Shown: positions 1 to 64,000 of the stretch, piece by piece
Layout: the number at the start of each line of letters is the position of its first letter
Numbering within the stretch: position 1 is the first letter of the stretch
Assembly: GCA_012838795.1 (NCBI GenBank)
Contig: DUOO01000003.1
Coordinates: forward strand, 568 to 64,567
Length of the DNA stretch: 64,000 nucleotides
Origin: Clostridiaceae bacterium
Lineage (GTDB): Bacteria > Bacillota > Clostridia > Saccharofermentanales > DTU023
Direction of reading: 5' to 3'
Translations under genes and position numbers: made by a program
The notes under the pieces: model-generated
What the model was told of the DNA's origin: nothing
Seen by the model: only the letters and a program-made list of their open reading frames with translations
Database searches by the model: none

Positions 1-2
1 AC

Positions 3-590
3 CTGATGGCTGAGATTTTATGTGAAAATCATCGTCCTCAAATGGCGACAGTTCGTCCGGGTGTTATGGTTAGAAAGATTAAAAATGATAATCATATTGG
101 AGAAATAATAGAATTTGATTTTGAACTTAAAAAAAATAATTGTTTTGTGACAGTAGAGGAAGTTATTAAGTTAACTAAAAATAAAACCGATATTCAAAAA
201 GCAAATATTTTAATTTCTGGAGGACGTGGGGTAGGAAATCCTGAAAGTTTTTCCATCTTGCAGGAGTTAGCAGATGTTCTTGGTGGAGAAGTAGCTGGTT
301 CAAGAGGTGCGGTAGATGCAGGCTGGATCGACAAGGATATTCAGGTAGGACAAACAGGGAAAACGGTTCGGCCTACTCTTTATTTTGCTATTGGTATTTC
401 CGGAGCTATACAACATGTTGCAGGAATGGAAGAATCAGACTTTATTATTGCTATAAATAAGGATCCGGATGCCTTAATCTTTAATATTGCTGATGTAGGT
501 ATCGTTGGTGATTTGTTTGAAATAGTACCTAAGTTAACGAAAGCTATCAAAACTGAGCGAGCGAGAAAAGAAGTTACTTTCAACTTATAG
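3..590 (+). CDS. etfA: Electron transfer flavoprotein alpha subunit (5' end lies outside the window)
   Basis: RPQMATVRPG, ISGGRGVG, GSRGAVDAGW, QVGQTGKTV, GISGAIQH and AINKDPDA FAD-domain motifs; frame is open to the window edge. Confidence 0.95.
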   Translation: MMAEILCENHRPQMATVRPGVMVRKIKNDNHIGEIIEFDFELKKNNCFVTVEEVIKLTKNKTDIQKANILISGGRGVGNPESFSILQELADVLGGEVAGSRGAVDAGWIDKDIQVGQTGKTVRPTLYFAIGISGAIQHVAGMEESDFIIAINKDPDALIFNIADVGIVGDLFEIVPKLTKAIKTERARKEVTFNL

Positions 591-609
591 TTTAAGAGAG
601 GAGAAAACG

Positions 610-3456
610 ATGTCTGTCGAAAGAAGAGTTTTAGTAATCAACGGAGTAGAGCGATCATTTTTATGCGACAGCGAAGATAGTTTGGCTGAAGCAATACGCA
701 ACCTGGGATTAACCGGGACGAAAATCGGCTGCGGTGCGGGTCAATGTGGAGCCTGCAATGTGATACTCGATGGCAAACTTATACGCTCTTGTGTCAGAAA
801 AATGAGCAAAGTAAAAGACCACAGCTCAGTTATCACCATCGAAGGATTGGGAACGGCAAACAATCTTCATCCTTTACAGCTTTCCTGGATGGTCAACGGA
901 GGAGTACAATGCGGATTTTGTTCACCTGGCTTTATCGTCTCGGCAAAAGCTCTGCTGGATGAAAATCCCAAGCCCACACGTTCCGACGTCAGAGATTGGT
1001 TCCAAAAAAATCGCAACGCATGTCGGTGCACCGGTTATAAACAGTTGGTAGATGCCGTAATGGACGCAGCCGCCGTAATGCGTGGCGAAAAGACGATGGA
1101 AGATTTGATGAGGAAAGCAGGCTCATCCGACGAAAAAGTCTTCAATACACGTCATATACGTCCTGCTGCCCTCGGAAAGGTTCTGGGCGAAACCGACTTT
1201 GGAGATGATATCGCTGTCAAGGCAGAAGGTGCATGGCATTTGGCTCCGGTAACATCCGATGTTGCTCATGCGAATATACTCAATATAGATTATAGCGAAG
1301 CGGAGAAAGCTCCCGGAGTGCGTCAAATAATTACCGCAAAAGATGTTAAAGGAATGAACAGGATTACCTGGCCGGTATCTTCTATATTTTCAAAAGCCGA
1401 CGGCTTTGAAAGACCGATACTGTGCGATACGAAGGTGTTCAGATACGGAGATGTAATAGCGCTGGTTGCTGCCGATACGAGGAAACAGGCACGGGAGGCG
1501 GCGAAGCTAGTAAAAGTGGAATATGAATTGTTGCTTGCATACGACACCGTTTTGGAGGCGATGGCCGAGGATGCACAGGAAATTCATCCCGGCATTCCCA
1601 ACACTTTTCTTTACAAACCCCGTTACAAGGGTAAGGATACAAGAGAGATTTTCCCCGAAGCTGCATATGTGGTTGAAGGCAGCAGTTCAACGACCATGCA
1701 GCCCCATATGCCCATAGAGCCGGAGTCGGGACAGGCATTTGTAGACAAGGACGGCACTCTTACCGTTATGTACAAAACTCACGGTGTTTATACATCAAAG
1801 AATCTGATCGCAGCCGGAGTAGGGTTGGAACCGGATAAAATCAGAATAATTCTGAATCCCGCGGGAGGGACATTCGGTTATGCTCTTTCACCGGGGTACG
1901 CAGCACTTCTGGGAGTGGCGGCACTTGCAACAAACCATCTTGTAACCATGACTATGTCGTATGAAGAGCATCAACGCTATACAGGTAAGAGGCCCAGTTC
2001 GTATACCAACGGCAGACTTGCCTGCGATAAAGACGGCAAGATTATAGGACAGGAACTTCACATGGCTTTCGACAAAGGTTGCTACACCGAATTAGCGGAC
2101 ATGGCCGGTAAGGCAATCAATTTTGCCGGTTGGCCGTACAATGTTCCGAACATACTAAACCTTTCATCTTATACATTCACGAATAGGGCATTTACTACGG
2201 CATATCGAGCACCCCTGGCTACAGACGTATTCATGAATTACGAGATGCTTGTGGATATGATGGCGGAAAAAATCGGTATGGACCCGTGGGATTTTCGATA
2301 CAAGAATGTATTGAGAGAGGGAGAAATTTTACCTCATGGCAGAAAGGTGGCAAACTATAACTATACAAAACTTCTGGATTTGGCCAAGCCTAAATATGAA
2401 GAATTGAAAAAGCATGCGAAAGAGAATTCGACTCCCGAAAAACAGCTCGGTGTCGGCATTTCCATAGGCGGATTTACGTGCGGCTCTGTAGGAGATCGTG
2501 CCGAAATAATGCTCGAACTCAATCCGGACGGAACTGTTACAAACTTCTGCACATGGCAGGATGTAGGGCAAGGCGGAGACGTCGGTGCTTTGGCATTCAC
2601 TCACGAGGCATTAAGACCTTTGGGGCTTACACCCGAACAGATAAGGTTGGTGTTGAGCGATACGGGGCAGTGTCCCAATGCCGGGTACTCGGCGGGCAGT
2701 CGCTCAAACATCATGTGCGGAAGTGCAACCCTGGATGCTGCGGACAAGCTCTTGAAAGCCATGAAAAAAGAGGACGGCACGTATAGAACATACGACGAGA
2801 TGGTAAAAGACGGCATACCTACAAAGTATTTGGGTGTGTATGAACGGGATCCCAACCCGTTTGCATCCGGACCGGACGATGTCTTTGATGAAAATATCGG
2901 CTATGCGGTTATTGCACAAGAAGCTTCTGTCGGAGTATTTGTAACCGAAGTTGAGGTTGATGTTGCCACAGGAAAGGTACGTGTATTGGATATGCATGTC
3001 TTTTCGGATATCGGAACTGTTGTAAACTACACGTCGGCCGACGGTCAGGCCTATGGCGGTATGCAGCATTCTATAGGATATGCCCTTTCGGAAGATTTCA
3101 GAGACATGAAGAAACATGTCAACCTGATCGGTGCAGGTTTCACGTTTATCGAGTCTGTTCCTGATGGGGATCATTACACGGTTACCTACTTGGAAGAACC
3201 GAGAATGGACGATCCATATGGTGCAGGAGGCGGCGCGGAGTCATTCCAGTCTGCTGGACATATATCCATTCTCAACGCCGTTTACAATGCCAGCGGCGTG
3301 CGAATGACTGAACTGCCTGCCACGCCCGACAAGGTGAAAAAGGCGCTCGACGATAAAGCGAAGGGTATCAAGCGGAAACAAGAAAAGTACGATATCGGAG
3401 ACTTCTACGGAATCTTAGATTATCTCAAAGCAAATCCTGTCTACAGGACAGAGTAA
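610..3456 (+). CDS. Molybdopterin-dependent aldehyde oxidoreductase (xanthine oxidase family, Mop type: 2x[2Fe-2S] plus Moco domains, no FAD domain)
   Basis: CGAGQCGAC...C and QCGFC...CRC Fe-S motifs; GGTFG, WQDVGQG, AGSR, GQAYGG; catalytic Glu in GAGGGAE; SD GAGGAG upstream. Confidence 0.92.
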   Translation: MSVERRVLVINGVERSFLCDSEDSLAEAIRNLGLTGTKIGCGAGQCGACNVILDGKLIRSCVRKMSKVKDHSSVITIEGLGTANNLHPLQLSWMVNGGVQCGFCSPGFIVSAKALLDENPKPTRSDVRDWFQKNRNACRCTGYKQLVDAVMDAAAVMRGEKTMEDLMRKAGSSDEKVFNTRHIRPAALGKVLGETDFGDDIAVKAEGAWHLAPVTSDVAHANILNIDYSEAEKAPGVRQIITAKDVKGMNRITWPVSSIFSKADGFERPILCDTKVFRYGDVIALVAADTRKQAREAAKLVKVEYELLLAYDTVLEAMAEDAQEIHPGIPNTFLYKPRYKGKDTREIFPEAAYVVEGSSSTTMQPHMPIEPESGQAFVDKDGTLTVMYKTHGVYTSKNLIAAGVGLEPDKIRIILNPAGGTFGYALSPGYAALLGVAALATNHLVTMTMSYEEHQRYTGKRPSSYTNGRLACDKDGKIIGQELHMAFDKGCYTELADMAGKAINFAGWPYNVPNILNLSSYTFTNRAFTTAYRAPLATDVFMNYEMLVDMMAEKIGMDPWDFRYKNVLREGEILPHGRKVANYNYTKLLDLAKPKYEELKKHAKENSTPEKQLGVGISIGGFTCGSVGDRAEIMLELNPDGTVTNFCTWQDVGQGGDVGALAFTHEALRPLGLTPEQIRLVLSDTGQCPNAGYSAGSRSNIMCGSATLDAADKLLKAMKKEDGTYRTYDEMVKDGIPTKYLGVYERDPNPFASGPDDVFDENIGYAVIAQEASVGVFVTEVEVDVATGKVRVLDMHVFSDIGTVVNYTSADGQAYGGMQHSIGYALSEDFRDMKKHVNLIGAGFTFIESVPDGDHYTVTYLEEPRMDDPYGAGGGAESFQSAGHISILNAVYNASGVRMTELPATPDKVKKALDDKAKGIKRKQEKYDIGDFYGILDYLKANPVYRTE

Positions 3457-3477
3457 ACAGAATCATTCAAGCAGAAC

Positions 3478-3512
3478 TTTCTGGGCCATCGATATAATCG
3501 ATGGCCCAGAAA
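3478..3512 (+). terminator. Perfect 16-bp stem-loop inside the operon (terminator or mRNA-stabilising hairpin)
   Basis: TTTCTGGGCCATCGAT-ATA-ATCGATGGCCCAGAAA; only a weak U-tract follows. Confidence 0.6.
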
Positions 3513-3556
3513 TCAATTTCTTACAATTTATTTCGAGCAAAAGAAACAAACGGAAA

Positions 3557-4702
3557 ATGATCTATTTAGATAATGCTGCAACTTCATGGCCAAAGCCGGA
3601 ATCTGTGTATGATGCAATAGTGGACTGCATGAAAAACAAAGGCGGCAATCCCGGCAGATCCGGGCATAAATTCTCCATTTCGGCTGCACAGATTTTGGAC
3701 AGGGCACGATTCTCTTTGGCCAAACTGTTTCATATCCGGGATCCGAAACAGCTCGTTTTCTGTTTCAACACAACCGATGCATTGAATCTGGGTATCAACG
3801 GCGTATTGGCTTCGGGTGATCATGTGATAACAAGTTCTATGGAACATAATTCGGTTACACGACCTTTGGAACATCAAGCCCTGAAAGGCGTGAAATATAC
3901 AAAGATTCATATGGATCCCGTAAAAGGTATAGATATCGAGGAGCTCAAACGTTCCATAACTCCCAAAACAAAATTGGTTGCAATAACACACTCTTCCAAT
4001 GTAACCGGAACGATGAATCCCATCAAAGAAATCGGCGAAATATGCAAAAACGAAAATATCATTTTTCTCGTCGATGCTGCACAGACCGCAGGCTGTGTTC
4101 CCATCGATGTTTACGAAATGGGTATAGATTTACTGGCGTTTCCCGGCCACAAGGGCCTTTTGGGACCTTTGGGTACAGGCTGCCTCTATATCAATGAAGG
4201 TCTTGCATTAGAGCCTGCCAGATACGGCGGAACCGGTATTTACTCGGAGATGAAAATGCAGCCGGACGAATTGCCTTTCAGATACGAGTCGGGTACTCAA
4301 AATGCACCGGGATTGGCCGGCTTGCATGCAGGGGTTTCATATATACTTGACAAAACCGTCGAATCTGTTTGCGAACAAGAGCAAAAGCTTACAGGGATAC
4401 TGATGAAAGAATTGTCAGCAATTAAGGATGTAACCGTTTACGGATATCCTTCCGAGGGGCCGAGAACTTCAGCTGTATCTTTTAATATAAAAAATATGAA
4501 TTGTACAGAGGTTGCTATGATTCTGGATACCTCTTTTGATATTGCGGTAAGAGCCGGTCTTCATTGTGCGCCCGATGCGCACATAACGCTCGGAACGATG
4601 AAAGTGGGCGGAACAATAAGGGTCAGTAGTGGAGTTTTTACCACAGAAGATGATATAATGAAACTTGTAAGTGCTATAAAAGAAATCCTATCCGATAGTT
4701 AA
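3557..4702 (+). CDS. Cysteine desulfurase family protein (class V PLP aminotransferase)
   Basis: IYLDNAATS, MEHNS, DAAQTAG, PGHK (PLP lysine), RAGLHCAP (catalytic Cys). Confidence 0.93.
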   Translation: MIYLDNAATSWPKPESVYDAIVDCMKNKGGNPGRSGHKFSISAAQILDRARFSLAKLFHIRDPKQLVFCFNTTDALNLGINGVLASGDHVITSSMEHNSVTRPLEHQALKGVKYTKIHMDPVKGIDIEELKRSITPKTKLVAITHSSNVTGTMNPIKEIGEICKNENIIFLVDAAQTAGCVPIDVYEMGIDLLAFPGHKGLLGPLGTGCLYINEGLALEPARYGGTGIYSEMKMQPDELPFRYESGTQNAPGLAGLHAGVSYILDKTVESVCEQEQKLTGILMKELSAIKDVTVYGYPSEGPRTSAVSFNIKNMNCTEVAMILDTSFDIAVRAGLHCAPDAHITLGTMKVGGTIRVSSGVFTTEDDIMKLVSAIKEILSDS

Positions 4703-4720
4703 TTATTTTGAGGTTAGAAT

Positions 4721-5740
4721 ATGAAAAATATGGAACGCTACAAAAGACAGATGACTTTTGAGCAATTGGGTGAGGCGGGACAAGAAAAGCTGCTCAATTC
4801 ACGGGTTTGTATTATCGGAGTAGGCGCTTTGGGCTCAATCATCGCCAACGACTTGTGTCGAGCAGGGGTTGGCTTTATTCGTTTCATTGACAGAGACTTT
4901 GTAGAAAAGATCAATCTTCAAAGGCAGATTTTATTTACCGAAAAAGATGCAGCAGAAGGTTTGCCGAAGGCTGAAGCTGCGCATCAAAAACTATTGCAAG
5001 CAAACTCCGAAATAGAACTGGAATCCATCATATCCGATGTCAATTCTTCCAATATCGAAGATTACATAAAAGATGCAGATCTTGTCATTGACGGAACAGA
5101 CAATTTCGAAACACGATTTCTGATCAACGAAGCGTGTCACAAGCATTGCATCAGCTGGATCTATGGCGGCGTTATAGCCGGTGGCGGTGCCACCATGAAT
5201 TTTTTAAATGACGGCGGCCCGTGTTTCAGATGCTTTCTGCCCGATATGCCTGACCCAGGTTCCTATCCAACATGCAGCACCGTCGGAGTAATCAATCCGA
5301 TAACCGGGATAATTGCATCTTACGAAGTTGCCGAAGCCATGAAGATCTTAACCGGATCTCCTCAAGTTCGCAGAACCTATATGGCAATCGATGTTTGGGA
5401 GAATACGGTTGATTTTATCGAAATAGAAAAAATTTCCGACTGTCCGGTTTGTGCACAAAAAAAATATGAATTGTTAAATAGACCTGCTTCTTCCTATTCG
5501 ACGAGCTTATGCGGGCATGACTCATGGCAGATCATACCCGATGGTGATGTGAAAGCGGATTTTGAAACCTTGGCTTCTGCATTAGAAAGACACGGTGATG
5601 TAAAGGTCAGTAAGTTTTCGCTTCGTTTTCATAGCGAGAATGTGTCTTTCAAGATTTTCCCCGATGGCAGAGCAATTATCGATCGTGTCAAGAACGGCCG
5701 TGAAGCCAAGGAAATATACAACGATTATATCGGACTGTAA
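4721..5740 (+). CDS. ThiF/MoeB family adenylyltransferase (E1-like)
   Basis: RYKRQ, GVGALG, DRDFVEKINLQRQ, DGTDN, CFRC and CPVC zinc motifs. Confidence 0.93.
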   Translation: MKNMERYKRQMTFEQLGEAGQEKLLNSRVCIIGVGALGSIIANDLCRAGVGFIRFIDRDFVEKINLQRQILFTEKDAAEGLPKAEAAHQKLLQANSEIELESIISDVNSSNIEDYIKDADLVIDGTDNFETRFLINEACHKHCISWIYGGVIAGGGATMNFLNDGGPCFRCFLPDMPDPGSYPTCSTVGVINPITGIIASYEVAEAMKILTGSPQVRRTYMAIDVWENTVDFIEIEKISDCPVCAQKKYELLNRPASSYSTSLCGHDSWQIIPDGDVKADFETLASALERHGDVKVSKFSLRFHSENVSFKIFPDGRAIIDRVKNGREAKEIYNDYIGL

Positions 5741-5802
5741 GACCGTGAATTGGCTGGTCGGCAGCATGGTAGAATGTGTATTGAATGGAAAGGAGCGCAC
5801 CC

Positions 5803-6036
5803 TTGAAAGTGTTTGTTGAATTTCAATCTTTAATGAAAAAATTTAATAACTGGCAAGCAAGCAAAGAGATAGAGCTTCCTGACGGTGCCGATACGAACGA
5901 TTTATTGGAATCTCTTAAAATTGATGTTAAAAAGGATCTGGGTTTCATCATAGTCAATGGTATAAAAATCAACAATGAGGCCGTTCTTAAAGAAGGTGAT
6001 CAAATAAAACTGTTTCCGAAAGCGTTCGGCGGTTAA
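5803..6036 (+). CDS. MoaD/ThiS family ubiquitin-like sulfur carrier
   Basis: C-terminal GG (FPKAFGG*), VNG...LKEGDQI; TTG start at 5803 preferred because AAGGAG at 5790-5795 precedes it (ORF track starts at 5785). Confidence 0.88.
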   Translation: MKVFVEFQSLMKKFNNWQASKEIELPDGADTNDLLESLKIDVKKDLGFIIVNGIKINNEAVLKEGDQIKLFPKAFGG

Positions 6037-6051
6037 TCTGCTCTGCGGACA

Positions 6052-6444
6052 TCAATCGTGTTCTGCCGATCCTTCTGACGGGCAACCAGCACCGCCTATA
6101 TAATCCGTTATATAGCTGAGTTGTTCCATTTCCATCATTTTCAAAGCGGCACTGGCTTTTTTGTCGCTTCCGTCAAACCTTGTCACCTGACATTCATCAG
6201 CGATTACCAAAAACGGTACTTCTTCGATTTGCCCGCAAATTACAACTTCACAATCCATTGCGACGATTTGCTTCGCAAAAAAGATGTCTCCGTCTCCTTG
6301 AGTTTTGGCTTTATTAAAAACTTTGATTATTTCGCCACAAACTCCCGCTTCGTCATCGTAGATGATTAAAAAATCTCCCTGATTGTAAAATTCGGGAATG
6401 ATACCCTCGAGCGTTCCCTCTTTTGCGATGATTGCCGTTCTCAA
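6052..6444 (-). CDS. NifB/NifX family (iron-molybdenum cofactor-binding) protein
   Basis: 130 aa, MRTAI..., FLIIYD, CEVVICGQI pattern typical of the NifX fold; TTG start with GAGGAGG SD. Confidence 0.65.
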   Translation of the reverse strand: MRTAIIAKEGTLEGIIPEFYNQGDFLIIYDDEAGVCGEIIKVFNKAKTQGDGDIFFAKQIVAMDCEVVICGQIEEVPFLVIADECQVTRFDGSDKKASAALKMMEMEQLSYITDYIGGAGCPSEGSAEHD

Positions 6445-6449
6445 TTCGG

Positions 6450-6551
6450 TTACCTCCTCTGGAAACCACGCTTTCGGAAGGCCATTGGCCTTCTGAGAAC
6501 GCGGTTTCCAAAAATAACTTCTTTGCTTGAATTCATTGAAATGTTCCTCAT
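6450..6551 (-). CDS. Putative 33-aa basic small ORF / leader peptide (MRNISMNSSKEVIFGNRVLRRPMAFRKRGFQRR)
   Basis: AGGAGG SD 7 nt before ATG; its last codons contain the SD of the NifX-like gene; below the ORF-track cutoff. Confidence 0.35.
   Translation of the reverse strand: MRNISMNSSKEVIFGNRVLRRPMAFRKRGFQRR
6460..6512. repeat. Imperfect palindrome (25-bp arms, 21/25) whose right arm is a perfect 27-bp inverted copy of 8645-8671
   Basis: TGGAAACCACGCTTTCGGAAGGCCA-T-TGGCCTTCTGAGAACGCGGTTTCCAAA. Confidence 0.9.
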
Positions 6552-6573
6552 TTTCTAACCTCCTGAGAGGTAT

Positions 6574-6632
6574 TTTTCAGGAACATTTTTTTTGATTCAA
6601 CGTATTTATTTTCAGGTGCATTTTTTTTGATT
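6574..6632. promoter_or_regulatory. 24-bp direct repeat (22/24, period 35) in the divergent promoter region; candidate regulator-binding site
   Basis: TTTTCAGGAACATTTTTTTTGATT (6574-6597) and TTTTCAGGTGCATTTTTTTTGATT (6609-6632). Confidence 0.45.
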
Positions 6633-6813
6633 TGATTCGGCATCTTGTATTTCTTCGTGAAATCGTATAAAATAATATCACAACTCGTTATAAATTTGAT
6701 TAAACACAATTTCATCACTCTAAAATCTACATTAATCTATTTTAATCATAAGCACAGAGAAAATTATTATTATTATTATTATAAATTCAAAGAAACAGAC
6801 GAGATATAGCTTT

Positions 6814-8088
6814 ATGGAATTATTTAAAACACCTGGTTCTGAAGAAATAAATGCAATGCTCTTGGAAATTTTATTTTGTAAACGCAATTTTGAAGAAATC
6901 ATACAAGAAATTAGTGATTTTTTGAAAAATCCTATAGTTGTTATAGATAATGCTTATTACATTGTATGTTCTTCTAGAGTAGAAGATATTGTTGATCCGG
7001 TTTGGTCCAAGAACATAGAGCGTTCTTATTGCGATTTGGATTTTATTATAGGATTTAATAGTCAACCTTCTGTTGTTATAGGCAAAAAATCAGCAGGATC
7101 ATTTTTCGTATTATGCACTAAGACGCCCTATAGAAAAATTGTTTGCCCTCTTTATAATGACAACTCAACTGAAAGCATTGGGTTTATCGTATTAATAGCC
7201 TGTCAACACGAAGTAGACGAAAAAATATTACAGTTCATGGACAAAATATCGTTTATTCTATCACTAAAATTGAATTCAGTTGACACTTCACAAGATAGTA
7301 GCAATTATACTGATAAGAAAATTTTATCTAATATTCTGAGTGGTTCATTTATAAATAGGGAAAATTTGGATGAGCGCTTTAAGATAGCTAGTACTGTTTT
7401 ATCAAATAATTTTTATATAGCATGCATTAATTTAAATAAAAAATTTTCAAAATTTAACTATGCTATAGCCGAATCTGAAAATAAAAATACTTTTCAATTT
7501 TTTATGCAAGAGAATTTCAATAACCACTTGTACATCCAAAAAGATGATTATTTGGTTCTAATTCTCCCACAAGAAAATTTCAAAAAAGATATTGATTTGT
7601 TAAATTATTATTTGCCGTCCTATGGTAAAAAGGCAGGGATTAGTTTAGTTGTTGAAAACTATAATGATACTTCAATCGGCTTCAAACAAGCCCAAAAAGC
7701 TCTTTGCATAGGTCATGTAGCATCTCCTGAATTGAACGTTTACTTATATCAGAATTTTTCGTTTTTTGAACTATTGGATGACCTAGATCCAAATTTCGTT
7801 CTCAAAAATTATCAGCATTCTATCCTAATGAAGCTACAAAAGTATGATGAGGAAAATGATTCTGAATTATATGACACTCTTTTTTATTATCTGTTTTACC
7901 ATAAAAGTTTAAAAAGAGCTGCCGACAAAATATTCTTACATCGTAACACAATTCACAGCAGGATTAATAAAATTGAAGAATTATTTGAAATTGATTTAAA
8001 TGATATTTATTTGTGCCATGCATTATTAGGAAGTTTTTTCACAACTACCTTTGCTAGAAATAAGCTCAGTAATTTATCTGATGATTAA
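6814..8088 (+). CDS. PucR/CdaR family transcriptional regulator
   Basis: N-terminal LKNPIVVID motif; C-terminal HTH LYDTLFYYL...AADKIFLHRNTIHSRINKIEELFEIDL. Confidence 0.9.
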   Translation: MELFKTPGSEEINAMLLEILFCKRNFEEIIQEISDFLKNPIVVIDNAYYIVCSSRVEDIVDPVWSKNIERSYCDLDFIIGFNSQPSVVIGKKSAGSFFVLCTKTPYRKIVCPLYNDNSTESIGFIVLIACQHEVDEKILQFMDKISFILSLKLNSVDTSQDSSNYTDKKILSNILSGSFINRENLDERFKIASTVLSNNFYIACINLNKKFSKFNYAIAESENKNTFQFFMQENFNNHLYIQKDDYLVLILPQENFKKDIDLLNYYLPSYGKKAGISLVVENYNDTSIGFKQAQKALCIGHVASPELNVYLYQNFSFFELLDDLDPNFVLKNYQHSILMKLQKYDEENDSELYDTLFYYLFYHKSLKRAADKIFLHRNTIHSRINKIEELFEIDLNDIYLCHALLGSFFTTTFARNKLSNLSDD

Positions 8089-8644
8089 AAGCAGCAAGAG
8101 TAAGTGTCAAGATGCTAATAAATATTATGCAGTAATGAACCAAGCACTCCGTCGATTATAGGCCATTAATTGCAAGAATGGGCGAGTTATTCCTTCAGTA
8201 AAAGAACAGAATTGATCTTTCTTCTTTAAGAATGCCTACCCTAACGGTTCTGCTGTGAATTATATCCTGAATTAAAGAAACAAGTTTCAGTTAAAATGCA
8301 AAGGAAAAGTCGGAAATTTTGAAAGAAACTTCTCATCACACATACATATTAGTACCTAAAAATCAAAAGCTACAAGATACCTTGTATTAAGTTAATGAAA
8401 ATTCGTCCGCCTATGAATCCATATTGTAAAGATGTATTACTACACTTCCGTTTATCTATAGTTTTTAAAGCTCGACTAGCAGAAAATAGTAGCATGCTAA
8501 TCTGTCTAAAATTAATTTGTCACTTACCTTGGTAGTTTCTTGAATCTGTGATCCTTACCAAAAAAACTATATTTTATAAAAACAGATTTTCATTATAAAA
8601 TAATTCTCTATCAACCTTATCTATAGATTTTTTTGTAGTTTCTC

Positions 8645-8673
8645 TTTGGAAACCGCGTTCTCAGAAGGCCATT
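8645..8673. repeat. Further copy of the 27-bp motif (inverted relative to 6486-6512, direct relative to 6460-6486)
   Basis: TTTGGAAACCGCGTTCTCAGAAGGCCA(TT). Confidence 0.9.
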
Positions 8674-8943
8674 TCCAACTAGGAGAGGCGGAAATAGATA
8701 TTTCGAGAACAAGACTTAATGAACTCCAGGAAAACGATTGCAAACCATCCAAAATGTACGGAGCCACAAGAGTATTTGAGCTAGTAGAAGAAATTAAGAA
8801 TACTAAAATTTGAAGATTGTATCTAATGCAAAATAGAACGGCATTTGCCGTACTGTTGTCTCGTAACGGTTTCTTCCTTTATTCATTATAGTAGAAAAAT
8901 CAGTTTGTTTCAGTTGTACTTTTTTATTCTGGTTCGGTATATC

Positions 8944-9040
8944 AATAACCACGAAATTCCGAAGGTGTTTGAAACTCAATACGGAAGATTTAACAATCAC
9001 AATAATGGCGAATTCCCAAGTTGGCTGGGAAAAGAAGACT
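8944..9040 (+). pseudogene. 97-bp duplicated internal fragment of the gene at 10424-11230
   Basis: 92/97 nt identical to 10580-10676; NNHEIPKVFETQYGRFNNHNNGEFPSWLGKED vs NNYEIPNVFETQYGRFNNNNNGEFPSWLEKED. Confidence 0.85.
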
Positions 9041-9074
9041 GTGAATATATAAGGGCCTTATTTAAAAGTACAAC

Positions 9075-9103
9075 TTGAAAATAGTGCCCTCGTTTAGTAT
9101 TAT
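9075..9103 (+). promoter_or_regulatory. Putative sigma-A promoter of the ATPase gene
   Basis: TTGAAA-17 bp-TATTAT, 23 nt upstream of ATG 9127. Confidence 0.55.
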
Positions 9104-9126
9104 TAACTTAGTTAGGGGGCGATCAA

Positions 9127-10299
9127 ATGATAAATAGGGATATTTCTACCAGATTAATAGGGATTGCTAACCAAGTTCCTGTTGTAACTATAATTGGACC
9201 CAGACAATCAGGAAAAACTACTTTGGTTAAGAATTCTTTTCCGGAATATAATTATGTCAACTTGGAAGATCCGATAAACAGGATATTTGCAAAAGAAGAT
9301 TATCGAGGTTTTTTTGAGACATATAGGGAACCTTTAATCATAGATGAAGTTCAAAGAGTACCTGAACTTCTTTCCGCAATACAAGTTATGGTTGATGAGG
9401 GCAGAGGAAAGAATGGTCGTTTTATACTTACCGGAAGCCATCAACCTAGCTTGCAAAAAGGGATTGCACAATCCCTGGCAGGTAGAACCAGTATTTTAAC
9501 TTTACTTCCATTAAGTATGAATGAACTTGCAGAAGAAGAATTATTAGAGGAATTATCTACTGATAAATTACTTTTACAAGGCTTCATGCCGGAACTTTAT
9601 AGAGAAGGATCCAGAGACCCTGGCGTTTATTATCGAGATTATTTAAATACGTATGTTGAAAAAGATTTACGAGAAATGTTGGAAATTAAAAATTTAGATA
9701 AGTTTTTACGATTTCTGACCTTGCTCGCAGGCAGGGTAGGACAAGTAGTAAATTTGTCTGCTATGTCAGGAGAGGTGGGGGTTTCTTCTACGACTTTATC
9801 TGAATGGTTATCTGTACTCGAAGCCTCTTATATTGTATATAGGTTAAAACCCTATTTTTCTAATATTACAAAACAACAGATTAAATCACCCAAAATCTAT
9901 TTTACAGAAATCGGATTAGCATCCTATCTTTTAGGAATAGAAACCGAGAATCAGGCAAATCGTGATCCGTTGAGAGGTAATCTATTTGAAAATCTAGTTG
10001 TTTTAGAAGCTCTTAAGTCAAGGCTAAATAAAAATCAAAATCCTAATCTCTACTACATGAGAACAGCTAAAGGAGTTGAGGTGGATTTAATTCTAAAAAA
10101 AGAAAATTACTTGTATCCATTTGAAATTAAATCATCTATGACTCCAAACAAGTCATATTCCAGACACTTGCTTTCCTTTGTTGCTGCAGAAGAAGGGGCT
10201 AAAAATCCAAGGATAATATATGCCGGACAGTCATACCCACAATTTAATGGTGTGGAGTATATAAATTTTAAGAATTTAGAAAAACACCTGAATGATTAA
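9127..10299 (+). CDS. AAA+ ATPase (AAA_14) with DUF4143 C-terminal domain
   Basis: Walker A GPRQSGKT, Walker B IIDEVQ, LTGS, SLAGR, KSPKIYF, FEN, EVDLI...FEIK. Confidence 0.9.
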   Translation: MINRDISTRLIGIANQVPVVTIIGPRQSGKTTLVKNSFPEYNYVNLEDPINRIFAKEDYRGFFETYREPLIIDEVQRVPELLSAIQVMVDEGRGKNGRFILTGSHQPSLQKGIAQSLAGRTSILTLLPLSMNELAEEELLEELSTDKLLLQGFMPELYREGSRDPGVYYRDYLNTYVEKDLREMLEIKNLDKFLRFLTLLAGRVGQVVNLSAMSGEVGVSSTTLSEWLSVLEASYIVYRLKPYFSNITKQQIKSPKIYFTEIGLASYLLGIETENQANRDPLRGNLFENLVVLEALKSRLNKNQNPNLYYMRTAKGVEVDLILKKENYLYPFEIKSSMTPNKSYSRHLLSFVAAEEGAKNPRIIYAGQSYPQFNGVEYINFKNLEKHLND

Positions 10300-10423
10300 A
10301 TAATGTTCTGTTGGATGAGCAATAATCAGCATAATTTTAATTAGGATAATTTAGATTATGCTAATTTGGTTTATGTTAAATTTCTATATATAATTTTAGT
10401 TAGAATACTAACGGAGATCATAA

Positions 10424-11230
10424 ATGGATATTAATTCTGAAGAGAAAAATAATGCTTGGAAGTCTGTTTCGGAACTGAAACAAATAGAAAAAGATATTTC
10501 TGATTATGGTTACGATATTGAGTTTATTGAAGTAAAAGAAATGAACGGCTCAGTTTTTTATCGTGAAATAGGTGATCTTAATAACTACGAAATTCCGAAT
10601 GTGTTTGAAACTCAGTACGGAAGATTTAACAATAACAATAATGGCGAATTCCCAAGTTGGCTGGAAAAAGAAGACTATAAAGGATTGACGAAAAAAGAAA
10701 GAGAAATGCATAGTTTTTTTGGTCAGGCTGATTACTGTATAGAGGGTAATTTCCACGACATGTTTGATTGCGGGCAATATACGTATGCAGTTTCTGAATT
10801 ACATCATCTGGCAGGAAGATGGTTCAAGATTGTGAGGATTGATCAGAATCTTCAAACAGCTGTTCTATATGAAAATACTTTTTTTGGTGAAGGAACTTTT
10901 TTGGAATATCATGGTTGGTTTGAAAATGAGTTCGGGTGCATTGTTGTTACAAGTGGTTTTACTATCTTAGAAGATGAGAAATTCAGGGAAAGAAAAATTA
11001 TTTATAATACGACACTATTTCAAATCAGCTTTGATGGAAACTGGAGTATTGCCAAAACGTGGGAGATAAATATTCCTGGTTCTAATAATATTGTATTGTA
11101 TGGGGATTCAATTTACTTTGGACAAAATAAAATGGTTACAAGTTTGGATATTAACACCGGAGAATTTGCCTATTTTACTAATAAAAGCGATGAAGAGTTG
11201 GCCGCACTTAATAATATCCGGAAACTTTAG
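10424..11230 (+). CDS. Hypothetical protein, 268 aa
   Basis: Long ORF with GGAG SD; no family recognised. Confidence 0.7.
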   Translation: MDINSEEKNNAWKSVSELKQIEKDISDYGYDIEFIEVKEMNGSVFYREIGDLNNYEIPNVFETQYGRFNNNNNGEFPSWLEKEDYKGLTKKEREMHSFFGQADYCIEGNFHDMFDCGQYTYAVSELHHLAGRWFKIVRIDQNLQTAVLYENTFFGEGTFLEYHGWFENEFGCIVVTSGFTILEDEKFRERKIIYNTTLFQISFDGNWSIAKTWEINIPGSNNIVLYGDSIYFGQNKMVTSLDINTGEFAYFTNKSDEELAALNNIRKL

Positions 11231-11403
11231 TACAAGATAAAAATTTCATAACTCTATGATTATTCTATAAACACTTGAATGAAAATATTTCAAAGACTTG
11301 AATATATACTCCTCAAAGCCTTTAAGTATATAATTATGAAGAGCATTTCTTCTTAAAGAGAATTGAATCATATTCTCAGAATATATAAAGGAGATGATCT
11401 AAG

Positions 11404-11898
11404 TTGGAAATCAGATATATAAATTCAATGGATGACAGAAACATGCTTAGTAAGATATATGAGCAAAGCTGGAGGAAAACTTATCGTGGTATTATCCCTC
11501 AAAATTATCTGGACGCAATTCCAAAAGGTCACTGGAATAAGAACTTTGATATTCCGGGATGGAATACAGTGGTTTGCATTAAAGATGGAGAATACATCGG
11601 TACCAGTAGCTTCAGTAAATCAAGATTTGATAAATATCCGGATTCAGGAGAAATAATTTCAATATATTTGATTCCCGAATATATAGGAAAAGGATATGGG
11701 AGTAAGCTGTTAGAATTTGCAATTAAGGAATTAAAAGACCAGAGATTTAAGGATGTCTTTCTTTGGGTTCTGGAAGAAAATTTTAGAGCCAGGAAATTTT
11801 ACGAAAATAATGGATTTGTATACGATGGCGACTACATTAATAACAAAATTGGCGGGAAGAAATTGAGAGAAGTGAAATACTCTTACCAATTTACATAA
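11404..11898 (+). CDS. GNAT family N-acetyltransferase
   Basis: SWRKTYRGIIP, IYLIPEYIGKGYGSKLL (acetyl-CoA loop), LWVLEENFRARKFYENNGF; TTG start with AAGGAG. Confidence 0.92.
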   Translation: MEIRYINSMDDRNMLSKIYEQSWRKTYRGIIPQNYLDAIPKGHWNKNFDIPGWNTVVCIKDGEYIGTSSFSKSRFDKYPDSGEIISIYLIPEYIGKGYGSKLLEFAIKELKDQRFKDVFLWVLEENFRARKFYENNGFVYDGDYINNKIGGKKLREVKYSYQFT

Positions 11899-11963
11899 AG
11901 CATGAATCGGATTGCAGAAAAGTGGTTTTAGTAGACCCACATTTTAAAAGTAATATAAGTACA

Positions 11964-12008
11964 ATGGTTAAGGTGTCTGGGAATGCGGTTTCCAGACACC
12001 TTGACCAT
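11964..12008 (+). terminator. 20-bp stem-loop between convergent GNAT and telA genes
   Basis: ATGGTTAAGGTGTCTGGGAA-TGCGG-TTTCCAGACACCTTGACCAT; both mismatches are G-U compatible on the + strand. Confidence 0.6.
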
Positions 12009-12078
12009 GAAAATTAAAATTTACGGAATTTTTCTGCACAGCCTGAAATTTACAGAAATTTTTCTGTACTGCTGTCTC

Positions 12079-12112
12079 ACACCTTGAAAATTCCTTGAAA
12101 TTTTCAAGGTGT
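12079..12112. terminator. 14-bp perfect stem-loop just downstream of telA
   Basis: ACACCTTGAAAATT-CCTTGA-AATTTTCAAGGTGT. Confidence 0.6.
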
Positions 12113-12125
12113 TTTCAAAAATACC

Positions 12126-13271
12126 TTATCTTCTATGTTTTAACAGAGTTTGTTTGAGTTCTTCTTCAATTAACAGTAAGTCTTTTTCAGCTTGTTGTCT
12201 TTGATTATATCCTTCCTGGTGGATTTTTATTGTTTCTTCAATCGTATCAATTAAGTCGCGATTAGTCTTTTTGAGGGTTTCAATTTCAATGATTCCTCTT
12301 TCTGATTCTTTGGCTACTTCGATCGTATTTTGTTTTAATTTTTCCGAATTCTTCAATAATAACTCATTAGTTGTATCAGTTACCGATTTTTGTAATTGCA
12401 ATGCCTTTTCTTGTCTGGCTAAACCCAAGGCAATAACAATTTGGCTTTTCCATAAAGGAATCGTATTTAAGATTGCCGTTTGAATTTTATCAACTAAAAC
12501 TTTATCGTTATTTTGAATTAATTTAATTTGCGGAGCCGTTTGCATAGCCATTGATTTAGATAATTTTAAGTCGTGTACTTTTTTCTCGAATCTGTTAACG
12601 GTTTCTTCAAAGTCGGAAACTAATTGAGCATTCATCGGGTCACCCGATTCTTGTGCTTCTTTTCTTAATTTTGGAATAGTTACGGTCGTCATTTCATCAA
12701 TAACTTCTTCACCGGCAATAATATATAAATTTAAGCTATGGAAATACTCTAAGTTTTTACTATATAACTCATCGTACATCGCTATGTCTTTCATCATTTC
12801 AACTTTGGCATTATCCAATTGTCCTTCAATCCTATCGATTTGAACTTCAACTGTTTCAAATTTATTTCTGAATCTTTCAATTTTACGTTTTAGTCCGCCC
12901 GGCAGAAGGCCTAAAAGTCCTTTACCTTCTCCGATAGAATCAATTTCCATTTCTTTGACTTGAACCATTAAATCTGACAGTAGTTTACCGGCCTCACCAA
13001 TATCCTTATTTTTAACTTTATCTAAAATGGTATCAGAAAATTGAGCCAGATTTCTTTGGGCTCCGACACCGAATGAAACAGCTTGATTAGAGTCCATAAT
13101 ATTTAATCCGCTTTTGATCTCATCTACTTTTTCTCTTTGTTCAGGAGAAAGTTCTTTTGTTCTTTCTGCCATATCTGCCTGAACTTCTTGTTTGATAAGT
13201 TCCGTATTTTGCGAAGGTTGGCTCAATACTTCTTTATTTTGTTGTAAATCTTTTAAACTAATTTCTGCCAT
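12126..13271 (-). CDS. telA: Toxic anion resistance protein (TelA/YaaN family)
   Basis: FGVGAQ, RFEKKVHDL, QTAPQIKLIQNND, NTIPLWKSQ, ESERGII; start moved to ATG 13271 after AAGGAG. Confidence 0.92.
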   Translation of the reverse strand: MAEISLKDLQQNKEVLSQPSQNTELIKQEVQADMAERTKELSPEQREKVDEIKSGLNIMDSNQAVSFGVGAQRNLAQFSDTILDKVKNKDIGEAGKLLSDLMVQVKEMEIDSIGEGKGLLGLLPGGLKRKIERFRNKFETVEVQIDRIEGQLDNAKVEMMKDIAMYDELYSKNLEYFHSLNLYIIAGEEVIDEMTTVTIPKLRKEAQESGDPMNAQLVSDFEETVNRFEKKVHDLKLSKSMAMQTAPQIKLIQNNDKVLVDKIQTAILNTIPLWKSQIVIALGLARQEKALQLQKSVTDTTNELLLKNSEKLKQNTIEVAKESERGIIEIETLKKTNRDLIDTIEETIKIHQEGYNQRQQAEKDLLLIEEELKQTLLKHRR

Positions 13272-13338
13272 ATAAATTCTCCTTATAATTTTTTTTGTTC
13301 TGTTAACTAAAAAAAACATCTTTGGTTAACAGAGCCAA

Positions 13339-14400
13339 TTAATAATTTTTTAATTCTTCTATAATCATTTCCATAATCTTAAAATCAGGCATAGGCATCA
13401 CTTTATTTATTTGATTTGCTACACCCTGAACACCGAAAACTGAGGGATCCTGCGCTCCTGACACTCCTGTTCTAAAACCGTGTTTTTTCCAAGCTAAATC
13501 TTGAATTTTATCATCCATTAAAGCTGTAATGGTTTCTTCTCCCAATTCATCCAAAGCAATCATTACATGTGAAGAATAAACAGTAGGAGTAGGGTAGATA
13601 ATAACAATATCCTGACCGATTTTTTCCCAATCTTCCGTATTGGAAATGGCAAATTCCAGAATTTGATTTTCATAAGCAGCGATCATCGGATAAGCACCGA
13701 CTCCCATTTTTAAAAATTGTTCGAAAAGGTCATGCGAAGAAGTGTCCATATATCCCATTTTGCCAAAAAAGTTTTTGACATCAGGCATAATTTTTTCAAA
13801 ATCATCTTTGTTGTCAACAACTCCTTTATTAATGGAGTTGGCAATTAATCCGGCAAACATGTTACCTGAATTTGATTTAGTCGGATCAGTAGTTTTAACT
13901 GAAATTGAACCGTATAGTTCAGGCAACCCGATATCTGCCCAAGTTTTTCCTGCAATAATAGCTTCTGCAAATTTCTCCATATCCATATACCAGGAGCCAT
14001 TTTCTTCAACAACATATCCATGTTCAATTAATTTATCTTTAATATTTGCATGTGTATATAAAACCAATGGAGTATTTAAAATAATTTCTGATTTTTTAGG
14101 AGCACCGATTTCAGTTTTATATAATTCCAAAGCTGTTTGAGATGCAGGAAATAAATAATTCATATTTTCTTTATCTGCTCTGACCATATCTATGGAACCG
14201 GCTTTTTTGTAATTGACATCTAAGTCATAATCTTTCTTCATTATAGATTTAAATTCTTCATCTTCAAATAAGCCTATTTTTTCTCCGCCTAAGTAGCCAT
14301 CAACTTTTTGTAAAGCTTTCGGCTTGAAAAACATAAATGCAATTACAGTGATTATCACTATTAATAGAACAACTAAACCTATTATTTTAGATTTATTCAT
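13339..14400 (-). CDS. Membrane-anchored solute-binding-protein-like protein of the TelA/vWA operon
   Basis: N-terminal TM helix; GGEK, GSIDMV, TPLVLY, TTDPTKSNSG, YENQ, AWKKHGFRT. Confidence 0.75.
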   Translation of the reverse strand: MNKSKIIGLVVLLIVIITVIAFMFFKPKALQKVDGYLGGEKIGLFEDEEFKSIMKKDYDLDVNYKKAGSIDMVRADKENMNYLFPASQTALELYKTEIGAPKKSEIILNTPLVLYTHANIKDKLIEHGYVVEENGSWYMDMEKFAEAIIAGKTWADIGLPELYGSISVKTTDPTKSNSGNMFAGLIANSINKGVVDNKDDFEKIMPDVKNFFGKMGYMDTSSHDLFEQFLKMGVGAYPMIAAYENQILEFAISNTEDWEKIGQDIVIIYPTPTVYSSHVMIALDELGEETITALMDDKIQDLAWKKHGFRTGVSGAQDPSVFGVQGVANQINKVMPMPDFKIMEMIIEELKNY

Positions 14401-15008
14401 ACATTACCTTCCTCCATTTTAACTGTTTGAGTTAATACTTTAACATCAGTTGAAATATCCATGATTTCTCCTTGCATTAAATGTTCAAACTGTTTATCAA
14501 AGGAATTTGTCAATATATTAAGACCGTTAATAACATCTTCTCTGGCCTTTAATATACTTTCTCCTTTAACTCTTGATTTATGCAATTTATCATATTTAGA
14601 TATTAAAGATGAAGCGGTTTCCAAATAATAATTAATAAATCTCCGGGCTAAGGGAATTTTCCCCGGATTTTCTTGTAAATGCTCAAAAATAGAAATTCCG
14701 GACTTATATAAGTGTTCAGACAAATTTTTAATTTCATTATCATAAGAAATTTTGCTGCCTGCTTCTAAAACTTGAATATCATCGAAAGCGTCAGACATCA
14801 ATTGTTTCATTTCCTCGCCATTAGCTTCTTTCAGTTTGATGGAACCTATTTTTAACTGTGGTTTACCGGCTAAATAGAATCCGACATATGCAGCTACAGG
14901 TAAAGCTATTAACAATGGGATAGGCATTTTGAGTAATAATGTTATTACAAATGTAATCAGACCACCTATGACTCCTATTATTGTTTGTCTTATCTCGCTT
15001 TTTTTCAT
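14397..15008 (-). CDS. XpaC-like (5-bromo-4-chloroindolyl phosphate hydrolysis family) membrane protein
   Basis: Two N-terminal TM helices; ARRFINYYLET and DISTDVKVL motifs; usual TelA neighbour. Confidence 0.8.
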   Translation of the reverse strand: MKKSEIRQTIIGVIGGLITFVITLLLKMPIPLLIALPVAAYVGFYLAGKPQLKIGSIKLKEANGEEMKQLMSDAFDDIQVLEAGSKISYDNEIKNLSEHLYKSGISIFEHLQENPGKIPLARRFINYYLETASSLISKYDKLHKSRVKGESILKAREDVINGLNILTNSFDKQFEHLMQGEIMDISTDVKVLTQTVKMEEGNV

Positions 15009-15024
15009 CTTTTAGAATCCTTGT

Positions 15025-16650
15025 TTAATTATAGCCCTTTACACTTCTGAATGCTCCGACCAAATCTTCTCTGCCATCAAATACTCGTGCATTTGTATAT
15101 TCTGCAATTTCATCTAATTGGCCGGGATCTGACGATCCGAACATAATAGAAAATACCGGAATATCTTGTCCGAATTTATCATATTTAGTCATAAAATCCG
15201 AGAAGCCTTCTTCGCTTCTGCCATCAGTCATCAGAACGATCGCAGGATTATATTGCGACAAATCATATTTAGTCAAAATATCTAATGCTTCATCCAAAGC
15301 TCTATACATGTTTGTACCGCCACCAATTGATTGCTCTTGAATTCTTTGATTTAAATCTGATAAAGACTCTTGAGAACCGTCTTCGGCAAAAGCTGTATCA
15401 AGCACTCTGTCGTCAAAGAAAATAACATGATTAATTTCAGATTGGTTAGCTTGAATATATAATGAAGAAGCTTTTTCCTGATCTAAAATTAAATCCATTG
15501 CTTCTTTGACTTGATCTTCACCGGTTCCTGACATAGAACCGGAAAAATCCAAACAATAGATTGTTAAAGAAGGTTTTCTGAATTCAGATTGATATAAGTT
15601 TAACGCCTCATTTAATACTTCAGCGTTAGGCGTTTTAATAGGAGACAAGACTCTTTCCGTATCTAAGCCCCAATCAGGATTAAACACCTCTTTATTGTTA
15701 TCAAATATTCCTTGATAGCCGGTTCTTCTGCCTAGTTTTTGTAATTTATCCTGAGTTTCATCGGACGTAATAAATTCTTGAAATTCTAAAAATAATTCTT
15801 CTTGTTTTTCATTTCCGTTATCTATATAACCTAAAGGAGAATCTGCAATACTCATGCCGTCATAAGGATATACTACATATAAAGGTTCTTCACCTCTGGC
15901 AATTAATTCTTGATTAGTAGTAATAATTAATGACTCATAATTGACCATGGCATCATATTCACCATTTAAGAATAAAGTCTTTAGCCATTCCGATGAACCG
16001 GAGGATCTGTCAACTCCTTGCAGTAATTTTGTAATATTATTTTGCAGAGTTTGATCTTTTAAATGCTCTTCGGTAATCACTTCAGGACTTCCTGCCAAAG
16101 CGTTTAAAAATCCTAAATAAGCACTGGCACCGGAATTCGACTGGGTTGCTGAAGTCATGCAGAATTTTAATTTTCCGTTTTCAATAGCTTCCATAATATC
16201 TTTGATTGAGACTTCTTTCCCGACAAATCCCAATTCTTCAGCTAATGATTTTCTTATTCCAAATACTACCGGAGTAATTGTTGTAGATTCAATATGTTTT
16301 ACTCTATGAGAATTGTCGCCCATAGAAATCCAAATATTACTCGCCGGCCAAACAGCATCATAAGAATCTGTTTCAGATTGAAGTTCTCTCATAATATCTA
16401 TTGAACCTTTATAAGTCATTTCAATCTTAGCTTTATTATCGTCAGCAAATTCTCTGATAATATCTTCCAATTCTTTATTTTCAGATCCGGATACAATTCT
16501 TAATACTTTGCTTCCGGTACCGATTTCAGTAGTCTTGGAAGACGATTTTCCTTGATTAGATGATTTTTCCTGATTAGAGGAGCCTTTACCGGAACATCCG
16601 GTTAAAATAAGGATTAATCCCAATATTAAAAGTAGTATTCTTTTTTTCAT
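15025..16650 (-). CDS. Lipoprotein with solute-binding domain and C-terminal vWA domain
   Basis: Lipobox LTGC; SGSEN, VWPAS, TSATQSNSG; MIDAS DFSGSM, GGT, MTDG. Confidence 0.9.
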   Translation of the reverse strand: MKKRILLLILGLILILTGCSGKGSSNQEKSSNQGKSSSKTTEIGTGSKVLRIVSGSENKELEDIIREFADDNKAKIEMTYKGSIDIMRELQSETDSYDAVWPASNIWISMGDNSHRVKHIESTTITPVVFGIRKSLAEELGFVGKEVSIKDIMEAIENGKLKFCMTSATQSNSGASAYLGFLNALAGSPEVITEEHLKDQTLQNNITKLLQGVDRSSGSSEWLKTLFLNGEYDAMVNYESLIITTNQELIARGEEPLYVVYPYDGMSIADSPLGYIDNGNEKQEELFLEFQEFITSDETQDKLQKLGRRTGYQGIFDNNKEVFNPDWGLDTERVLSPIKTPNAEVLNEALNLYQSEFRKPSLTIYCLDFSGSMSGTGEDQVKEAMDLILDQEKASSLYIQANQSEINHVIFFDDRVLDTAFAEDGSQESLSDLNQRIQEQSIGGGTNMYRALDEALDILTKYDLSQYNPAIVLMTDGRSEEGFSDFMTKYDKFGQDIPVFSIMFGSSDPGQLDEIAEYTNARVFDGREDLVGAFRSVKGYN

Positions 16651-16999
16651 TTAATATTATTCTCCCTTTTTTGAATAATTAATGATTTATTTAATCTGAT
16701 TTTATGTTTTTTTTACTTTATAGTTACTTAATCTCCATAGCTGATCTGAATAACCTAAACCTTTTGGAGAAATCTTATCATTTCTATGTAAAGTAATTGT
16801 TAAATATAGTTGCTTCTTGAACATTAGAATATGAAAATGAGCTTTGCCAATCTAAAGATCACACACTGGCTTAAGTAAGCGGGGTCATCTCTTTCCTGCC
16901 ACATATAGCGAACTCAGACAACCGTAAAAAAATGCCTCGAAATCCGGTAAATCAGAGCTTTAAAGCAGCTAGGTTATAATTTACAAAAGAATTCTCAAT

Positions 17000-18142
17000 T
17001 TACGGATTCAGATAATTATAAATTTCCAGAGACAGATCTTGCATCAGAAGATCGGCTTGATAAGCATCCGGAGAATCGGTCATTATGGTTAAAACATAGT
17101 CACAATTAGGGGATTTGATAATTGCTGCATCATGACTTAAAGAATCCAGTTCACCGGTTTTATTGGCTGTAATTGCTCCATTTGGTAAAAGTGCAGGGAT
17201 TTTCCAAGTGCGTTCCTGAGCTGATAACAATTCATACATTTTTTGTGATGCTTCGGCATTGACCAATTCACCCCGGCAAACCATCGACATAAAACGTCCG
17301 ACATCTAAAGCAGAAGATTCAAATACATAATCTGTCGGATATATTAATCGCTCGTTACCGTTAATTACCATCAAACTATGAATTGTTGTTTGATTAAAAT
17401 TATTTTGCATACAAAAATCATCGACAAAATCAAACATGTTTCTCTCAGGTACCGCATCCTGCAATTGATAAAAGAGTCGATTAAAAGCTGCATTGTCACT
17501 TTCTGTGATCATTATTTGTAAGTCATAGGCTATGTTTTTATCATATTCGATGATTCCGTCTTCAATTGATTGGAAAATTGTACCCGTCAAAAATAATTTG
17601 GCCAGACTTGCCGGATACATCGGATCTTTTTGAGTAGCAAAAATCAGATCATGGTTTAAGATTTCAAAGTAGATATCGATTTCACCGTTAAAAGAATCTA
17701 TTGCGGGTTGAATGATATTATCAGTGATTTCTGAAAACATTTGCTCATTGATTGTTGAAGAATCGATTTCAGCAGAATCGGCTTCAGAAGATGTAAGTTC
17801 TTCAGTTAAAGATTCTTGTTCAGCAGTTTTGATTTGAGTATCATTTGTTTTGGACAGAATTGGAGAAGTTGAAGATGATTTGCTTATCTCAGATTCAATT
17901 TTAGTTTGGAGATTTGTTTTTGATTCGTCTGCGACTGAATTATTATCTGCATCAGATTCCGATGAATATAATTCTTGTTTCGTTTCTTCGTCGCTAAGAG
18001 TTGTTTCAGAAGAATTATTTGTGATTAAATTAACGGATCCACCTTTTTTATTGCTAACAAGAAAAAAATTAACAGCAAGAAATATAACGATGATAACTGT
18101 TAAAATACTTGCGATTGTTTTTAAGGATTTGGGGTTTTTCAT
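17000..18142 (-). CDS. Membrane-anchored serine hydrolase (class A beta-lactamase-like / PBP fold) with Ser/Thr/Glu-rich linker
   Basis: SxxK (ASLAK), SDN and KTG motifs; start set at ATG 18142 after GGAG (ORF track starts at 18226). Confidence 0.85.
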   Translation of the reverse strand: MKNPKSLKTIASILTVIIVIFLAVNFFLVSNKKGGSVNLITNNSSETTLSDEETKQELYSSESDADNNSVADESKTNLQTKIESEISKSSSTSPILSKTNDTQIKTAEQESLTEELTSSEADSAEIDSSTINEQMFSEITDNIIQPAIDSFNGEIDIYFEILNHDLIFATQKDPMYPASLAKLFLTGTIFQSIEDGIIEYDKNIAYDLQIMITESDNAAFNRLFYQLQDAVPERNMFDFVDDFCMQNNFNQTTIHSLMVINGNERLIYPTDYVFESSALDVGRFMSMVCRGELVNAEASQKMYELLSAQERTWKIPALLPNGAITANKTGELDSLSHDAAIIKSPNCDYVLTIMTDSPDAYQADLLMQDLSLEIYNYLNP

Positions 18143-18343
18143 TATCATTACTCCAAGCGGAACTAAATCAAATTTCAAATGAAAATTGATAATACCAAGC
18201 AAAATGATTCTCAGATTATTAAGCAATATAGAGCTTTTAATTGATTAATGCAAATAAATGTTTGGTATCATATTCATAATAAAGATTTTCGTTATGTATT
18301 ATAATATTTTGAAAATAATATAATTATTGGAAAAGAGCGCAAG

Positions 18344-18796
18344 ATGAGAGCAATAATTCAAAGAGTTACACAGGCACAGGTTTCAATTGCTAATGAAGTT
18401 ACCGGAGAAATCGAGCAGGGATTTGTGATTTTTTTAGGGGTAGGGGCAGAAGATGCTGAATCTGAAGCGGATTTTTTATGGAGAAAGATTTCCCGCATGA
18501 GAATTTTCGCCGATGCTGCAGGCAAAACCAATCTGGATCTCAATACAGTTGGCGGTAATCTGTTAATAATATCTCAATTTACACTATATGCTGATTGTAA
18601 AAAAGGTAATCGGCCCAGCTTCACCAAAGCAGCTTCACCGGAGTTAGGAAAGACACTTTATGAATATTTTTTGGAGCTTGCCCGAAAAGAGTTCCCAAAG
18701 GTTCAAAGTGGTGAATTTGGTGCTGAAATGGCAGTTAGTTTAGTCAATGACGGACCTTTCACAATAATATTAGATACTGAAGAACTCAAAAAATAA
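18344..18796 (+). CDS. dtd: D-aminoacyl-tRNA deacylase
   Basis: MRAIIQRV, SQFTL, GNRPSF, NDGPFT. Confidence 0.97.
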   Translation: MRAIIQRVTQAQVSIANEVTGEIEQGFVIFLGVGAEDAESEADFLWRKISRMRIFADAAGKTNLDLNTVGGNLLIISQFTLYADCKKGNRPSFTKAASPELGKTLYEYFLELARKEFPKVQSGEFGAEMAVSLVNDGPFTIILDTEELKK

Positions 18797-18799
18797 GCC

Positions 18800-19897
18800 T
18801 CAGAGTTTAGATGCAGATGATCCGGCTTTAGATTTTATATCGGTAGATTTATGATAATTTTTTTCCAGATAACTGAAGGGGTTTTCTTGGGGACCGATTC
18901 TGCGGATCACATCACTAAGCTTGATATATTTTCTGTTGCGCTGAGCATTATACCAGGACCTTTGATAATTAATCATTGCACCGCAGAGCAGAATTTGAAT
19001 TGTGAAATTCAACCAGAGCATTAAAATAATGATATTGGCTAAGCCGCCGTAAAGAGTGGATAATGAAGCTCGATATGCAATATAAAATGAATACACATAA
19101 GACAAAAGTATCCAGCCGATCGTAGCAAACAATGCTCCGGGTGCACTCGGAATTTTACCAACCGAGCGTTTGGAATTAGTGTAATATAAGATATAGAGAA
19201 TGCTGAAGATCAGGAAAAAGCTGAAACCATATGTGACTAAATCAATCACCCAGTTTTGAATATCCAAAAACTTTAAATTTTCATTCAGAAAATTGAAAAT
19301 TACACGCCCGAAACTCATGACAAGTGTTGCAAGTGTCAGCAAAATAAAGAATAAAATTGTAAAAACTATACCGATCATTCTTGCGGGCAAAGGCAATGTA
19401 TTTTCACGTGGAGGATATATTGATGCAATACCCGTAAATACTTGTCCGATACCGCGACTTGTTGCCCATAGTGCCATGCCGATTGTGATAAGTACAGAAA
19501 TGGTTGACAGCGGAGATTGAATAGTAATGGTTAATGATTCGATAACAACTAAAATAGGTGCAGGCAGGAAACTCCTGAATCTTTCAATTGTTTCTGGAGT
19601 TATCTCAATATTGCGTCCGAGAATTGCTAAAAAAAACATAACTAACATTAACAAAGGAACAAAAGCCAATAATAAATAATAGACAACACCAGCAGCCTTA
19701 TTACCTATTTTGTGATAGTTAATCAATTGAATAAAGTCAATCGAATAATCCCAATATCTGCCTGCTCTTTTGCCGCGCCAAGCTTGTGGTCCGTTGATTA
19801 TCAGGTCTTTAATGATGCGAATCCATGATTTTCTGCGAACTGCTTTTTGTTTTTTATTTAAGACGGAATACTTGTTATTCGTTTTTTTAGTACTCAT
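18800..19897 (-). CDS. YihY/virulence factor BrkB family membrane protein
   Basis: AAGVVYYLLLAFVP, PGALFA, YGGLANIIILMLWL; multiple TM helices. Confidence 0.9.
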   Translation of the reverse strand: MSTKKTNNKYSVLNKKQKAVRRKSWIRIIKDLIINGPQAWRGKRAGRYWDYSIDFIQLINYHKIGNKAAGVVYYLLLAFVPLLMLVMFFLAILGRNIEITPETIERFRSFLPAPILVVIESLTITIQSPLSTISVLITIGMALWATSRGIGQVFTGIASIYPPRENTLPLPARMIGIVFTILFFILLTLATLVMSFGRVIFNFLNENLKFLDIQNWVIDLVTYGFSFFLIFSILYILYYTNSKRSVGKIPSAPGALFATIGWILLSYVYSFYIAYRASLSTLYGGLANIIILMLWLNFTIQILLCGAMINYQRSWYNAQRNRKYIKLSDVIRRIGPQENPFSYLEKNYHKSTDIKSKAGSSASKL

Positions 19898-20051
19898 TTT
19901 TCCACCTATATTAATTATTCAAATATTACCCTGATCTGCCTGAGTTTACAAATAATATCTTGCATTCAGAATTAGTTTGTAAATAACATCAAATAATCAG
20001 CTGTTTTTTTCGATAATATAATGTAAGCGTTGTGTATTGTAAGAGAATCTG

Positions 20052-20075
20052 TGTTAGAATAAGAACAAATGTTTG
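20052..20075 (+). promoter_or_regulatory. Extended -10 promoter followed by a putative LexA (SOS/Cheo) box upstream of ruvC
   Basis: TGTTAGAAT (20052-20060) then AGAACAAATGTTTG (20062-20075), matching the Bacillota GAAC-N4-GTTY pattern. Confidence 0.65.
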
Positions 20076-20097
20076 ACAGGATGTTTAAATATTAAAT

Positions 20098-20601
20098 ATG
20101 ATTATACTTGGAATTGACCCCGGATATGCTATTACAGGTTATGCTTTAATTGATTATACAGATCAAAAATTCAAAGTTTTGGATTATGGTTTAGTTACGA
20201 CCAAGGCCAATTCATATTTCCCTGAACGCTTACTGTTGATTGAGCGAAGTTTGGAAACATTGATCAATAAGTACAAACCTGATGTGATGGCGATCGAAGA
20301 ATTATTTTTCAATAGAAATACTACAACGGCAATCGGTACAGCACAAGCCAGAGGTGTAGCGGTAGTCACGGGGGCGAGAAATAATATTCCTGTTTTTGAA
20401 TATACTCCGAAACAGGTCAAACTTGCAGTTACCGGATACGGCAATTCAGATAAAATCCAAGTTCAGGAAATGGTTAAAATACTGCTTAAATTAAATAAGA
20501 TTCCGGAACCGGATGATGTTGCAGATGCACTTGCTGTAGCTTTATGTCATGCACACAGCGGAAATAGAAGTTCAGCTTTAGCTGTCGGCGGTTATCAATA
20601 G
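20098..20601 (+). CDS. ruvC: Holliday junction resolvase RuvC
   Basis: LGIDPG, IEELFF, QARG, EYTPKQVK, DDVADALA. Confidence 0.97.
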   Translation: MIILGIDPGYAITGYALIDYTDQKFKVLDYGLVTTKANSYFPERLLLIERSLETLINKYKPDVMAIEELFFNRNTTTAIGTAQARGVAVVTGARNNIPVFEYTPKQVKLAVTGYGNSDKIQVQEMVKILLKLNKIPEPDDVADALAVALCHAHSGNRSSALAVGGYQ

Positions 20602-20693
20602 AAAGTTCATACAAGATACTGACTGTATCAAGTCAAAATTAAAGAAGATTATGCTCAATGAAATAGCATAATTTCATAATATGAGGGGAAACA

Positions 20694-21335
20694 ATGATCG
20701 CAGTTTTAAAAGGTAAAATTTTACAAAAGTATCCTGAAAGTATGATAGTTACGGTTCAGGGAATCGGTTTTGAAATTTTTTATGATCCGTTAATGGCGGG
20801 TCAATTTCCTGCAATCGGTGAAGAGGTTACGGTCTGGACTTATATGAATGTCAGAGAAAATGAAATGAGTCTGTACGGTTTTCCGAATCAGGAAATCAAA
20901 AAGTTATATGAATTATTAATTACTGTTAGCGGAATCGGACCCAAAGTGGCGAGTGGAATTGTTGGCGGTATGAGTCCGGAACGTTTTGCAATGGCTGTTT
21001 TAAATGATGATGTGAAAAGTTTAACTCAGATTAAAGGCATCGGGAACAAAGGGGCTCAAAGGATTATTTTAGAGCTGAAGGATAAAGTGAAAAAATCCTT
21101 GCCTAAATTAAATAAAGATGACTCTAAAACTTCAACAAGTATCGGAATATCGGCGGATGGCAATTTGTTAAGCGTCGGTCAGGAATCTATAGCCGCTTTG
21201 ATGGTTTTAGGTTATCAAGAATCCGAAGCCGAAAAGGCTTTGGAAAAAGCTTATTATGAATTAAAGGAAAAGGAAATTGAGATTGCAGTAGAGTCGCTTT
21301 TGAAATATGCTCTCAAACATCTCTCTGTGCTATAA
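20694..21335 (+). CDS. ruvA: Holliday junction branch migration protein RuvA
   Basis: VRENEMSLYGF, VSGIGPK, GIGNKGAQRIILELKDK, ALMVLGY. Confidence 0.97.
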   Translation: MIAVLKGKILQKYPESMIVTVQGIGFEIFYDPLMAGQFPAIGEEVTVWTYMNVRENEMSLYGFPNQEIKKLYELLITVSGIGPKVASGIVGGMSPERFAMAVLNDDVKSLTQIKGIGNKGAQRIILELKDKVKKSLPKLNKDDSKTSTSIGISADGNLLSVGQESIAALMVLGYQESEAEKALEKAYYELKEKEIEIAVESLLKYALKHLSVL

Positions 21336-21344
21336 TAAGAAATT

Positions 21345-22532
21345 ATGAATGATTCCGGTTTTTACAGTATTTTTAATCAAGATTATGACCTTGAACAAGA
21401 ACCTCGCTTAGTCGATCGTGAGATGCGTTCCGATGATACTTTTGAAGGCGCTTTAAGACCGAAATCTTTTGAGCATTTTTACGGCCAACAAAAAATAAAA
21501 GAGAATTTGCAAATTTTCATTGAAGCTGCCAAAAGTCGCAATGAAGCTTTGGATCATATCTTGCTATATGGACCGCCGGGCTTAGGCAAAACAACTTTGG
21601 CAGGAATTATTGCCAAGAATATGAATGCCGACATCAGAATAACATCAGGTCCGGCAATTGAACGGCAGGGTGATCTGGTAGCACTCTTGACCAATTTGCA
21701 GGAACATGATGTTCTGTTTATCGATGAAATCCACCGTTTGAATTTTCAAGTTGAAGAAATACTCTATCCTGCAATGGAAGATTATGTGGTGGATATAATC
21801 ATAGGAAAAGGTCCGAGTGCCAGATCAATCAGATTGGATTTGCCACATTTTACTTTGATCGGAGCAACGACAAGAGCCGGTTTGCTCAGTGCACCTTTAC
21901 GGGATCGTTTCGGCATGGTACATCGATTGGAATTATATGAACCGGAAGAGGTAGCACAAATTATCAAACACAATGCCGAATTATTAAATGTCGGAATTGA
22001 TACTCAAGGCTTGACAATGCTGTCTACACGTTGTCGCGGTACTCCGCGCATTGCGATCAGATTATTGCGCAGAATGCGGGATTTTGCTCAAGTTAAAGGA
22101 CAGGGTGTCATAGATGCGGAAGTTGTTGAAGTAGGCTTGAAAGCTTTGGAAATTGATTCTCAAGGGCTTGATAATACGGATCGTAATTTGTTATCTGTCA
22201 TGGCGAAAAGTTTTCACGGGGGACCGGTCGGATTAGATACTTTAGCAGCAATGACCGGGGAAGATCCGAAAACAATAGAAGATGTTTGCGAACCTTATTT
22301 GATGCAACTGGGTTTTGTTGCCAAGACTCCGCGCGGCAGAATTCTGATGGAACAAGGCTGGTGTCATCTTGGTTTGACCCCGCCTGCGGATTTTTCAGTG
22401 AAAAGTGGTACGTCAAGTATTGTTGAAAATATTAAGAACGATTTTACCGGAAACAAATCAGAAAAAAATATTAAAACTGAATCGACAGAATTTACTCAAC
22501 TCAGTTTTGATCAATTAGAGTCCGATGACTGA
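21345..22532 (+). CDS. ruvB: Holliday junction DNA helicase RuvB
   Basis: [37 protein letters not shown]. Confidence 0.98.
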
Positions 22533-22545
22533 TAAAGGATAAGCT

Positions 22546-23172
22546 ATGTCTCGAAAAATGCTTTTACATCTATGTTGCGGTCCATGCGGTGAATATCCGA
22601 TTGAAATCTTAAAGAGCATGGAAAAATATGATCTGACTTTATATTTTTATAATCCGAATATTCATCCGGAGAAAGAATGGTATCGTCGTTTAGAAGGAGC
22701 TTTGCGTTTAGCCGAATTGCGCAAATTGCCAATTGTTGTTGAAGAAGGATGTGATCCTGAAACTTGGTGTCAGATTGGCAGAATTCTCGGCAGATGTGCT
22801 TACTGCTATGAATCACGAATGAAGAAGGTTGCCTGTTATGCCGGTGAAAATGGTTTTGATATTATTACAACTTCATTATTAGTCAGTCCTTATCAGAATA
22901 AACAAATGATACATCAAGCAGGTCGGCGCCAAGCAGCCAAAAATTCTGTTGAATTTCTGGCTGCTGATTTTACGGAAGGGTTTCGTAAAGGTCAACAAAT
23001 GGCAAGAGCAGACGGACTTTATCGTCAAAAATACTGTGGTTGTATGATTTCCTTGGAAGATTCAGATTTTTTAGTAAAAATAAAAAAAGATTTAGCAGAG
23101 TACGATATACCGCGAGAACTTGATAGAGAAATGAAGAATAACAAGATAATACACAAAGGTTTTGTATATTAG
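22546..23172 (+). CDS. queH: Epoxyqueuosine reductase QueH
   Basis: LLHLCCGPC, YNPNIHP, RCAYCY, TTSLLVSP, YRQKYCGC. Confidence 0.92.
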   Translation: MSRKMLLHLCCGPCGEYPIEILKSMEKYDLTLYFYNPNIHPEKEWYRRLEGALRLAELRKLPIVVEEGCDPETWCQIGRILGRCAYCYESRMKKVACYAGENGFDIITTSLLVSPYQNKQMIHQAGRRQAAKNSVEFLAADFTEGFRKGQQMARADGLYRQKYCGCMISLEDSDFLVKIKKDLAEYDIPRELDREMKNNKIIHKGFVY

Positions 23173-23193
23173 CATAAAAGAACGGGAAAATAT

Positions 23194-25083
23194 ATGCCTT
23201 TAGACGGTGTCAGTGCTCGATTTTTAAATAAGGAATTGAATTATGAGTTGACTAATGCAAGAGTTGATCGCATTTATCAGCCAAATCGTTTTACTGTTTT
23301 GTTGATTTTCCATATAAATCGTCTTCCAAAAAAACTGTTAATTTCTGCAAACCCCGGTTCACCAAGAATTTATTTAACAACTGCTGAACTTGAAAATCCG
23401 AAAAATCCGCCTTCGTTTTGTATGATGTTACGAAAATATTTACTTGGAGCCAGGTTGCAAGAGATAATACAACCTGATTATGAAAGAGTTTTTATATTCA
23501 AATTCTCTACAATAAATGAATTGGGTGATCCTGAAACAAAATACTTGGTTACAGAAATCATGGGTAGACATAGTAATATTATTTTTTTGAATCAGGACAA
23601 GAAGATTCATGATTCCCTGATTCATGTCGATCAGGACATTTCCAGCAAACGGGAAGTTATGCCTGCCAGAACATATCAATTACCGCCAACACAAGATAAA
23701 CAGTCTTTGGATTATTATTATGAGCAAAAACCGTCGATCTTGTCATTTTTGATAAATACTCAAGAATCAGGCAAAATTGATAAGGCGATATTAAGCCATG
23801 TTCAAGGTTTTTCTCCACTTTTAGTACGTTCGATCATTGCTGCTGCCGGAATTGAATCCCGTTTACATGTAGATCAACTGTCGAACAACCAAAAACAGGA
23901 ATTGAGTAATAAGTTTTACAAAACATGTGAGATGATCAAAGCAAATGCCGATCAACCTACGTTGTATTTTCTTGATGAACATGATCATCGACCCTATGAT
24001 TTTCATGCATTTGAATTGAGATCATTGCCTTATAGAGAAACAGTTTCCAGTTTTTCAATTGCGATGGATGTTTTTTATAAACTACAAGATGCAAAAAGAA
24101 ATTTTGAGCAATTTAAGCAAAAGTTGGAACGCAATTTGAATCAAGCGATCAGCCGTACTCAGAAGAAATTGGATTTACATCAAAGAGATTTTGCTGAAGG
24201 CCAGAAAGCTGAACAATATCAGCGTCTGGGAGAATTATTGAATTCACAATTATATTTAGTGCAAGATAAGGCAACTGAAGTAGAATTAATTGATTACTAT
24301 GATCCTGAACAAAAGAAGATCAGAGTTCAATTAAAACCCAAATTGAGTCCGGCCGATAATGCTAAGATTTTTTTTAAGAAATATCGTAAAGCACAAGCCA
24401 AATTCCAATCGGCTAAACGGTTATTGGCTTTGGATCAAGCAGAATTAATATGGCTCAATTCTTTGCACATTGCACTTGAACGAGCCGAAGTTTTGGAAGA
24501 TTTACAAGCGATTAATATCGAATTCGATTTATTCGGAAAACCGAATCGGGAGAAGAGCTCCGCGAAAAAAACGACCCAACCTGAGCAGCATCTGATTAAG
24601 AATCGCTTGAATCCAGGTAAACCTGGTAAACGAAAAAAATATCAACAACAGCATAAACAACAAAACAAACAAAAAACAAAGAATGAGAAACCTCTGCCGC
24701 CCCGCAAATTCGAATTGGCAGAAGGAATAACGGTATATGCCGGACGTAACAATATTCAGAATGATCAGCTTACTTTGCGCAAAGCAGCAGCGAATGATTT
24801 GTGGTTTCATGTCAAAGATTTAGCCGGAACTCATGTTGTTTTGACTGTGCAAAACGGGTATAAGGCTGAGTCTCAACACATCAAGAAAGCCGCACAAATT
24901 GCAGCTTGGTACTCTGAAGCTAATCAAATAAAAACTTATCGAGGCGGAAAGATAGCTGTTGACAGCTGTTTAGTCAAACATGTAAAAAAACCTAAGGGTG
25001 CAAAACCTGGTATGGTAATATATGATCAACATCAAACGTATTATGTTTTGCCTAAACTGCCTGAAGCTGCAAGTGAAACTTAA
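23194..25083 (+). CDS. rqcH: Ribosome quality control protein RqcH (NFACT / FbpA family)
   Basis: MPLDG, FCMMLRKYL, EIMGRHSN, GRNNIQND, WFHVKDLAGTHV, KPKGAKPG. Confidence 0.93.
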   Translation: MPLDGVSARFLNKELNYELTNARVDRIYQPNRFTVLLIFHINRLPKKLLISANPGSPRIYLTTAELENPKNPPSFCMMLRKYLLGARLQEIIQPDYERVFIFKFSTINELGDPETKYLVTEIMGRHSNIIFLNQDKKIHDSLIHVDQDISSKREVMPARTYQLPPTQDKQSLDYYYEQKPSILSFLINTQESGKIDKAILSHVQGFSPLLVRSIIAAAGIESRLHVDQLSNNQKQELSNKFYKTCEMIKANADQPTLYFLDEHDHRPYDFHAFELRSLPYRETVSSFSIAMDVFYKLQDAKRNFEQFKQKLERNLNQAISRTQKKLDLHQRDFAEGQKAEQYQRLGELLNSQLYLVQDKATEVELIDYYDPEQKKIRVQLKPKLSPADNAKIFFKKYRKAQAKFQSAKRLLALDQAELIWLNSLHIALERAEVLEDLQAINIEFDLFGKPNREKSSAKKTTQPEQHLIKNRLNPGKPGKRKKYQQQHKQQNKQKTKNEKPLPPRKFELAEGITVYAGRNNIQNDQLTLRKAAANDLWFHVKDLAGTHVVLTVQNGYKAESQHIKKAAQIAAWYSEANQIKTYRGGKIAVDSCLVKHVKKPKGAKPGMVIYDQHQTYYVLPKLPEAASET

Positions 25084-25101
25084 GTTAAGAAAAGAGGAAG
25101 C

Positions 25102-25386
25102 ATGATGAAAAAATCTCAGGAAAAAGCACGAAAAAAGAGCGATGAATTACAAGGGACAACGTCATTTCATTCTTTACTGGTATTTTTACGATATAACATT
25201 ATCGGTAAATTTATATCAATAGTATTGCTGATAACTCTTGTTTTAACTCTTAATACATTATTTGCAACGAATGATTTAGAAAAATTTGCTTTAATCACCG
25301 GAATTGAATTAGTAATAATTATGATTGCCGGGTGGACGTGGTTTTTAATCAAACGCAACTCCAATCATGAACAAGACTCGGAATAG
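25102..25386 (+). CDS. Small hypothetical membrane protein (2 TM)
   Basis: GAGG SD, two hydrophobic segments, co-oriented with rqcH. Confidence 0.65.
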   Translation: MMKKSQEKARKKSDELQGTTSFHSLLVFLRYNIIGKFISIVLLITLVLTLNTLFATNDLEKFALITGIELVIIMIAGWTWFLIKRNSNHEQDSE

Positions 25387-25413
25387 TGATATTCTTCACA
25401 ACAAAGGTATCTA

Positions 25414-25682
25414 GTCAAAAAAGCCGGCGCTGTGGATCGCTCTTCCGGCAAAATCCCCAAGAGCATATTTTTTGGCACAACAGACCGGATTTCAAATGAG
25501 TTTGTGTCAAAAAAGCCGGCGCTGTGGATCGCTCTTCCGGCAAAATCCCCAAGAGCGTATTTTTTGGCACAACAGACCGGTTTTCAAATGAGTCTGTGTC
25601 AAAAAAGCCGGCGCTGTGGATCGCTCTTCTGGCAAAATCCCCAAGAGCGTATTTTTTGGCACAACAGATCACAATTTCAAAT
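25414..25682. repeat. Tandem array of three near-identical 92-bp units, each a 69-bp imperfect palindrome; same family as 44287-44508
   Basis: GTCAAAAAAGCCGGCGCTGTGGATCGCTCTTCYGGCAAAATCCCCAAGAGCRTATTTTTTGGCACAACAGA starts at 25414, 25506 and 25598. Confidence 0.95.
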
Positions 25683-25795
25683 AAAAAAGGAATGCTTTCC
25701 GTGTCACTTCCATAGGTCGGAACAATTATTAAACATTCCCTTTGTATTTATACTAAAATCATCAAATCTGAAGAGAATTTTTAAGAAAACCTATT

Positions 25796-27013
25796 TTATT
25801 TTTCCAATTTGCGCAAGAGCTTATTAATCTTTGAGGTGGGTGAAATTAAACTGCTCATCGAGGCGTTGTGATTCATCGCATCAATTAACAAAGCAACAAA
25901 TTTGGTCATGTCAGCAGAAATATACCAAGGAGTATCCAGAACCTCTTGAGGGGTATAAATCAAGTTAGTCGCAATAACCCGGTCGATTAACCCTTTTGCA
26001 TAATACTCATTGAAAGAAGCAATACCTTCTGTAAATAATGCAAAAGTAACTGCAGCGAAAATGCGTTTTGCTCCTTTGGCCTTGAGTGATTTTGCCAGGT
26101 CTAACAGGGAATCACCAGACGAAATCATATCATCAACTATCAAAACATCATAACCTTCAACTGAATCGCCGAGAAATTCATGCGCAATAATTGGGTTCCT
26201 GCCATTGACAACGTTTGAATAGTCACGTCTTTTGTAGAAAGTTCCAAGCGGCAATCCAAGCATTGAAGCAAAGTACATTGAACGTTGGATAGCTCCTTCA
26301 TCCGGACTTACGATCATCATCGCTTCAGGCTTAATTACAATATCCGGCACAGACTTAATGAGAGCTTTCAAAATTTGATAAGTCGAAGGAATAGATTCAA
26401 AACTTGAAGTGGGTACAGCATTGGCGACTCTGTCATCATGTGCATCAAAAGTAATGAAATTACTGATACCGAGATCGAAAATATCTTCCAACATATATGC
26501 ACAATCGAGTGATTCTCGGGAGTTTCTGCGATGTTGTCTTCCTTCATATAAAAAAGGCATAATTACATTTATTCTGCGTGCTTTGCCGGAAGCTGCAAGA
26601 ATAATTCTTTTCAGATCCTGATAATGATCATCCGGGCTGAAATGATTAACTATACCTCGCATTTTATATGTGCAACTATAATTAGTAACATCACAGATAA
26701 TATATAGGTCATGACCGCGAACCGTTTGTCCGATTACACCTTTGCCTTCCCCGGATGAAAAACGAATAGTTTCGGCACTGATATTATAGTCATCCCGCAG
26801 AAAACCTGCATTGCTGATATCATCAGAAACATGATCTAGATATTCATGTCGTCTTTTGACCAAGTACTTATTTACTTGTTCACCAAACTCTTTTGCTCCG
26901 GTCAGGGAAATGATTCCTACCGGACCGTGTGCAGGCATGGGATTATCACCATATTGATCGTAACGATAATAGTTTATGCTATCGCGATCTATTGCTCGTT
27001 TAGTTTTGGCCAT
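25796..27013 (-). CDS. prs: Ribose-phosphate pyrophosphokinase (long clostridial type), catalytic loop intact
   Basis: RFSSGE, MPFLYEGRQ, TFDAHD, VSPDEG, FYKRRD, VDDMISSG. Confidence 0.92.
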   Translation of the reverse strand: MAKTKRAIDRDSINYYRYDQYGDNPMPAHGPVGIISLTGAKEFGEQVNKYLVKRRHEYLDHVSDDISNAGFLRDDYNISAETIRFSSGEGKGVIGQTVRGHDLYIICDVTNYSCTYKMRGIVNHFSPDDHYQDLKRIILAASGKARRINVIMPFLYEGRQHRRNSRESLDCAYMLEDIFDLGISNFITFDAHDDRVANAVPTSSFESIPSTYQILKALIKSVPDIVIKPEAMMIVSPDEGAIQRSMYFASMLGLPLGTFYKRRDYSNVVNGRNPIIAHEFLGDSVEGYDVLIVDDMISSGDSLLDLAKSLKAKGAKRIFAAVTFALFTEGIASFNEYYAKGLIDRVIATNLIYTPQEVLDTPWYISADMTKFVALLIDAMNHNASMSSLISPTSKINKLLRKLEK

Positions 27014-28256
27014 TGTTTTCTCCTTTGAATGAGTTCAATAATGAATGGATTCTTTCGGTCGGGTTAATCAATTTGGAAAGTGAAGCATCATGATTAATAC
27101 CGTCAATCAATAATGCCAGATATTTTGCCAGGTTAACATCGCAAAACCACTCAGTTTCTAACAGAGCGGGTGGTCGATAGGAGAGGTTTGTAGCAAATAT
27201 CTTATGAATTAAACCGTTGTCATATGCTTCATTAAATTTTTCAATACCTTCGGAAAACTGTGCGAATGAAACTGCTACAAATACTCTTCTCGCATTTAGA
27301 GAATTGAGTTGTTTAGCACATTCCAAGACAGTTTGGCCGGAATCAATCATGTCATCGACGATCAATACATCTTTTCCGGAGATATTATCACCGAGAAATT
27401 TCTTTTCTGCAGTTCTTTTAAGTTTTTGCATAGTATATTCGCTTTTATCTAATAATCTGGGATCATATTTACGATAAAAAATGCCTAACGGAACACGCAA
27501 GACGGAAGCATAGTAAATACAGCGACTGATCGCTGCTTCATCAGCACTGATGACCATGAAATGTTCTTTATCAATTTGAAGATCAGGACATTCACTGAGC
27601 AGAGCTTCAATTAATTGAAATGAAGTCGCAGCTGATTCAAAATTATAACGTGGAACTGCATTGGCGATGCGGTCATCATGAGCATCAAATGTAATAAAAT
27701 TTGAGATCCCCAATGCGAAAAGGCGATTTAACATAACAGCACAGTCAAGAGATTCTCTGGATTCACGCTGATAACGACGACCTTGATAAAGATAAGGCAT
27801 GACAACATTAATTCTTTTCGAAACACCGTGAGCTGCAGAAATCAGTCTGCATAAATCCTCAAAATGTTCATCGGGACTGAGCGAAACATTTTGATTAAAT
27901 CTTACATAACGCTGACCATAGTTCAAAACATCGGTAATGATAAACAGATCATGCCCGCGCACAGTGTCTAAAATAGTAGCTTGACCTTCACCTGAATTGA
28001 AACGTTTCAAGCTGACCGGTATCCGATATTCAGGTCTATAGTAACCAGCAAGTTGATTTTGTTCGGGATATTTCGCAACGGTTAATGCGCGACGATTATA
28101 TAAGTGGAAATTAACTGCATCAGAAAAAGATTGTTCCAATTGATGAGTAATAATTCCGACAGGGCCGATCGGCTGAATAATTCGTTCATCATAATTCCGA
28201 AGCACTAAAGCTTCGAAACGTGATACATGTTCTGGTTCGTTTAATTTATTGGTCAT
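27000..28256 (-). CDS. Ribose-phosphate pyrophosphokinase paralog with divergent catalytic loop
   Basis: RFNSGE, MPYLYQGRR, TFDAHD, IVDDMIDSG present, but ISADEAA and FYRKYD replace VSPDEGA and FYKRRD; overlaps the downstream prs by 14 nt. Confidence 0.88.
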   Translation of the reverse strand: MTNKLNEPEHVSRFEALVLRNYDERIIQPIGPVGIITHQLEQSFSDAVNFHLYNRRALTVAKYPEQNQLAGYYRPEYRIPVSLKRFNSGEGQATILDTVRGHDLFIITDVLNYGQRYVRFNQNVSLSPDEHFEDLCRLISAAHGVSKRINVVMPYLYQGRRYQRESRESLDCAVMLNRLFALGISNFITFDAHDDRIANAVPRYNFESAATSFQLIEALLSECPDLQIDKEHFMVISADEAAISRCIYYASVLRVPLGIFYRKYDPRLLDKSEYTMQKLKRTAEKKFLGDNISGKDVLIVDDMIDSGQTVLECAKQLNSLNARRVFVAVSFAQFSEGIEKFNEAYDNGLIHKIFATNLSYRPPALLETEWFCDVNLAKYLALLIDGINHDASLSKLINPTERIHSLLNSFKGENNGQN

Positions 28257-28331
28257 AAATACCTATAAAATATAAATGATTTGTGCTTTGATGCACCAAA
28301 TAGCCGAAGCTATTTCATCGGATATTTTTAC

Positions 28332-28360
28332 TTGTGAACTTACGTAATTAAAGATATTAT
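28332..28360 (+). promoter_or_regulatory. Putative sigma-A promoter of engB
   Basis: TTGTGA-17 bp-TATTAT; favours ATG 28389 as the start. Confidence 0.45.
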
Positions 28361-28388
28361 ATCAATGTTCACGAAGGGATACAAAGGT

Positions 28389-28982
28389 ATGAGAATAAAT
28401 TATCAAAATACTAAATTAGCAAAAGTTGCAGGATTTATTGAGCAGTTTCCACAAGATAATTTGCCGCAAATTGTGATTTCCGGCAAATCAAATGTCGGCA
28501 AATCAAGTCTGATTAACTCTTTGTGCAATAACAGAAATCTGGCACGTACAAGCAGCAGTCCCGGAAAGACAAGACAAGTGTTTTTTTATTTAATTGATGA
28601 AAAATTTTATTTAGTAGATTTACCGGGTTATGGTTACGCTAAAACTTCACATAACGAAAAAGAAAAGTTTTCCGATTTGACAAACAATTATCTCAATTCT
28701 CAAACAAATATTAATCTGATTATTCAACTGATCGACATACGTCATAAACCAAGTCGTGAGGATATGTTAATGCTCGAATGGATTAATTATTCGGGAATTC
28801 CCTATGTGATTGTTTTGACTAAAGCGGATAAATTGAAACGCAGCCAAATTAAACCTCAAATAAATATAATAAGACAAAGCTTGTTGCACGAAATGGCTGA
28901 GGCCTTTCGACCGATCGTTACTTCAGCAATTAACAGGCAAGGTATCGACAGTTTGAAATCGGCAATTCAAGCAATTATCTGA
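28389..28982 (+). CDS. engB: Ribosome biogenesis GTP-binding protein YihA/YsxC
   Basis: GKSNVGKSS, TSSSPGKT, DLPGYG, TKADK, TSA. Confidence 0.95.
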   Translation: MRINYQNTKLAKVAGFIEQFPQDNLPQIVISGKSNVGKSSLINSLCNNRNLARTSSSPGKTRQVFFYLIDEKFYLVDLPGYGYAKTSHNEKEKFSDLTNNYLNSQTNINLIIQLIDIRHKPSREDMLMLEWINYSGIPYVIVLTKADKLKRSQIKPQINIIRQSLLHEMAEAFRPIVTSAINRQGIDSLKSAIQAII

Positions 28983-29101
28983 TTTTCTGAATATTATTAC
29001 TAATTACCAAAAAAAGACGACTTGTCAGAATTTCTTTGTCGGATAATGTTGTTAATTAATGGCAACTTAAACTGAACGCAATTTTCAGTTTAGATTACAG
29101 T

Positions 29102-31555
29102 ATGTCCGAGCTTAGAATTATGAAATTTGTATTCCGACAAAGAATTATTGCTCTGCTGTTCAATGCCGAGCGCTACGGTCTGAAATTCAGCTGTTTATTA
29201 CTTTGTTTGATTTCGTATTTTACACGTGATTACTTAGTCCTATGTATGATTATTATTTTATTTTGTTCACTTTTTTTTATTATTGCTTATTCATATATTT
29301 CACAAAAAAATAAATTGTTTTATTTTGGGTTGTTGTGTTTATTGTTCATTCAAATGTGGCGAATTGCAGATGATATTTCTCAAACTCAAGATATCAGAAA
29401 GAATGTAGGAAAAACTGTCTACTTAGAACTTACGTCACAACAGACTCTTTTTCAAACAGATAAAGGAGGTGAATTCAAAATATTTCAAAGTCAAAATAGT
29501 ACTAAGTTTGCTGTTTGGTTAACGGATGAGCAAAGATACTGGCATAAAATTTCAGGTTACTTTAGACCGGAAGTTGCGCAAGAAGCCAGAAATCCAGGAG
29601 GTTTCAATCAAAAAGCCTATCTGGCGAATTACAATTGTCATGCTGTTTTAGATATGAAAGATTCAAGTAATTCAATTGATCAAATTATAATCAAAAAGCC
29701 ATTAATTGATCGAAATAAGCTGTTAATTGATTTTAGAAATTATCTAAGTTCAAGATTTGATGCGAAAACAGTAAATTTCCTGCTAAGTATATGTTTCGGT
29801 CAGACCGAGACATTAAATTCGGATCTTAAACAAGACTTTCAAAATCTTGGTTTGAGTCATCTGTTAGCAGTTTCAGGATTTCATTTTGACTTGTTTTTAA
29901 TACCTTTGTCGGAAGGGTTTAACCTGAAAAAACGGAATTTGAAAATTCAATTATTTATTGTTTTACCTTTGATCTTTATCTACAATTGGCTTTGTTCTTA
30001 TCCGATCGGGTTAATTAGAGCCAGTTTAATTTATAGCTTTGTCTTGTTAGGGAAGTATTTTGGCTTGGAGCTATCTCGAAAAAATATCTTATTAATAGTT
30101 ATGCAATTATTATTGCTGATGAACCCGTGGTTGATTTTTCAAAGTGCTTTTCAATTAAGTTTCTTGTCCGGTCTGACTATATATTATTATTTACCATATT
30201 TAAGAAAAATTAAAATTATGCAAAAGTTAAAACTTGTTCAGAGTATAACTTTATCATTATTGATTCAAATATTTATTTTACCTTTTTTAATTAAAAATTT
30301 TGGTGTTTGGCAATTAGGAGTTATCTTACTTGGCGGATTATTGAATTTCCCTTTGACAGTCATTTATTTAATAGGTCTATTTAGTTTTTATATATTTCTG
30401 CTATATAAGTTAATACAAAATGTATTGTTAATGAATTTTATATTATTTACATTGTTGGAAGAACCAATCGGAAAATTGTTTGAATTCATTAATTGGCTGA
30501 TTAGCAATGCATTGAATTTATTCTCGCGATTTGCGCGAGCTGATTTTTGGTTGAATTTACAAAATGATCAATCTTCATTATTCACATGGTTAGTTTTCGG
30601 AACCCTGATTTTAGGCATTGGTTTAACTTTTGCAAGGCTTTTTAACAGTCTTTTGATTGAGAAATACAGTGTATCTTTAACGATAAAACAGTTTTTGCCC
30701 GGATTTTTGGTTATATTATTATTACTTTTCAATATTTTTCGCCCGCAGCTCAATTGGAAAATCTGTTTTTTGGATGTCGGTCAGGGTGATTGTTGTTTAA
30801 TAATTACACCCGAGCGAGATTGTATTTTAATCGACGGAGGAATTCCCGGACAAGGTTATCGGACTATTATTCCTGCACTGAATCATTATGGAATTACCAA
30901 GGTTGATTACGCCATAATCAGTCATCTTGATTCGGATCATTATGGCGGAATTCTTGATTTGCTTGAAATAAGGCGAATAGAAGAACTTATTGTTCCGGAT
31001 TCAGATAACATCAATATGAACAAGATTGAAAGGAACAAGAGTATTATTAATAATCAATATTTATCTGATATATGTCAGAAAAATGGTGTAAAATATAAGA
31101 AAGTAAAACAATCAGATATTTTGATACTTGAGCCCTTGACCGCTGAATTTGAAATATTGACACCCGATCCGCTGCTGTTAAGGAACACACAAGATCAAAA
31201 TGCGTACAGTTTATGCTTTGTTTTGGAAATCGAGGATCTTAATGTGATGTTCACCGGAGATTTGAACAATCTGAGCGAACTAAATTTAATATCCAAATAT
31301 AAATTTGCTAAAATTGATATTCTTAAAGTTGCTCATCACGGTTCAAAATATTCCACGTCGGAGAAGTTTTTGAATGCTGTCAGGCCGGAACTGGCGATAA
31401 TTTCCGCAGGTAAAAACTGTTATGGACATCCTGCACCGGAATTGCTGGAAAGATTGACGCAACATAATATTAAGATCAAGCGTACAGATTTGAACGGTGC
31501 TATTGTGTTAGAATTGATAAATAATCAATGGCATCTGTCAACATATATTGAATAA
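29102..31555 (+). CDS. comEC: DNA internalization competence protein ComEC/Rec2
   Basis: RNPGGFN, GLSHLLAVSGFH, FQLSF, LDVGQGD, SHLDSDH, VAHHGS, YGHP, RTDLNG. Confidence 0.95.
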   Translation: MSELRIMKFVFRQRIIALLFNAERYGLKFSCLLLCLISYFTRDYLVLCMIIILFCSLFFIIAYSYISQKNKLFYFGLLCLLFIQMWRIADDISQTQDIRKNVGKTVYLELTSQQTLFQTDKGGEFKIFQSQNSTKFAVWLTDEQRYWHKISGYFRPEVAQEARNPGGFNQKAYLANYNCHAVLDMKDSSNSIDQIIIKKPLIDRNKLLIDFRNYLSSRFDAKTVNFLLSICFGQTETLNSDLKQDFQNLGLSHLLAVSGFHFDLFLIPLSEGFNLKKRNLKIQLFIVLPLIFIYNWLCSYPIGLIRASLIYSFVLLGKYFGLELSRKNILLIVMQLLLLMNPWLIFQSAFQLSFLSGLTIYYYLPYLRKIKIMQKLKLVQSITLSLLIQIFILPFLIKNFGVWQLGVILLGGLLNFPLTVIYLIGLFSFYIFLLYKLIQNVLLMNFILFTLLEEPIGKLFEFINWLISNALNLFSRFARADFWLNLQNDQSSLFTWLVFGTLILGIGLTFARLFNSLLIEKYSVSLTIKQFLPGFLVILLLLFNIFRPQLNWKICFLDVGQGDCCLIITPERDCILIDGGIPGQGYRTIIPALNHYGITKVDYAIISHLDSDHYGGILDLLEIRRIEELIVPDSDNINMNKIERNKSIINNQYLSDICQKNGVKYKKVKQSDILILEPLTAEFEILTPDPLLLRNTQDQNAYSLCFVLEIEDLNVMFTGDLNNLSELNLISKYKFAKIDILKVAHHGSKYSTSEKFLNAVRPELAIISAGKNCYGHPAPELLERLTQHNIKIKRTDLNGAIVLELINNQWHLSTYIE

Positions 31556-31561
31556 GAAAAA

Positions 31562-32623
31562 ATGACAAAATATAATTTTAGAACAATTAAACAAGAGATA
31601 GATCAGAATATCTGGCATAACGGTTATCTTATTTATGGTGAAGAATATTATTTAATAAAACAAATAATTGCTTTAATCTGCAATAGATTTGTTGAACCGC
31701 AAATGCAAGATATTGACTTAGTTAAAATAAATGCCGGATTGAAATTATCTGCCGAAGATATCGAACGTGTTAAACAAGAATTGCAGACACCGCCATTTAT
31801 GTCCGAGCGTAAAGTAATCTTGCTTGAAAAAACAGGATATTTTTCACGAGCTGAACAAGGTAAAGTTGAAGAGCGTAAGAAGAAACAGGAAGAGTTAAGT
31901 CAGATTTTTTCTCTGTTAAATTCAGGCAGCTGTTTAATCTTATATGAAGAAAATGTTGACGGCCGACTTAAGAAAAAACTCAAAAGCTGGTTGGAGTCAG
32001 GTGGGGTTCAAGTCGAAATCGGTCGTGAAGAGATCAGTGTTTTGCGACACTGGCTTCAAGTCAAGGCCCAGCAAAAAAGAATTGGTTTAACATATGAGGC
32101 TGCTGATAATCTCATTGATCGTTGTGAATCCGACATGACACAACTTGAGCAAGAGTTTAGTAAAGTCTTACTGTATGCAGAATATGCCGGATTAGCCGGA
32201 ATTGATTTAGCTACAATTGATCTGGTTTGCAAATCCGATCTCAGAGGTACGGTTTTTGATCTGACTGATGCAGTTTCAGCAGGTCAAACCGATAAAGCAT
32301 TGAATTTACTTGATACTTTATTAATCTTAAAAGAGCCTCTGCCTTTGATCAGATTTATGTTTGCACGCCACATCAAACAATTAATCTGTGCCAAAGAGTT
32401 AGGTAATGAGCAACTTTTAATTAAAAAAATCGGAGTTTATCCTTTCGTCGCCCGCAGACTTATTAAGCAGGCACGAAATATGTCAATCGAAAAACTGGAG
32501 CATTTTTATCGCTTAGCTTTTGAATCAGATTGGAAAGTCAAACGTGGTCATATGACAGATCGATTGTCTTTTGAAACATTGTTAATTGAAGCAAGTTTAA
32601 CTTTTGCTGGCAAAGTTCGTTAA
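31562..32623 (+). CDS. holA: DNA polymerase III delta subunit
   Basis: YLIYGEEYYL, TPPFMSERKV, VFDLTDAV; canonical position after comEC. Confidence 0.92.
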   Translation: MTKYNFRTIKQEIDQNIWHNGYLIYGEEYYLIKQIIALICNRFVEPQMQDIDLVKINAGLKLSAEDIERVKQELQTPPFMSERKVILLEKTGYFSRAEQGKVEERKKKQEELSQIFSLLNSGSCLILYEENVDGRLKKKLKSWLESGGVQVEIGREEISVLRHWLQVKAQQKRIGLTYEAADNLIDRCESDMTQLEQEFSKVLLYAEYAGLAGIDLATIDLVCKSDLRGTVFDLTDAVSAGQTDKALNLLDTLLILKEPLPLIRFMFARHIKQLICAKELGNEQLLIKKIGVYPFVARRLIKQARNMSIEKLEHFYRLAFESDWKVKRGHMTDRLSFETLLIEASLTFAGKVR

Positions 32624-32676
32624 TAGTAGTTAAAATATAAAATGTTTAAATAATATTTGATGGAAGGAATGAGAAA

Positions 32677-33183
32677 ATGAGTTCATATCTTGAACAGTGG
32701 AATGCAATGTTCCGGGACCAGCAAAGTCAACAGCAGAATATGGCGGAAATTGATTTGTATTATAAATTAGAAACAGAAGCTTACGAAATTATTTTGGCTG
32801 AACCGCAAAAAGTCTGGCAAGGAAAATTTGAGGATTTAAGAGAAGACTTAGGTTTTGGCAAAAAATCAGTAATCTTTGCAGGATTTCTTGAAGGAATTAA
32901 TTCAAGTCTGAAAGAAGAGCTGGATTTAGATAAAGTTGATGACGAAACAGAATTGAAAATCGAGATTGATTTTGAGAAATTGTTTATTGCGATGCATGAG
33001 GCAAAAGCTGATTGGTTATATGGCATTAAAGCATGGAACGATATAATTGATCCTGAGAAACAGCAAGAAATGTTGTATGAATGGCGCCAAAGCAAAATTG
33101 TTCGCGTTGATAGGATCGGACGTAATGAACCTTGTCCATGTGGCAGTGGTAAAAAATACAAAAATTGCTGTGGCAAAAGCTAG
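32677..33183 (+). CDS. SEC-C metal-binding domain protein
   Basis: [18 protein letters not shown]-terminal [18 protein letters not shown]. Confidence 0.9.
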
Positions 33184-33192
33184 GAGGAAAAG

Positions 33193-34587
33193 ATGGCTTA
33201 TACTTTAATTCGGGATTTGTTTCGCAGTCCGGAGGAGTATAAAGATAAAAGTGTTACCGTAGGCGGCTGGGTCAGAACAATCAGAGATCAAAAAAACTTC
33301 GGTTTTATTACCTTGAATGACGGAACTTTTTTTAAACCTTTGCAAATTGTTTTTGAACGGGAATTTTTGGATGATTTTGATGAAGTTGCTAAAATCGGGA
33401 ATGGAGCTTCGATTACAGCTAAAGGCAAAATCATTTTGACACCAGATGCGAAACAACCTTTTGAAATGAAAGCTGAACAGATAATTCCGGAAGGAGAATC
33501 TCCGGAGGATTATCCTCTGCAACCGAAAAGACATACTCCGGAATTTTTGCGAACCATTGCCCATTTACGTCCGCGGACAAATCTGTTTTCAGCAGTGTTC
33601 AGAGTTCGTTCCGAAGCATCCTATGCAATTCATAAATTCTTTCATGATCGTAATTTTATTTATCTTCATACTCCGATTATCACTTCAAGTGATGCGGAGG
33701 GAGCAGGTGAAATGTTCCGTGTTACGACTTTAGATCTGAAAAATCCTCCGTTGACTGAAGACGGCAAAATTAATTATAAACAAGATTTTTTCGGTAAAGA
33801 AGTTCATTTGACAGTCAGCGGGCAATTAGCGGGTGAAGCATTTGCTTTAGCTTTCCGCAATATTTACACATTCGGTCCTACTTTCAGAGCTGAAAATTCG
33901 AATACTGCTCGTCATGCTGCTGAGTTTTGGATGATAGAACCGGAGATTGCTTTTGCTGATCTTTATGATTGCACTCAACTGGCTGAAGATATGATCAAAG
34001 CGATAATAAATCATGTTCTGACAACTTGTCCGGAAGAAATGGCGTTCTTTAATCAATTTGTCGATAAAGGACTGCTGGCTAGGCTGAATGATGTTCTGAA
34101 CAGTGAATTTGCTTATCTGACTTTTACCGAAGCGATTGACGAATTGTTAAAAGCTGATCTGGATTTCGAATATCCGGTAAAATGGGGCTGTGATTTACAA
34201 ACTGAACACGAACGCTATTTAACCGAAAGAATATGCAAAGGTCCGGTTTTTGTTACTGATTATCCGAAAGATATTAAAGCTTTCTATATGAAATCAAATT
34301 CAGACGGTAAGACAGTAGCTGCAATGGACTGTTTAGTTCCGGGAGTCGGAGAAATTGTCGGCGGAAGTCAAAGAGAAGATAACCTTGATGTGCTTAAAGC
34401 CAGGATTCTCGAATTAGGTTTAAAGAAAGAACAGTACGATTGGTATCTGGAATTACGTAAATATGGTTCGATTCGTCATGCAGGTTATGGTTTAGGCTTT
34501 GAACGGATGATTATGTATTTGACGGGTGTAAATAATATCAGAGATGTCCTGCCGTTCCCGCGTACGGTTGGGCACATTGAGTATTAA
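33193..34587 (+). CDS. asnS: Asparagine--tRNA ligase
   Basis: [47 protein letters not shown]. Confidence 0.97.
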
Positions 34588-34680
34588 GTGAGTATATATG
34601 GCATTAAGTATTAGTGATTAAACTTAAATTCAGTTCAATTTACTTTAATTTAATTCTTTACTGAAAAGAAAGGTTAAAGT

Positions 34681-35370
34681 ATGAACACAAAATTAACAAT
34701 CCGGGAATGGCCGGTTGCTGATCGGCCCTATGAAAAATTAGAACAGCTTGGAACCAAAGCTTTATCCGATGCGGAACTGGTAGCAGCGGTTATCTCAAGC
34801 GGGATGAACGGCAAGACATCAGTAGAAATAGCAATGCAATTGCTCACGACTTATGACAATATCGGTTTTTTGCAAACGGCTAGTCTGGAGGAATTGCAGA
34901 AAGTAGCCGGTATCGGACGGGTGAAAGCGATCCGAATTAAAGCTGCAGTAGAATTAGGCAATAGAGTAAACAATTGTGTAGCAAACCGGGACAGAGAACA
35001 GTTAAGCAGTTGTCATGGGGCAATTCTATATTTTGAAAATCAATTAAGATTTTTACCTCGAGAAGAATTTCACTTGGCATTGCTCAACATCAAACATGAA
35101 TTAATCAGAACAGTTCAAGTTTCGACCGGGGATATTAAATCTATTGAATTAGATGCGAGAGAGATTTTTCGTGAAGCAATCAGAAGTAATGCCGCAGGTG
35201 TGATCTTGGCACATAATCATCCGAGCGGAGATCCGGCACCTTCAGAAAGAGATATTGTTACAACCAAGAAAATATATGAGATCGGCAAACAATTAAATGT
35301 TCATATTTTAGACCACATTATTGTCGGAGCAAAAGAATCGATCAGTTTGAAAGCTGCAGGATATTTTTAG
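34681..35370 (+). CDS. radC: RadC family JAB/MPN domain protein
   Basis: RPYEKL, LSDAEL, GIGRVKA, HNHPSGD, LDHIIVG. Confidence 0.95.
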   Translation: MNTKLTIREWPVADRPYEKLEQLGTKALSDAELVAAVISSGMNGKTSVEIAMQLLTTYDNIGFLQTASLEELQKVAGIGRVKAIRIKAAVELGNRVNNCVANRDREQLSSCHGAILYFENQLRFLPREEFHLALLNIKHELIRTVQVSTGDIKSIELDAREIFREAIRSNAAGVILAHNHPSGDPAPSERDIVTTKKIYEIGKQLNVHILDHIIVGAKESISLKAAGYF

Positions 35371-35425
35371 ATAGATTATAGTAAATTTTTAACTGGAGTT
35401 TATTACTTCAATCAGGTGAATTAAA

Positions 35426-36301
35426 GTGTCAAAGAATAGACGGACAAGAATATTAATAGTTTTAGTAGTTACTATTGTAGTTTCAATAATGATGGTTTAT
35501 TCCATTTTGCCTGAAAGTTTTGTCAACAAAAGTACGAATCCGTTATCAGCAATTTTTAAACCAATCCAAAATCTTATTAATAATGTGAAAGAGTCCGGTC
35601 GGAATTATTTTTCTACGACAACTTTGAATCGTGAATTATCCGATCAGATTGCAGAACTTGAGCGGCAAAATGTTGAACTTCGTCTTCAGATAAAAGAAAA
35701 TGAAGCTTTAGCAATTGAATATGACAAGTTAAAACTAGCTTTCAATTTGTCTTCAAAATACAATTATTCGATTATTGAGGCAGGTCGAATCACTCAAAGA
35801 CCGATCAACCAAGATACATCCTTATTTCGGATCGACAAAGGCAAAAAAGCCGGAATTGATATGTCTGAAATCAAAGGATTCCCTGTAGTTAATGCGAATG
35901 CTCAGGTGTTTGGCCGAATTTACAATTCAGATGAATTTAGCGCAAAAGTTTTGCCGATCACACATGAAGGATTTTCAGTCAGCTGTTACGCTGAAGATAA
36001 CAGAGGCCAGACTTTTGTCTTACGTGGTGATCAGGAATTGAAAAGCCGCAACTTATGCGTTTTAGACGAAATACCTGCTGCGACGGTAATCAATACTGAT
36101 GATCAAATCATTACCAGTGGTCTGGGCGGAATTTTTCCATACGGTCTTGAGCTGGGCAAAGTAGTCGAGATTTTACCTGTTGATGAGCGTGGATATCGTC
36201 AGGCATTGGTAGAACCGGCAATAAATTATGCTGAAACAGATGTTGTGTTTGTCATGTCAGGCCTGGCACTAAGTGATGATAGCTATACCGGAGAAGAATA
36301 A
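35426..36301 (+). CDS. mreC: Rod shape-determining protein MreC
   Basis: N-terminal TM and coiled coil, IDKGKKAGI, ITSGLGGIFPYGLELG. Confidence 0.9.
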   Translation: MSKNRRTRILIVLVVTIVVSIMMVYSILPESFVNKSTNPLSAIFKPIQNLINNVKESGRNYFSTTTLNRELSDQIAELERQNVELRLQIKENEALAIEYDKLKLAFNLSSKYNYSIIEAGRITQRPINQDTSLFRIDKGKKAGIDMSEIKGFPVVNANAQVFGRIYNSDEFSAKVLPITHEGFSVSCYAEDNRGQTFVLRGDQELKSRNLCVLDEIPAATVINTDDQIITSGLGGIFPYGLELGKVVEILPVDERGYRQALVEPAINYAETDVVFVMSGLALSDDSYTGEE

Positions 36302-36304
36302 TCG

Positions 36305-36886
36305 ATGTCTAAGAAAAATCTGATTATTAATTTTTTGAAAGTATTGCTTTATTGCTTCTTGGCTTTTGTGTTTAATCAAATAAGTCAAGTGATATTTCCG
36401 AGCTTGAAAGTATATCCGAACTTCTTTTTCAGCTTAATATGGGTTTTTGCGTATCTTTATAACAGTATTTGGAGTTTAGTTGTTGGTTTATTGGCCGGAT
36501 TTTTTCATGATTGGCTGTTCAGCCCGATTATCGGTGTTGGAATATTTATCGGTATGTTGACATCAGTATTTTGTTCCGGATTTTTACAATCTATATGGCA
36601 ACGCCGAACTGCATTTTTATTCGTACAGTCTCTAATTGCTATACTTGTAACAAAATTTTTGGAAGCATTTTTTCATTTTATGTTCTCAGTTTTGCAATAT
36701 GAACTGGTGTTGAAATTCAGTTATATCCGGCATAGTTTTGTACGAGATTTGCCTTTGTCTGTAGGAGTTAATTTACTTGCAACGGTATTGTGGTTTTTGA
36801 TTCTTCGCTTTATCATACCTTATACAAAAATCAAACAGGATCAAGAATTTGACAGTTTGTACAATGATACTCAGGAGGTTCTCTAA
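36305..36886 (+). CDS. mreD: Rod shape-determining protein MreD
   Basis: Hydrophobic, YPNF and GLLAGFFHD motifs, lies between mreC and pbp2. Confidence 0.82.
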   Translation: MSKKNLIINFLKVLLYCFLAFVFNQISQVIFPSLKVYPNFFFSLIWVFAYLYNSIWSLVVGLLAGFFHDWLFSPIIGVGIFIGMLTSVFCSGFLQSIWQRRTAFLFVQSLIAILVTKFLEAFFHFMFSVLQYELVLKFSYIRHSFVRDLPLSVGVNLLATVLWFLILRFIIPYTKIKQDQEFDSLYNDTQEVL

Positions 36887-39148
36887 GTGGCACGCTCTGA
36901 TTTTAATCCAATCAGAAGTAAATCAAGTTCCAATGTCAAAAGATCGGATAATCGGATCTTTAAGAATCGCAATATTTTGATCGGCATCTTTTTTATCCTG
37001 ATGTTTTTACTTATCTTTTGGCGAACCTCTGAATTACAATTGAGTTCAGCTGATTCGGATCAGATTCCGGTAACTTATGGTAATCGGGCTCAAATGCAGG
37101 TTGAGGCCCCGCGTGGAGATATTCTGGACAGTTCCGGAGAGCCGATTGCCTATTCAACAACTCAACCTATGTTGTACCTTTGCAATTCAGGTTTGGAAGG
37201 AACCGCACTTAATGATATGTTGCTCGATTTAAGTGAATTAATGCTCGAAAACGGTGTTAAGCTGCCTGAAAATCTGGTGAACTATTTTGATTATTCCAGT
37301 GCCAGTAAAGAAAAACGAGATAAAAGTAATGCAGAATTTGTGTTTAAAAAAGATTTACAGGAAATTGAAAAATGGCAACAGAATACAGATCTTTTCGGTC
37401 TGAAAAAAGCAGAAGACACCAAAAGAATTGAAGAACAAATTATAACCGATCCGCAGAAATTTTATGAATATTTGCTTTTTGACAAATTCGGTATTGAAGA
37501 CCGAGATGCCGGAGGTGATTATCGCTATACGGTTGAAGAGGCTTTTAATATTATTCAAATGCGTTATTTAATTTTAGAACATAATTGGCAATACACGCAA
37601 GGACAAGCCATTGAGGTAGGTGGTCCGGTTAATCAAAAAATAATTACGGCAGTTGAAGAACAAAATCAGAGATATGCCGGAGTCTTAATTGCAGATAAAC
37701 CACAAAGGCAATATTCAGAAAACAGTTTTCTCTATGCTCACGTTTTGGGTTATACCGGACAAATATCGGAAACAGAATATCAGCAATTTAAAAATCTGAA
37801 TTACGGTTTAAACGATATTATCGGCAAAAGCGGAGTTGAACTTTCGGCGGAAAGATATTTGCACGGAGTTCCCGGAATATTACCTTACAGTTATTGGGAA
37901 AAAACTGCAGAAGGTGAAGAATTTATTCAAGGAACAGGTGGTGTTGCACCTCAACCCGGAGCAAACGTGCGTTTGACTTTAGATCAGGATGTTCAAAGAG
38001 TGATGCTCGAAGCTTTTTCTGAACATATGGCTGAACTGAGAGATAAAGAGGATTCGGTGCCTGCAAAAGCTGCCGGCGGAGTGTTGATGAATGTAAAAAC
38101 CGGTGCCGTAATAGCTATGTGTGCGATACCATCGTTTAATCCACAAGATTTTATTATGGCTCAATATGATTCTGAAGCGGCAGAACGAGTTCAAGAGTAT
38201 TTCTCAGATAATGATAATAAACCTATGCTGAATCGGGCAATTTCTGAAATTTATCATCCTGCGTCAACGTTCAAACCGTTTACGGCAATAGCCGCATTGG
38301 AAAACGGAGTTATCTCTGAAACTAATCAAGTTTATAATTGTGCAGGAAAAGAAGAAATAGGCCATAGAATTTGGACTTGTTACGGGGAGCCTGATCAAGG
38401 TCATGGTGACTTAACTTTGCGTCAGGCAATGGCTACATCATGCAATTTGTATTTTGCCAAATTAGGTATCGATACTACAATTGATAAGCTTTCTCCGATT
38501 TTTAAAAAGCTGGGTATGGGTGAATATTCCGGAATTGATTTACCGGGTGAAGCAAAAGGTATCCGACCGAGTAAAGAAGTTAAACGCAAAACGCGAGCTT
38601 TGCCGGAAGATCAATTATGGTTTCCCGCAGATACTGCTCAATCTTCGATCGGCCAGTTTGATAATGCTTATACAATGATTCAACTGGCAAGAGGTGTTGG
38701 CGGAATTGCTACAGGAAAATTGGTTCAACCTCATGTAATAAAAGAAATTACCGCTCCGAACGGAGAAATAATAAAACCGGAAGTAATCCAAATTGAAGAT
38801 TTAGGATTTTCGGAATCTTCAATTAATTTAGTAAAAAATGCAATGAACGGTCTGCAACACGATATTGAATACAGTACGACATATCTTAATTTCCATAATT
38901 ATCCTATGGAATTAGGCATGAAAACCGGAACGGCGGAAGTACAGGACAGCTCAAGTACGAATATATCCATCGATTCGCTATTTGTTTGTTTTGCACCTTT
39001 GGATGATCCGGAAGTTGTTTTTGCAGGAATTGTTGAAGATGCTACAATTGGTGCCGGTTTATCCACAGTTGCAAAAAAAGTATTGGATCAATATTTCGGA
39101 ATTGAAACTCCTGAGCCTGCTGCTGAACCTGCTCCGGTAATTGATTAG
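36887..39148 (+). CDS. mrdA: Class B penicillin-binding protein 2
   Basis: APRGDI, HVLGY, GKSGVE, SxxK (ASTFK), SCN, KTG. Confidence 0.92.
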   Translation: MARSDFNPIRSKSSSNVKRSDNRIFKNRNILIGIFFILMFLLIFWRTSELQLSSADSDQIPVTYGNRAQMQVEAPRGDILDSSGEPIAYSTTQPMLYLCNSGLEGTALNDMLLDLSELMLENGVKLPENLVNYFDYSSASKEKRDKSNAEFVFKKDLQEIEKWQQNTDLFGLKKAEDTKRIEEQIITDPQKFYEYLLFDKFGIEDRDAGGDYRYTVEEAFNIIQMRYLILEHNWQYTQGQAIEVGGPVNQKIITAVEEQNQRYAGVLIADKPQRQYSENSFLYAHVLGYTGQISETEYQQFKNLNYGLNDIIGKSGVELSAERYLHGVPGILPYSYWEKTAEGEEFIQGTGGVAPQPGANVRLTLDQDVQRVMLEAFSEHMAELRDKEDSVPAKAAGGVLMNVKTGAVIAMCAIPSFNPQDFIMAQYDSEAAERVQEYFSDNDNKPMLNRAISEIYHPASTFKPFTAIAALENGVISETNQVYNCAGKEEIGHRIWTCYGEPDQGHGDLTLRQAMATSCNLYFAKLGIDTTIDKLSPIFKKLGMGEYSGIDLPGEAKGIRPSKEVKRKTRALPEDQLWFPADTAQSSIGQFDNAYTMIQLARGVGGIATGKLVQPHVIKEITAPNGEIIKPEVIQIEDLGFSESSINLVKNAMNGLQHDIEYSTTYLNFHNYPMELGMKTGTAEVQDSSSTNISIDSLFVCFAPLDDPEVVFAGIVEDATIGAGLSTVAKKVLDQYFGIETPEPAAEPAPVID

Positions 39149-39278
39149 GAAATTACACCGGAAATTCAGCCTGACATTGCACCCTAAGCTCACTTTGAAA
39201 GCTAATTCTAAAATTTCAATTTTATTTAATTTCATTTTAATCTGCAGTTTTTATATGGGAAAATTAAGTAAAAAAATC

Positions 39279-39307
39279 TTGAAATGATTGTTTTTTTTAG
39301 TTATTAT
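39279..39307 (+). promoter_or_regulatory. Putative sigma-A promoter of the mgsA-like gene
   Basis: TTGAAA-17 bp-TATTAT. Confidence 0.55.
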
Positions 39308-39345
39308 GTATAGAATATATGTTTAATATAATTGAGGAGGTAGCT

Positions 39346-39735
39346 GTGAATATTGTTCTCATTGCAGACACGAGAAAATATGACTTGTTAGTAAATTTCT
39401 GTATCGCTTACCGGCAAATTTTAGCACAACATCATTTGATTTCACTTTTTAATATATCCCGTACCATTCATGAAAATACGGATTTGACGGTAGAAACGCT
39501 CACTACCGATATGTTGGCAGGTGTTGAACAACTTGCATCTAAAGCGAACTACAATGAGATAGATGCCGTTGTTTATTTAAGAGATCCGTTGCTTCGTACT
39601 TACGATGTTCCGAACTCACTGTTGAGAGCTTGCGATGTAAACAGTATTCCTTTAGCAACAAATGTTGCGACTGCTGAAATACTGGTATTAGCTATTGATC
39701 GCGGAGATCTTGATTGGCGTGAATTAATTCGTTGA
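39346..39735 (+). CDS. mgsA: Methylglyoxal synthase-like protein with degenerate active-site motifs
   Basis: NIVLIA, FCIAY, LRDP, LLRACDVNSIPLATNVATAE, GDLDWRE; GTG start at 39346 after GAGGAGG. Confidence 0.8.
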   Translation: MNIVLIADTRKYDLLVNFCIAYRQILAQHHLISLFNISRTIHENTDLTVETLTTDMLAGVEQLASKANYNEIDAVVYLRDPLLRTYDVPNSLLRACDVNSIPLATNVATAEILVLAIDRGDLDWRELIR

Positions 39736-39747
39736 TGAGAGCTAGAT

Positions 39748-40395
39748 ATGAAAAATAAAATTTCTTATATTCCGGAAACTTGGGATCATGCAAATTCATA
39801 TATAATTCATGGAGCAAAAGATTATTTGATTGATCCTTCAATTGCTTATGATCAAAATATTGCAGATAACCTAAACGGTATCATTGCAACCCACTTTCAT
39901 TATGATCACATAAGTCATGTTGAAGAATGGCGTAAAAAAACCGGTTTAGACTTTATGATGCCGGAAGGTGATATTCCGTTTCTTACAGATCCCGAAGCCA
40001 ATTGTTCGATAGATTATGGTAAACCGACTCACTATTCTGCTGCCGATTTTTATTATACGGATCAGGAAAAAATTCAGTTAGAACCTGATTTAAGGTTAAT
40101 TGTTTATCATACACCGGGACATACGCCCGGATGCTCCTGTATATTATTGCAGAATAAACAAGATGATGTTTATCAACCTTTGGCATTGATTTCAGGTGAT
40201 ACATTGTTTGCCAACAGTATCGGACGTACTGATCTCAAAGGGGGAAATCCTGCTGATATGGAAAAATCGCTTGACCGGTTAACGAAGATATTACAAAACT
40301 TACCACAAGATTTGCCGGTTTTGCCGGGTCACGGTTCACCGTTTTTAATTAGAGATGCTTTCCGATTTAATCCTTTTATCAGACAATTTCTGTAG
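39748..40395 (+). CDS. MBL-fold metallo-hydrolase (glyoxalase II-like)
   Basis: THFHYDH, HTPGHTPG, SGDTLF, GRTDL, PGHG. Confidence 0.92.
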   Translation: MKNKISYIPETWDHANSYIIHGAKDYLIDPSIAYDQNIADNLNGIIATHFHYDHISHVEEWRKKTGLDFMMPEGDIPFLTDPEANCSIDYGKPTHYSAADFYYTDQEKIQLEPDLRLIVYHTPGHTPGCSCILLQNKQDDVYQPLALISGDTLFANSIGRTDLKGGNPADMEKSLDRLTKILQNLPQDLPVLPGHGSPFLIRDAFRFNPFIRQFL

Positions 40396-40638
40396 ATAAT
40401 CCGGTCTTATGTGATTGAGTTGCTTTTAGGTATAACAAATACTAATGTTCTGATTTTGCTCACAGTATTAATCTGAAATCAAATGTCATCTACCGTAAAA
40501 TATAAGAGAATTGCGGATAGTTTGTATTTTTTGTGTATTTTGTTTTTAATTTCTAATTTTCTTGTACCTGATTCGGATTTTTATTGAATAAGTGTTATTA
40601 TATGCAATGTTAATTTATTAGGATGATTTGGAGGGCTT

Positions 40639-41685
40639 ATGGATAAGTTATTATCTGAATTACAAGCGATTGAAGATAAATTTCGAGCTGACATGAGTTC
40701 TATTGTTAATCAACAAGAGCTGGAAGACATCAGGATCAAATTATTAGGTAAAAAAGGCGAAATAACATCTATTATGAAAAATATGGGACGCCTTTCCAAT
40801 GAAGATAAGCCTAAATTAGGCCAGGCAGCCAACAGAATTCGTCAATTTGTTGAACAAAAAATTACAGAAAAACAAGCTGAATTAAATGTCAAAGCTGAAC
40901 AAGCGAAGATTGCAAGTGAAATGCTTGATATCAGTATGCCGGGCAAAGTTGTAAAAGTTGGCGGCAGACATCCTCTGACTTTAATGTCGGATGAAATCTG
41001 CGATACCTTTATCGGTCTGGGTTATACAATTGCTGAAGGACCGGACGTAGAGCTGGATCTTTATAATTTTGAATTGCTCCGTTTACCCAAAGGCCATCCC
41101 GCACGTGATGAACAAGACACATTTTATCTTGATTATGAAAATGGTGTTTTATTAAGATCACAAACTTCTCCGGTGCAAATCAGAGTAATGAATCAACAAA
41201 AACCTCCTATTTATATAGTTTGTCCCGGCAGAGTATATCGTTCAGATACTGTTGACGCTACTCATTCACCGATTTTTCATCAGATTGAAGGTTTAGCAGT
41301 TGATGAAAATATCAGTATGACTGACTTAGTTGCTGCATTAGAGCTTTTTGCCAGAAGATTATTCGGCAAAGAGACCAGAATTCGTTTGCGACCCCATCAT
41401 TTCCCGTTTACTGAACCAAGCTGTGAAGTGGACATTTCTTGTTGGACTTGCAGTGGTCATGATCCGAATTGCAAAACTTGTCGCGGTGAAGGATTTATCG
41501 AAATTTTAGGTGGCGGTATGGTTCATCCGGAAGTTTTAGAAAACTGTGGAATTGACTCAAATAAATATAGCGGCTTTGCTTTCGGTATAGGTGTCGAACG
41601 TGTTGCCATGGGGCGATATGATGTAACCGACATCAGAAATTTCTATGAAAATGATTTGCGTTTCTTAGAACAATTCAGTAAGTGA
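40639..41685 (+). CDS. pheS: Phenylalanine--tRNA ligase alpha subunit
   Basis: HPARDEQDTF, RSQTSPVQ, DATHSP, FPFTEPS, GFAFGIGVER. Confidence 0.98.
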   Translation: MDKLLSELQAIEDKFRADMSSIVNQQELEDIRIKLLGKKGEITSIMKNMGRLSNEDKPKLGQAANRIRQFVEQKITEKQAELNVKAEQAKIASEMLDISMPGKVVKVGGRHPLTLMSDEICDTFIGLGYTIAEGPDVELDLYNFELLRLPKGHPARDEQDTFYLDYENGVLLRSQTSPVQIRVMNQQKPPIYIVCPGRVYRSDTVDATHSPIFHQIEGLAVDENISMTDLVAALELFARRLFGKETRIRLRPHHFPFTEPSCEVDISCWTCSGHDPNCKTCRGEGFIEILGGGMVHPEVLENCGIDSNKYSGFAFGIGVERVAMGRYDVTDIRNFYENDLRFLEQFSK

Positions 41686-41692
41686 GGTAAAA

Positions 41693-44155
41693 GTGATGAA
41701 AGCTTCTCTGGAATGGATTAAAGATTTTACAGAATATCAGGGAGATATACAAACTTTTGTTGATGGAATGACTTTATCCGGCACCAAAGTCGAATCTTTG
41801 GAATATGAAGGTGCTGACCTGAAAAAACTTGTCGTGGGTCATGTTTTAGAAAAAAATCAACATCCAAATGCGGACCGTCTTTCAGTTTGTCAAGTTGATG
41901 TCGGTACAGAGATTGTGCAAATCGTATGTGGAGCACCGAATGTAGCTGCCGGACAAAAAGTTATAGTGGCTTTGCCGGGAGCGGTCTTGGCAGGCGGTTT
42001 CAAAATAAAAAAAGCAAAAATGCGCGGTGAAGAGTCTAACGGTATGATCTGTTCGATTGATGAATTAGGTTTTTCGGTTCATGAATTTCCCGATGCAGTA
42101 TCCGACGGCATTTATGTATTACCGGACGATTCACCGGTAGGAAACGATGCCTTGGATGTTATCGGTATCGGTCAGGAAATCATTGAATTTGAGATAACTT
42201 CCAATCGTCCGGATTGTTTGGCAGTCGAAGGTTTGGCTAGAGAGACCTCGGTTGTTTTTGATACGAAGTTTACTGCTTTAGATAAAAAACCGAATAATTT
42301 TTCTGATTTAAAATCTGAAGACATTGCCTCAATTGTGGTTGAAGCGCCCGATTTATGTTCAGCTTTTATCGGTAGAATTGTCACAGATGTAAAAATTGAG
42401 CAGTCGCCGATTTGGATGCAAAAAAGATTACGAGCTGCAGGCATGAGACCGATCAACAATATCGTTGATATAACGAACTTTGTCATGTTGAGCTTAGGCC
42501 AGCCGATGCATGCTTATGACTTGGATTTTCTAACCGATCATTCTATTATTGTTCGTCGCGCCGAAGATCAGGAAATGATGACTTTGCTTGATGGAACTGA
42601 AATCAAAATGAACTCGGATAATTTGGTAATTGCTGATACTGCGGGAGCGGTCGGCTTAGCGGGTGTGATGGGCGCTGAGAATTCAGAAGTCCGGGATTCT
42701 ACAAAAGCAATTCTGTTTGAAGCAGCAAATTTTTCCAAAACTTCAGTTCGCAAAACAGCCAAAGAATATAATTTGCGTTCAGAGGCATCATTGCGCTTTG
42801 AAAAAGGTTTGCCGGCACAAAATGCTCAACGCGCAATGGATTATGCATGTTATTTAATTGAAGAATTAAATTGTGGAAAAGTTGCGTCTACTGAAATTAC
42901 GGTTGCCGAGAAGTTCCCCGTATTACACAAGATTGAATACACTGCACAAGGCATTAACAAATTGACCGGGGTAGATTTAAGTATTGAACAAATTAATCAG
43001 ATTCTGAATAAACTTGAATTGGACATTGAACCGACTGAAAACTCAGATATTTATGTTGCAACAATTCCTTATTTCAGGGGTGATCTTAAAATTGAAGCTG
43101 ATTTAGCGGAAGAAGTTGCCAGAATATATGGTTATGACAAAATTGAAAGTCGTTTCAGCAAAGGCAACACACCGACTTTAGGCGGTCGCAATGCAACTCA
43201 ACTTGATGTTGAAAAAATCCGCCGTGTATTAGAAGCTTGCGGAGCATATGAAGCATACACTTATTCATTTGTTTCACCGACCGATGTTGTCAGACTGGGT
43301 TTAGATTCTGAACATGCTTTGAGTCAACAATTAACGATTCTTAATCCGTTGGGTGAAGAGTATTCAAAAATGCGAACTACAATGCTGCCCAGTCTGTTGA
43401 GAGTTATTGAACATAATTTGTCTCATGGTAATTTGAGTGGTGTTTTATATGAATTAGGAAAAACTTATCATCCATTAAATACCTTACCTGATTATGGTTT
43501 GACTGCTGCATATCAAGATGAACATTTGCCTGATGAACGAGAACATGTTACTGTTGCTCTCTTTGATCAAAACTTAAAAGATAGTTCTCAAGGCTATTTT
43601 ATACTAAAAGGAATTATGGAAGAGCTTTTCCGTCATTTAGGCATAGTTGAGTTTCAAGTTTCCAGGGTTGGTCCGGATCATCCCTATTATCATCCGGGAC
43701 AGACAGCATCGGTTTATTTGCCTGATTACACCGACCCGATCGGTTTAATAGGAACAATTCATCCGGGCTCTGCAAAGGAATTTGCTGTTACGCCGAACAC
43801 TTATTTTTTAGATTTGGAATTACATCCCTTGTTGAAAGCCAAACGTGAAAAAATTCTTTTCAAGGCATTACCTAAATATCCTGCAATTACCAGAGATTTG
43901 TCATTTGTTATGCCAAGAGAAAATCTGGTTTCAGAAGTTGAAGCAGAAATTGTCGGTTTGGCAGGTTCTCTCTTGGAATCAATTCGAATTTTCGATGTTT
44001 ACCAAGGTCAAGGAATTGCCGAAGATAAAAAATCAGTAGCGTTTTCGTTAGTATTCAGAGATGCTGAACGCACTTTAAGTGACCGGGAAATCAATCCGAT
44101 CATGCAGAAAATAATTGTTAATATGGCGAAAAGAGATATTCTGTTAAGAGCATAA
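41693..44155 (+). CDS. pheT: Phenylalanine--tRNA ligase beta subunit
   Basis: HPNADRL, CGAPN, TSNRPD, VDITN, RFEKG, EEVARIYGY, RDLSF. Confidence 0.98.
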   Translation: MMKASLEWIKDFTEYQGDIQTFVDGMTLSGTKVESLEYEGADLKKLVVGHVLEKNQHPNADRLSVCQVDVGTEIVQIVCGAPNVAAGQKVIVALPGAVLAGGFKIKKAKMRGEESNGMICSIDELGFSVHEFPDAVSDGIYVLPDDSPVGNDALDVIGIGQEIIEFEITSNRPDCLAVEGLARETSVVFDTKFTALDKKPNNFSDLKSEDIASIVVEAPDLCSAFIGRIVTDVKIEQSPIWMQKRLRAAGMRPINNIVDITNFVMLSLGQPMHAYDLDFLTDHSIIVRRAEDQEMMTLLDGTEIKMNSDNLVIADTAGAVGLAGVMGAENSEVRDSTKAILFEAANFSKTSVRKTAKEYNLRSEASLRFEKGLPAQNAQRAMDYACYLIEELNCGKVASTEITVAEKFPVLHKIEYTAQGINKLTGVDLSIEQINQILNKLELDIEPTENSDIYVATIPYFRGDLKIEADLAEEVARIYGYDKIESRFSKGNTPTLGGRNATQLDVEKIRRVLEACGAYEAYTYSFVSPTDVVRLGLDSEHALSQQLTILNPLGEEYSKMRTTMLPSLLRVIEHNLSHGNLSGVLYELGKTYHPLNTLPDYGLTAAYQDEHLPDEREHVTVALFDQNLKDSSQGYFILKGIMEELFRHLGIVEFQVSRVGPDHPYYHPGQTASVYLPDYTDPIGLIGTIHPGSAKEFAVTPNTYFLDLELHPLLKAKREKILFKALPKYPAITRDLSFVMPRENLVSEVEAEIVGLAGSLLESIRIFDVYQGQGIAEDKKSVAFSLVFRDAERTLSDREINPIMQKIIVNMAKRDILLRA

Positions 44156-44211
44156 ATTAAAAAGATAAAAATAATTTTAATTGATATTTATAGAATATGA
44201 CCCATAATAAG

Positions 44212-44241
44212 TAGCTCAGCAAAATCAGTTTTGCTGAGCTA
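44212..44241 (+). terminator. Probable intrinsic terminator after pheT
   Basis: TAGCTCAGCAAAA-TCAG-TTTTGCTGAGCTA, 13-bp perfect stem. Confidence 0.7.
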
Positions 44242-44286
44242 TATTAATTTGGAGTTTGTTTCATCATACTTCATTTTCAGAAGTTC

Positions 44287-44508
44287 TGTGTCAAAAAAGC
44301 CGTTTCTGCGGATAAAAATCCACAAGATCGTAAATTTTGACATGTTTGACTTGGTAATGTGCCAAAAAAGCCGGTTGTGTGGATTGCAATCCGCAGGACT
44401 GTAATTTCTGACACTGCAGCACCAATATCCAAAGGATCCTGTGCCAAAAAAGCCGTTTCTGCGGATCCGAGCCTACAGTGCACCCGCAGGCTCGTAGTTT
44501 TTGACACG
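44287..44508. repeat. Array of three diverged palindromic units (58, 58 and 69 bp) of the same family as 25414-25682
   Basis: TGTGYCAAAAAAGCCG at 44287, 44358 and 44440, each followed by N4-TGYGGAT-loop-AYCCRCARG-N2-YGTA-..TTYTGACA. Confidence 0.9.
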
Positions 44509-44804
44509 TCTATTTAATACTAATATTTTAAAACTCAGTTTTTTTAATAATTGTCAAATATATTGGTTTTTCTCAAAATAATGAAGAGTTTTCTTGCAAA
44601 TAATTATTATAATATCAAGTGAAAGTATCAGATTATTTTTCGTTTTCAATTTATATCAATTTCTGAATAGTATTTGATTAATACGGACTGATTATATCTT
44701 TGATTATTACTTACATTTATCTGAAATATTGTTTTTATCTTTAGTTTATTTCGAAGAATTAAGAACTGAATAATAAGCACTTTATGAAATTAGGAGGGAT
44801 TATT

Positions 44805-45101
44805 ATGTTAAGTCTGGAAGCTATTTTGTGTGTGCCTTTATGCATGACCATCTTTACTCAAGCGATTTTTTACTTGAAACCGATCGAATTAAGAATCGAG
44901 CAACAAGCAAAAATTATTGCAACAGATCGAATTGCTGAACCGAAGAATCAACCTATATATAAATTTAATTCGGAAAATCAGGTGATTAATCTACAAGTTA
45001 ATCCGCAAAAAGTAAAAGAAATATTATCCCTGGGTTTAGATATTAAAAACAGCTTATGGGACAGAGATAAGATATATCCAGAACAAAATTTGAATAATTG
45101 A
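44805..45101 (+). CDS. Small TadE-like (Flp/Tad minor pilin-like) protein
   Basis: MLSLEAILCVPLCM hydrophobic N-terminus with Glu5 and Pro; AGGAGG SD 7 nt before ATG 44805 (ORF track starts at 44784). Confidence 0.55.
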   Translation: MLSLEAILCVPLCMTIFTQAIFYLKPIELRIEQQAKIIATDRIAEPKNQPIYKFNSENQVINLQVNPQKVKEILSLGLDIKNSLWDRDKIYPEQNLNN

Positions 45102-45246
45102 TAAGTTATCAAACAAGAAAACAAATAAGAAGAACTGCCCTCAAGACCTTAAGTCAGTACATTTAATAAGGGATTGACGATACTAACCGAAAGAGGAAAA
45201 GAGGACGCTTTATCTGTTTTTATAAACTATGATGCGAGGTATAATT

Positions 45247-46743
45247 ATGAACTCGGATAATTTGAATGGTTTGAAGTCATTTATAATCAAACGGCTGAAT
45301 TTACTGAAAAATAAAATCAGAGCCGAAGAAGCCAACACCAGCTTGTTTTTTTTGATATTACTGCCAATTACAGTTATGGTTTTGTTTTTAACATTTGAAA
45401 ATGTCCAGTTAAGAAGAGAAGAACTTGATTTTGTGCGTAGTTGTGAAACTAGTTTAGATCTTGCTCTGGCGGATTATGATCGACAATTATGGCAGGAGTT
45501 CGGTTTATGGGGAGTAGAAAGCAATTTATTAAATCAGCATAAGAATGAAATGGAGCAGAATTTTGTTTCGGATAGACACGAGGTGGAAATTGAAATTTCC
45601 GGGATACATAATCTTGAAGATACCGAGCAATTAAGAAAACAAATTTTACGACATATGAGTGTAAGATCTCCTTTTTTAGCAATTGAAGAAATCATCAAAA
45701 GGATTGGTAATGTTGGTATTATGAGTGAGCAACTCAATAATAGTTCAGTTTTAGCGGAGATTACTTCAAAAAGTAATTTGGTCGATCCTGAATTCATAAT
45801 CGCCAACCCGGATTCCGCTGCAGGTGATTTGGCAAGTTTGGATGTGGAAATTAAACCGGAAGATCAAGAGACATTGGAGGAAATGTCCAATAGCGAACTT
45901 AATACTTTATCCGAAAGTTCTTTGGAAATACTGGCGAAATTAATTGAAGAAGCTAAGACGATGATTGTCCCGATGTATGAATCAACAGGAAATCCGGTTC
46001 CCGCTAATCCTCTGGCACCTGGTTCATTACAGAATATTACAAATTTTTTCGATCAATTTTTATTAAATTATGATATTCCGATAATCAGTCGATTGCAAAT
46101 TCAGGAATATATGTTGAATTACTATCCCATGCAAGTTACGGAATTAGAAATGTCAGGAAATAAAACTCCGCTGCAAACACCTGATGGCAGGTTACATTCA
46201 GACTTACATGCATCAGGTAGAAAGAATGAAGTTGAACAGATTATTTTTAATACAAATGATCCCGATTCTGCAGCATCTAAAGCTAAATGGGGCATTAGAG
46301 GAATCTGCTTTACGTATCACCTGATTGATAATTTTACCGATGAAGCCAAACAGTCAGTTTATTTGTTGCAAGCAACGGGGATTAGTACTGCGATAGCAGT
46401 AGTCAGTATAGGACATATTGTGATTGATCCTCAAACATTGGTATATACAATAACTTTAATAGATTCATTATCGCAAGCTTTTGCGGATAGTGATCAGTTG
46501 CTTGCGGGGGAAGAACTTACTTTTCCGATCGGCGATTTAGAGATTAATATAAATTATCGAGATTTAATGAGAGTATTTACCTTGTTCAAAAATGAAGACA
46601 ATTTGCTGTCAGGAATTAATAATATGCGGAAAAAGACCGTACCGGGAAATTTCATTACTGCGATTAAATTAGATGGATGTTTTCGTAATAGTTCGATTTG
46701 TCTGAGCAGGGAATATTCAGACTTTATTATTAAAAAACCGTAA
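45247..46743 (+). CDS. Tad-associated pilin-like protein (DUF5702-like / TadG-like)
   Basis: Basic leader then hydrophobic helix; LADYDRQLWQEFGLWG, QEYMLNY, EVEQII, YRDLMRVF motifs recalled from clostridial Tad loci. Confidence 0.6.
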   Translation: MNSDNLNGLKSFIIKRLNLLKNKIRAEEANTSLFFLILLPITVMVLFLTFENVQLRREELDFVRSCETSLDLALADYDRQLWQEFGLWGVESNLLNQHKNEMEQNFVSDRHEVEIEISGIHNLEDTEQLRKQILRHMSVRSPFLAIEEIIKRIGNVGIMSEQLNNSSVLAEITSKSNLVDPEFIIANPDSAAGDLASLDVEIKPEDQETLEEMSNSELNTLSESSLEILAKLIEEAKTMIVPMYESTGNPVPANPLAPGSLQNITNFFDQFLLNYDIPIISRLQIQEYMLNYYPMQVTELEMSGNKTPLQTPDGRLHSDLHASGRKNEVEQIIFNTNDPDSAASKAKWGIRGICFTYHLIDNFTDEAKQSVYLLQATGISTAIAVVSIGHIVIDPQTLVYTITLIDSLSQAFADSDQLLAGEELTFPIGDLEININYRDLMRVFTLFKNEDNLLSGINNMRKKTVPGNFITAIKLDGCFRNSSICLSREYSDFIIKKP

Positions 46744-46798
46744 AAAATGTACTGCTGTTAAACAACAGTCAAATTAATCGAAAAGAGAAATTCGATAT

Positions 46799-47848
46799 AT
46801 GCTTAAAAAGAATAATCAAAAGTATATGTTTAATAAAAGCAACACTAAACTCCGAGAAGAAAAAGGCAGTATAGTTTTTGAAGCAGCTATCATTATGCCT
46901 TTAATGATTTTCATCTGTTATTTTATGTTGAGTGTGATACTTACAGCGCAACATGAAATCCTTATGCGTTATGCTCTGGATCAAACAGCAAAAGAATTAT
47001 CGTTATTAATTCCGTTGGCGGAAGGGATATATTCAGAAATTGATCACAGTACAATTGATGAATTAATCAACTCAATTATTCCGGAATCTGCTTTTGAATT
47101 CAGACAAGCAGCAGGCGATTTAGCCGGTTCGATATTTCTGCAAAACTTTTTACAAGCACGTATTGAAAAATGGCTGATTGACGGTGCGGATCGATTAGGA
47201 GTTAAAATTCCGTCTGATTACAGACAAATAATTTTGACTTCAATTTCTGATCACAGTTTGCAATTAAAGTTGATATTTCATATTAAAACTCCTTGGACAA
47301 CCACTGAAAGAAGCACAGTCAGTTACGTTCCGGTCTGGACAAAATATGACAGTAAGTATCAAATAAAAAATGAGAAAATCAATGAAGATGAAGCAGCGGA
47401 CAACATTTGGTCAGAACATAACTTCACTCGAGGAAAATATTTCAGAGAATTGTATAACGCTAATTTACCTTTCAATTATCCGACTATTTGTCGTTATCAA
47501 GCAGGAGAGATTTTGGCAGTAAGAAGTCTTGATTTAACTGCTCCGAGTTACAATTCAGCTGAAACGGTAAAGTTGCAGATCGAACAAGAGATCAACAATT
47601 TGGCTAACTTTTCAGGTTCGGAGCGTGATACCGGGTTATCTGTCGGCAAAATAACTTCAGATGACATTTCTGCAAGGAAATTGATAGTTGTTATACCGGG
47701 TAACTCAGATTATGATTTAAACTCTCAATTGTTTAACAACATTGAAACATTTGCTTCAAATTCTGATGTTAATATCCAAATTGATATCAGAGGCAATAGC
47801 TATCGCTATTTACCAAAATCGGAGTCAGATAATTCTGATGAAAAATGA
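46799..47848 (+). CDS. TadE family pilin with C-terminal CdiA-toxin-like (PD-(D/E)xK) nuclease-fold domain
   Basis: Prepilin site KG^SIVFEAAIIMP; C-terminal W..NFTRG...NLPFNYPTI...RSLDLTAPSY...INNLANF...ISARKLIVVIP. Confidence 0.72.
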   Translation: MLKKNNQKYMFNKSNTKLREEKGSIVFEAAIIMPLMIFICYFMLSVILTAQHEILMRYALDQTAKELSLLIPLAEGIYSEIDHSTIDELINSIIPESAFEFRQAAGDLAGSIFLQNFLQARIEKWLIDGADRLGVKIPSDYRQIILTSISDHSLQLKLIFHIKTPWTTTERSTVSYVPVWTKYDSKYQIKNEKINEDEAADNIWSEHNFTRGKYFRELYNANLPFNYPTICRYQAGEILAVRSLDLTAPSYNSAETVKLQIEQEINNLANFSGSERDTGLSVGKITSDDISARKLIVVIPGNSDYDLNSQLFNNIETFASNSDVNIQIDIRGNSYRYLPKSESDNSDEK

Positions 47849-47872
47849 TATTGAGCAAGTTGTTATATTAAA

Positions 47873-47901
47873 TTGCTTAAAAAAAGCTGATAAGCTATCA
47901 T
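47873..47901 (+). promoter_or_regulatory. Putative sigma-A promoter of secA
   Basis: TTGCTT-17 bp-TATCAT. Confidence 0.4.
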
Positions 47902-48005
47902 TTAATATGGTTTTGACTAAAATTAATAAATATAACCAAGGAATCAGAACTGACAAGTTAAGTGAAACGAACAAATAAATCATGGATATAGGAAGACACT
48001 AATAT

Positions 48006-50846
<2,841 letters not shown>

Positions 50847-50904
50847 TAATCATTCAATAACAGCAACTTGATTTTTAATTTAATAAAGTTGAAAAAACAG
50901 TTTG

Positions 50905-52956
50905 TCAATACAGCTTAACGACAAAAGTTTCATAAGGACGGAGTTCACTGTTTTTAATAAAGTCTTGCTGATTGCGATCAGGATAGTTGGAAATCAGAAT
51001 CGTGTGATCGAGAGATTCCGGAACTTTAATATTGTAATCTTCGGCTAACCTTATCAAGTGCACAGCATTGAAACCGATCACGTTCAATATTTCATCAGTC
51101 AAATTGGCTTCAACATAAAACGCATGATAGTCATCGTACCGAAAATAACGCAGGATACTGGTGTTATGTTTGCTGAGTATTTCCAGTTTACCGTAAACTA
51201 AAGTGGCATAATGAGTACGTAAAGATGCTAATGCACGATAATAATTGAGAATAGAATGTGAATCATTCCCTTGTTCGGCTGCACTCATTTTCGGATCGGC
51301 AAAACAGTCAATCCAGGTTGTTTTGTTTTGTGAAAAATCTCCGTTTAGGTATTCATTGTCCCATGCTATCGGTACTCTGGCATGATCACGACTCCCGCGA
51401 ATAATACGATCAAGTGATCTGGAATCTTCTGCAAAATTTAATTGTTCATTTAATTTTTCATATCGCAATTGACTTTCAATATCTCTGATTTGATTAATAC
51501 TATGGAATGGTGCATTAATTTGACCTAATTCTTGTCCCTGATATAACATGATCGTACCCTTACCCGTTAATTGTAAAGTTGCGATCAGTTTAGCGATTTG
51601 ATTACGGTAAAGATTATGATTTTGCATTCTGCTGACAATTCTGGGATGATTGGGATCTTCGCAGAACAATACCGGCCAAAATGAATTATCTGCCGATAAC
51701 TGCATTTTTAACCAAACATTGCTCAGATAGTAGAGCGATAAATAGTTTGATTGAAAACGACGCTGTCCGGGCTCTTCAAATTGATTATAGTTCAATCCGA
51801 GATCACTGCGTTTTGTAGCATCACCGCTGATCAGACAGGTATAGTTGCCATGCATTCTAAGACAATCGGCAATGATTAAAAAGTCAGGTGAATGTTGTTT
51901 AAGAGCGAGATAGATTTCGTTTAACCAATCCAACAATTTGAACTGATAGATATAGTTTTCAATCCCGGAAACACCTGTTAAGACTGCCAAGGACTTACTG
52001 CCTTCGGGATAGGCTTCATTTTTGGCAATGAGTGAAGCCGATTCAAGAAACAGACCGTCGATACCAAAATTCTTCCAATAAGTCATAACCTTTATCATTT
52101 CTCTTCGAACAAAATCCATATCCCAGTTCAAGTCTAGTTGCTTAGAACTCTTAAGATGCAAATAATAATATTTTGTGGAGCGTTGATAGAGCCATGCTGA
52201 ATCACCATAGAAAGATTGCCAATTGTTCGGTCCGTCATTTACTATATAATAATTTTTATTTTTTGCAATTTGATTCCTTTGGTTATCATCATGTTTATTT
52301 TCCAAAGTTCTTTCTGAGATACTGTCAAAATTCTCCTTAGACATTTCAAACCAAGCATGTTGATCGGAAGTTTGGCTTAACGGAAGAGTAAGAATTATTC
52401 TTAAGTTGTTTTGGTGGCAAAGTGCAATCAATTCTTTAAGATCTTTTTTCGATCCGAACAAGGGATTGATCTCATAAAAATCTTTGATATCGTAGCCTGC
52501 ATCATACATCGGTGAATCGAAAATCGGACTTAATAAAATCGTATCGACATTTAAAGACAATATATACTCGAATCGTTCAATAATTCCCTGAAGATCTCCG
52601 ATTCCGTCATGATTGGCATCTTGAAAGCTGGGTACAAAAATCTGATAAATAATGCTGCTTTTCCACCAGTTATGACTGAAAGAAATTTTATCAGGATAGA
52701 CTTCTTGACGCATCTCATATTGATTGAGTTTTTCAATGATCCAGTTTGCGATTCGGCGGTCGAACATTATTCGAGTGAACCGCTGAATAATTGTGTAAGA
52801 TTTCAATTTTATTGAACGCAAATAAAACTTGTTGAAATCCTCAATAGTTTTACCTGAATAATAAGCGATAAAAGTTAAGAGCTCATAACCGATAACTGAT
52901 TCCAGCACATCTCCCAATGTCGAGTTTATTGTCCATTTCTCTCTTCTTTGCTCCAT
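50905..52956 (-). CDS. GH13 oligo-1,6-glucosidase-like protein with N-terminal extension; catalytic motifs degenerate
   Basis: WWKSSIIYQIF, SFQDANHDGIGDLQGI, DAGYDI, QLDLNW, YQGQELG, SRDHARVP; ATG 52956 after GAGG (ORF track starts at 52962). Confidence 0.85.
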   Translation of the reverse strand: MEQRREKWTINSTLGDVLESVIGYELLTFIAYYSGKTIEDFNKFYLRSIKLKSYTIIQRFTRIMFDRRIANWIIEKLNQYEMRQEVYPDKISFSHNWWKSSIIYQIFVPSFQDANHDGIGDLQGIIERFEYILSLNVDTILLSPIFDSPMYDAGYDIKDFYEINPLFGSKKDLKELIALCHQNNLRIILTLPLSQTSDQHAWFEMSKENFDSISERTLENKHDDNQRNQIAKNKNYYIVNDGPNNWQSFYGDSAWLYQRSTKYYYLHLKSSKQLDLNWDMDFVRREMIKVMTYWKNFGIDGLFLESASLIAKNEAYPEGSKSLAVLTGVSGIENYIYQFKLLDWLNEIYLALKQHSPDFLIIADCLRMHGNYTCLISGDATKRSDLGLNYNQFEEPGQRRFQSNYLSLYYLSNVWLKMQLSADNSFWPVLFCEDPNHPRIVSRMQNHNLYRNQIAKLIATLQLTGKGTIMLYQGQELGQINAPFHSINQIRDIESQLRYEKLNEQLNFAEDSRSLDRIIRGSRDHARVPIAWDNEYLNGDFSQNKTTWIDCFADPKMSAAEQGNDSHSILNYYRALASLRTHYATLVYGKLEILSKHNTSILRYFRYDDYHAFYVEANLTDEILNVIGFNAVHLIRLAEDYNIKVPESLDHTILISNYPDRNQQDFIKNSELRPYETFVVKLY

Positions 52957-52982
52957 ACACACCTCAATCTTGCAAGTTCTAT

Positions 52983-53014
52983 AAAAAAGCCGTACCTATA
53001 TTTTGGTACGGCTT
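52983..53014 (-). terminator. Intrinsic terminator of tkt
   Basis: Minus strand AAGCCGTACC-AAAATATA-GGTACGGCTT-TTTT. Confidence 0.8.
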
Positions 53015-53038
53015 GGCTGATTAATCAAGTAATATATT

Positions 53039-55021
53039 TTAGAGCAATTCATTTGCTGCATCTAAAACAGCTTGTTTATTAATACCGAATTCTTCAAATA
53101 GAATATTGGCAGGTGCAGATGATCCGAAATGATCAATACCGATAACTTTTCCGTTTGAACCGACTAAACGATACCAAGGCATTGTTGCACCGGCTTCAAT
53201 GGAGATTCTTTTGGTTACTGCAGCAGGCAGCACTTTTTCTTGATATGCAGCGTCTTGTTCCAAAAATGCATCCATACATGGAATCGAAACCAAACGAACT
53301 TTTTTACCTTGTTCGGTTAATTCTTGTTGTGCTTCCAGAGCCGGTCTGACTTCTGAACCGCTTGCCATAATAATTAATTCAGGGGTACCTTCACAATCTT
53401 GGAAAATATAGCCTCCTTTGATTGCATCTTTACCGGACTGTTCATAAGTTGGCAGATTCTGTCTGGTCAGAGCAAGGAAAGTTGGTTTTTTCTCTTTTAA
53501 ATTGAAAAGATAGGCAGCAGCAGTTTCTGTACCGTCTGCGGGTCGGAATACATAAGTATTGGGAGTTGCCCGCAACATGCTGAGTTGTTCAATCGGCTGA
53601 TGAGTAGGACCGTCTTCACCGACACCGATACTATCATGAGTCAGAATAAAGAGTGACGGTACATTCATGATCGAAGACAGACGGAATGCAGCTTTCATAT
53701 AATCGGCAAAGACAAAGAAAGTTGCACCGAAAGCATGAACACCGCCATGTAAATTCATACCGTTAACGATACAAGCCATAGCGAACTCACGAATTCCATA
53801 ATGAATATTACGTCCGCTGTAATTTTCAGCTGAAAAATAACCTAAACCCGGCATATTGGTATTATTTGAAGGTGCCAGGTCAGCCGAACCGCCAATTAAT
53901 CCCGGTACATGTTTAGCGACAACATTCAAGACACTGCCGCTGGTTTTTCTGGTAGCTTGTTCACCTGAGAAAGCCCAAAGAGCAGGATCATTTTCCAGGC
54001 TGTCCAGATCAGGTTCTAAACATTCAGCAAATTCTTCAGCCAATTCCGGATTAGCTTCTTGCCATGCGGCAAAAGTTTCATCCCAAATTTTTTCATCTTC
54101 GGCCAATCTTGTTTGAACATCAGTTAAATAATCTTTTAATGCTTGTGGAATTTCAAATGCCGGCAAATTGGTATCCCAACCCAAATATTCTTTAGTTTTC
54201 AGAATGTTTTCATTGCCTAAAGGACTGCCGTGTGTGGATTCGCTGCCAACTAAAGGAGAACCATAGCCGATTTCACTGTGTAAAATAATCATTGAAGGTT
54301 GTTCTTTATTGGCTTTTGCTTCTTCAATCGCTTCAGCGATTGCATCGGTATCGTTAGCATCTGATACAGACAATACTTGCCAACCGTATGCTTTGTAACG
54401 AGCTGCCACATCTTCGGTGAAGGCCAAATCGGTCGAACCCTCAATTGTAATTTTGTTACGGTCATAGAATAGAATTAACTTATCTAATTTTAAGTGTCCG
54501 GCTAGTGAAGATGCTTCTCCGCTGACTCCTTCCATCAGACAACCGTCACCGGACAATACATAGGTATAATGGTCGACGATTTTATGTTCATCGGTATTAA
54601 AACGTTCTGCCAAATGAGCTTCCGCCATTGCGAAACCTACAGCTGAGGCAATGCCTTGACCCAAAGGACCGGTGGTCATTTCAACACCTTCAGTGTCCAA
54701 GTATTCCGGATGTCCGGGAGTTTTACTTCCCCATTGTCTGAATTGTGCAAGGTCTTCAGCAGTTAAACCGTAACCGAACAGATGTAATAATGAATAGATT
54801 AACATTGATGCATGACCCGCACTTAAGATAAAGCGGTCTCGGTTAAACCAATCCGGATTGTTCGGATTATGTTTCATATGATTCGCCCATAATTCAAAGG
54901 CTACCGGAGCTGCTCCCAAAGGCATTCCCGGATGTCCGGAATTTGCTTTTTGAATAGCGTCGATAGACAATACACGCAGGGCATTTATCCCCAGTAGATC
55001 CATTTGCATTTTATTTTTCAT
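53039..55021 (-). CDS. tkt: Transketolase
   Basis: [55 protein letters not shown]. Confidence 0.98.
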
Positions 55022-55384
55022 TTGTACCTCCGTAAAATAATATATATATTCCTAAATAACGTTGTTATTTTAGTTTGCTTATTAGATCTTTCGTTACCGA
55101 TATTAATTTTGATTTTTCTTTAAATAGCTTGTTCTTCGATTTGTTTTTTGCTTGTTTTTTATTATATAAATACAAAACCATATAGTGTGTATAAAAATAT
55201 AAACCATACATAATTATTGTAGCATAAATAATTCGATAATAAATTCTAATATATATTCAAATTTCCTGTCTTGAAGTTACGTTTGACCTAAGTTCTTTTA
55301 AGATATAAAACAGATTTGTTTTTATATGATAAAATATATCAAAGAATTTTTTGTTGGTATAACTGAAAAATAACAATATTAAGT

Positions 55385-56596
55385 ATGAAGAGAAATATAA
55401 GAGTTTTACATACAGCTGATTTGCATCTCGGATCTCCTTTCGTTTATTTAGACTCTGCTAAGCAAAGAGCAATGCGTTTAGAACAAGAGAAGGTTTTTTT
55501 TGAGATAATAAATATTTGTCGCAAAGAAAATGTAGATTTTTTGACAATCGGAGGTGACTTGTTTGATTCAATAAGTCCGGATAAGGAGTTGCTGGAGAGA
55601 GTTTATCAAGGTTTTTCGGCTATTTCCCAAGTTGAAATTATTATTAATCCGGGCAACCATGATTATTGGCATCAAGCCGGTTTATGGCAGTTTTTTTTCG
55701 ATTTGCAACATGTGCATATTTTTGAACCGCAAACTGAGTTTTTTGAATTTACAGATCGAAAAATCAGATTTTACGGTAAACCGTTTATCAGTCAGTCAAG
55801 CCCTCAGCCTTTATGGCAAGAAATAGATTTATTCTTAGACTCGACATGTTTTAATGTTCTGCTTCAACATGGGGATTTGCAGTGTCCCAATTCGAAATCC
55901 AACTACAATCCTTTGAATTATTCTTGGCTTGATCGTTGTGGTTTTGACTTGGTTTTACTTGGCCATATTCATAAGTCGGATAAAGAAGTATTGACCGAAA
56001 AAGGTATTCCATGTCTGTATAGCGGATGTCCTTGCGGCAGAGGATTTGATGAAGACGGCAGCAAAGGTGTTTTTCTGATTGAGCTGATAGAAGGTATCGA
56101 AATGGGTCAGATCAGCTTTGTTCCACTTGCAGGACCTAAATTTTTTAAGATTCGTATAGATTTAAGTCCGATTATTTTTGATACCCAATTAGAATTACAA
56201 GATAAAATTCTTATAGCTTTGGAAAAACGCATTGCAGCCTATCGCATCAGGTCAAATTATGATTGTTGTCAACTCAAATTAGATGGCTTTATATCACAAA
56301 AAGTAAATCGCGAGTTGCTTTTAACAAAATTGCAGGAAATATTCTTTTATGTTGAGCTGAGAGATGAAACTAAAATGAAAATCGATTTTACCGGTTTGAT
56401 TGAAGAACATTCACTGCGAGGCGATGTCACTCGCTATGCGAAACAACTTGCTGCCGAACCTGATTTATTAAACAAAGTATTAGAGGATCTGGGTTTAAGG
56501 AATCTGAATGCTGAACAGGCAAAACAGGTGATTGAGCAAGGCTACTTTTTTACGATGCAGGCAGCGGAACAGGATTTGGATATTTATGAAAATTGA
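55385..56596 (+). CDS. SbcD/Mre11-like DNA repair metallophosphoesterase (YhaO-like)
   Basis: HTADLHLG, GGDLFD, PGNHD, LGHIH, YSGCPCGRGFDE. Confidence 0.9.
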   Translation: MKRNIRVLHTADLHLGSPFVYLDSAKQRAMRLEQEKVFFEIINICRKENVDFLTIGGDLFDSISPDKELLERVYQGFSAISQVEIIINPGNHDYWHQAGLWQFFFDLQHVHIFEPQTEFFEFTDRKIRFYGKPFISQSSPQPLWQEIDLFLDSTCFNVLLQHGDLQCPNSKSNYNPLNYSWLDRCGFDLVLLGHIHKSDKEVLTEKGIPCLYSGCPCGRGFDEDGSKGVFLIELIEGIEMGQISFVPLAGPKFFKIRIDLSPIIFDTQLELQDKILIALEKRIAAYRIRSNYDCCQLKLDGFISQKVNRELLLTKLQEIFFYVELRDETKMKIDFTGLIEEHSLRGDVTRYAKQLAAEPDLLNKVLEDLGLRNLNAEQAKQVIEQGYFFTMQAAEQDLDIYEN

Positions 56597-58928
56597 TCGA
56601 ATACATATTGAAGCATTTGGTGGTTTAGAAAACGTTGAAATCAATTTTAAACCTGAAATGCAGATTGTTTATGGAATGAATGAGAGTGGTAAGACGACTA
56701 TTCAGAATTTCATTAAAGCCATGTTTTACGGCTTCGGGAAAATCGGTCATTCTGTTGAAACCAATGCCCGTAAAAAATATAAACCATGGTCAGGCAAAAC
56801 GATGGGTGGTTATATTGTTTTTAGTTATCATGGCATAACTTATCGTTTAGCGAAAAGATTTGCAGAACGTAAATCTCAGGATGAAACTTGGCTTTCGCTT
56901 GAAGCGAGCGGTGAACCGGTCAATTTAAAAAATCCGGAACAACCCGGGCAGGAACTGTTTCAAATTTCGGAAATAGAATTTTTAAACACGGTCTTTGTAG
57001 AAAATCCCGGTGTCGATTCGGAAAACCTATCTGAACTTGATCCGAAAATTAATCGCAAGGTCGGCTTGTCAGAATATGATTGGTCTTATGAAGAGATTAA
57101 TGCCAGGTTGGAAAAAGCTCGAAAATATTATAAACCGGATCGAGGTAATGAAGGATATTTAGCCGGAATTGAACAGAAAATTGCTGACTTGAATTTAAAT
57201 TTGGAACAAGCTTTGAACAGAGATCAGCAGGTCGCCGATCTTAATAAAAATATTGAAGTTATCGAAACAGAGCTGATTGAGCTAGCTGATAGAGAATATT
57301 CATTACTTCTTCAAAATCAACAACATCAAAAATTGAAATTGGCGGAACGCTTTGAAAAATATCAAAAACTCCAAGAATCGTTAGACCGATATATGGATTC
57401 TGCAGCTAATGTGTCTGAAGGTGTTTTACGCAATAAACTGATTTCTGCAAAAGAATTAACCGAAATTGCCAATCAACGACAACTGACGATGCAAGCCTTG
57501 AGTGAATACGAAATTAGGTTCAATATAGCTGAACAGAGATTTCTTGAACAAGAAAATTATCATAATGAAGCAAAACGAACTGTTTCTGAAATTGTTGCAG
57601 AAAGAAGTCGTTTACAATATTTACAACAGAAATCGGCAGAACATAAGCCGCAAACGTTTAGCAAACCGAAGATTTCATATGCATCCTTTATTCCTTTGGT
57701 GATAGCAGAAATTTTCTGTTTAATCGGTGGTTTGATTTTTCGTGCAACCAAACCGGTCTTGTCAGGATTTCTGATTGTTTTGGCAGTTTTATTACCGTTT
57801 ATCATGGTATTTATTTATTATTTTTTGCAACGCAAACATGACTATATGATGAAACAATATCATGAAAAAATCCGTAAGCATGAAATTCGCACTTTGAAAA
57901 TTGAAAACGGTTTGCAAAAACTGGAGTGGCAACTTGAGCAAATAGATCAGCGGATTAAACAGCTGAATGGAGATCAGAAGAAGGCGGCAGAAGCGGCAGA
58001 ATATGCTGAACAGCAATATCAGAAAGAATTTAACAAGCTCAAATATTTGATTAAACCATACTTTCTGGAATTGCCGGATGATGATCAGCTTGATCTTGCG
58101 ATTCAAAGTTTACGTGAACAAACCGTTAACAGTATTCAGAATGAAGAAGAGATCAAACGGACTAAAGAGCAGATGAACGAATTGAAAGGTTCATATGATA
58201 CGGCACAATTTTATCAAGCATATCAAGATGCCCAAAATTGGCTGATCGAAAAACAGTCAGAATTGCGGACATTTCCGGAATTTTCAGAAAAATATATTGA
58301 CTCGCAATTAGCCGGAATTCAAGAAAGTCGAATAATTCTGCGTGAAAAATTAGCTACAGAGAAGACAAAGCTAAATCATTTGATCCGGAATCAAATAAAC
58401 ACGATAGAATTAGAAGCTGAGCTTAACAGATTAATTACAGTGCATCAAAAAGCGGAACAAAATTATGCCGCATTGTTAATGTCACTTCATCTTTTGCACC
58501 ATAGTAAAGCTAAATTCGATGAGGATGTGCGGCCTGTGCTCAATCAAAAAGCGGCCGAATATTTGTCTGCAATGACCGGATCACAATATCAAGAATTAAA
58601 AATAGATCAAGATTACGTTGTACGTTTACAACCTGAAACTGATAACAATGTGCATTATTACGAACAAGCTTTTTATAGTGCCGGTTTGAACGATCAAATT
58701 AACTTGGCCTTGCGTTTAGCCTTAACTGAATTATTACAGGATATGAGCGAGAGCATTCCGCTGATTCTGGATGATCCGTTTATACAGTTAGATCAAAATC
58801 GTGCGACATTATCTCTTGAATTGCTGCTGAATTTGAGTAAAAGTCAAAAAAGACAGATTATTTTGTTTACCAGTCAAAAATCATTGGTGAATTTAGCCGA
58901 TGGAACGATTGAATTGATCAATTTGTGA
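56586..58928 (+). CDS. SMC/Rad50-like coiled-coil ATPase with central TM hairpin (YhaN-like)
   Basis: MKIDRIHIEAFG, GMNESGKTT, long coiled coils, YSAG signature, LILDDPF; start at ATG 56586 overlapping the upstream gene. Confidence 0.88.
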   Translation: MKIDRIHIEAFGGLENVEINFKPEMQIVYGMNESGKTTIQNFIKAMFYGFGKIGHSVETNARKKYKPWSGKTMGGYIVFSYHGITYRLAKRFAERKSQDETWLSLEASGEPVNLKNPEQPGQELFQISEIEFLNTVFVENPGVDSENLSELDPKINRKVGLSEYDWSYEEINARLEKARKYYKPDRGNEGYLAGIEQKIADLNLNLEQALNRDQQVADLNKNIEVIETELIELADREYSLLLQNQQHQKLKLAERFEKYQKLQESLDRYMDSAANVSEGVLRNKLISAKELTEIANQRQLTMQALSEYEIRFNIAEQRFLEQENYHNEAKRTVSEIVAERSRLQYLQQKSAEHKPQTFSKPKISYASFIPLVIAEIFCLIGGLIFRATKPVLSGFLIVLAVLLPFIMVFIYYFLQRKHDYMMKQYHEKIRKHEIRTLKIENGLQKLEWQLEQIDQRIKQLNGDQKKAAEAAEYAEQQYQKEFNKLKYLIKPYFLELPDDDQLDLAIQSLREQTVNSIQNEEEIKRTKEQMNELKGSYDTAQFYQAYQDAQNWLIEKQSELRTFPEFSEKYIDSQLAGIQESRIILREKLATEKTKLNHLIRNQINTIELEAELNRLITVHQKAEQNYAALLMSLHLLHHSKAKFDEDVRPVLNQKAAEYLSAMTGSQYQELKIDQDYVVRLQPETDNNVHYYEQAFYSAGLNDQINLALRLALTELLQDMSESIPLILDDPFIQLDQNRATLSLELLLNLSKSQKRQIILFTSQKSLVNLADGTIELINL

Positions 58929-59125
58929 GATTATCCAGGAATTTTTGGTAATTTTGCCACTAATTTGCTGTTTGTCGGATTTATATGTTGAGCAAGCAAC
59001 TTGTCAAGGATATCTATATTTGATATATTTCAATCATTCATTCAAAAGAATAAACAGATTGATCTTTTGAAAATAAAAAGTGTAGCAGGCATAAAAAGCC
59101 ACATATTTAAGGAGGACAGGTCCAA

Positions 59126-60556
59126 GTGGACGTAAGTCATTGTTGTACTTTAGTACAGCATTCTATTATCAATGCAAATTCTGTCAGCAATTCAAATTCA
59201 ATAAAAGTTATTTTAATTAATCTAATTGTTATTTTTCTTTTGATTTTAGTCAACGGTTTTTTTGCCGCTTCCGAAATGGCAGTAGTCAGACTGAACGAAA
59301 CTAAACTGCGTGCTAAAGCGGAAGACGGGGATCCTGTTGCTAAAAAATTACTTCATTTTTTAAAGAATCAAAGTAGTTTTCTGGCCACAGTTCAAGTTGG
59401 TGTTACTTTTGCCGGATTTTTATCCGCAGCTTTCGGTGCAAGTCAAATTACACCTATTATTTATAATTGGTTTGATCCAAACCATTCCAGAGGATATTTG
59501 GAACCGATTCTGACAATAGGGATTACAATAATTATTTCTTATTTTTCTTTGGTTTTAGGTGAATTGGTACCGAAACAAATCGGTATGCGAGATCCTGAAA
59601 AGTATGCGAATAGATTCTTTGTGCTTTTACGAATCTGGGAAATATTAGTTAATCCCTTCGCGAAATTCCTCAATGCATCAGCAAAGGTTGTCTGTCGCAT
59701 TATAGGGATTGACCCAAGTAAAAATGAAATTGAAGTTACCGAAGAAGAAATACTTTTCATGGCGCGGGCAGGCGACAAAAGCGGCGGAATTGATAGTGAT
59801 GAAGCTAAAATGATCTATAACGTTTTTGATTTGGATGATACCGAAGTTTCGGAAATTATGACTCCGCGTACTGCTATGGTTACTTTGCCCGCAGACTCAA
59901 CATATAAAGAAGTTATTTTTGTTGCTGCTCATGAGCGATATAGCCGGATTCCGGTTTATGAAGAAAGCGTTGATGATATCATCGGAATTCTTCATATCAA
60001 AGATTTATTGCGGATAACCGAGAATCAAATAGAAAATTTTGATTTGCGCAAATATTTGCGTGAAGCTTATTTTGTACCTGAAGGTAAATCGATCAATGTC
60101 CTATTTCGGGAGATGCAAAAACAGAATATATCCCTGGCGATTGTAATTGACGAATATGGCGGAACGGACGGCTTAATTGCGATCGAAGATATTCTGGAAG
60201 AAATCGTCGGAGATATTGCTGATGAATATGACGGAGCTGATCAAAGTGTTGTAAAAAACCCGGATGGCAGTTATATTTTGGACGGTTTGCTTTCACCGGA
60301 AGAAGTTGTCGAAAGAGTACCGGAAGTATCAGAACTGGATGAAGATGACAGTTTCGATTATGATACTTTGGCAGGCTTAGTACTCAATAGATTGGAACGT
60401 ATCCCGGAACCTTTTGAAAATCCATCGGTTATTGTAGATCGATTTAAGTTTACAGTGCTTGAAATGGATGATAAGAGAATTGCTCGAATCAAACTTGAGT
60501 TTTTGGATGATAAGCAAGGAGCTCAGGAGTCAGAAGAAGAAAATAATAAGACCTAA
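59126..60556 (+). CDS. HlyC/CorC family transporter (CNNM + CBS + CorC domains)
   Basis: NGFFAASEMA, GELVPK, IMTPR, YSRIPVY, IDEYGG, EDILEEIVGDI; GTG start after AAGGAGG. Confidence 0.93.
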   Translation: MDVSHCCTLVQHSIINANSVSNSNSIKVILINLIVIFLLILVNGFFAASEMAVVRLNETKLRAKAEDGDPVAKKLLHFLKNQSSFLATVQVGVTFAGFLSAAFGASQITPIIYNWFDPNHSRGYLEPILTIGITIIISYFSLVLGELVPKQIGMRDPEKYANRFFVLLRIWEILVNPFAKFLNASAKVVCRIIGIDPSKNEIEVTEEEILFMARAGDKSGGIDSDEAKMIYNVFDLDDTEVSEIMTPRTAMVTLPADSTYKEVIFVAAHERYSRIPVYEESVDDIIGILHIKDLLRITENQIENFDLRKYLREAYFVPEGKSINVLFREMQKQNISLAIVIDEYGGTDGLIAIEDILEEIVGDIADEYDGADQSVVKNPDGSYILDGLLSPEEVVERVPEVSELDEDDSFDYDTLAGLVLNRLERIPEPFENPSVIVDRFKFTVLEMDDKRIARIKLEFLDDKQGAQESEEENNKT

Positions 60557-60615
60557 AAATAAAAAGATAAATTCTAAAAAGATCAAACTGAAAACAACAA
60601 GATTAATTGCAGAAA

Positions 60616-60705
60616 AAATGTAACAAAGCAAATGAAATGTAACAAAATATATGTTGATTAAAACGATAATTAGGAGTAAGGTGTTCATTATTTTAATCAA
60701 CATAT
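60616..60705 (+). promoter_or_regulatory. 12-bp direct repeat plus 15-bp inverted repeat in the leader of the P-type ATPase
   Basis: AAATGTAACAAA at 60616 and 60635; ATATGTTGATTAAAA (60649-60663) / TTTTAATCAACATAT (60691-60705). Confidence 0.45.
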
Positions 60706-60734
60706 TTTTAGATGAGCAAAATGCAGGTGAATAA

Positions 60735-63554
60735 ATGAAAGAAACTTCTAATACGAACGACAGTTTTCTGGCAGGAGAACATTATCAATTATCAAGAGAA
60801 ACAATAATTGAACGCCTTGAGACCGATCCTGTAACAGGTCTCGACTCAACGGAGGCAGAGCGACGTCAAGCAATTTACGGAGCTAATCAACTGGAAGCTG
60901 AACAAGCAGTTCCGCTCTGGAAAAAAATTCTTGAACAGTTCAAGGATGTAATGATTATAGTTCTGATTATTGCGGCAATTATTTCCGGTGTTTTGGGTGA
61001 GTTAATTGATTCAATCTTAATAATAGCAATCGTTTTGATTAATGCGATTCTCGGCGTTTATCAGGAAGGTAAAGCCGAAAAAGCAATTGAGGCATTGCAA
61101 AAGATGGCGGCACCGGAGGCAAGAGTCTTGCGCAATGGTGAGCAAACCATGATTAAAGCTTCGGATATCGTACCGGGGGATATTGTTGTTTTAGAGGCAG
61201 GAGATATTGTTCCTGCAGATATCCGACTTTTGGAAAGCAGCAATTTACAAGCGGAAGAAGCTTCTTTAACCGGTGAATCTGTTCCGGTCGATAAGAATGC
61301 TGAATTTATCGGAGATGGTGAACTGGGGATCGGCGATCGTTCAAATATGATTTTTTCCAGTACCGCTTTAACTTATGGACATGGTCGAGGAATTGTTCTT
61401 GAAATTGCTGAAAAAACAGAAGTTGGTAAAATAGCCAAGCGCCTTAAAGGCATTGAACAAGAAGCAACCCCTTTACAAAAGAGTTTGAATGATTTGGGGA
61501 AAGTATTGGCAATTATTTGTTTGGCAGTATGCGCGATTGTTTTTGTTGTCGGTTTATTCCAAGGCGGAGATTTATTGGAATTATTTATGACTGCAGTCAG
61601 TTTGGCTGTTGCTGCGATTCCTGAAGGTTTACCGGCAATTGTTACGATCGTATTAGCCTTAGGCATGAACCGCATGGCAAAGAAAAATGCAATTGTAAAA
61701 CGTCTGCTTGCAGTTGAAACCTTAGGCAGCGTTGATACTATTTGTTCGGATAAAACCGGTACACTGACCCAAAATGAAATGACCGTAACGAGACTTTATG
61801 TTGCGGATAAACTTTATGAGGTTTCCGGAACCGGTTATGAACCGCAAGGAGAAATAACCGAATTCAGTTCTGATCAGGTTGTGCAACAAAGCACACCGGA
61901 ATTGACCAGATTGTTGGAAATTGCTGCTCTGTGTAACGAAGCCAGTCTGATTCAGAAAGATGATCAGAGTTGGGCTGTTTTAGGTGATCCGACTGAAGGA
62001 GCCTTGCTTACGCTAAGTGCCAAGTTGAATTTTATACCGGAAGTTCTCAAAGAAAAATATCCCCGTTTAGGTGATCTGCCTTTTGATTCCAGTCGAAAAA
62101 TGATGTCAGTTTTCCATGAAATTGGCGGAGAATATGTATCGTTGACCAAAGGTGCGCCGGATATCGTTTTAGATCGCTGCACTCAAATTATGACTGAAAA
62201 TGGAATTGTTGAGTTATCCGACTTAGCTAAGACAAAGGTATTGGAAGCAAATTCTGCTTTTGCCAATTCTGCACTCAGAGTTTTGTCTTTTGCATATAAA
62301 CTGCATCCGGATCAAGATTTTTTAAATGCGGAACAAGATATGATTTTTGTCGGTCTTTCCGGCATGATCGATCCGGCACGTCCGGAAGCTAAAGATGCGA
62401 TAGCGGTTTGTCATGGTGCCGGTATCAGAGCAGTTATGATTACAGGTGACTATAAAGATACGGCAGTTGCAATAGCAAAAAATCTTAACTTAATGCAAGA
62501 GGGGGATCAGGTATTGACCGGTACAGAACTGGAAAAAATGTCTGATAAGGAATTAGAAGAAGTATGTGACAAAGTAGCAGTATATGCCAGAGTATCTCCC
62601 GAACATAAGGTACGTATAGTTGCAGCATTAAAAGCTAAAGCCCACATTGCGGCAATGACCGGTGACGGAGTGAATGATGCTCCGGCGCTTAAACAATCGG
62701 ATATCGGAGTTGCAATGGGTATTACCGGTACTGAAGTTGCCAAAAGCTCAGCCGATATGATTTTGACTGATGATAATTTTGCAACAATTGTTACTGCAGT
62801 TGAGGAAGGCAGAATAATCTATAGCAATATCAGAAAATTCGTCAGTTTCCTATTATCTTGTAATGTCGGTGAAATTCTGGTTGTATTTATTACCAATTTG
62901 CTTTTGGGACCGCAATTTACACCTTTAGTTCCGATCCAATTATTATGGTTAAATTTGGTTACGGACAGTTTCCCTGCCCTGGCCTTAGGCAGAGAAAAGG
63001 GAGAAAAAGACATTATGTTGCATCCGCCGCGTAAAAGTGATGAGTCGATTATTAATCGAGAAATGATAGCTTCGATAACTACCCAAGCTGTTGCAATTTT
63101 TATTGCAGTATTTTCAGCTTTCCAAATCGGACGTTTCTTATACCCTGATATAATGCTCACAGATCCGACAATTCAAGCAGCATCATATAGTTTTATGGCA
63201 ACAACAGGGTTCGGTCCTTCGCTTGGTGCCAGAACTTATGCATTTATTACCTTGATTTTTGCCGAATTGTTAAGGGCCTTTTCCAGTCGTTCTGAACATT
63301 ATTCAGTATTCCAATTGGGCTTTTTCAGCAATTCGACCATGAACAAATCGGTTCTGATTTCAACAATACTGATGCTGATTGTTGTATATATACCTTTATT
63401 CCAAACTTATTTTCATACGATTGCTTTGAGTGGCAGAGATTGGCTGATAATTGCATGTTTAGCAATTATACCGTTTGTAATCGGTGAAATCTTTAAACTG
63501 ATTTACCACAAAGATACCCGTGCCAAAGCAGATAGAATCAGGCAAAAAAGTTAA
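60735..63554 (+). CDS. Cation (Ca2+-type, P2A) transporting P-type ATPase
   Basis: LTGES, IPEGLP, DKTGT, KGAP, MITGD, TGDGVND, QLLWLNLVTD. Confidence 0.96.
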   Translation: MKETSNTNDSFLAGEHYQLSRETIIERLETDPVTGLDSTEAERRQAIYGANQLEAEQAVPLWKKILEQFKDVMIIVLIIAAIISGVLGELIDSILIIAIVLINAILGVYQEGKAEKAIEALQKMAAPEARVLRNGEQTMIKASDIVPGDIVVLEAGDIVPADIRLLESSNLQAEEASLTGESVPVDKNAEFIGDGELGIGDRSNMIFSSTALTYGHGRGIVLEIAEKTEVGKIAKRLKGIEQEATPLQKSLNDLGKVLAIICLAVCAIVFVVGLFQGGDLLELFMTAVSLAVAAIPEGLPAIVTIVLALGMNRMAKKNAIVKRLLAVETLGSVDTICSDKTGTLTQNEMTVTRLYVADKLYEVSGTGYEPQGEITEFSSDQVVQQSTPELTRLLEIAALCNEASLIQKDDQSWAVLGDPTEGALLTLSAKLNFIPEVLKEKYPRLGDLPFDSSRKMMSVFHEIGGEYVSLTKGAPDIVLDRCTQIMTENGIVELSDLAKTKVLEANSAFANSALRVLSFAYKLHPDQDFLNAEQDMIFVGLSGMIDPARPEAKDAIAVCHGAGIRAVMITGDYKDTAVAIAKNLNLMQEGDQVLTGTELEKMSDKELEEVCDKVAVYARVSPEHKVRIVAALKAKAHIAAMTGDGVNDAPALKQSDIGVAMGITGTEVAKSSADMILTDDNFATIVTAVEEGRIIYSNIRKFVSFLLSCNVGEILVVFITNLLLGPQFTPLVPIQLLWLNLVTDSFPALALGREKGEKDIMLHPPRKSDESIINREMIASITTQAVAIFIAVFSAFQIGRFLYPDIMLTDPTIQAASYSFMATTGFGPSLGARTYAFITLIFAELLRAFSSRSEHYSVFQLGFFSNSTMNKSVLISTILMLIVVYIPLFQTYFHTIALSGRDWLIIACLAIIPFVIGEIFKLIYHKDTRAKADRIRQKS

Positions 63555-63688
63555 CATGGGTGATAATTAAATTATCTTGTAATAAAGAATGTCCATTATC
63601 AAACAGATAAAATCGATTCCGATAATTAATAATCTACATATTATGATAAAATAGTAACTTGTGAAATATTAATATAAGAGGTTGTAAC

Positions 63689-64000
63689 ATGAGAAATAAT
63701 ATTCCGTATAAAACATATCTGAAAGAAAATGAAATTCCCGAATCTTGGTATAATGTCAGAGCTGATATGCAGACTGATCATCGCCCGCTGCTTAATCCTC
63801 AATCCATGCAACCGATAACGGTATCTGATTTGAGTTCGGTTTTTTGCGAAGAGTTGGCGAAACAGGAATTGAATGCAACTGATCGCTATATCCCGATTCC
63901 GGAGGAAATTCGAAATTTCTATAAAATGTTCAGACCGTCTCCATTGATTAGAGCATATTTCTTGGAAGAGGCTTTGGATACTCCTGCAGAAATTTATTAT
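63689..64000 (+). CDS. TrpB-like PLP-dependent enzyme (TrpB2), truncated by the window end
   Basis: Not in the ORF track; translates MRNNIPYKTYLKENEIPESWYNVRADM...ELAKQE...IPIPEEI...RPSPLIRAYFLEEALDTPAEIYY; GAGG SD. Confidence 0.88.
   Translation, partial: MRNNIPYKTYLKENEIPESWYNVRADMQTDHRPLLNPQSMQPITVSDLSSVFCEELAKQELNATDRYIPIPEEIRNFYKMFRPSPLIRAYFLEEALDTPAEIYY

Follow-up and report, generated by a model that had tools for sequence, protein, structure and literature searches.

The region that follows pheT in this Clostridia genome carries three inverted-repeat units in a row, whose loops and linkers differ in length by steps close to one turn of the DNA helix. The question raised by the locus is whether such steps hold for the repeat family as a whole and, if so, at which level, RNA or double-stranded DNA, the element would be read. 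The stretch of DNA analysed (hereafter the window, 64 kb in length) lies on contig C54 of the source genome (G000; 2.09 Mb in 63 contigs, 36.7% G+C, 96% complete). An initial annotation, made from the letters of the window, had described units of two inverted half-sites with a fixed asymmetry between the arms, and had proposed that spacer length is constrained while spacer sequence is free, as for a protein array bound on one face of the double helix.

Each unit is composed of a left half-site of 28 nt, a loop, and a right half-site of 28 nt on the opposite strand, and both arms share the core GTGYCAAAAA..CG....TG.GG. They differ at half-site positions 12-14, which read A/G/C in the left arm (110, 107 and 109 of 114 distinct units, respectively) and T/T/A in the right arm (99, 104 and 83 of the same 114), confirming the asymmetry described at first. 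The units are AT-rich and contain A6 and T5-6 tracts, and it is the whole pair of 60-71 bp that forms the palindrome, the 28-bp half-sites showing no palindromes of their own. Units are arranged head to tail with a fixed polarity, from one to five per array, each array beginning with a left arm and ending with a right arm, and the flanks consist of linker-like sequence with no separate end modules defined.

At the pheT locus, the array starts 130 nt after the stop codon of the gene, and its units show periods of 71 and 82 bp, with loops of 4, 4 and 15 nt and linkers of 11 and 22 nt (Table 1). The initial annotation gave the same loops and, taking half-sites as 27 instead of 28 nt, equivalent linkers of 13 and 24 nt. 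The array is a mosaic: unit 2 together with its 3′ linker closely matches a unit of the array in contig C9, and the loop and right arm of unit 3 are close to those of an array at 27.5 kb of contig C31. The 11-nt linker, which resembles a usual 21-nt linker reduced to its first half, is the sole one of this length in G000 and in the sampled part of its congener G008. The same array is present in DNA contigs from other studies, namely X7 (443 nt, with 0 differences) and X4. The second array of the window is flanked by a 94-aa ORF and a convergent PRPP synthetase gene, and a left-arm 16-mer, TGTGYCAAAAAAGCCG, found 7 times in the window at up to 2 mismatches, would be expected 0.10 times, a count of 7 being reached in 0 of 100 shuffles. 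Downstream of the pheT array, a small ORF of 105 aa (MLSLEAILCVPLCMTIF...; window positions 44784-45101) is kept after pheT in the five closest species and has no match in NCBIfam.

Table 1. Coordinates of the repeat arrays and neighbouring features of the window, and of insertion sequences found in or beside repeat units of G008.
Feature	Record	Positions	Strand	Details
pheT (phenylalanine--tRNA ligase beta subunit)	window	41693-44155	+	TIGR00472, 781 bits
Terminator-like hairpin	window	44211-44242	+	separate from the repeat; between pheT stop and array
Repeat array, three units	window	44286-44509		units 44286-44345, 44357-44416, 44439-44509
Unit 1, left half-site	window	44286-44313	+	CTGTGTCAAAAAAGCCGTTTCTGCGGAT; PWM 44.4 bits; repeat family D1
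Unit 1, loop	window	44314-44317		4 nt (AAAA); half-site-to-half-site gap
Unit 1, right half-site	window	44318-44345	-	PWM 26.2 bits
Linker, unit 1 to unit 2	window	44346-44356		11 nt (TTGACTTGGTA)
Unit 2	window	44357-44416	+	left half-site 44357-44384, loop TGCA, right half-site 44389-44416
Linker, unit 2 to unit 3	window	44417-44438		22 nt (CAGCACCAATATCCAAAGGATC)
Unit 3	window	44439-44509	+	left half-site 44439-44466, 15-nt loop 44467-44481 (CCGAGCCTACAGTGC), right half-site 44482-44509
Second array, three units	window	25410-25664	+	15-nt loops, 21-nt linkers, 92-bp period
IS-A copy, G008	L033	2725-4242
IS-A copy, G008	L035	1018-2535
IS-A copy, G008	L039	394-1911
IS-A copy, G008	L040	379-1896
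IS-B copy in or beside a unit, G008	L026	2529-3826
IS-B copy in or beside a unit, G008	L031	1167-2464
IS-B copy in or beside a unit, G008	L041	366-1663
IS-B copy in or beside a unit, G008	L043	352-3022		copy itself interrupted

Half-site PWMs were built from seed matches and applied with a cut-off of 14 bits at first, and of 10 bits for a pooled matrix. At 14 bits or more, 181 half-sites in 36 clusters were detected in G000, one shuffled megabase reaching at most 13.2 bits, and the pooled matrix raised the number to 202, as against 11 in a shuffled genome. These 202 matches fall into 54 clusters, 31 of which are arrays with two or more half-sites, holding 84 complete units, many more than the six units of the window. 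Several arrays map to the ends of contigs or their vicinity, or to contigs of very small size (C18:19-230, C44:34-380, C9:1423-1808 and C48:18884-18943). The surroundings of the solitary half-sites of G000 offered nothing notable. The repeat family probably breaks the assembly, so that the census of G000 is to be taken as a lower bound.

The lengths of the spacers fall into discrete classes. Loops in the whole G000 genome measure 4 nt (23 cases), 5 nt (4), 6 nt (1), 14 nt (2) or 15 nt (54), and its linkers 11 nt (1), 21 nt (47), 22 nt (4) or 32 nt (11). In the case of G008, for which 20 stretches chosen around known arrays were sampled (395 kb of 2.7 Mb), loops of 4 nt (34), 5 nt (5), 13 nt (1), 15 nt (24) and 16 nt (1) were found, together with linkers of 0 nt (2), 20 nt (6), 21 nt (17), 22 nt (3), 31 nt (1), 32 nt (27) and 33 nt (1). 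Three same-strand neighbour pairs with a missed half-site between them are excluded from these counts. None of the 149 loops of G000 and the sampled G008 has 7-12 nt, and none of the 120 linkers has 1-10, 12-19 or 23-30 nt, which leaves loop classes of 4-6 and 13-16 nt and linker classes of 0, 11, 20-22 and 31-33 nt. The prediction that genome-wide lengths would peak about 10.5 bp apart was thus borne out. All four pairings of a short or long loop with a 21- or 32-nt linker occur, and for this reason the frequent period of 92 bp is not conserved as such. Unit periods, tallied on both strands so that most unit-to-unit steps count twice, are 61 bp (2), 71 (2), 81 (16), 82 (15), 91 (6), 92 (153), 93 (7), 94 (1), 101 (1), 102 (2) and 103 bp (8). 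The five classes of 61, 71, 82, 92 and 103 bp agree with a 10.5-bp step (R=0.989), a value equalled by 0 of 5000 random five-period sets, in a null that, like the others used for spacing, draws length classes or gaps independently; the units of one array, like the arrays of one subfamily, are related to each other.

This regularity of length contrasts with the divergence of the spacer sequences. With one representative per array, the mean pairwise identity between arrays is 0.39 for 15-nt loops, 0.44 for 21-nt linkers and 0.57 for 32-nt linkers, as compared to 0.72-0.79 for the arms. Spacer length is nevertheless held within 1 nt at such identities (39-57%), and 78 of the 82 long loops have exactly 15 nt despite a sequence divergence of about 60%. 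The proposal that spacer sequence is free stands in so far as spacers are clearly less conserved than arms, and has to be qualified for the linkers, which retain a GGTTTTCA-like core, and for most long loops, which have a weak ..AGT.. pattern in common and a 5′ start like that of the 4-nt loops (CNNA). Long loops probably trace to one or a few insertions of 11 nt. At least one loop class of G008 (TCACTTCAG..) carries the extra 11 nt on the opposite side of the loop, the 32-nt linker has its extra 11 nt placed inside the linker, and one array of G008 is entirely without linker. The spacers thus record four or more kinds of event, located in different parts of the unit and sized 10-11 or 21 nt, the minimum being a gain of 11 in the loops, a gain of 11 in the linkers, and losses of 10 and of 21. 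Slippage on an 11-nt sub-repeat was considered as the source of the steps and discarded, since direct self-comparison at lags of 10-11 shows no similarity (identity of 0.20-0.21, under the shuffle mean of 0.25). Small insertions and deletions are usual in non-coding DNA, and we read the constancy of loop length despite divergence as probable selection on length, shared descent explaining part of the regularity.

About 12 arm positions are nearly invariant in both G000 and G008, though copies differ by some 25% overall, and the consensus arms of the two genomes are the same at 24 and 26 of 28 positions. Nearly all arm positions are conserved, beyond those of a single helical face, which weighs against the phase reading given below. 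The near-invariant positions point to a sequence-specific recognition of the putative sites, be it by a protein of the cell or by an enzyme that mobilises the units.

A finer measure of helical phase is given by the centres of the A/T tracts, which are phase-coherent in every one of the 29 arrays that have six or more half-sites, at repeats of 10.16-10.28 bp (median 10.22; R between 0.90 and 0.999), whereas coherence at 10.5 bp averages only 0.17 in the same arrays. Among random single periodic arrays, 25% reach an R of 0.9 or more somewhere within 10.0-10.7 bp, so that single arrays are weak evidence and the weight of the lattice rests on the mixed arrays and on the agreement between classes. 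Eight mixed arrays each beat independent uniform gaps (P from 0/3000 to 0.006), and one of them is the pheT-downstream array (gaps of 4, 11, 4, 22 and 15), with R=0.975 at 10.24 bp. By arithmetic from the spacings, successive tracts lie about 19.5, 30.5, 40.5 or 51.5 bp apart, that is 2, 3, 4 or 5 steps of 10.2 bp; with a helix of 10.5 bp per turn, every unit would instead be rotated by some 70-85 degrees from the preceding one. Since the lattice constant is 10.2 and not 10.5 bp, placing all units on the same face needs DNA that is overwound or wrapped on a surface. The one-face arrangement suggested at first for a putative bound protein would therefore hold only for the 10.2-bp geometry and be lost at 10.5 bp.

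All arrays are intergenic, mostly beside the 3′ ends of genes. Flanking genes were called heuristically and crudely, as ORFs of 90 aa or more, and on this basis the 27 G000 arrays with both flanks known lie between convergent genes in 9 cases, tandem genes in 16 and divergent genes in 2, and the 26 arrays of G008 in 10, 15 and 1, respectively, some of the G008 neighbours being IS genes. A divergent context is found for 3 of 53 arrays, against 25% expected (P=0.0002). The carriers of the family are two uncultured biogas-reactor Clostridia, G000 and G008. A 24-nt pattern searched against 185,579 species genomes gave tandem matches in one record only, a Saccharofermentanales MAG that corresponds to G008, and 7 isolated single matches in unrelated taxa. 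With a loose pattern, the 65 genomes of the taxonomic family yielded 123 matches in G000, 116 in G008 and 2 in G001, and the other 62 genomes gave 0-2, the level of a reversed-pattern control. A solitary unit with a 15-nt loop occurs at C124:24276-24342 of the congener G001, which is otherwise without the family.

The pheT-downstream site of G000 carries the array, which is missing at the orthologous site of G001, G006 and G009; this site is filled there by another repeat of about 100 bp (L046, L047 and L048, at about 2100-2500). The corresponding site of G008 holds one seemingly decayed unit (L045:2200-2290), with a half-site of 12.1 bits and an inverted partner recognised by eye. The repeats of about 100 bp form a tandem family unrelated to the hairpin family, with units that contain ..CACACAATTTAAGGTTGTACC..AAAAAGTGTGCA.., and by eye a piece of this repeat abuts two hairpin arrays of G000 (flanks of C48:18844 and C58:1085-1125). 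At a second, probably orthologous site, arrays of the same loop/linker subfamily, with 15/21 spacing, follow a 382-aa gene that is 93% identical between the two carriers, G000 having 2 units (C12:2497-2659) and G008 having 3.5 (L065:10264-10568); the intergenic DNA around both arrays does not align by eye.

A dedicated mobilising enzyme was sought among the Y1 transposases, since a RAYT or other HUH gene flanked by units had been suggested as a partner of the repeats. No such gene was encountered: G000 has no match to PF01797 (RAYT/Y1 transposase), a model that gave the positive control in 6 of 14 genomes, and the only match in G008, a gene that on sequence grounds appears IS200-like, has no half-site of 6 bits or more within the surrounding 6-kb stretch (3 kb on each side). 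A REPtron-like layout was considered for G008 and set aside, as the ORFs between paired arrays (303 aa in L028 and 285 aa in L036) show by eye no transposase features. Two other mobile elements of G008, IS-A and IS-B, are associated with the units. Each is composed of an HTH ORF and an ORF with an rve domain (Pfam), from which they are read as putative IS3-family elements. All four copies of IS-A are inserted at the apex of a unit, with duplications of 3-4 bp (ATC three times and CTAT once). Four of the five copies of IS-B lie in or beside units, two of them directly after the conserved TG of a half-site, and the fifth copy is inside the repeat family of about 100 bp (L042 flanks). No such insertion in units was seen in G000, where a relative of IS-B, 81% identical (C18:11128-12265), lies outside any unit. 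A likeness between the IS ends and the half-site noticed by eye (a C-rich block, A5, and CCGG/GTGG) was rejected, given that PWM scores are negative, with a best value of -6.6 bits.

Among known systems, the BOX element of Streptococcus pneumoniae is a Firmicutes repeat without its own transposase, organised as boxA-(boxB)n-boxC, with a tandem hairpin module in intergenic DNA. The present family shares with BOX a tandem hairpin module of variable number (1-5 copies here), an intergenic location and the lack of a transposase of its own; beside the distinct boxA and boxC ends of BOX, its arrays show flanks of linker-like sequence. MITEs and Correia-type elements are similar in their two inverted arms of about 28 bp, short interior and many copies. 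They are set apart by the tandem arrays with conserved linkers seen here, by the failure to find a parent IS whose ends match, and by the target-site duplications, none of which were seen by eye in the array flanks.

The closest resemblance is to the REP/BIME elements of Enterobacteria and Pseudomonas, in agreement, as to layout and genomic position, with the REP/BIME-like character proposed in the initial annotation. Both occur in many copies between genes, most often at the 3′ ends of these, with mosaic arrays of variable copy number and half-sites that alternate in strand with classes of loop and linker length. REP/BIME elements are described as binding gyrase, IHF and Pol I (excerpt of PMC3333891), and REPs are targets of the IS3-family elements IS1397, ISKpn1 and ISPsy8 (PMC1525189), which IS-A and IS-B resemble in their fixed positions in or beside units. 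The gyrase sites of phage Mu (SGS) and of BIME-2 offer a further analogy at the DNA level: according to PMC6379681, the E. coli gyrase motif has a phased 10-bp variation in G/C, tied to the wrapping of DNA, and BIME-2 elements are strong gyrase sites, which recalls the periodicity of about 10 bp and the location downstream of transcription units found here. That motif is modelled there at 10.7 bp per turn, unlike the 10.2-bp lattice of the present arrays, so that the likeness is an analogy only. Differences from REP/BIME are also clear. The palindrome has 60-71 nt and is made of two 28-nt arms, where a REP is a palindrome of 20-40 nt; GTAG is not conserved, the consensus foot of the right arm being CGTAATTTTT and GTAG occurring sporadically, as in unit 3; no RAYT accompanies the family; and the half-sites are non-palindromic, the polarity is fixed head to tail, the units are AT-rich and the host belongs to the Clostridia. 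Open-access full text yielded nothing on this family or on whole-turn BIME spacers, which is no proof of their being unpublished. In its layout and its behaviour in the genome, the family belongs with REP/BIME/BOX elements; it lacks the defining features of REPs and is set apart by its whole-turn rule.

The level at which the element would be read can be weighed from its folding and conservation. Units acting as 3′-UTR hairpins that stabilise or terminate the upstream mRNA, as for some REPs, would fit the adjacency of arrays to gene 3′ ends, the A-run and T-run that bracket the hairpin, and the folding of the units as RNA, which is better than that of shuffles (z of -1.4 to -5.4 in 8 folds), as for any palindrome. 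In G000, the G-rich strand also carries the left arm in 19 of 24 arrays (P=0.007, by GC skew), a bias that a symmetric DNA site does not need and that counts against a double-stranded reading; it is absent in G008 (15 of 26), and the orientation relative to replication, which the initial annotation had proposed to check, is thus inconsistent between the two genomes. The arms show no covariation, since Watson-Crick matches at 12 variable arm positions equal the shuffled expectation both for the 114 distinct units and for 43 with one per array, and internal mismatches of 3x3 and 4x4 are conserved, with G-U-compatible mismatches on both strands. A canonical terminator already precedes the pheT-downstream array, and in a simple scan for a G+C-rich stem with a loop of 3-8 nt and a T-run directly after it, which called this separate hairpin, 0 of the 6 units of the two window arrays scored as terminator-like. 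Rfam 15 gave no match at gathering score in the whole window, and at E<=1 the array returned only an 18.7-bit chance match to a snoRNA (E=0.87). Moreover, there is no reason at the RNA level why single-stranded loops and linkers should vary by 10.5 bp at a time. The RNA-level reading, already disfavoured at first, is on this evidence improbable. No piece covering the pheT-downstream array was present in the metatranscriptome contigs of two runs (X18 and X20). A 199-nt contig of X20 corresponds to a C9-type array of the family, with a cross-match at window positions 44358-44455, and is a weak hint of transcription of some arrays, or of DNA carry-over. Pairing of the long loop with the variable part of the right arm, perfect in two subfamilies, loses its register in others and was set aside as a family feature, and a coding role was discarded because none of the periods (71, 82 and 92 bp) is divisible by 3. 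The inner TGYGGAT, which is like part of a DnaA box, and the regular spacing would speak for a cluster of DnaA boxes, for something akin to an origin, or for a CRISPR array that has degenerated. Exact TTWTNCACA motifs number 0 in the 7,470 nt of the 31 arrays, only 11 of 179 half-sites end in TGTGGAT, and the arrays are dispersed over many contigs; loops and linkers recur within an array, so that unique spacers are lacking, in line with the initial judgement against CRISPR. These readings are refuted for practical purposes.

What remains to be weighed is a constraint on double-stranded DNA against the mere history of a mobile repeat. The reading that we favour, and hold with about even confidence, is that of a lineage-restricted, non-coding, BIME/BOX-like element under rotational-phase constraint at the level of double-stranded DNA. 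In this view, sequence-specific sites and A-tract bends would follow one another in rotational phase along the array and be recognised by a protein, candidates for which would be a dimer specific for the site or, by analogy, a protein that wraps DNA, such as gyrase. Selection on the rotational register would permit only insertions and deletions of whole turns, and units would spread and mix among loci through recombination, gene conversion or a mobilising enzyme. In the sister species G008, they would be preferred landing sites for the two IS3-family insertion sequences. A more specific version, in which the arrays are a device of chromosome architecture, with a putative protein, gyrase or nucleoid protein that binds the units and wraps the array in a fixed register, so that spacers change by whole turns, is put forward as tentative. 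On the other hand, the length classes may derive from few independent indels, and shared descent accounts for part of their regularity. A selfish or neutral modular repeat of the MITE, BIME or BOX type, with modules that recombination at a few fixed sites would add, remove and shuffle, and whose step of about 10.5 bp would reflect a few historical events or the cut sites of an enzyme, is the main rival explanation, although we consider it rather doubtful. Such a repeat would agree with the abundance of the family in only 2 of 65 genomes and a solitary unit in a third, with its absence from the orthologous pheT sites of G001, G006 and G009 and the degenerate unit of G008, with arrays that are mosaics of units from different subfamilies, with the 2 versus 3.5 units after one orthologous gene, and with the weak pattern common to long loops, which fits few origins; in the BIME model, moreover, TnpA-REP cuts at defined sites and gives discrete linker variants (excerpt of PMC3333891). 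Against it, neither a RAYT nor any other dedicated enzyme was found in G000 or G008, the inverted-repeat ends of the IS3-family elements miss the half-site PWM, and no 11-nt sub-repeat exists. Four kinds of event at different places of the unit would all have happened to be of 10-11 or 21 nt, and length would have remained constant within 1 nt while spacers diverged to 39-44% identity.

The function of REP/BIME-like repeats is a long-standing question, for which arguments at the DNA level come mostly from in-vitro binding in E. coli. The double-stranded DNA reading of the present family makes natural variation itself the experiment, with five period classes and mixed arrays that stay on a single helical lattice as the sequence of their spacers decays. 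If the association of IS-A and IS-B with the units holds, they would add an independent example, the second, of IS3-family elements that target repeats of this type. Should the phase rule fail, the family would be one more lineage-specific REP-like family. If the rule is true, a DNA-structural role of these intergenic repeats of Clostridia would become testable, additions of 10 or 11 bp being tolerated and additions of 5 bp not, and if the arrays are moreover the tentative device of chromosome architecture, this would be the first REP-like family with a helical-phase rule legible from its natural variants, opening a route to the function of such repeats.

Follow-up and report, generated by a model that had tools for sequence, protein, structure and literature searches.

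Pilins that carry an additional folded module are an established concept, and two modular type IV pilins of Streptococcus sanguinis, PilB with a vWA module and PilC with a lectin module, have been described (PMC8179133). The survey of modular pilins in that source covered only IPR012902 proteins, and the words 'Tad' and 'nuclease' are absent from its text. Tips of Tad pili carrying modular minor pilins are established as well, TadG being a pseudopilin with a C-terminal modular domain (PMC12075869); for the Tad system of Micrococcus luteus, TadE and TadF were absent from sheared pili and the authors preferred a basal role for them (PMC4322843). [quoted passage not shown] Very little work exists on the Tad pili of Clostridia. 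Searches of the open literature for minor pilins at the tips of Tad pili, for modular pilins with a nuclease and for Clostridia Flp pili listed no nuclease-fold Tad pseudopilin. In the same literature, a paper on CDI ionophore toxins was all that was found for PF21111 (CDI_toxin_EC869_like, IPR033799), and nothing was found on DUF5702.

We analyzed a gene in a 64-kb window (the whole stretch of DNA under study) that a preliminary description had read as a Tad minor pilin fused to an apparently inactivated CdiA-type DNase domain and proposed as a DNA receptor. The open reading frame gives the 349-aa translation described there (Table 1); another possible start is M10 at position 46826, and the database copy of the protein, P0001, has 340 residues. 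In the AlphaFold model, the chain forms two modules (residues 22-178 and 196-332) with a low-confidence linker (182-194) between them, which is the architecture of a modular pilin, namely a pilin module, a linker and a separately folded module. The 349-aa protein is a modular Tad pseudopilin, and we consider it likely that it represents the third member of a conserved Clostridia-type Tad (Flp) pseudopilin triplet, displaying a non-hydrolytic nuclease-fold binding module. A search of NCBIfam with the three proteins of the triplet yielded nothing meaningful, and Rfam at gathering thresholds gave no match over positions 40000..52000.

Table 1. Features of the locus between pheT and secA (positions in the window)
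Feature	Position	Strand	Length, basis or remark
Small TadE-like protein, first of the triplet	44784..45101	+	105 aa as listed; no Pfam family
DUF5702-type large pseudopilin-like protein, second of the triplet	45229..46743	+	504 aa
Bimodular Tad pseudopilin gene	46799..47848	+	349 aa
Leader, residues 1-23, ends K-G23	46799..46867	+	presumed prepilin-peptidase site, putative cleavage
Pilin module, residues 24-190	46868..47368	+	AlphaFold model
PD-(D/E)xK-fold module, residues 196-340	47384..47818	+	Pfam, profile, Foldseek and VIA-align matches
R216-E217, about the place of E177	47444..47449	+	VIA-align ranges, range level
C231, place of D198	47489..47491	+	HMMER alignments
A240-V-R242-S243-L-D245, place of S209-x-K211-S-I-D214	47516..47533	+	HMMER alignments
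157-bp spacer between the 349-aa gene and secA	47849..48005	.	ORF list
secA	48006..50846		

The N-terminus is that of a canonical prepilin, as had been claimed: a basic leader ends in K-G23 and is followed by S-I-V-F-E28 and a hydrophobic stretch with P34. Of 80 family sequences, 61 have G at position 23, 13 have A and one each has S or C, while at position 28 E occurs in 69 and D in seven, with four gaps at either position; the class III signal thus has G/A/S/C at -1 in 76/80 and E/D at +5 in 76/80. According to the model, the first module is pilin-like, with a long N-terminal helix (residues 22-75), more helices and a three-stranded sheet (143-178). The VIA-align matches of model residues 40-180 included PilB, a minor pilin of S. 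sanguinis (7b7p_A; Z 7.7, rmsd 2.8, 91 residues aligned), as well as PilV (Z 5.5), EpsI/EpsJ (Z 5.4) and PilJ (Z 5.2). Such Z values of 5-7.7 are middling and within the chance range, and unrelated folds score similarly. The TadE family of Pfam (PF07811) scored 16.3 or 20.4 bits with the 349-aa protein, under its cut-off of 22.9, and was matched at E <= 0.01 by just 4/23 family members.

All of the C-terminal motifs listed in the preliminary description were found in the translation, and the likeness to EC869-type CdiA-CT noted there is borne out by the agreement of Pfam, PDB profile, Foldseek and VIA-align matches. PF21111 matches residues 220-328 of the 349-aa protein (E 1.6e-7, 32 bits versus a cut-off of 27), reaches 34.2 bits in a six-frame search of the genome and is matched by 21/23 members of the pseudopilin family. 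With the single 349-aa protein as the query, phmmer found no match in the PDB; CdiA-CT chains were reached only by family profiles (4g6u_A with E 2.9e-9 and 4zqu_A with E 1.2e-8; about 5e-6 for CdiA-CT chains with the whole-protein profile). The Foldseek comparison suggested at the outset returned two CdiA-CT nucleases as the best PDB matches of the AlphaFold model, 4zqu_A (E 1e-6, target TM 0.72) and 4g6u_A (E 5e-6, target TM 0.45). VIA-align of the same model, a prediction with pLDDT 80-94 in the C-terminal module, gave Z 15.2 (rmsd 2.3 Å, 132 residues aligned) and Z 13.2 for the EC869 and Yersinia CdiA-CT DNases, the rows after this pair being far lower (7.7). These results support homology of the module to the PD-(D/E)xK DNase domain of the EC869 and YPIII CdiA-CT. 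The module is also the best-conserved part of the protein, with a mean pairwise identity of 38.7% versus 21.9% for residues 61-190, and all 15 columns conserved to at least 95% fall within it, indicating that it is functional and not decaying. At E <= 0.001 the family takes in 1947 sequence clusters, of which 1226 remain at E <= 1e-10; the remote matches viewed were the best 150 of the 1947.

The alignments show that the canonical catalytic tetrad is conserved neither in the window copy nor family-wide. HMMER alignment reproduced the reported changes of D to C and of SxK to AxR, placing D198 at C231, S209 at A240 and K211 at R242. The reported change of E to R also holds, at range level only: E177 falls at about R216 when placed from the aligned VIA-align ranges (model residue 196 corresponds to chain residue 157, and 213 to 174) and not from a residue-level superposition. 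R occupies position 216 in 74 of the 80 family sequences, and 51 have an acidic residue (E or D) at position 217; position 231 is A in 55, S in 15, C in nine and D in one, position 240 is S in 49 and A in 26, and position 242 is K in 53 and R in 27. A set of 170 representatives has A in 85, S in 50, C in 15, D in 14, N in four and Q in one at position 231, and its Lys position is variable, with R, H, T, S and V occurring. Of the 14 representatives with D at the place of D198, only two have K at the place of K211 (P0105 and P0115, whose position 217 is likewise K); the K211 position of the remaining 12 is R, S, V, L, T or A. The loss is a mosaic: most sequences keep S-x-K without the Asp, and the Lys is missing from most of the few in which the Asp is retained. 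A-x-R is confined to the clade of the window. An alternative set of residues is invariant instead (W204, R211-G212, L223-P224, P228, S243, D245, P300 and N302; S243, D245 and N302 in 80/80 sequences), and the fold topology suggests that these residues would cluster in the old active-site cleft.

The two genes upstream encode the other members of the triplet. The conserved start of the small TadE-like protein is probably M8 at position 44805, giving about 98 aa; the protein then begins with M-L-S-L-E-A..V-P-L, without a leader peptide, and most related loci among those listed (e.g. L003-L013) have, at the equivalent place, an ORF of 86-99 aa that begins with M-[AL]-[FS]-[ST]-[LI]-E-A. The N-terminus of the 504-aa protein, compared over 45 homologs, reads G-x-x-S-L-x-F..L-P, without a Glu at +5. 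Pfam gave no match for this protein in the window; its nearest clusters in the ESM Atlas are DUF5702 clusters (0.99), and its orthologous neighbors in genomes G103 and G111 match PF18960 above the cut-off. The AlphaFold model of the 504-aa protein has a pLDDT of 79.9, and Foldseek found no PDB match for it at E <= 0.001. Complex prediction for the 349-aa pseudopilin with the DUF5702 protein gave a score of 0.57 (best control 0.00), with contacts agreeing to at least 67% between runs and a partner pLDDT of at least 69. The mark applied to such scores is reached by 58/80 solved complexes and 2/110 mismatched pairs, and at scores <=0.60 only seven of the 80 solved complexes reached it, together with both passing mismatches. 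The prediction thus gives weak support to a pairing of the two proteins.

Downstream, the claimed lack of an immunity gene was confirmed: the 157-bp spacer contains no immunity-sized ORF and is followed by secA, and a search of the spacer for a terminator-like site on the + strand found none. Most of 79 genome loci and the long metagenome loci share the order pheS-pheT-(small gene)-DUF5702-pseudopilin-secA, and a DUF5702-type pseudopilin always precedes the 349-aa gene family. In its place between pheT and secA the pseudopilin is near-universal in the window's order, being present in 286/301 genomes and in 183/185 of the good ones. The gene for the 349-aa pseudopilin is a single-copy, syntenic core gene.

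The assignment to the Tad system was sustained through a relative in a Tad operon and through the single Tad-type machine of the genome, but not through gene linkage in the window. No tadA/B/C or flp was found within the window, and no tadA, tadBC or flp near the triplet in the 79 genome loci or in 27 metagenome loci of the order, searched up to 10 kb on each side. The window genome has one T2SSE ATPase, located on another contig (C55) and best matched by the TadA family, which adjoins a fused T2SSF protein, an Flp1_like pilin and an FHA protein; its one A24 peptidase is encoded on contig C15. A TadA ortholog is present in 117/121 sampled genomes of the order. The relative in question lies in locus L129 of genome G422, where the order is TadA, TadB, TadC, Flp1_like, TadE, DUF5702, family member, A24 peptidase and DUF6382/FHA protein, and it matches both TadE (24.8 bits versus 22.9) and PF21111 (59.7 bits). 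The module was found in 25 of 150 sampled Clostridia genomes, and each of the 20 matches outside the window's order has a DUF5702 match 0.5-2 kb upstream of it. The pseudopilins of two other loci (L127 and L128) carry a different C-terminal module with a duplicated G-x-x-Y-H..C...C-x-x-C motif, for which no Pfam family and no meaningful PDB sequence match was found.

In the working model that we favor, the A24 peptidase encoded on contig C15 would cut the 349-aa prepilin after G23, and the protein would join the small TadE-like and DUF5702 proteins in a priming or tip complex of an Flp filament, which the TadA/TadBC/Flp1/FHA locus on contig C55 would build. The nuclease-fold module would thereby be displayed on the pilus, presumably at its tip, as a non-hydrolytic binding module. 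Because the former metal site (E, D) now consists of R216, an A/S/C residue and K/R242, the ligand may be held rather than cut. The most plausible class of ligand is a phosphate-bearing polymer, DNA included. As to its origin, the module most likely stems from a polymorphic-toxin nuclease and was domesticated after its recruitment.

Several other readings have to be weighed against this model. Catalytic residues of PD-(D/E)xK enzymes are known to migrate, and the module could still be an enzyme, i.e. a pilus- or membrane-anchored nuclease or phosphodiesterase with a rearranged site made up of S-x-K, D245, N302 and R211/R216, which might process or scavenge extracellular nucleic acid like the surface nucleases of competent bacteria. 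Despite the lost canonical residues, the alternative invariant residues may catalyze: S243, D245 and N302 are active-site-like, most relatives keep the S and K of S-x-K, and one CdiA-CT of the same fold has His in place of Lys (PMC9086364). However, the metal-site Asp is absent in 79/80 sequences, the Lys position varies freely among the representatives, a conserved Arg stands where the helix would carry E177 and the window copy has C, A and R at three aligned catalytic positions, and we regard a remaining enzymatic activity as very unlikely. It is highly improbable that the 349-aa protein is not a pilus part at all but an extracytoplasmic protein that is anchored in the membrane and performs a housekeeping function in secretion or in the cell envelope. 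Such a function would explain the fixed place before secA, and the near-universal presence of the gene in the order, the preserved arrangement from pheS-pheT to secA and the lack of a + strand terminator-like site before secA agree with it; however, the two-gene unit of DUF5702 protein and pseudopilin lies in canonical Tad operons of other Clostridia, the G/xxxxE motif is conserved, and Tad is just as universal in the order. That the pilus delivers an active toxin to neighboring cells, as in contact-dependent killing by the Kil Tad system, might be suspected from the homology of the module to a CDI toxin and from the involvement of Tad-like pili in Myxococcus contact killing (PMC12075869). Yet no immunity-sized gene lies downstream either in the window or in the distant loci L088 and L049, where the gap after the gene contains an ORF of 106-123 aa, by eye resembling a TrpR/YerC-type regulator, besides one for a small membrane protein; since no immunity gene follows, the gene is not a toxin cassette. 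Taken with the degenerate catalytic residues and the behavior of a core gene rather than a polymorphic cassette, this led us to reject the pilus-delivered toxin, to which we give almost no credence.

In the reading proposed originally, which appears rather unlikely, the degenerate module would serve the Tad pilus as its DNA receptor: it would capture extracellular DNA, and retraction of the pilus would pass this DNA to ComEA/ComEC for natural transformation in a lineage without Com pili. Its wider form, with Tad as the DNA-uptake pilus of an order mostly without Com-type pili and a domesticated CDI-nuclease fold as the DNA receptor, is equally doubtful. If true, this would be the first identified Tad-pilus DNA receptor and a toxin domain turned competence factor. 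The ancestral substrate of the fold is DNA, the EC869 and YPIII CdiA-CT being Zn-dependent DNases (PMC9086364), and the conserved basic positions of the module (211, 216, 242, 293 and 336) might form a local patch. As claimed, an intact comEC is present in the window (29102..31555; TIGR00361, 224 bits versus a cut-off of 190), and the genome also encodes a ComEA-like protein (TIGR00426, 64.9 versus 53.1), DprA (E 7.7e-76) and, with a match below the cut-off, a ComF-like protein. It has no N_methyl pilin above the cut-off, its lone T2SSE ATPase is that best matched by the TadA family, and in 47/65 genomes of the window's own family no N_methyl pilins were found. Tad-dependent transformation has reportedly been observed in Liberibacter crescens, and it was shown, with the same gene logic, in a further bacterium. 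That bacterium is M. luteus (PMC4322843). Against the DNA-receptor reading, the module is acidic, with a net charge of -7 and a pI of 4.64 in the window copy and a median pI of 5.8 and a mean net charge of -2.1 over 58 relatives. Moreover, many non-transformable bacteria retain comEC, dprA and comEA. Tad, comEC and dprA are found together in the window genome; an absence of Com-type pilins among carriers is not general, as N_methyl pilins coexist with the module in 5/5 tested carriers from other Clostridia families and are present in 18/65 genomes of the window's own family. The co-occurrence of the pseudopilin with Tad is uninformative, because both are near-universal in the order.

The analysis defines a large family in which a Tad pseudopilin probably displays a toxin-derived nuclease fold, the catalytic residues of the fold being exchanged across the family for another, strictly conserved set, and it places DUF5702 and the small TadE-like protein, which has no leader, in one set of Tad pseudopilins with it. 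It also provides a purifiable module of ~150 aa with which to ask what Clostridia Tad pili recognize. If the ligand is DNA, the module would account for how bacteria that have ComEC, ComEA and DprA without a Com pilus could be transformable; if it is not, the family would still clearly exemplify the domestication of a domain of polymorphic toxins as an adhesin on a pilus.

Compared with the CdiA-CT of E. coli EC869 o11/TA271 (4G6U) and Yersinia pseudotuberculosis YPIII (4ZQU), the module has the fold and detectable sequence homology in common, together with the motifs L-P-x-N and S-x-[KR]-S-[ILM]-D as well as a hydrophobic strand that closes with I-P. In contrast to these toxins, it is grafted on a pseudopilin instead of forming the C-terminus of a CdiA two-partner-secretion toxin, reads about R216, C231, A240 and R242 in place of E177/D198/S209/K211, is not followed by a CdiI immunity gene as a toxin carrier would be, and belongs to a vertically inherited core gene. 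Set against DNA-receptor pilins, of which ComP of Neisseria is one, the module is acidic overall and is a candidate receptor only. Another such pilin is ComZ of Thermus (PMC8179133). As in the modular pilins of S. sanguinis, a pilin module is present, whose best pilin-fold match is PilB itself; unlike in PilB and PilC, the signal is TadE-type rather than N_methyl (IPR012902), and the added module is a nuclease fold. The locus also resembles TadE/TadF/TadG and the Kil tip complexes described in PMC12075869, where three genes for minor pilin-like proteins, including a large one, likewise occur together. In common with the Tad minor pilins discussed there, the 349-aa protein combines the class III signal G/xxxxE with a variable module for which exposure at the tip is proposed, and in a Tad operon (L129) a family member is encoded after flp. 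The present triplet differs in that its subunit of intermediate size carries the module, a DUF5702 protein without a solved relative by Foldseek forms the large subunit, the genes lie between pheT and secA, away from the machinery, and the hosts are monoderm Clostridia. Like M. luteus (PMC4322843), the window genome combines ComEA, ComEC and DprA with Tad as its sole type IV filament.

The protein encoded immediately upstream of secA (the focal protein) matches the Pfam family PF21111 (CDI_toxin_EC869_like) over residues 220-328 (E 1.6e-7; score 32 bits, cut-off 27). When the PDB was searched with a profile of a 23-member alignment of its family, the convincing matches were to two CdiA-CT toxin families only, represented by 4zqu_A (CdiA-CT, Y. 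pseudotuberculosis; 4.9e-6) and 4g6u_A (E. coli EC869; 5.7e-6); with a 58-member profile of the C-terminal module only, the values were 1.2e-8 and 2.9e-9, respectively. An AlphaFold model built on the 23-member alignment (mean pLDDT 75, 80-94 in the module) had these two chains as its sole Foldseek matches at E <= 0.001. With VIA-align, the module gave a top Z of 15.2 (rmsd 2.3 Å over 132 residues, model 196-332 on chain 157-297) and 13.2 for the second CdiA-CT chain, the following row scoring 7.7; the tail (Z 5-6.6) consisted of other PD-(D/E)xK nucleases, namely FokI, LlaBIII, AspBHI, the Avs4 nuclease domain and CdiA-CT E479. Since the Pfam, profile, Foldseek and VIA-align matches converge on CdiA-CT chains, the resemblance to EC869-type CdiA-CT noted in the preliminary description is correct, and the structural comparison it proposed with these nucleases gives, for the predicted model, a restriction-endonuclease-like match.

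In the Zn-dependent DNases TA271/EC869 and YPIII, the active-site residues are E177, D198, S209 and K211 (PMC9086364). HMMER alignments place D198, S209 and K211 on C231, A240 and R242 of the focal protein, the offset between chain index and published numbering being set by the unique D-x10-S-x-K spacing. E177 falls at about R216, beside E217, in a range-level mapping (VIA-align ranges, 196 = 157 and 213 = 174). Therefore, no aligned catalytic residue is present in this copy, as had been claimed. Among 80 sequences (this one and 79 related loci), the D198 position is A in 55, S in 15, C in 9 and D in 1, the S209 position S in 49 and A in 26, and the K211 position K in 53 and R in 27. Asp was found in 14 of 170 representatives, two of which have Lys at the Lys position and 12 R, S, V, L, T or A. 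A full catalytic set was evident neither among the 80 sequences nor among the 170 representatives, behind which stand the best 150 of 1947 remote matches; the proposed loss across homologs thus holds for the set as a whole, but not for the Ser and Lys positions taken singly.

Residues W204, R211, G212, L223, P224, P228, S243, D245, P300 and N302 are invariant in all 80 sequences. Conservation within the protein is highest in the module (mean pairwise identity 38.7%, versus 21.9% for residues 61-190), and all 15 columns conserved at 95% or more lie inside it. Because the module and this invariant set are conserved without a catalytic set, it bears, as judged from the alignments, the signature of a domain with a retained function whose ancestral chemistry is lost. 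A toxin cassette was rejected: no immunity-sized gene follows in the 157 bp before secA, in line with the preliminary description, and PF21111 matches the genome only once. In distant clades, the spacer before secA is longer and carries the gene of a small membrane protein together with an ORF of 106-123 aa that by eye resembles a TrpR/YerC-type regulator.

After a short basic leader that ends in K-G23, the N-terminus continues with S-I-V-F-E28 and then a hydrophobic stretch containing P34; translation possibly starts at M10, since an identical database copy has 340 aa. The canonical prepilin signal noted earlier is conserved in the family, with G/A/S/C at position -1 and E/D at +5 each in 76 of 80 sequences and gaps in the other four. 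The TadE match is below the Pfam cut-off of 22.9 bits (16.3 bits; 20.4 in a six-frame search). In the model, the first module is a long helix with a small sheet, and its best pilin match by VIA-align is S. sanguinis PilB (Z 7.7), followed by PilV, EpsI/J and PilJ (Z 5.2-5.5). Because folds unrelated to pilins reach similar scores, the predicted structure is at most compatible with a pilin fold.

The assignment to a Tad system finds its decisive context outside the order of this genome, in the gene order of a complete genome from a different Clostridia family (G422). Its Tad locus encodes a T2SSE ATPase, two membrane proteins, Flp1_like, TadE (206 aa) and DUF5702 (734 aa) proteins, then a 367-aa protein matching both TadE (24.8 bits versus 22.9) and PF21111 (59.7 bits), an A24 peptidase and a DUF6382/FHA protein. 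The earlier Tad pilin claim is therefore upheld, if indirectly, by a family member within a Tad operon, although no tad machinery was found in the window. The only T2SSE ATPase of the window's genome (2.09 Mb, 96% complete) is encoded on contig C55 and has the TadA family as best match; adjoining it are genes for a fused T2SSF protein, a Flp1_like pilin and an FHA protein. The one A24 prepilin peptidase is encoded on contig C15. Of 150 evenly sampled Clostridia genomes, 25 carry the module and 44 carry DUF5702, which sits in Tad operons of many; all 20 module matches outside the order have a DUF5702 match 0.5-2 kb upstream. In two further Tad loci with DUF5702 (L127 and L128), the third pseudopilin bears a different C-terminal module, without a Pfam family or PDB sequence match, as would be expected of exchangeable tip modules.

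Of 301 genomes of the order, 286 carry the focal gene (183 of 185 good genomes), and a TadA ortholog was found in 117 of 121 sampled. Both being near-universal, the Tad machine and the triplet formed by the focal gene and the two genes preceding it are core genes of the order, encoded apart. The order small gene-DUF5702-focal gene-secA is kept in most of the 79 genome loci, with pheS-pheT upstream, where matched, in about a third, and recurs in long metagenome loci of a distant clade. The pheS-pheT-triplet-secA block (40639-50846 in the window) is kept across the whole order and a distant rumen/digester clade (79 + 27 loci).

The middle gene encodes a divergent DUF5702 protein (Atlas score 0.99), whose orthologs in two genomes (G103 and G111) pass PF18960. 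The N-termini of this protein and of the homologs examined read G-x-x-S-L-x-F..L-P, without Glu at +5. In this they resemble the Glu5-less tip subunits of other type IV filaments, and DUF5702 proteins look like large Glu5-less pseudopilins. Foldseek found no PDB match at E <= 0.001 for the model, which is confident (pLDDT 79.9), and a literature search found no paper mentioning DUF5702. The small first protein, about 90 aa in related loci, has a conserved N-terminus, M-[AL]-[FS]-S-L-E-A..V-P-L, and a TadE-like hydrophobic head with Glu at +5 or +6; having neither leader nor Gly at -1, it would not need prepilin peptidase. Complex prediction weakly supports pairing of the DUF5702 and focal proteins: the score was 0.57 (best control 0.00), with runs agreeing in at least 67% of contacts and partner pLDDT of at least 69. 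Of 80 solved complexes, 58 attained this mark, as did 2 of 110 mismatches; only 7 of the 80 did so at 0.60 or under, the range into which both passing mismatches fell. Elsewhere in the window, the hairpin and repeat region (44211-44520) has no Rfam match, and two overlapping genes look like a tandem pair encoding PRPP-synthetase-like proteins.

Coordinates of features in the window and in two related Tad loci
Feature	Position	Strand	Remarks
Two adjacent, overlapping genes	25796-28256	-	405 and 418 aa; both match ribose-phosphate pyrophosphokinase domains
pheS and pheT	40639..44155		Upstream of focal gene
Strong terminator-like hairpin	44211-44242		After pheT; 14 pairs
28-nt repeat, three copies	44286, 44357, 44439		Spaced 71 and 82 nt; internal palindromes
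Small first triplet gene	44784..45101		105-aa ORF, between pheT and focal gene
DUF5702-type gene	45229..46743		504-aa ORF, between pheT and focal gene
Focal ORF	46799..47848	+	349 aa
secA	Starts 48006		157 bp downstream of focal gene
Pseudopilin with alternative module	L127:10819-11712		Duplicated G-x-x-Y-H-x4-C ... C-x-x-C motif, Zn-ribbon-like
Pseudopilin with alternative module	L128:10596-11534		Duplicated G-x-x-Y-H-x4-C ... C-x-x-C motif, Zn-ribbon-like

We consider it unlikely that the module is a DNA receptor on a Tad pilus, as the preliminary description proposed. The ancestry of the fold is that of a DNase, and five basic positions are conserved (211, 216, 242, 293 and 336); however, the module is acidic overall (at this locus, net charge -7 and pI 4.64; across 58 relatives, median pI 5.8). 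The genome encodes ComEC, a ComEA-like protein, DprA and a ComF-like protein, but these competence genes are widely retained by non-transformable bacteria. In favour of the receptor reading, N_methyl pilins were found neither in this genome nor in 47 of 65 genomes of its family. Against it, all five tested carriers from other Clostridia families have N_methyl pilins, and the module therefore did not evolve as a substitute for a Com pilus. In Micrococcus luteus, transformation requires Tad genes and the genome has the same gene logic, yet no TadE/F proteins were detected in its sheared pili (PMC4322843).

N_methyl pilins are patchy in the window's family (18 of 65 genomes), the window's genome having the Tad ATPase only; PilB-type (566-588 aa) and PilT-type ATPases accompany the Tad ATPase in some members of the order (genomes G027, G230, G237 and G258). 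On contig C55, a ComF-family gene (L002:13727-14476, +; TIGR00201 90.5 bits, below cut-off) follows metK; about 1.6 kb separates it from the Tad locus, whose orientation is divergent, and this adjacency may be due to chance.

A TadE-type pseudopilin with a CDI-nuclease fold was not found in literature searches; relatives of the focal protein are tagged PF21111 in databases, yet named hypothetical. Tad tips made of minor pilins with a modular domain are already known (PMC12075869). Modular pilins are likewise known, from a survey that covers N_methyl-type pilins only (PMC8179133). Whereas those modular pilins are of the N_methyl type, the focal protein combines a TadE-type signal with a CDI-nuclease fold.
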